A DNA stretch of 64,000 nucleotides from contig OZ038378.1 in NCBI GenBank assembly GCA_964036045.1, forward strand, positions 195,486,001 through 195,550,000. The letters are read 5' to 3'. The notes beneath the pieces are model-generated. The model saw only the letters and a program-made list of their open reading frames with translations, did no database searches and had not been told where the DNA came from. Below are positions 1 to 64,000 of this stretch, one piece after another. The stretch comes from Eutreptiella sp. 'Long Island Sound 2002' (lineage: Eukaryota > Protista > Euglenida). Position numbers and translations under genes: made by a program. Position 1 is the stretch's first letter; the number at the start of each line of letters is the position of its first letter.

Positions 1-2760
1 GCTTGAAAAATTTTCAGCACTGTGAAGTGCTCAACAATAATGTTTTCAAATAGACATGAAGGAGATGCAACTGCAATTGGCTGACTGACGGAATGAACCA
101 CGGCACTTTGACCTGAGCAAAGCATGCTGACATCTCTGGCCCCAGGCCTGCTTGAAAAATTTTCAGCACTGTGAAGTGCTCAACAACAATGTTTTCAAAT
201 AGACATGAAGGAGATGCAACTGCAATTGGCTGACTGACGGAATGAACCACGGCACTTTGACCTGAGCAAAGCATGCTGAAATCTGTGGCCCCAGGCATGC
301 TTGAAAAATTTTCAGCACTGTGAAGTGCTCAACAATAATGTTTTCAAATAGACATGAAGGAGATGCAACTGCAATTGGCTGACTGACGGAATGAACCACG
401 ACACTTTGACCTGAGCAAAGCATGCTGAAATCTGTGGCCCCAGGCCTGCTTGAAAAATTTTCAGCACTGTGAAGTGCTCAACAACAATGTTTTCAAATAG
501 ACATGAAGGAGATGCAACTGCAATTGGCTGACTGACGGAATGAACCACGGCACTTTGACCTGAGTAAAGCATGCTGAAATCTCTGGCCCCAGGCATGCTT
601 GAAAAATTTTCAGCACTGTGAAGTGCTCAACAATAATGTTTTCAAATAGACATGAAGGAGATGCAACTGCAATTGGCTGACTGACGGAATGAACCACGGC
701 ACTTTGACCTGAGCAAAGCATGCTGACATCTGTGGCCCCAGGCATGCTTGAAAAATTTTCAGCACTGTGAAGTGCTCAACAATAATGTTTTCAAATAGAC
801 ATGAAGGAGATGCAACTGCAATTGGCTGACTGACGGAATGAACCACGGCACTTTGACCTGAGTAAAGCATGCTGAAATCTCTGGCCCCAGGCATGCTTGA
901 AAAATTTTCAGCACTGTGAAGTGCTCAACAATAATGTTTTCAAATAGACATGAAGGAGATGCAACTGCAATTGGCTGACTGACGGAATGAACCACGGCAC
1001 TTTGACCTGAGCAAAGCATGCTGACATCTGTGGTCCCAGGCATGCTTGAAAAATTTTCAGCACTGTGAAGTGCTCAACAATAATGTTTTCAAATAGACAT
1101 GAAGGAGATGCAACTGCAATTGGCTGACTGACGGAATGAACCACGGCACTTTGACCTGAGCAAAGCATGCTGACATCTCTGGCCCCAGGCCTGCTTGAAA
1201 AATTTTCAGCACTGTGAAGTGCTCAACAACAATGTTTTCAAATAGACATGAAGGAGATGCAACTGCAATTGGCTGACTGACGGAATGAACCACGGCACTT
1301 TGACCTGAGTAAAGCATGCTGAAATCTCTGGCCCCAGGCATGCTTGAAAAATTTTCAGCACTGTGAAGTGCTCAACAATAATGTTTTCAAATAGACATGA
1401 AGGAGATGCAACTGCAATTGGCTGACTGACGGAATGAACCACGGCACTTTGACCTGAGCAAAGCATGCTGACATCTGTGGCCCCAGGCATGCTTGAAAAA
1501 TTTTCAGCACTGTGAAGTGCTCAACAATAATGTTTTCAAATAGACATGAAGGAGATGCAACTGCAATTGGCTGACTGACGGAATGAACCACGGCACTTTG
1601 ACCTGAGCAAAGCATGCTGAAATCTCTGGCCCCAGGCATGCTTGAAAAATTTTCAGCACTGTGAAGTGCTCAACAATAATGTTTTCAAATAGACATGAAG
1701 GAGATGCAACTGCAATTGGCTGACTGACGGAATGAACCACGGCACTTTGACCTGAGCAAAGCATGCTGACATCTCTGGCCCCAGGCATGCTTGAAAAATT
1801 TTCAGCACTGTGAAGTGCTCAACAACAATGTTTTCAAATAGACATGAAGGAGATGCAACTGCAATTGGCTGACTGACGGAATGAACCACGGCACTTTGAC
1901 CTGAGCAAAGCATGCTGAAATCTGTGGCCCCAGGCATGCTTGAAAAATTTTCAGCACTGTGAAGTGCTCAACAATAATGTTTTCAAATAGACATGAAGGA
2001 GATGCAACTGCAATTGGCTGACTGACGGAATGAACCACGGCACTTTGACCTGAGCAAAGCATGCTGACATCTCTGGCCCCAGGCCTGCTTGAAAAATTTT
2101 CAGCACTGTGAAGTGCTCAACAACAATGTTTTCAAATAGACATGAAGGAGATGCAACTGCAATTGGCTGACTGACGGAATGAACCACGGCACTTTGACCT
2201 GAGCAAAGCATGCTGAAATCTGTGGCCCCAGGCATGCTTGAAAAATTTTCAGCACTGTGAAGTGCTCAACAATAATGTTTTCAAATAGACATGAAGGAGA
2301 TGCAACTGCAATTGGCTGACTGACGGAATGAACCACGACACTTTGACCTGAGCAAAGCATGCTGAAATCTGTGGCCCCAAGCATGCTTGAAAAATTTTCA
2401 GCACTGTGAAGTGCTCAACAACAATGTTTTCAAATAGACATGAAGGAGATGCAACTGCAATTGGCTGACTGACGGAATGAACCACGGCACTTTGACCTGA
2501 GCAAAGCATGCTGACATCTCTGGCCCCAGGCATGCTTGAAAAATTTTCAGCACTGTGAAGTGCTCAACAATAATGTCTTCAAGTATATATAGAATCACAT
2601 GCAACTGCAACTGGCTGATTGGCTGAATGCTTGACGCGCTTTGAGCTGTGCAAAATATGGTGAAATGGGCCCCAGGCCTGCATGAAAAAAGCTCAGCACT
2701 GTGGACTGCTCAACAATAATGTCACCAACTATATACCAACCACATGCAACTACAACAGAC
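1..2760. repeat. 149-bp tandem satellite: 17 near-identical full monomers (1-2533) plus 1-2 diverged edge monomers; starts before the window
   Basis: GCTTGAAAAATTTTCAGCACTGTG recurs at 1, 150, 299 ... 2385, 2534 with period 149. Only a few positions vary. Monomers decay from about 2575. Confidence 0.97.
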
Positions 2761-2964
2761 TGACTGTCTCAATGACGGGCTGTGTGAACTCCGTCACACT
2801 GGCATTTAGTCCCTCTTCAAGTAGACCTTGCCATTCCGCACAGAGCACAGACCCCAGACACCCTACCATAAACTCCCGTGGTTGCCCAGTCACTGTCACT
2901 GTCACCGTCAGTATCAAGAGGCAGGCAGTATACCCCTTCCCGCGAAGCAATCAGTGCAAATAAG

Positions 2965-3017
<53 letters not shown>

Positions 3018-3065
3018 GTCTGTGTTGTGTCTGTGTTGTGTTTGTGTCTGTGTCTGTATCTGTGT
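2965..3065. repeat. (TGTC)n microsatellite and degenerate TGTG/TGTC tail
   Basis: Directly visible. Confidence 0.9.
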
Positions 3066-3068
3066 ATT

Positions 3069-3206
3069 TAGGACTGCAACAATCAAAAGACCCGAACTGG
3101 CCCCTTTATCTGCTTTGGGGCACAGCACCAGGCAAATTCTAATATGTAGGACTGCAACAATCAAAAGACCCAAACTAGCCCCTTTATCTGCTTTGGGGCA
3201 CAGCAA
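3069..3206. repeat. Local tandem duplication of about 60 bp (period about 79)
   Basis: TAGGACTGCAACAATCAAAAGACCC...CCCCTTTATCTGCTTTGGGGCACAGCA occurs twice. Confidence 0.85.
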
Positions 3207-4212
3207 TAGTCAAATTCTGTGAGAGCAAAGCAAGGCGGAGAATTAGGCATGAGACACAGAATGTCACACTCAGGAAAGTAGGCAAAAAAGGGCAATTCAT
3301 GTGCAAGAAGACATTGCACCTCGCCAAAATTCGATTGAGCTTCCCTGGCTTGCCTGTACATCGTACCTGGAGGGGAATACGCCAAGAGGGGCGGGGCAGA
3401 GAGAAGAAAAAGGGTGAGCAGCAGCCCAACAGCTAAACAACAGCCCCCTTACAAAGGCTGCATTGATTTGTTCCTTCACCGACACCACTGTGTAAGCCGC
3501 ACACACAAACCTAGTTTGGTTAGGTAGCGCTCAGCCAGTCAATACTCTCCGTGCAAGGCATCCACTCCGCTGGTTGCCAATGGAGCCATCCCCCCGGTAA
3601 CAGCCGCTGTGTACACACACAGCAAGTAGGTAAGCACCGTTTCACCTGTTGTGCAGTGACAGTCCCTGCCCCGATGCCTCATGAGTCCAAACAGGCGACC
3701 GCAGTACAGTGAGACATCGCAGAGACACACGGTGGTGCTTGGCGGGTACAAGGACTCCATCCATACCCATACCAATACCCATACCCCCCCCTCCTACACT
3801 TGCAGAGAAATTGGCTGCACACAACGGACAATTCGCCCACATCCCCAGGGGAACATGGCCAAAATGACGCTTCCCTCCCCCCGCCCTTGGAAGAAATTAA
3901 GAGTTCCATGGCACACAGCAAAGGCATCTCATGCACAAAGTGACCACGGAATTTCACCTTGAAGTGCTGCACCATGCTCATCAGTCTCTGGAAAGCACTC
4001 TCCAGCTGCAGGCTTGGCTACAGTGGTGGCTGCTACCTTAGCTTGGCTGCATGCTTGGCTAAGGATTTGGCACAAGGCCTAGCTTCAGCTTTGGTCGTCC
4101 ATGTGTCTGGAACGGACTACTCACAAGAAAGGGCATTGCAAAACTTGGGGCCGCAAGAATGTACCAGCTTGACGTTCCAAAGGGAAGCTGTGGCGTTTTG
4201 ATAGGCACGGTG

Positions 4213-4268
4213 GTCTTATTCTTTGTTCGTTCATGCCCACTCAAGGTGCCATTGTTCTAATGTTGAAG
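4213..4268 (+). promoter_or_regulatory. Candidate polypyrimidine tract and AG acceptor (SL trans-splice site) for the golgin mRNA
   Basis: U-rich tract about 4213-4260, then AG at 4267-4268, 13 nt before ATG 4282. The trans-splicing role is inferred from euglenozoan biology. Confidence 0.35.
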
Positions 4269-4281
4269 CCCATGCTGTGAC

Positions 4282-47570
<43,289 letters not shown>

Positions 47571-49720
47571 CCTCACGGGCTTGATCTAGCCAAGACGTAC
47601 CATGCCGTCATCCCGAGACGGTCTGCAGCGGGGCTATGCTAGACAGCCATACCCATCACCCCCGGGTCCATCCTCCCACCCCCATTCGTGGAAGATGGAC
47701 CACCTCCCGCCCCCACGGAAGGAGGTCTCCCAGGGTCTACAGTGGGACATGCTCTTGAGGCAAGGGTGATATAAGGGCGTTTGGAAGGGGTGTGCTTGGG
47801 GACTCTTGAGGGGGAACTTGGTCTAAAAAGTAGCGCGCAGTGCGCGTGCAGTACAAGCCCCCCCCCCCCCCCCAAGTCGAAAACGGAGGTTGCTGTGGAT
47901 TCCCTCATGCAAGCAACGTTGCCCCCCAGTCTAGATGAGGGTGAGGTGGTCACATGCATGGCTTTGGGACTTGCTAGTAGGGTGAGTGAGCTTTCAATTG
48001 AACAAAAAAAAGGATATGTGTGTGGCTTTCCGCATTTTGCATGATGTCTTATACAAAGGGAAGGTTGCTTGCATTTGTCTTGGGCTAGGGTAGTTTGGGT
48101 GACCTGAATTTAGGGGCATTTGGGTAGGTGGGGTGGCCTAATTTTGAGGGGGTCGGTACGGGGGTTCTTCACAGGGGAATCTAGTCTAAAAGTAGTGCGC
48201 AGGGTAAGGGCGCCCCCTTTGTTTTTGGTAGCAATGACACCATGTGATACTTTCATCTATTGGCCGAGTCCCAACTAATTGGTGGCCACGGAGGGTCCTT
48301 GGTGCTTTGTGGACTCGGTGTCCCATCGTTAAGGTAGCTATGGGGTGCCGTACGGAACTGGCAATTGTACATATTGCGCATGTGTCGCAAAAGTTGCATT
48401 TCTTTCAATTTTTCAATTTTTTTAATAATGTACACAACTTACCGCAAAAAAAGTTACGCGGGTTTACCACAAAAAAAATTTTACCGCAAAGAGAAAATTA
48501 CACGCATTTACCGCAAAAAAAAATTACACCCCTTGACAATTTTTTTCTATACGAGTTACATTTTTCACTACCTAAACAAAAGGAAGGGCAGTGTTTTAAA
48601 TTTTCATTGGTATGGCGGGGCTAAAAGGTTGGGAGGGGCTATTCTTCCGGGTAAACTGGCTATTTTAGCACCCTAGGTAGGATACTATCAACAATGATGG
48701 CATACCCCAATTTAGTCATTATCAGCGCTCTGAAGGGGCAAATGCAGATTGAAAACCGTCCAAGTTACTTCTAAAACATGTTTTTTTTTTGGCTTCCCAA
48801 GCCCAAAATAGGGGACGCTAGTGACACCCGAACATGGTCACGTGACACTTCATTGCTTTGCCCGGAAGTGACGACTTATATTACCATGTGTCGCGTGCAT
48901 GAATGAGAATGAAAGAGCAGATGGCCTGGAGTAGACGGCACAGTGTGTGAGCCCAAAGCTCTCTATTGGTGGTGGTGCCGGGGTGTTGCCGGCACAGCAG
49001 CCGAGTGGTCTGCAGCAGTGTTCTTGCCTGTGTGTTGTTGCCCTGCCTGCTGTGGGTGTGGTGTCTAGGAGTTGGGGGGGGGGGGGGCGTGCTGGGGCCT
49101 AGGTCAAAGCAGCAAGTGCCAAGCCTATGAGGAGTGGGAAACAATTTAAACCAATTTAAGCATGTTTCTTTGTGCTTCCCTGTCCCAAAATAGGGGGTCT
49201 TTACCCCACCCCAAAGCGCAAACTATGGTTTGGGTAGGGGGGGGTATAAGGCACACACACACACACACACACACGCGCGCCGCGGTAGGGGTGCATGAAC
49301 TGTACATAGTCTTGCTGTCGTGCTGAGAGGGAGGAAAGGCCGCTGGATGTGGGAAGGAAACATTGCTGCAAGTGTGAACAGAGCTGTAGAAGTGGGGTGT
49401 CATAGCGAACGCTATCGATTTGTTTCAATGATTGGGTGTCACACACACATATATGTCTGAGAACATCCCGTTTGCTTGCAAATGGGGGTTGCACTGGTGT
49501 GCATTAAGAACAGAGGTCCTTTTGTATTCCAGAATTTTGATTTTTGTGAGGTGGGCTCGGCCCCTTGTTGTTGTTTTATCTCCCGGACGCTCTGGCAAGC
49601 TTCGAGCTTTTTGAGTGTTTGGTTGCTTCCACTGACGTTGAGAGCCTCATCGAATTTGAGGCTGACTGTAACATCTCCAACGACCAACTTGCCAGAGCTG
49701 TACACCAACATAACCAAAAT

Positions 49721-50716
49721 ATGGGAGACAACGGGGGACCGAGTTCCGCTGCGCGTGCCAATAAGCGTCCGGCTGAGTCTGAGCCGGATGCTGCGGCCCT
49801 ATGCGCTTTTGCAGAGCACGCGTTCGGGCTATGGAAGTCGCGGGTGCCTGGAGAAGTTCTTGGCCGCAAGGTGGCAGCCCTCACGATGAGGATGACGGCG
49901 CACGGATATAATGCGCCCCAACTGGCGGATCAGATGAAGAAGGAGCTGCGGCTGAACATCGACCTCGGGGACGTGATGGACCTGGTCGTGGCGTGGGAGG
50001 ACGTCAACGGAGTGGAGTACGATCCCGGGCAGAAAAGGTTCAAGCAGGCGCAGACCGCGGCGGCTGCTGCGACCTCGGGCCTGAAGGTCAAGCAGGAGAG
50101 TACGGAGTGGCTGGAGATGAAGACGAGAATGGAGTCGTTGGAAAGAGAGCTAGCTCAAGCACAGGCGGCGAAAGAGTCCTCCTCGCGGCGAGTACCCTGG
50201 GGAGAGAGGCCCCTGACTGAGGAAACCATTGACGCATTCTTGCGCGAAGAGGAAGGGGTGACTGAGTGGATGCAGGAGGCCCTAGACCTGGTAAAAATTG
50301 CCATATCTGACATGGGCGAAGACAGCGTGTCAGCGGTCCCAGCTGTGGACCTCTGGCGTTTGGTGACCAGGAGCCAGCATAAATACACCAAGAAATACAA
50401 GAGAGCCAGGTATGGCTGGGGTGGAAAGGGCCGCGGCAAAGAGAAATCCGGGAGAAGGAAATCTTCCCCCAAGGGGAAAGGCAAGAAGCACAAGAAGGCC
50501 AGGAGACGGTCGGATACGTCTACTTCGGGATCATCCAGCGGCAGCTCTTCGGGCCCCGAGTATTTTTGGCGGGGTAAGCATAAGTTTATTGTGAGGAATG
50601 GGGTGGAGTTCTATGTCGCGTCGAACGGCCGTGAGTGGCGCAGTGACCGGCCCCCGCCTGGGGACTGTGATATCTGCGGGGGCCGGCACTGGGAATGGAA
50701 CTGCCGCCGAAAATGA
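49721..50716 (+). CDS. ORF1, gag-like 331 aa: coiled coil, Lys/Arg-rich basic tract, C-terminal zinc knuckle
   Basis: First ATG at 49721 (frame open from 49565); KGRGKEKSGRRKSSPKGKGKKHKKARRR; PPPGDCDICGGRHWEWNC is C-x2-C-x3-H-x4-C. Confidence 0.8.
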   Translation: MGDNGGPSSAARANKRPAESEPDAAALCAFAEHAFGLWKSRVPGEVLGRKVAALTMRMTAHGYNAPQLADQMKKELRLNIDLGDVMDLVVAWEDVNGVEYDPGQKRFKQAQTAAAAATSGLKVKQESTEWLEMKTRMESLERELAQAQAAKESSSRRVPWGERPLTEETIDAFLREEEGVTEWMQEALDLVKIAISDMGEDSVSAVPAVDLWRLVTRSQHKYTKKYKRARYGWGGKGRGKEKSGRRKSSPKGKGKKHKKARRRSDTSTSGSSSGSSSGPEYFWRGKHKFIVRNGVEFYVASNGREWRSDRPPPGDCDICGGRHWEWNCRRK

Positions 50717-50775
50717 CAGGGGCGTGGACCAGATGATGGGGGTGCAGAGCAGGGCCCTCAACACATCGTGGTCCG
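50714..50775 (+). promoter_or_regulatory. Putative stop-codon readthrough cassette: UGA-C, 8-9 nt spacer, hairpin
   Basis: GGACCA 50726-31 pairs with TGGTCC 50769-74; GATG 50732-35 with CATC 50764-67; TGGGGGT 50737-43 with GCCCTCA 50754-60. Confidence 0.55.
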
Positions 50776-52006
50776 GGCCGATGAGGCCGGTTTCACAGAC
50801 TGGCATATTAAATACCTGCAATTCCAGGAGGATGCGGAAGAGGGCGGATGGCAAGGATTCATGCTGGAGTCTTGGGCGGTATCCACCCGGGAATGCTACG
50901 AACGTCACATCAGAACCATGCGTGGAGCACATGAAGAGAGCCCAGACCAAACACCCACTGAGATCCTCCGCGAGTACCTCATCTCCATGTACCGCCAACA
51001 CAAGACCTCCAGCTCCATGCGGCAGGCCATCTCAGCATGCAGATTATTGGAAGAGTTGGAAGTGGCCCCTGCCTTCGTCCCACGCAGTTTTTGGAGATTT
51101 ATTAGGGCGAAGGATAAAGTCAGCAAAACGAGACGACAGAGATGGGCGTCGCTGGGAACGTTGGAGGTCATGGCAGGACAAGCCACCACGGAGGAGGAAA
51201 TGTTGTGCGTCTGCATCGCGACCCTGTCCCTCGCGTTTTGCCTGAGGGTTGGCGAGGCAGCATCGATACGGCCCAAGGATTTGGACCAGCAGAACGGATA
51301 CGTCACCTTTTACGACAGCAAAACGCGACGGGCATGGGTATCACGGCCGGCAAGTGAGTACGTACGGAGGGTCATGGGGCTGGCGCGACTCTTGGCAATG
51401 CGAAGAGGACGGGATGTCGCGGGGCCGCTCATCAAGGGAGGAGCCGCGAGGCTGCAGCACATCATGGCCAAATTGCTCATGGGGACAGAACACGCGGACA
51501 TGCGGTGGCATGCGTGGCGGAGGGCTGGCGCCACCCTCCTGGTGCGGTCGGGGGCAACGATCCTGGAGGTCATGTCCTGGGCCAGGTGGAGGTCAGTCAA
51601 GGTCGCACGGCGATACGTGGCGACATGGGAGGATCTACCATGGGAAGAAACCAGACTACCACAGCCTACGCATGTGCCCGGTACCGCGGTATGGTTCTTC
51701 AAGGTGGCGGACACCAAGGCGACCAACCTCTGGCCGAAGTCGATTGGAACCCTCGATCATGGAGACGGATGGTCGTCAGAGTCTGAGGCCGAGAAAACCC
51801 GATCGGCACTCCGAGAGGAGATCACTGCGAAGCCTATCCAGAGACCGGAACAGCCCAAACGGGACAGGGCAGCGGCAGAGTCCGCGGCCAGGAAGCCCGT
51901 CAAGAAGCGACGAGTCGTGGTCGCCAGGACGGTCACCGCGTCCGAGCTTGCAGCGAGGGCGCGTAGATGCGCGGTACGGGCAGGGGCTGGGGTCGTCGTT
52001 CGATGA
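50717..52006 (+). CDS. Tyrosine recombinase (phage-integrase fold), in frame with ORF1; first in-frame ATG at 50861
   Basis: Catalytic set intact: FCLRVGEA (R), YDSKT (K), WHAWRRAGA (H-x-x-R), ARWRS (W), ARRYV (Y). The N-terminal LESWAVSTRECY is typical of DIRS-type core-binding domains. C-terminal PVKKRR resembles an NLS. Confidence 0.92.
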   Translation, partial: QGRGPDDGGAEQGPQHIVVRADEAGFTDWHIKYLQFQEDAEEGGWQGFMLESWAVSTRECYERHIRTMRGAHEESPDQTPTEILREYLISMYRQHKTSSSMRQAISACRLLEELEVAPAFVPRSFWRFIRAKDKVSKTRRQRWASLGTLEVMAGQATTEEEMLCVCIATLSLAFCLRVGEAASIRPKDLDQQNGYVTFYDSKTRRAWVSRPASEYVRRVMGLARLLAMRRGRDVAGPLIKGGAARLQHIMAKLLMGTEHADMRWHAWRRAGATLLVRSGATILEVMSWARWRSVKVARRYVATWEDLPWEETRLPQPTHVPGTAVWFFKVADTKATNLWPKSIGTLDHGDGWSSESEAEKTRSALREEITAKPIQRPEQPKRDRAAAESAARKPVKKRRVVVARTVTASELAARARRCAVRAGAGVVVR

Positions 52007-53169
52007 CACCTGTTCTATGCGACCCAGGCCCTTGCCACGTTCAGAGTTTCGGTATTCGAGGTCTGAGCTTTGGCGACAGTGTCGTCGAATTCGATTGCCC
52101 CCGCACATGACTTTTCAGAGCCTCTGGACCCCAGTTTTTTGGATTTTCCGAATTTTTATAAATCTCTCCACGACACCCACCAGGGGTCGGTTAGGGCTTT
52201 TGGTTTTGTTGGTGCATGCGCTGAACGCACTGCGTTTTTCTGAATTTCTCTGGACCGAGGGGGAGGGGGGTCCTTGGTCCTCTAGAGTGGTTTTGATGGT
52301 TTTTGGTCCGGGGCGCAAAAATATCGTTCCAAGGGGGTGGGGGGGTATGTGTATATTTTTTGGAAAGCCCTTGAAAATGGCTTTCATTTTCCAAAAGTTT
52401 CAGGGTTCTGCTCACCGGTTTGATGGAGAAATTACTTCGAGACTGATTTTTTCAGGTTTTTTTGGGCCTAGTTTATGCGCTGCACTGCACTATATTACAC
52501 TACACCACGTACCATCACCCATTGTTGCCCCTGCCCAAACCCCTTCTCTTTGCTCTTTTCAAGAGACCACACCCAATGTCAAAGCGTACCAAAACTGCCC
52601 CAACCACCCTCCCTAAACGGCAAAGGGTGGCGATGGGTGTCAACCTCCGCGACCTCGCCGAGTCGATGTCGGTTGCAGACATTGCTACTGATTTTGCCGC
52701 TCTACATGCAAGAACGCCCAAATTTTTGGACTTTGGGAAGCTTGTAAAGTTTGCGAGAAGCCAACCAATGCTTCCCAAGACTCCGAATGTGCTTCCCAAG
52801 CATCCAATTTGTCAGACATGTCGGACGAGTCAATGTTTGCCCATCGTCCACATGCCTTGTTTGCTTGCAGTCTCTCAAGAGCGAAATTGTCAGCAGTTTT
52901 GTGAGTTTTTCTCAAAAATATGGTCACCTACCCCCCAACCCAACCCTACATTTCCAAAAAGCCCTTTCCAAGGCGATTTCAAAAAGGTATAACATACCAA
53001 CCCCCCCCCCCCCCTTCGGGACACGTAGCAGCGGCAGAAAGCCAACACCGGCAAAAAAAAATCAAAACCATCAATGACCCCCCCCCCCAGGTTTATATAT
53101 GGGTGTTGAGTTGCGGGGGGGGGGGGGGGGCTAGCACCATTTTGCTGTTTGCCACTGTGGCGTAAAATT

Positions 53170-56100
53170 GGTGCCACGTGGGTTTGGGTATATGTAGCCG
53201 GATGGCTGGATCAAACAGTTGACGGTCAAGATCTCTTCGAGCTAGTTGGAGTCTGAGCGCCCTACACCACCACTCCGGTCGAAGACATTGAGAGTGGTAA
53301 AGTGGATTTGATGGACTACCAGGTCGCAGGTCCAGGTGAGATAGTGGAGCTTGAGCGCCGAGCAACATGGACCCTATTGGAGCCAATCCTTCCGCAGTTG
53401 GTGGCCCATCAGATCAAGACAGGTTGCTAGGTACTCAAGGAGCGCCTCCGACGTTGAGAGAAGTCCGAATTTAATTTAATCGATTTGTTTCTGTTGCAAC
53501 GAGATGAACTTTGTGACCGGAATTGCAGGGAATGGGAGGAGAATCATGTCAGGAATGCGACCATCCAAGTCTCAAATGTCACTGCGAGGGAGGAATACAA
53601 GCATCTAGGGATCCCTGTCGGGGGTTTCGAACCGGACATTGATCGAATGTTGCCAAGTACCATACGTGACCGTGTGCCATCAGCTTGGCAATCCCGAAGC
53701 GACCGGTATGATCTGCTAAATCCACTCAGAAGAGGAGAGACAGCCAGATTCGTCTCACTCGCCAAAGGTAATGCCCGGGGCACCCAAATGGGAGTTGCAT
53801 CGGCGCAGGAAGTGACCATCTCACTCCCTCTTTGCTGCGCCACCAAAGCGCTAAGAGGGTTCCCCCGCAACAGTCCACAGTGCCCAAGGAGAGCAAACAT
53901 TGCATGCCAAGAAGGTCATTATCGTCCAGATCCCAGTCATGTTGGTTCAACAGCCCTTGGAAAGGCCGGAGAAGGTAGGGGTGATGTAACCATATTGATG
54001 TCTCCCCACCATGGGGACCCCGAGAGGGCTGACGGGTTGAATCCTTTCAACCATTGTCCCCATTTTCCATTCTTTATGACACATTTCACAGACCCCATGC
54101 CCATCAGTTCCATTGGTGGCATATGGAGTACTGATTTGTGGAATCCTAAGTATGCTTCGCATGTTCCCAAGGTAGCGGTTGCCGTTGATATGTTTGGCAA
54201 CATTGTACGGATTTGCCCCCTGACCCCGGGACATCTGTGGATGTCTTGATTTGGAATGGGTATGAACCGTCTCGTACCCGCGGTGATTTCTTTGGTTTTG
54301 AGGTTGGGGGCCATGACGGCGCTTATAAACACCACATTCATGTTATTGTGCCATTCATTGGAACAAAGAATGGAACTTTGACAGCCCGGCAACAATTGTA
54401 CAATCATGTGCATGGGTGGCATGGGGCACACATTGAGCATTTCTTTGGACAAGTGTGGCATTGGGGTTTGGTTAGGAACATCTGGCGTGGCAGCTTTGAT
54501 GATGTCTTGGCACAGGGTTTGTTGTTGTGGAAACATCCCGAAATGGCCCTTGCATTGCGAAAGACTTAGCGTGACATCTTGCGCCTTCATGTTGTGCGGT
54601 GAGAAAAATTGAACGGTACCACAATGGCTAGCAGAAGAAGCCCTTGGGTCACTTCAGTTTACTCATCCTCAGTTAGCATGTTGCTTGGATGAAAAGGTGC
54701 GTTGTGTGCTCGTTTCATCCTTCACGCCACAATATGTTACACGGAGGCCAAACACTATTCAAATTTGTACAAAACCTTGGTCCCTTGTATCACCTTGTTG
54801 GGATTTGAGATGAAGCAAATGCTAAAAGGTGGAGAAAGACACCTATGACCTGTTTGATGAAATTGTGCTCTTTGGAACATCCCTCGAACTTTCCAACATG
54901 GCGCTTGCCGATGGTCTTTGGGTGTAGCGTTGCAAGCACCCCTTCATTTTGCGTTTCTCGTACCATGTGTACTGAGCACTTAAACTCTCCCATGCTATGG
55001 GCACCTCGTGAGCAATGTGTTATTTACATCAACGAAGGGCCTGGCGGAAGGCGAAAATGTCCCCCTTGGACCAACTTGCGACAAAGCCAACCATGGTCAT
55101 TGGACGCTATGTTTCATGCCCTATTTCGCGCCGTGTTACATTTGCAAAACATGACACAGCACAACACAACACAACACAACACACTGTGGTTGTGGCAGGC
55201 CCCACCACCTGCATGGAGTGTACAGTACATAGAGGTTCTGCGCCCCCATTGGGCTCTCCCTCTGTGGAGAACTGCCTTACCCGCATCCCACCCATTGGTT
55301 AAGCTGACTTTACTGTACATACCTCTAGGCCGTTGCTGCCTAAGTACACTGTCTGCCTTGATGGCCGAACTCACCACTGTCGGAAGAAAAAAAAAACACA
55401 CAACACAACACAACACAACACAATTCGACAACACAACACCCTTGGTAAACATTTGGAAGGAAATCAATATCTTGTTGTTTAGGCATCTCTCAAGCTATCT
55501 AATAAGCATAGATAGTGGGGGGGGGGGGTTTGCCCGACACGCTACTTTTGTATTACTATCCCGACTTTAACCCCAGATTTACCCTGCCCTAGAAGAGCCC
55601 CCCAAATCCACCAAGAGTGGACGGCAAACCTTCCCTACAAAGCACAGTGCATAAGTTGAAATAGCTGAGTTTAACATCAATGTGTGTTACTCATGTATCG
55701 GCTAATAAACAATCTTTTCCCCACAAGTGTGGGCAGCAATACATTCATCACAATAATGCTCCTGGCACTCACCACAACCTGTGATAGTGGTGCGCTTCTA
55801 ACAACACAAGGCACACACATCTGCCTCATCCTCTCCTTCATCTTGCGTGGCAGTGGTGTTGTTGTTATCAGTCCAAACATGAGGCGGGGCATGGTCCCAT
55901 GGACCATAAGGAAGGTGACGGACCTGCCTCCGAATGCAAAATTGTGTGAAATGCAACAAAACACGCACGGACTGGTGCAAGCTCCGTTTGCTGAGTTGTG
56001 GGTGCGCATTGTGCACGATGTGCTTCGCCAATGCCGCACGGGATTGCTTCTGGGTTGTTGTTTCGAAGGGCTGCTTGAAAAATCTTTCTTGAGCCCTACC
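53170..56100 (-). mobile_element. Decayed non-LTR retrotransposon (RT to RNase H to C-terminal region)
   Basis: Minus-strand relics: APLSQVVVSARSIIVMNVLLPTL (about 55700-55810) resembles RT GCPLSP...NIVMEVLL, and an RNase H-like ILW..G.NE stretch lies near 54720. Many stops and frameshifts. Confidence 0.5.
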
Positions 56101-56244
56101 AGTTGAGGTGTGCGGTGAATTTTGTAAAGCCTCATCAGGTAACCAGGCCTTTAACAACCGAATTGCCTGATTGCTATGCTCTTGGGAGCTACACATGTTC
56201 CCATTGTTGGCTTGTAATACGCACATTGATTGAATACAATCTGA

Positions 56245-56272
56245 TTTACCCATTTTGCCTTCCTGCTCTTAG
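56245..56272 (+). promoter_or_regulatory. Polypyrimidine tract and AG acceptor upstream of trmB (candidate SL trans-splice site)
   Basis: CCCATTTTGCCTTCCTGCTCTTAG ends at 56272, 22 nt before ATG 56295. Confidence 0.5.
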
Positions 56273-56294
56273 GTCTCATTGTTTTTTTCAACCC

Positions 56295-57743
56295 ATGTTC
56301 GCTAGTCGCACTAGCTATTTCTTGCCCATCGATTTCCAATGCCCTCGTCAAGAGGAACAACCTCGGTGCCTCCCTATGAAGCTCCTCGCAGTTGTGGTCA
56401 GCGCAATAGTTCTTTGTGTGCTCCATCTGCAACACGCACCAGCATCTCCCATCAATGTACAAACAACAAACGTTGCTGCTCATCACGCGCCGCATATCGT
56501 CACCGAAGCGCGACCCCATTCACTGTCTCACGTCAGGATCGCTCAATGTGGAGCCACTCGTCCGCGTGGTTGTGCGCTGTCTCGTGCTCGCGCTAGTTTT
56601 TCTCCAACTGGCACTCCACTGCGAAAGGCAACGCCCTGGCCTTTGGAAGTCAATCCTGTCCGTCCCCGATGGGTAAATATATTTGTTTGGACGTGCATTG
56701 TTGCTTGCATGGTGAAATGCTTGCAGCCGAAGAGGCGCGATCGCAGGCGCTCATGGCAACTACCAATGGATGCTTCCAAGCCCCCTTGGAGCCTACATGC
56801 GACTGGATATGCGAACGCGAGGGTACCAATGTCGCTTCAGTCCAACAACCACACCACCATGTGGATGAGATTCAAGCATTGTTGCGCGATGCAATTGCTC
56901 GTAAACGACCCTTCACATCCTTGTGATTCCGTCGAAGAGTCCTACCAACGAAGTGGGATGGATGCGCTGTGCGATTGCTCCGGGAACGCACATGTATGGC
57001 AGATGTGCTCGTCTAGCGCTGACTCGACCCGGGACCCCATTAGGTCCAAGTCCTCCCGCAAAAAGCTCCTTAAGAAGCCCGGTTGGTACAAGCGGCTCCA
57101 TCACCAACTCACACCTGCGCAACGCCGATCATGCGCCACATTGCTACCACTCTACCGCCTCCCGTTGAGTTATGGATCCGGTGGCCCCAAGCCGTTGGAT
57201 TTTGCGCAAGCTTTCGGCCGGAATGGTCCACAAGAGGTCACACTTGACGTCGGGTGTGGGCACGGGGACTCGTTGGTGGCCATGGCGCAAGAGAACCCGC
57301 ATGGCTGCTTCATCGGGACCGAGTGGCATAAGGCTAGTGTTGGCTCCACTCTGCAGAAGATCCACGACCTCCAACTAAGTAATTGCCGCGTTGTTTACAT
57401 GGAATTCACCAAGTTCCTCGACCACGTCCCTGACGGGGGCCTCACTAATGTGTGCATATTTTTCCCGGACCCGTGGTTGAAGGAGGTGGACGTCGAGAGG
57501 CGGGTGGTGCGATCGGACACTGTGGCTGCCCTAGCGCAAAAACTGAGACCCGAAGGGGTGCTCCGCATAGCAACGGACGTAGATGACTACCGGGATTGGG
57601 TTGTGCAGACCATGGGCAATTCTAGCGCCGACTGGATGGTCGGGGATCCAAAAACGATGGCACGCAGCTTTGTGACGCTCTATGAGCAGCGAGCTTGGAA
57701 TGAGGGCCGCGAAGTGCACGAATTGTTGTACATACGGCGATGA
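56295..57743 (+). CDS. trmB: tRNA (guanine-N7)-methyltransferase TrmB with euglenid class I plastid-targeting presequence, apparently single-exon (482 aa)
   Basis: LTPAQRR..LLP.Y...LDF...FG; DVGCGHG (SAM motif I); FIGTEWH; FFPDPWLK; LRIATDVDDY; TLYEQRA. The N-terminus has hydrophobic segment 1 (LLAVVVSAIVLCVL), an S/T/R/P-rich spacer, hydrophobic segment 2 (WVNIFVWTCIVACMV) and then basic KRRDRRR. Confidence 0.9.
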   Translation: MFASRTSYFLPIDFQCPRQEEQPRCLPMKLLAVVVSAIVLCVLHLQHAPASPINVQTTNVAAHHAPHIVTEARPHSLSHVRIAQCGATRPRGCALSRARASFSPTGTPLRKATPWPLEVNPVRPRWVNIFVWTCIVACMVKCLQPKRRDRRRSWQLPMDASKPPWSLHATGYANARVPMSLQSNNHTTMWMRFKHCCAMQLLVNDPSHPCDSVEESYQRSGMDALCDCSGNAHVWQMCSSSADSTRDPIRSKSSRKKLLKKPGWYKRLHHQLTPAQRRSCATLLPLYRLPLSYGSGGPKPLDFAQAFGRNGPQEVTLDVGCGHGDSLVAMAQENPHGCFIGTEWHKASVGSTLQKIHDLQLSNCRVVYMEFTKFLDHVPDGGLTNVCIFFPDPWLKEVDVERRVVRSDTVAALAQKLRPEGVLRIATDVDDYRDWVVQTMGNSSADWMVGDPKTMARSFVTLYEQRAWNEGREVHELLYIRR

Positions 57744-57795
57744 AAGGCGATCGTTCATGTCCGCAACAACTGAACCCCATCGTGCTGTCTAATGG

Positions 57796-59660
57796 CTGTT
57801 TTCTCAATGACACTTTTCTTTCAGAGGCCTACGAGCCGTTTTGTAGGAAGTCCTGTACTGGACACTGGAATTGGGTGTTCTGTGCAGTAGAACATGCGTT
57901 TCTGTCCGGAGAATAGTGTTATATTGACGTTTGTTGGGGTGTTCAATGAGGGGTCGTTTGGCCACTGGTGTTCTGGTCGTGCATTCCCCCGCGTGCGAAA
58001 CACATGACCGTGTCTCGCTCCAATACCATCCTCAGTGCACACTTCAGAGCCCGTGTCACTCAGTGCACACTTACTCAGTGCCCACAGAATTTCAGCCTGA
58101 CAACATTGCCCCTACAAATGACCTTGATCCACAAAACCAGCTTACACAAAAGTCTTGGCACTGGACACTGCCTGTAACCCCCATCTTACGGTCGCACAGC
58201 CTTGTCATCCGCTTCACCACTGGTGAACATGCGCCTGCCACTGGGATGATGCTGATGGGGACGAATACATCCGCTGGAGGTACATTCACAAGGGGCCTGG
58301 GATTGCGCCTGATGCTCCCATTTGAGCAAGTCTTATTCCCCATCGCCATCACCCTCTGAGGTCATCAACATGCAGTGTGTTGCCCCCGCCATGGGCCAGC
58401 CCGGCCCTACCCGCCACCCTGCCCATTGGTGGAACCTTGGCGCCACCAAGGCGGGTATCCCCTGCTGCATCAACCACAAAAAGTGTGATATTACAACTCG
58501 AGAGTGTCTGGAGCTGCCCCCTGGTTGCCTGTGCCCAATTGCCCAGCCAACACACAGAATTGGACCCTTTTTTCGCGCCAAACACATAACAACTGCTGCT
58601 GCCACCTCAGCCCTACCGGTGTTCCCACCGGAAAAGTGGAGCACAGGGTCCACTTGGGCAGAGGGTCTCCGAAGCATGGGCTGCAATTTTCGATGACAAG
58701 TTGTGCAGCCATGAGGGAAGCATTTTGCCCCAATGAGGGTGCCTCAGCGCACCGCGCGCGCACACCGCGCGCACCGCGCGCTGAGGCAGACGCGTCACTT
58801 ACCGGTGAAATGCACACCTTTTTCAGACAGGTGTTTTGTGAAATGCTACAGTAAAATGTTTGGTTCCCACTGCAATGTTTGGTTCCCAATGCTTTGTTTT
58901 CAAGCGGTTTCAAAATGTTTGGCTTCCACTGCAATGTTTGTTTCCCAATGCTTTGTTTTGAAACGGTCTCAAAATGTTTGGAGGCAAAACATAATCACAC
59001 CGATATTTTCTAATGCACAAGGTGCCCTGCTGCCCACTTCTACACCTGGACATTGATATTTCCACCCAAACACAACAATTGGCCACCTAGTTGTCATACT
59101 AAGGCCCCTATGACCGCTTTTTGGCAACATTCTATGGTACCGCCGTTCTAAGTCAACCGGGCTACAGTCGCACCGCGCGCGCGCACCGCGCGCGAGGCAC
59201 CCTCAATGGCGTAGAATGTAGCAAATCAGAGGGCACAGATTTGGATCCCATTGTGACTCTGGTATTCATTGTATGACTCTAACCTGCTCACATCGATGAC
59301 TCATTTTTTGCATCGCATTCTGGGAAGGATCACAAAGTACATATGGGTGGAAGTGTACCTGTTCGTACATTGTTCTGGGTCTGGGTTCCACCCCATGCTA
59401 CTATACAATGGGTGAGTGCATGCCGGGAGGTTAGGGGGGGGGTTCATGCATCATGGTTGGTGTAGTTCCTGACCTGGTGGGTCTACCCCTGGCCTGTTTT
59501 TGGGTTTGTCCTGCCTGGCATAATATATGGGTGGGTCAGTGGCCGTGGCCTGGTGGTCTGGGCTTCCTGAATTGTGGCTGGGGGGTCGAGTGTGGTTTCG
59601 GCGTTGTTAGTGGTGGTTTTTTGGGTGGCTGTCCTGTTTGCTGAGTTTGGCTTAGTTTTC
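57796..59660. mobile_element. Dispersed repeat copy 2 (homologous to 46033-47440), interrupted by a MITE
   Basis: Colinear with copy 1 on both sides of 58735-59204. Confidence 0.9.
58735..59204. mobile_element. MITE, 470 bp, TIR GAGGGTGCCTC, 3-bp TSD AAT
   Basis: AAT at 58732-34 and 59205-07; the empty site CCCCAATGGCG is present in the paralogous copy at 46970-46980; subterminal GCACCGCGCGC repeats. Confidence 0.92.
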
Positions 59661-59699
59661 GTTGGGGTCATAGTGGTGTGTACTGGCACGGTGCTTTTT

Positions 59700-62600
59700 T
59701 TTTTTTGTTGGCTGGCTGGTATGACGTGCTGTAGGGGAAGTTGGGGATTTTCCAGCAGTTTACGTTGAAGACTGGTGTCGGTACTGACGGCGGTGGGTTG
59801 TTTTTGGGGCACTGCACGCTGGTGTCCACCGCTGTCGTTAGTACCTCGCGTCGGTGCTTCAAGCAGGGCTCCCATTGTTGATGTGAGGAGATCAATGGTT
59901 GCACTCCCGCTGCTAGTGATTTGGGGACAATTGTGCGCACAAAACTTCGCCTATCTCCCTCAGAAGCCTTGGACCACCAGGGAACGACTAATGTCCATGC
60001 ACGTTGTGGCCATGCTTTTCGGAAGAGGTCCCAAAGTGACCACAGTGCTTTACAATGGCTTACCATGGACAGAGGATCCATTGGATAAACGAAGTCACAC
60101 TTGAAATATTTATGGAGATACATTGGATCATGTGAAGGGTAGCCTTCAACCCACAAAATGACGGAGATCCGTAGGAATCGCCAACCAGTCAGAACTGTGT
60201 CCAGAATGCACTAAATGGTGGTGGTGCTGTGCAACGATGTGGTTAGTGTTTTATGAGCTTGCATGTCAGAGGTACACCTGATTTGGAAATACATGCTTTG
60301 GGCGATGGTGGCAGTAGGTTGGTTTCTGGACGCACAGAATACACCCATTTGGAAAGAGCATCTGCCAGCCCACTTCCCAGGAATCCTAAGTGTGCTTTGA
60401 CCCATACCATTTGAGGTTTGCAGAGGAATTTCCGCAATTAAGTGGAGGATGCCTGAACCCAACTGTACCTGGGCGTTGATGAGTTGGAGGTTGGAAGACG
60501 AACCTCTGTATAGTCCAATGAAGGATCAAGTGTTTGCAGTGCCAACTTGAACACTCCTACGACTTCTGCATTGTCACCTAATATGGAACTGTCAGAGGGA
60601 ATAGTGATGGGACAGGTAACGGAGGGAAATCAAAAGCGCTCAGAATTCTGCCTTACCTGAGGTAGTGAAGGGGGTGGGGGGCCAAGGCAAAGGGAGGTTT
60701 TCCTGGTGGAAAGAAAATTGCAGCTGAGCCAATGAGTGAGTGTTTTTGGGGCCCGTCCCGCTGTTCTTGGAGCTGTTCATGAAATTGGGCAATTTGTTGC
60801 ATGCAATGCACATGCCATACAAACTCTTTTAAATGACGGACGTGCCAGGACTCTAATCCAACCTTTTCCACACAGTCTAAAGCTACTGGAGCAAGTAGGG
60901 ATGTCAAATGTTGCATATCATTTCTGGCCAACAATGCTGAAGTGGTTTTGGGTGGGGGCGCACCGTGCACTGTGCCTGCGCTGTGCGAAAAATAAGCTAT
61001 TTTGGACCCGTTTTGGCCGATGGCCAAGGTGAACACAGTAACTACTGTGTTCCCATACACAGGACTACTCAGATTCGTACTCAGTTCAAAACCTCAGATG
61101 ATGAGTTACAACAAGCTATGCTTCACACTGAAAATGCCAGATTGCTGTCTAAATCTGTGGTTTTTGCCCTGTGGACGTAGCCTAGCTGTCAGGACTCTTT
61201 TCTTGAGCCTGATTTTGGGGGCGCCCTTAGCGCAGTGCAGGCGTAGTGCGGGCGCAGTGCCCCTATTTGCATCTAGCCGTACTGGAGACCCATATTTTGT
61301 GATACTAGGGGCATCATTGTTGCCCCTAGCATAGGTTTTCATGCCTCTTCCACATTGGGGATATGGCATTTTTCGATTGTCACCCACTTTCACCCATTTC
61401 CACCCCTTTTCACAACTTTTTTTTTGCTCATCTTCACTTTGGACTGCCACACTTTGGTGTGGGCCCTGACACACTCCCCAGTTTTGGCCTGACCACAGTC
61501 AAATGCCTGTCTAGAATGCAATGAATGGTGGTCGTGCTATGGAACGATGTGGTTAGTGTTTTTATGAGCTTGCGTGTCAGAGGTACACCTGATTTGGAAA
61601 TGCAAATTACGAGGTAGGATCTCATCTCTGCAAATCGGGGGTTCCGCCGCAGGGAACATCACAGGCACCGTAGGCTAAGAATTTGATACAACATGACACC
61701 GCTGCAATACATTGACATCTCGCTTTCCTCAAGGCCTCAGCCTGGCACCACTGTCACCCATTGTGTCACCTGCAGCACCCTCATCGGTTGCATTGCTTGC
61801 AGCACCGTGACGTGCTGCATCAGGTGCAGCACTCACACCCATTCATCGGGTTCAGCACGCTCATCTGCTGCATCAAATGCAGCACGCTCACCATTGGTAT
61901 CCTTCAGGCTTCAGTCCCGAAGTCAACCATTTCTAACCCAGACCTAATGGAGAAGCGCCAACAGGTAGTTCCTAGGATATCCCCGGCTGAAGCTGAGCGT
62001 TGAGCCCAAGTTTTCAAGGGTTTGCGAGATCGTGGAATTAGTTCCGGCGTTCATCATCAATGCTCTTTGGTCCACTCCGCTGCTACTTTCCCCCTCTTTT
62101 TAGGTTTTTTTGTTGAATTGGTCCAAGACGACTGTTACAAACGCTGCAGCCCATGTCGTCAGTTAGCGTAGTCACACTGTTGTACAACCTGATAGCCTGT
62201 TCAATTTGCTCTTCTTGTTATTGCTTTGTGTGTCTCGTTTCTTCATACGCATGTGTGCCTGTTTGGATGGCTGTGGCCTGTAAAGAAAAGGACTCTCGCA
62301 CACCACAGCTACACACCACTTCAAGTAGTTTCTCTTTCACTCACACTGTAACCATACTAGCGGCATCTATCTACCGCGGTCTGTCGCAGCCACAATCGTG
62401 AAAGTCATTAGTGATCTGTATATTCGGATTATCATGATTTGTAAAGTAGAATTTGCCGATTTGTTGCTTTACATTATTACATGTATGCATTTGTGCATCA
62501 TCCATACCCTTGTCTCTTAGACATGGTATAACCACCCATTCAGGGGAGTACAACATCCCTTGTCCTGGTTAGGGTGGCAAGTGGGGACCATGTTCACTCC

Positions 62601-63450
62601 CATCCATACACGGTATGTGTTAGTGTTCTTCGTGTCCGTCGTGCTTGGGAATATTAGAGATCATAACCTGGGGAACCTTTGGTTGTATGGCAGCATTTGT
62701 TGGTGACTTTCTTGCTCCATGCTGCCATTGCGTCTGTGCTGAGGCCAGAGGCGGTGGACGGGCTTTGTGGGCGAGTTAAGGCAGCGCTTACGGACCTTTT
62801 TGACCTGTATTTTTAGATCATCTTGACCATTCTGGTCACCAAGCAGCATGGTCTGGATCTGGAGTTCAAGACTAAAAATCCGACAAATCCGATTTCATCG
62901 ATGCCCTCGAACGCATTCGGCGTGGTCTCTTTGCCCTTCGGCGTCGTGGAGGAGTTACGGCGGCCCTTAGGGGTGAGTACTTTGAGTTCGTTCTTTTCAT
63001 CCCACTAAAATTCGGGTTTGCGTCGGACAACTTGCTCCGCAGCTACATTGGGGGCACTAGGTTCCAAATCTAAGCGTCAGCGATGCATTGTGTCAAGTTC
63101 GGCAATGTGCGGCGGCGTCAGTGGCACTAGAGATCGTCGTCATCCTCTGCTCTGCCCTGTTTGGGCCCTAGGGGACACCAAGTCCTCAATTTGGGTGCAG
63201 GCCCCTCACTTTTCATGGTGCTGCATCACGGCAGCGAATCAGCCTTGTGTAGCCAGCAGCACTGCGGCGAATGTTGTCGACATTCGCCGCAGTGCTGCCA
63301 GCTACATCTCCCCAAATTGGACTTGCATCTTGCCCATGCTTGCACCACAACCGATGGGCATTTCTCTCCCTTGCCTTGTGTCAATCACTGAACAGAAACA
63401 TGCCACTTGCCCCTTGCACAGAGGATGATTAGATTTTTGAACGCCTTGGG
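59700..63450 (-). mobile_element. Decayed and rearranged RNase H-bearing non-LTR retrotransposon(s)
   Basis: Minus strand WVKAHLGFLGSGLADALSKW (about 60350-60415) matches RNase H WVKAHxGxxGNExAD. A weak APE-like ITNDF lies near 62410. About 90 bp is duplicated (60200-60290 and 61511-61601). Confidence 0.65.
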
Positions 63451-64000
63451 GCCTCTGAAGTCATGAAAGGTCAATGGCTTGCTTGTAATAGTAAATAACT
63501 TTGAGCATGGGATGACAACATTTGAAGAACACATTATGAGATTTTGGGCTGAGAACTATGAACCCCGATGGCCGACATTCGTGCTTTGCCGGCTTTGATT
63601 GGGTTTTGAATCTGCCGAATTTCTATCACCTTGAAGAAGAATAGGAGGCAATACTGAAAAAATGCATCACATAATTCGGGACTCTCATATGTATGCTGCT
63701 CTATTGTGCCAGCCAGCGACAGGCACCGGTAGCGCCGGGCAAAGGGACCACTGCCGACTAGGTACACTGCAACACAACACCACGCTAGTTAGGAATGCCG
63801 CCCAGCCAAGAAGGCTAATGCAACCGATTAATCCGTCTTTATGACCACAACATCGAAAAACTTGATCGACTGTTTCTGGATGTAGTGCCATTAAACCATG
63901 AAACACGTGCCCGACCTAGGTTTGCTTAAGCAAAAACGGATTGTCAGTATGGTGACACTCTTGTAGATAGAAACCATGAAAAGTTGAGCCGTCGTGGAGT

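Follow-up and report, generated by a model that had tools for sequence, protein, structure and literature searches.

How does a transposable element make its recombinase when the recombinase frame lies directly behind the stop codon of another protein? The question is raised by an element in a 64,000-nucleotide stretch of Eutreptiella DNA (the window), for which a preliminary description had claimed that a Gag-like frame ends at one UGA and stays open through a tyrosine recombinase (YR). Reading the sequence confirms this layout. ORF1 (49721..50716; this and the other features of the element lie on the forward strand) encodes 331 aa and terminates AAA TGA, and the same frame stays open to 52006 as ORF2 (50717..52006), 429 codons that encode a Cre-like YR and end at TGA 52004-06.

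The Gag-like frame and the recombinase frame

The first in-frame ATG of ORF2 is at 50861 (codon 49), leaving 48 codons without an ATG after the stop, as had been stated; gene callers start ORF2 at GTG 50768, inside the stem of a predicted hairpin. The stop and the C that follows it (50714..50717, context AAA TGA CAG GGG CG) form a candidate readthrough site, and an 8-nt spacer (CAGGGGCG, 50717..50724), the last part of which is able to pair as a basal extension of the stem, leads into the hairpin. A start-stop overlap (ATGA) at the junction yields a 7-codon ORF only, and Rfam, SECIS included, gave no match in the element or the window. The shared frame across the TGA is directly visible; the Gag-YR that had been called 'fused' would be its predicted product.

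ORF1 consists of a helical N-terminal part, a basic and Ser-rich tract, and a C-terminal zinc-knuckle-type motif (CDICGGRHWEWNC, 50666..50704). The knuckle reported earlier is present, with the spacing CX2CX3HX4C and not that of the CX2CX4HX4C CH-box; in Gag relatives 35-40% identical, the ORF ends 0-12 residues after it. ORF1 had no significant Pfam match and no usable match in an Atlas search. Its structural model has a pLDDT of 45 overall and about 79-87 in the C-terminal domain, and a fold search with it found generic helical bundles only (best Z 5.8). By its position, its CX2CX3HX4C knuckle and its basic tract, we regard ORF1 as Gag-like. A T-rich stretch upstream (49531..49720) is the likely 5' leader, with a possible trans-splice acceptor near 49531-49550; the left boundary of the element is provisional. 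Within the leader (49565-49720), 7 full-length database copies extend the Gag frame upstream by 52 further open codons to a TTG, and this extension contains no ATG.

Around the element, self-comparison of the window found no terminal repeats and no empty site. A 17-nt inverted repeat (16/17), which may be chance, links 49703-49719, just 5' of the Gag ATG, with 52198-52214 in the 3' flank. Contig depth at 49300-49500 and 52296-52402 is far above that of the element, and these flanks are probably high-copy repeats. Elsewhere, the window holds a tandem array with a 149-bp period (1-2775), a DnaJ-domain piece (25504-26286, PF00226), a duplication (46033-47440 and 57796-59659, 96% identical, the second copy carrying an insert of 465 bp), and an uninterrupted tRNA m7G methyltransferase-like ORF that ends in TGA (56079-57743, PF02390 E 1.8e-36).

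ORF2 matches Pfam PF00589 (E 3.5e-7), and its model (pLDDT 89, built from a 65-sequence alignment) resembles Cre (Foldseek E 1.3e-8; Z 16.9, rmsd 3.9, 261 aligned). R177, K202, H265, R268, W291 and Y300 are all in place, and the recombinase is thus predicted to be catalytically intact, as claimed; the roles of these residues are assigned by analogy with their Cre counterparts. Ahead of the first ATG, ORF2 codons 26-42 (50792..50842) encode a conserved helix that falls in the Cre N-terminal helix region in most structural alignments, which mostly begin at ORF2 residues 21-34 and in some cases at 44-45. The helix is kept in at least 5 families (predicted pLDDT about 81-90), and at least 5 families have a Trp-led amphipathic segment ~24 residues before a conserved W-x-x-S-T motif; several have no Met at the position of ATG 50861. 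Judged by its conservation, the stretch between the stop and the first ATG is coding. A start at ATG 50861, which the preliminary description had set against its own reading, would drop this confidently predicted helix and give a clipped YR.

The stop, the hairpin and the +1 frame in other copies

If the TGA were a lesion of this copy, other copies should have a sense codon in its place. We analysed copies through database proteins and sequencing-run contigs. Sixteen YR proteins and 18 Gag proteins make up the two clusters, and the matches listed include 15 of each; there is one entry per large ENA contig, probably from a single assembly. All 12 Gag entries that reach the knuckle, among the 15 listed, end in CRRK (11/11 without the identical copy), and the remaining 3 are N-terminal fragments. 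Of the 15 YR entries listed, 14 begin at GTG 50768, the earliest start available behind the stop. One Gag and one YR among those listed match the window exactly and probably come from this very copy. Variants were scanned on 50660-50830 in 20 contigs from 4 runs, representing at most 3 samples and 2 studies. Positions 50711-50720 carry zero substitutions, and there is no indel among the 20 contigs, assemblies of a kind that drops rare variants. The stop is covered by 8 contigs, 6 of them with at least 31 bases per side; one contig matches the window exactly and may be where its sequence comes from. Across YR residues 49-320, copies differ at 3-4% only. With the TGA present family-wide in the Gag copies listed (12/12), the single conserved in-frame TGA-C is a family trait and not a copy-specific nonsense mutation.

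The picture from distant families is mixed, and there the identity of the TGA appears firmer than the frame link. The distant proteins that cross the junction are three degenerate singletons. P0197 runs from knuckle to YR in a single frame, with Ser at the stop position. In P0087 the knuckle is read in the -1 frame, which forces a TGA followed by C; in P0091 it is read in +1, with a TGA followed by C or T, the stop position being borrowed from P0074. These two families are 35-39% identical. Both enter the YR after an out-of-frame knuckle, so that an in-frame model needs one indel in each; taken at face value, they have the YR in a different frame from Gag. AAA precedes the stop in this element, AAC in the P0074/P0091 family. 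A related-locus search for DNA of the distant families was empty in metagenomes and, for Gag, in viral contigs, and for the YR returned one weak, unrelated-looking locus. Searches with the knuckle pattern gave 120 and 5 loci, zero of which match any stored protein. Among YR proteins of 834-2380 aa we found P0060 alone, a YR-RT frameshift product, and a search without length restriction, which also takes in the 752-833 aa range lying between the length windows, contained no full Gag-YR fusion protein among the best 150 of 293. P0163, a Gag relative, lies on a JGI/IMG contig of 1.1 kb, so the family reaches beyond the ENA assembly.

The hairpin predicted behind the stop spans 50721..50779, with a 19-pair main stem (50725-50775) and 3 basal pairs (50721-23/50777-79). 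The stable stem described earlier is therefore present, with 19 predicted pairs where 17-18 had been claimed. Shuffling gives it a z-score of -2.9 over 101 nt (1/200 shuffles equally stable) and, when the folded segment is cut tightly, of -4.4 to -5.0 (0/500 shuffles equally stable); it ranks 3rd of 149 windows over the element, after 49751-49810 and 50636-50695. The latter is a second strong hairpin (50636..50695, z -4.8) that spans the knuckle codons and ends ~18 nt 5' of the TGA. The former, directly 3' of the Gag ATG, has a z-score of -5.2 and is stronger than the hairpin behind the stop.

The lower 7 stem pairs are invariant among the run contigs. One contig carries a two-sided compensatory change, G-C to C-G at 50721/50779, which is a single event; the contig has 16 differences, 12 of them listed, and the probability of such a change by chance is 0.002 counting 3 contig-private changes and 0.04 counting all 12 listed. 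The other stem variants comprise 2 one-sided changes that still pair, 4 at unpaired sites and 3 that break pairs. When variants are sorted by matching depth into putative haplotypes, the commonest disrupts the upper pair 50741-50756, one of the three broken. The hairpin is largely kept, with the three broken pairs as exceptions.

A third frame overlaps the junction. ORF3 (50595..52170, +1 frame) opens 5' of the Gag stop and overlaps the knuckle, the stop and the whole YR, with one stop at 51243-45. Across the YR, the +1 frame has 1 stop vs 12.1 expected (0/2000 synonymous codon shuffles), and the Gag control has 14 vs 15.4 expected. ORF3 has its own ATG at 50733, which is invariant. Its similarity to a relative stops near 52170, with the frame open up to 52616, and over 51819-52169 it is similar to the P0088 tail. 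In a related family (P0060), the YR tail shifts to the +1 frame (99% compatible) and continues into a reverse transcriptase (RT; PF00078 E 1.7e-11; Atlas neighbours RVT_1 and hepadnavirus P). When relatives match off frame, the match falls in +1 in 17 of 18 cases, several of them weak. ORF3, we infer, forms the long leader of an RT ORF and is interrupted and truncated in this copy; RT would then have to be supplied by another copy. RT was not found in the window by tblastn with P0060 or by Pfam on 71 of 147 long frames, and RT homology was not detected in the ORF3 stub; a homology between the stub and the pre-RT part of P0060, suspected by eye, gained no support from the comparison. The two-product model proposed earlier (Gag and Gag-YR) is right about the layout and omits the overlapping ORF3 and the RT-less window.

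Readthrough and its rivals

Since Gag and YR share a frame, separated by a single conserved UGA with a predicted hairpin behind it, ribosomes are likely to read through occasionally, and the YR is, we judge, probably made as a minor Gag-YR fusion via UGA readthrough. Most ribosomes would terminate at the UGA and yield the Gag-like protein of 331 aa; a few per cent would insert an amino acid there, under the predicted stimulation of the downstream hairpin, and continue to a Gag-YR of ~761 aa. Such rare readthrough would set a low YR-to-Gag ratio, and may carry the YR into the particle. UGA-C with a stem 8-9 nt downstream is an established readthrough signal, as is an upstream AA, in the available parts of two papers (PMC3159437, PMC10085805). 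Readthrough would explain why the frame and the TGA are kept, the sequence context of the TGA, and a helix that precedes the first ATG. Against it, the commonest haplotype and two more variants break stem pairs, and two stronger hairpins lie elsewhere; the frames of the distant families are 0 (P0197), -1 (P0087) and +1 (P0091), each in a single degenerate copy; and in VIPER sequences read by eye from part of a published set the stop precedes A, not C, with a TGA-ATG in T. cruzi that also fits re-initiation. The Tca2 junction between gag and pol has a UGA and a predicted pseudoknot, and in yeast reporters it failed to direct readthrough (available part of PMC2194720). The hairpin also lies inside ORF3, and could serve ORF3 expression instead.

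The YR might also come from its own mRNA (by trans-splicing or an internal promoter) or from re-initiation, with a start at GTG 50768 or ATG 50861, which we think unlikely. The gene callers' choice of GTG 50768 in 14 of the 15 listed copies keeps the conserved helix, T. cruzi VIPER has an ATG immediately after the TGA (by eye, in the sequences consulted), and Tca2 has a minor promoter at its junction (available part of PMC2194720). Against these precedents, GTG 50768 sits inside the stem and ATG 50861 drops helix 26-42, with five out-of-frame ATGs between the stop and 50861; the AG sites there are mostly purine-rich upstream (0.2-0.55 pyrimidine vs up to 0.65 in the leader). A separate start also leaves the kept TGA and the kept frame unexplained.

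Rated just below this is a wider scheme, in which the UGA and the hairpin would act as a three-way switch: termination would give Gag, readthrough Gag-YR and a +1 slip Gag-RT. Readthrough would then be an old and so far unreported property of VIPER-like elements, those of trypanosomatids included, where RT would be reached via a -1 slip just upstream. A slightly fainter prospect again is a shifty stop as the main role of the hairpin, with ribosomes slow at the UGA slipping +1 at AAA-UGA into ORF3, and the YR made by readthrough at the same site or by another route. Such +1 shifts at an A-site UGA are known for antizyme and RF2 (available part of PMC5009743), and the +1 frame looks coding: 1 stop vs 12.1 expected, open from 50595 and thus before the stop, favoured by 17 of the 18 off-frame relative matches (several weak), and entered by the YR tail of P0060 on its way into RT. 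Against it, the AAA of this element is replaced by AAC in the P0074/P0091 family, and a shift could fall anywhere in 50595-50716; ORF3 also has its own invariant ATG 50733, is broken in this copy, and leaves a stub without detected RT homology.

Removal of the stop by splicing strikes us as very unlikely. The intron would be a nonconventional one starting at TGA-CAG, or a GT-AG or nonconventional one starting upstream. Euglena nonconventional introns follow the pattern N3-CDG ... CH'G-N5-6 and then a purine, as given in the available part of PMC12501133, and TGA-CAG fits their N3-CAG donor; CAG 50717-19 has a pairing probability of about 0.5 with CTG 50816-18, and loss of the 111 nt at 50714-50824 would keep the frame. 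Both candidates that keep the knuckle (ends 50824 and 50872) nevertheless start the next exon with a pyrimidine, which is disfavoured in that source, so that we found no in-frame Euglena-type intron that keeps the knuckle; both also remove the conserved helix, every other candidate intron removes the knuckle, and CAG is not next to the stops of the VIPER copies consulted.

It is highly improbable that the host decodes the UGA as selenocysteine or tryptophan: transposon selenoproteins exist (available part of PMC8557442), but TGG encodes Trp in 26/26 cases, TGA serves as the stop of both ORF2 and the methyltransferase ORF next to it, and the stop position is not a conserved Cys. Equally improbable, and largely refuted, is a nonsense mutation in a once-fused Gag-YR spread by an amplifying dead lineage, for which fused gag-YR ORFs in TATE (tables of PMC6681497) and the sense codon in P0197 speak, and against which stand a stop in every family copy seen, Gag ends right after the knuckle in families 35-40% identical, and the 3-4% divergence of YR residues 49-320.

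Comparison with known systems

Readthrough between gag and pol is known already. Like gammaretroviruses, Tj1/Tosmo/Tcry1 and Tca2, as presented in the available parts of PMC3159437, PMC10085805 and PMC2194720, the element has one in-frame stop after gag and a structure ~8 nt downstream, and its AA-TGA-C context is that of the fission-yeast elements (PMC10085805, in part). Unlike gag-pol readthrough elements, it has the YR alone behind the stop, not Pol, and a third ORF overlapping the site. It shares UGA-C, an 8-9 nt spacer and a stem-loop with alphavirus and furovirus readthrough (PMC3159437, in part), and differs from it in having a predicted local hairpin of 19-22 pairs with a short loop, in a nuclear transposon.

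Our literature searches returned no description of gag-to-YR readthrough, though Lorenzi 2006, Goodwin and Poulter 2004, Poulter and Butler 2015, Gao 2003 or supplements may mention it. There were 0 term matches in the available text of PMC3266345 and none in that of PMC8547959, PMC5633606 and PMC12440569, and 'DIRS' and 'VIPER' had 0 matches in the first 300,000 characters of PMC5009743. The DIRS and VIPER papers searched do not address expression of the downstream overlapping ORFs of YR retrotransposons, and the junction offers a short, exact signal that is open to testing. If readthrough holds, what is rationed is a recombinase instead of Pol, and the recombinase is tethered to Gag; a natural UGA readthrough signal would also be gained from a poorly studied protist lineage.

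Cryptons are YR-only DNA transposons with short terminal repeats. Like a Crypton (mentioned in PMC6681497), this copy has a YR and no RT; what separates it from a Crypton is the knuckle-bearing Gag-like ORF, the overlapping +1 ORF, and the RT of a relative. These extra ORFs place it outside the Cryptons.

The closer comparison is with the VIPER-like elements (VIPER and TATE, order DIRS), which have the order gag-like ORF, YR, RT/RH (PMC6681497, in part). The terms 'readthrough', 'read-through' and 'stop codon' are absent from the main text of that paper. Its tables, in the portion consulted, place ORF1 of T. cruzi VIPER at 1-1341 and ORF2 from 1342, and include two single-ORF copies of TATE and one with gag and YR fused. 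In its Additional file 10, likewise in part, we read by eye 6 VIPER copies of five lineages (B. saltans 1, C. fasciculata 3, T. cruzi 2). All 6 have gag-TGA-YR in frame with no further stop, and the base after the stop is A in 6/6, with an ATG directly following the TGA in T. cruzi; one C. fasciculata gag is frameshifted upstream. The earlier statement that such elements carry the YR only as a separate or overlapping ORF was therefore too narrow, given the fused and single-ORF TATE copies tabulated and the in-frame VIPER layout. The gag-TGA-YR layout seems unremarked in the published VIPER sequences consulted, and kinetoplastids are tractable. By eye, five of five VIPER lineages in these sequences also have a slippery-type heptamer (A AAA AAC, G GGA AAC, A AAA AAA) 7-14 codons 5' of the gag TGA, a possible -1 route to the overlapping RT ORF.

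Several features set the present copy apart. RT/RNase H, which in VIPER and TATE overlaps or follows the YR, was not found in it; the +1 ORF here is open, and RT is present in a related family. Nor did 48500-54000 contain split direct repeats (A1 ... B1 A2 B2); the copy may be truncated. Because RT and split repeats were looked for and not found in this copy, we do not file it as a member of VIPER. Unlike VIPER, it has ORF3 in the +1 frame, X3 spacing in its knuckle, and TGA-C with a long hairpin in place of TGA-A with an upstream slippery-type heptamer (VIPER sequences in part). The YR ORF directly follows gag, as in VIPER-like elements. Their ORF1 is gag-like and often has a CH box; ORF1 here agrees in position, CX2CX3HX4C motif and basic tract, but its model is of low confidence and Pfam gave no match. 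As in VIPER and TATE, the order is gag-like ORF, YR and overlapping third ORF, with a knuckle at the end of ORF1, and the RT of the related family P0060 scores with RVT_1 and hepadnavirus-P-like clusters; as in the VIPER copies read by eye, a W-x-x-S-T motif stands at the start of the YR and an in-frame TGA between gag and YR. We describe the element as a copy of a multicopy, VIPER-like YR element, one that works like VIPER.
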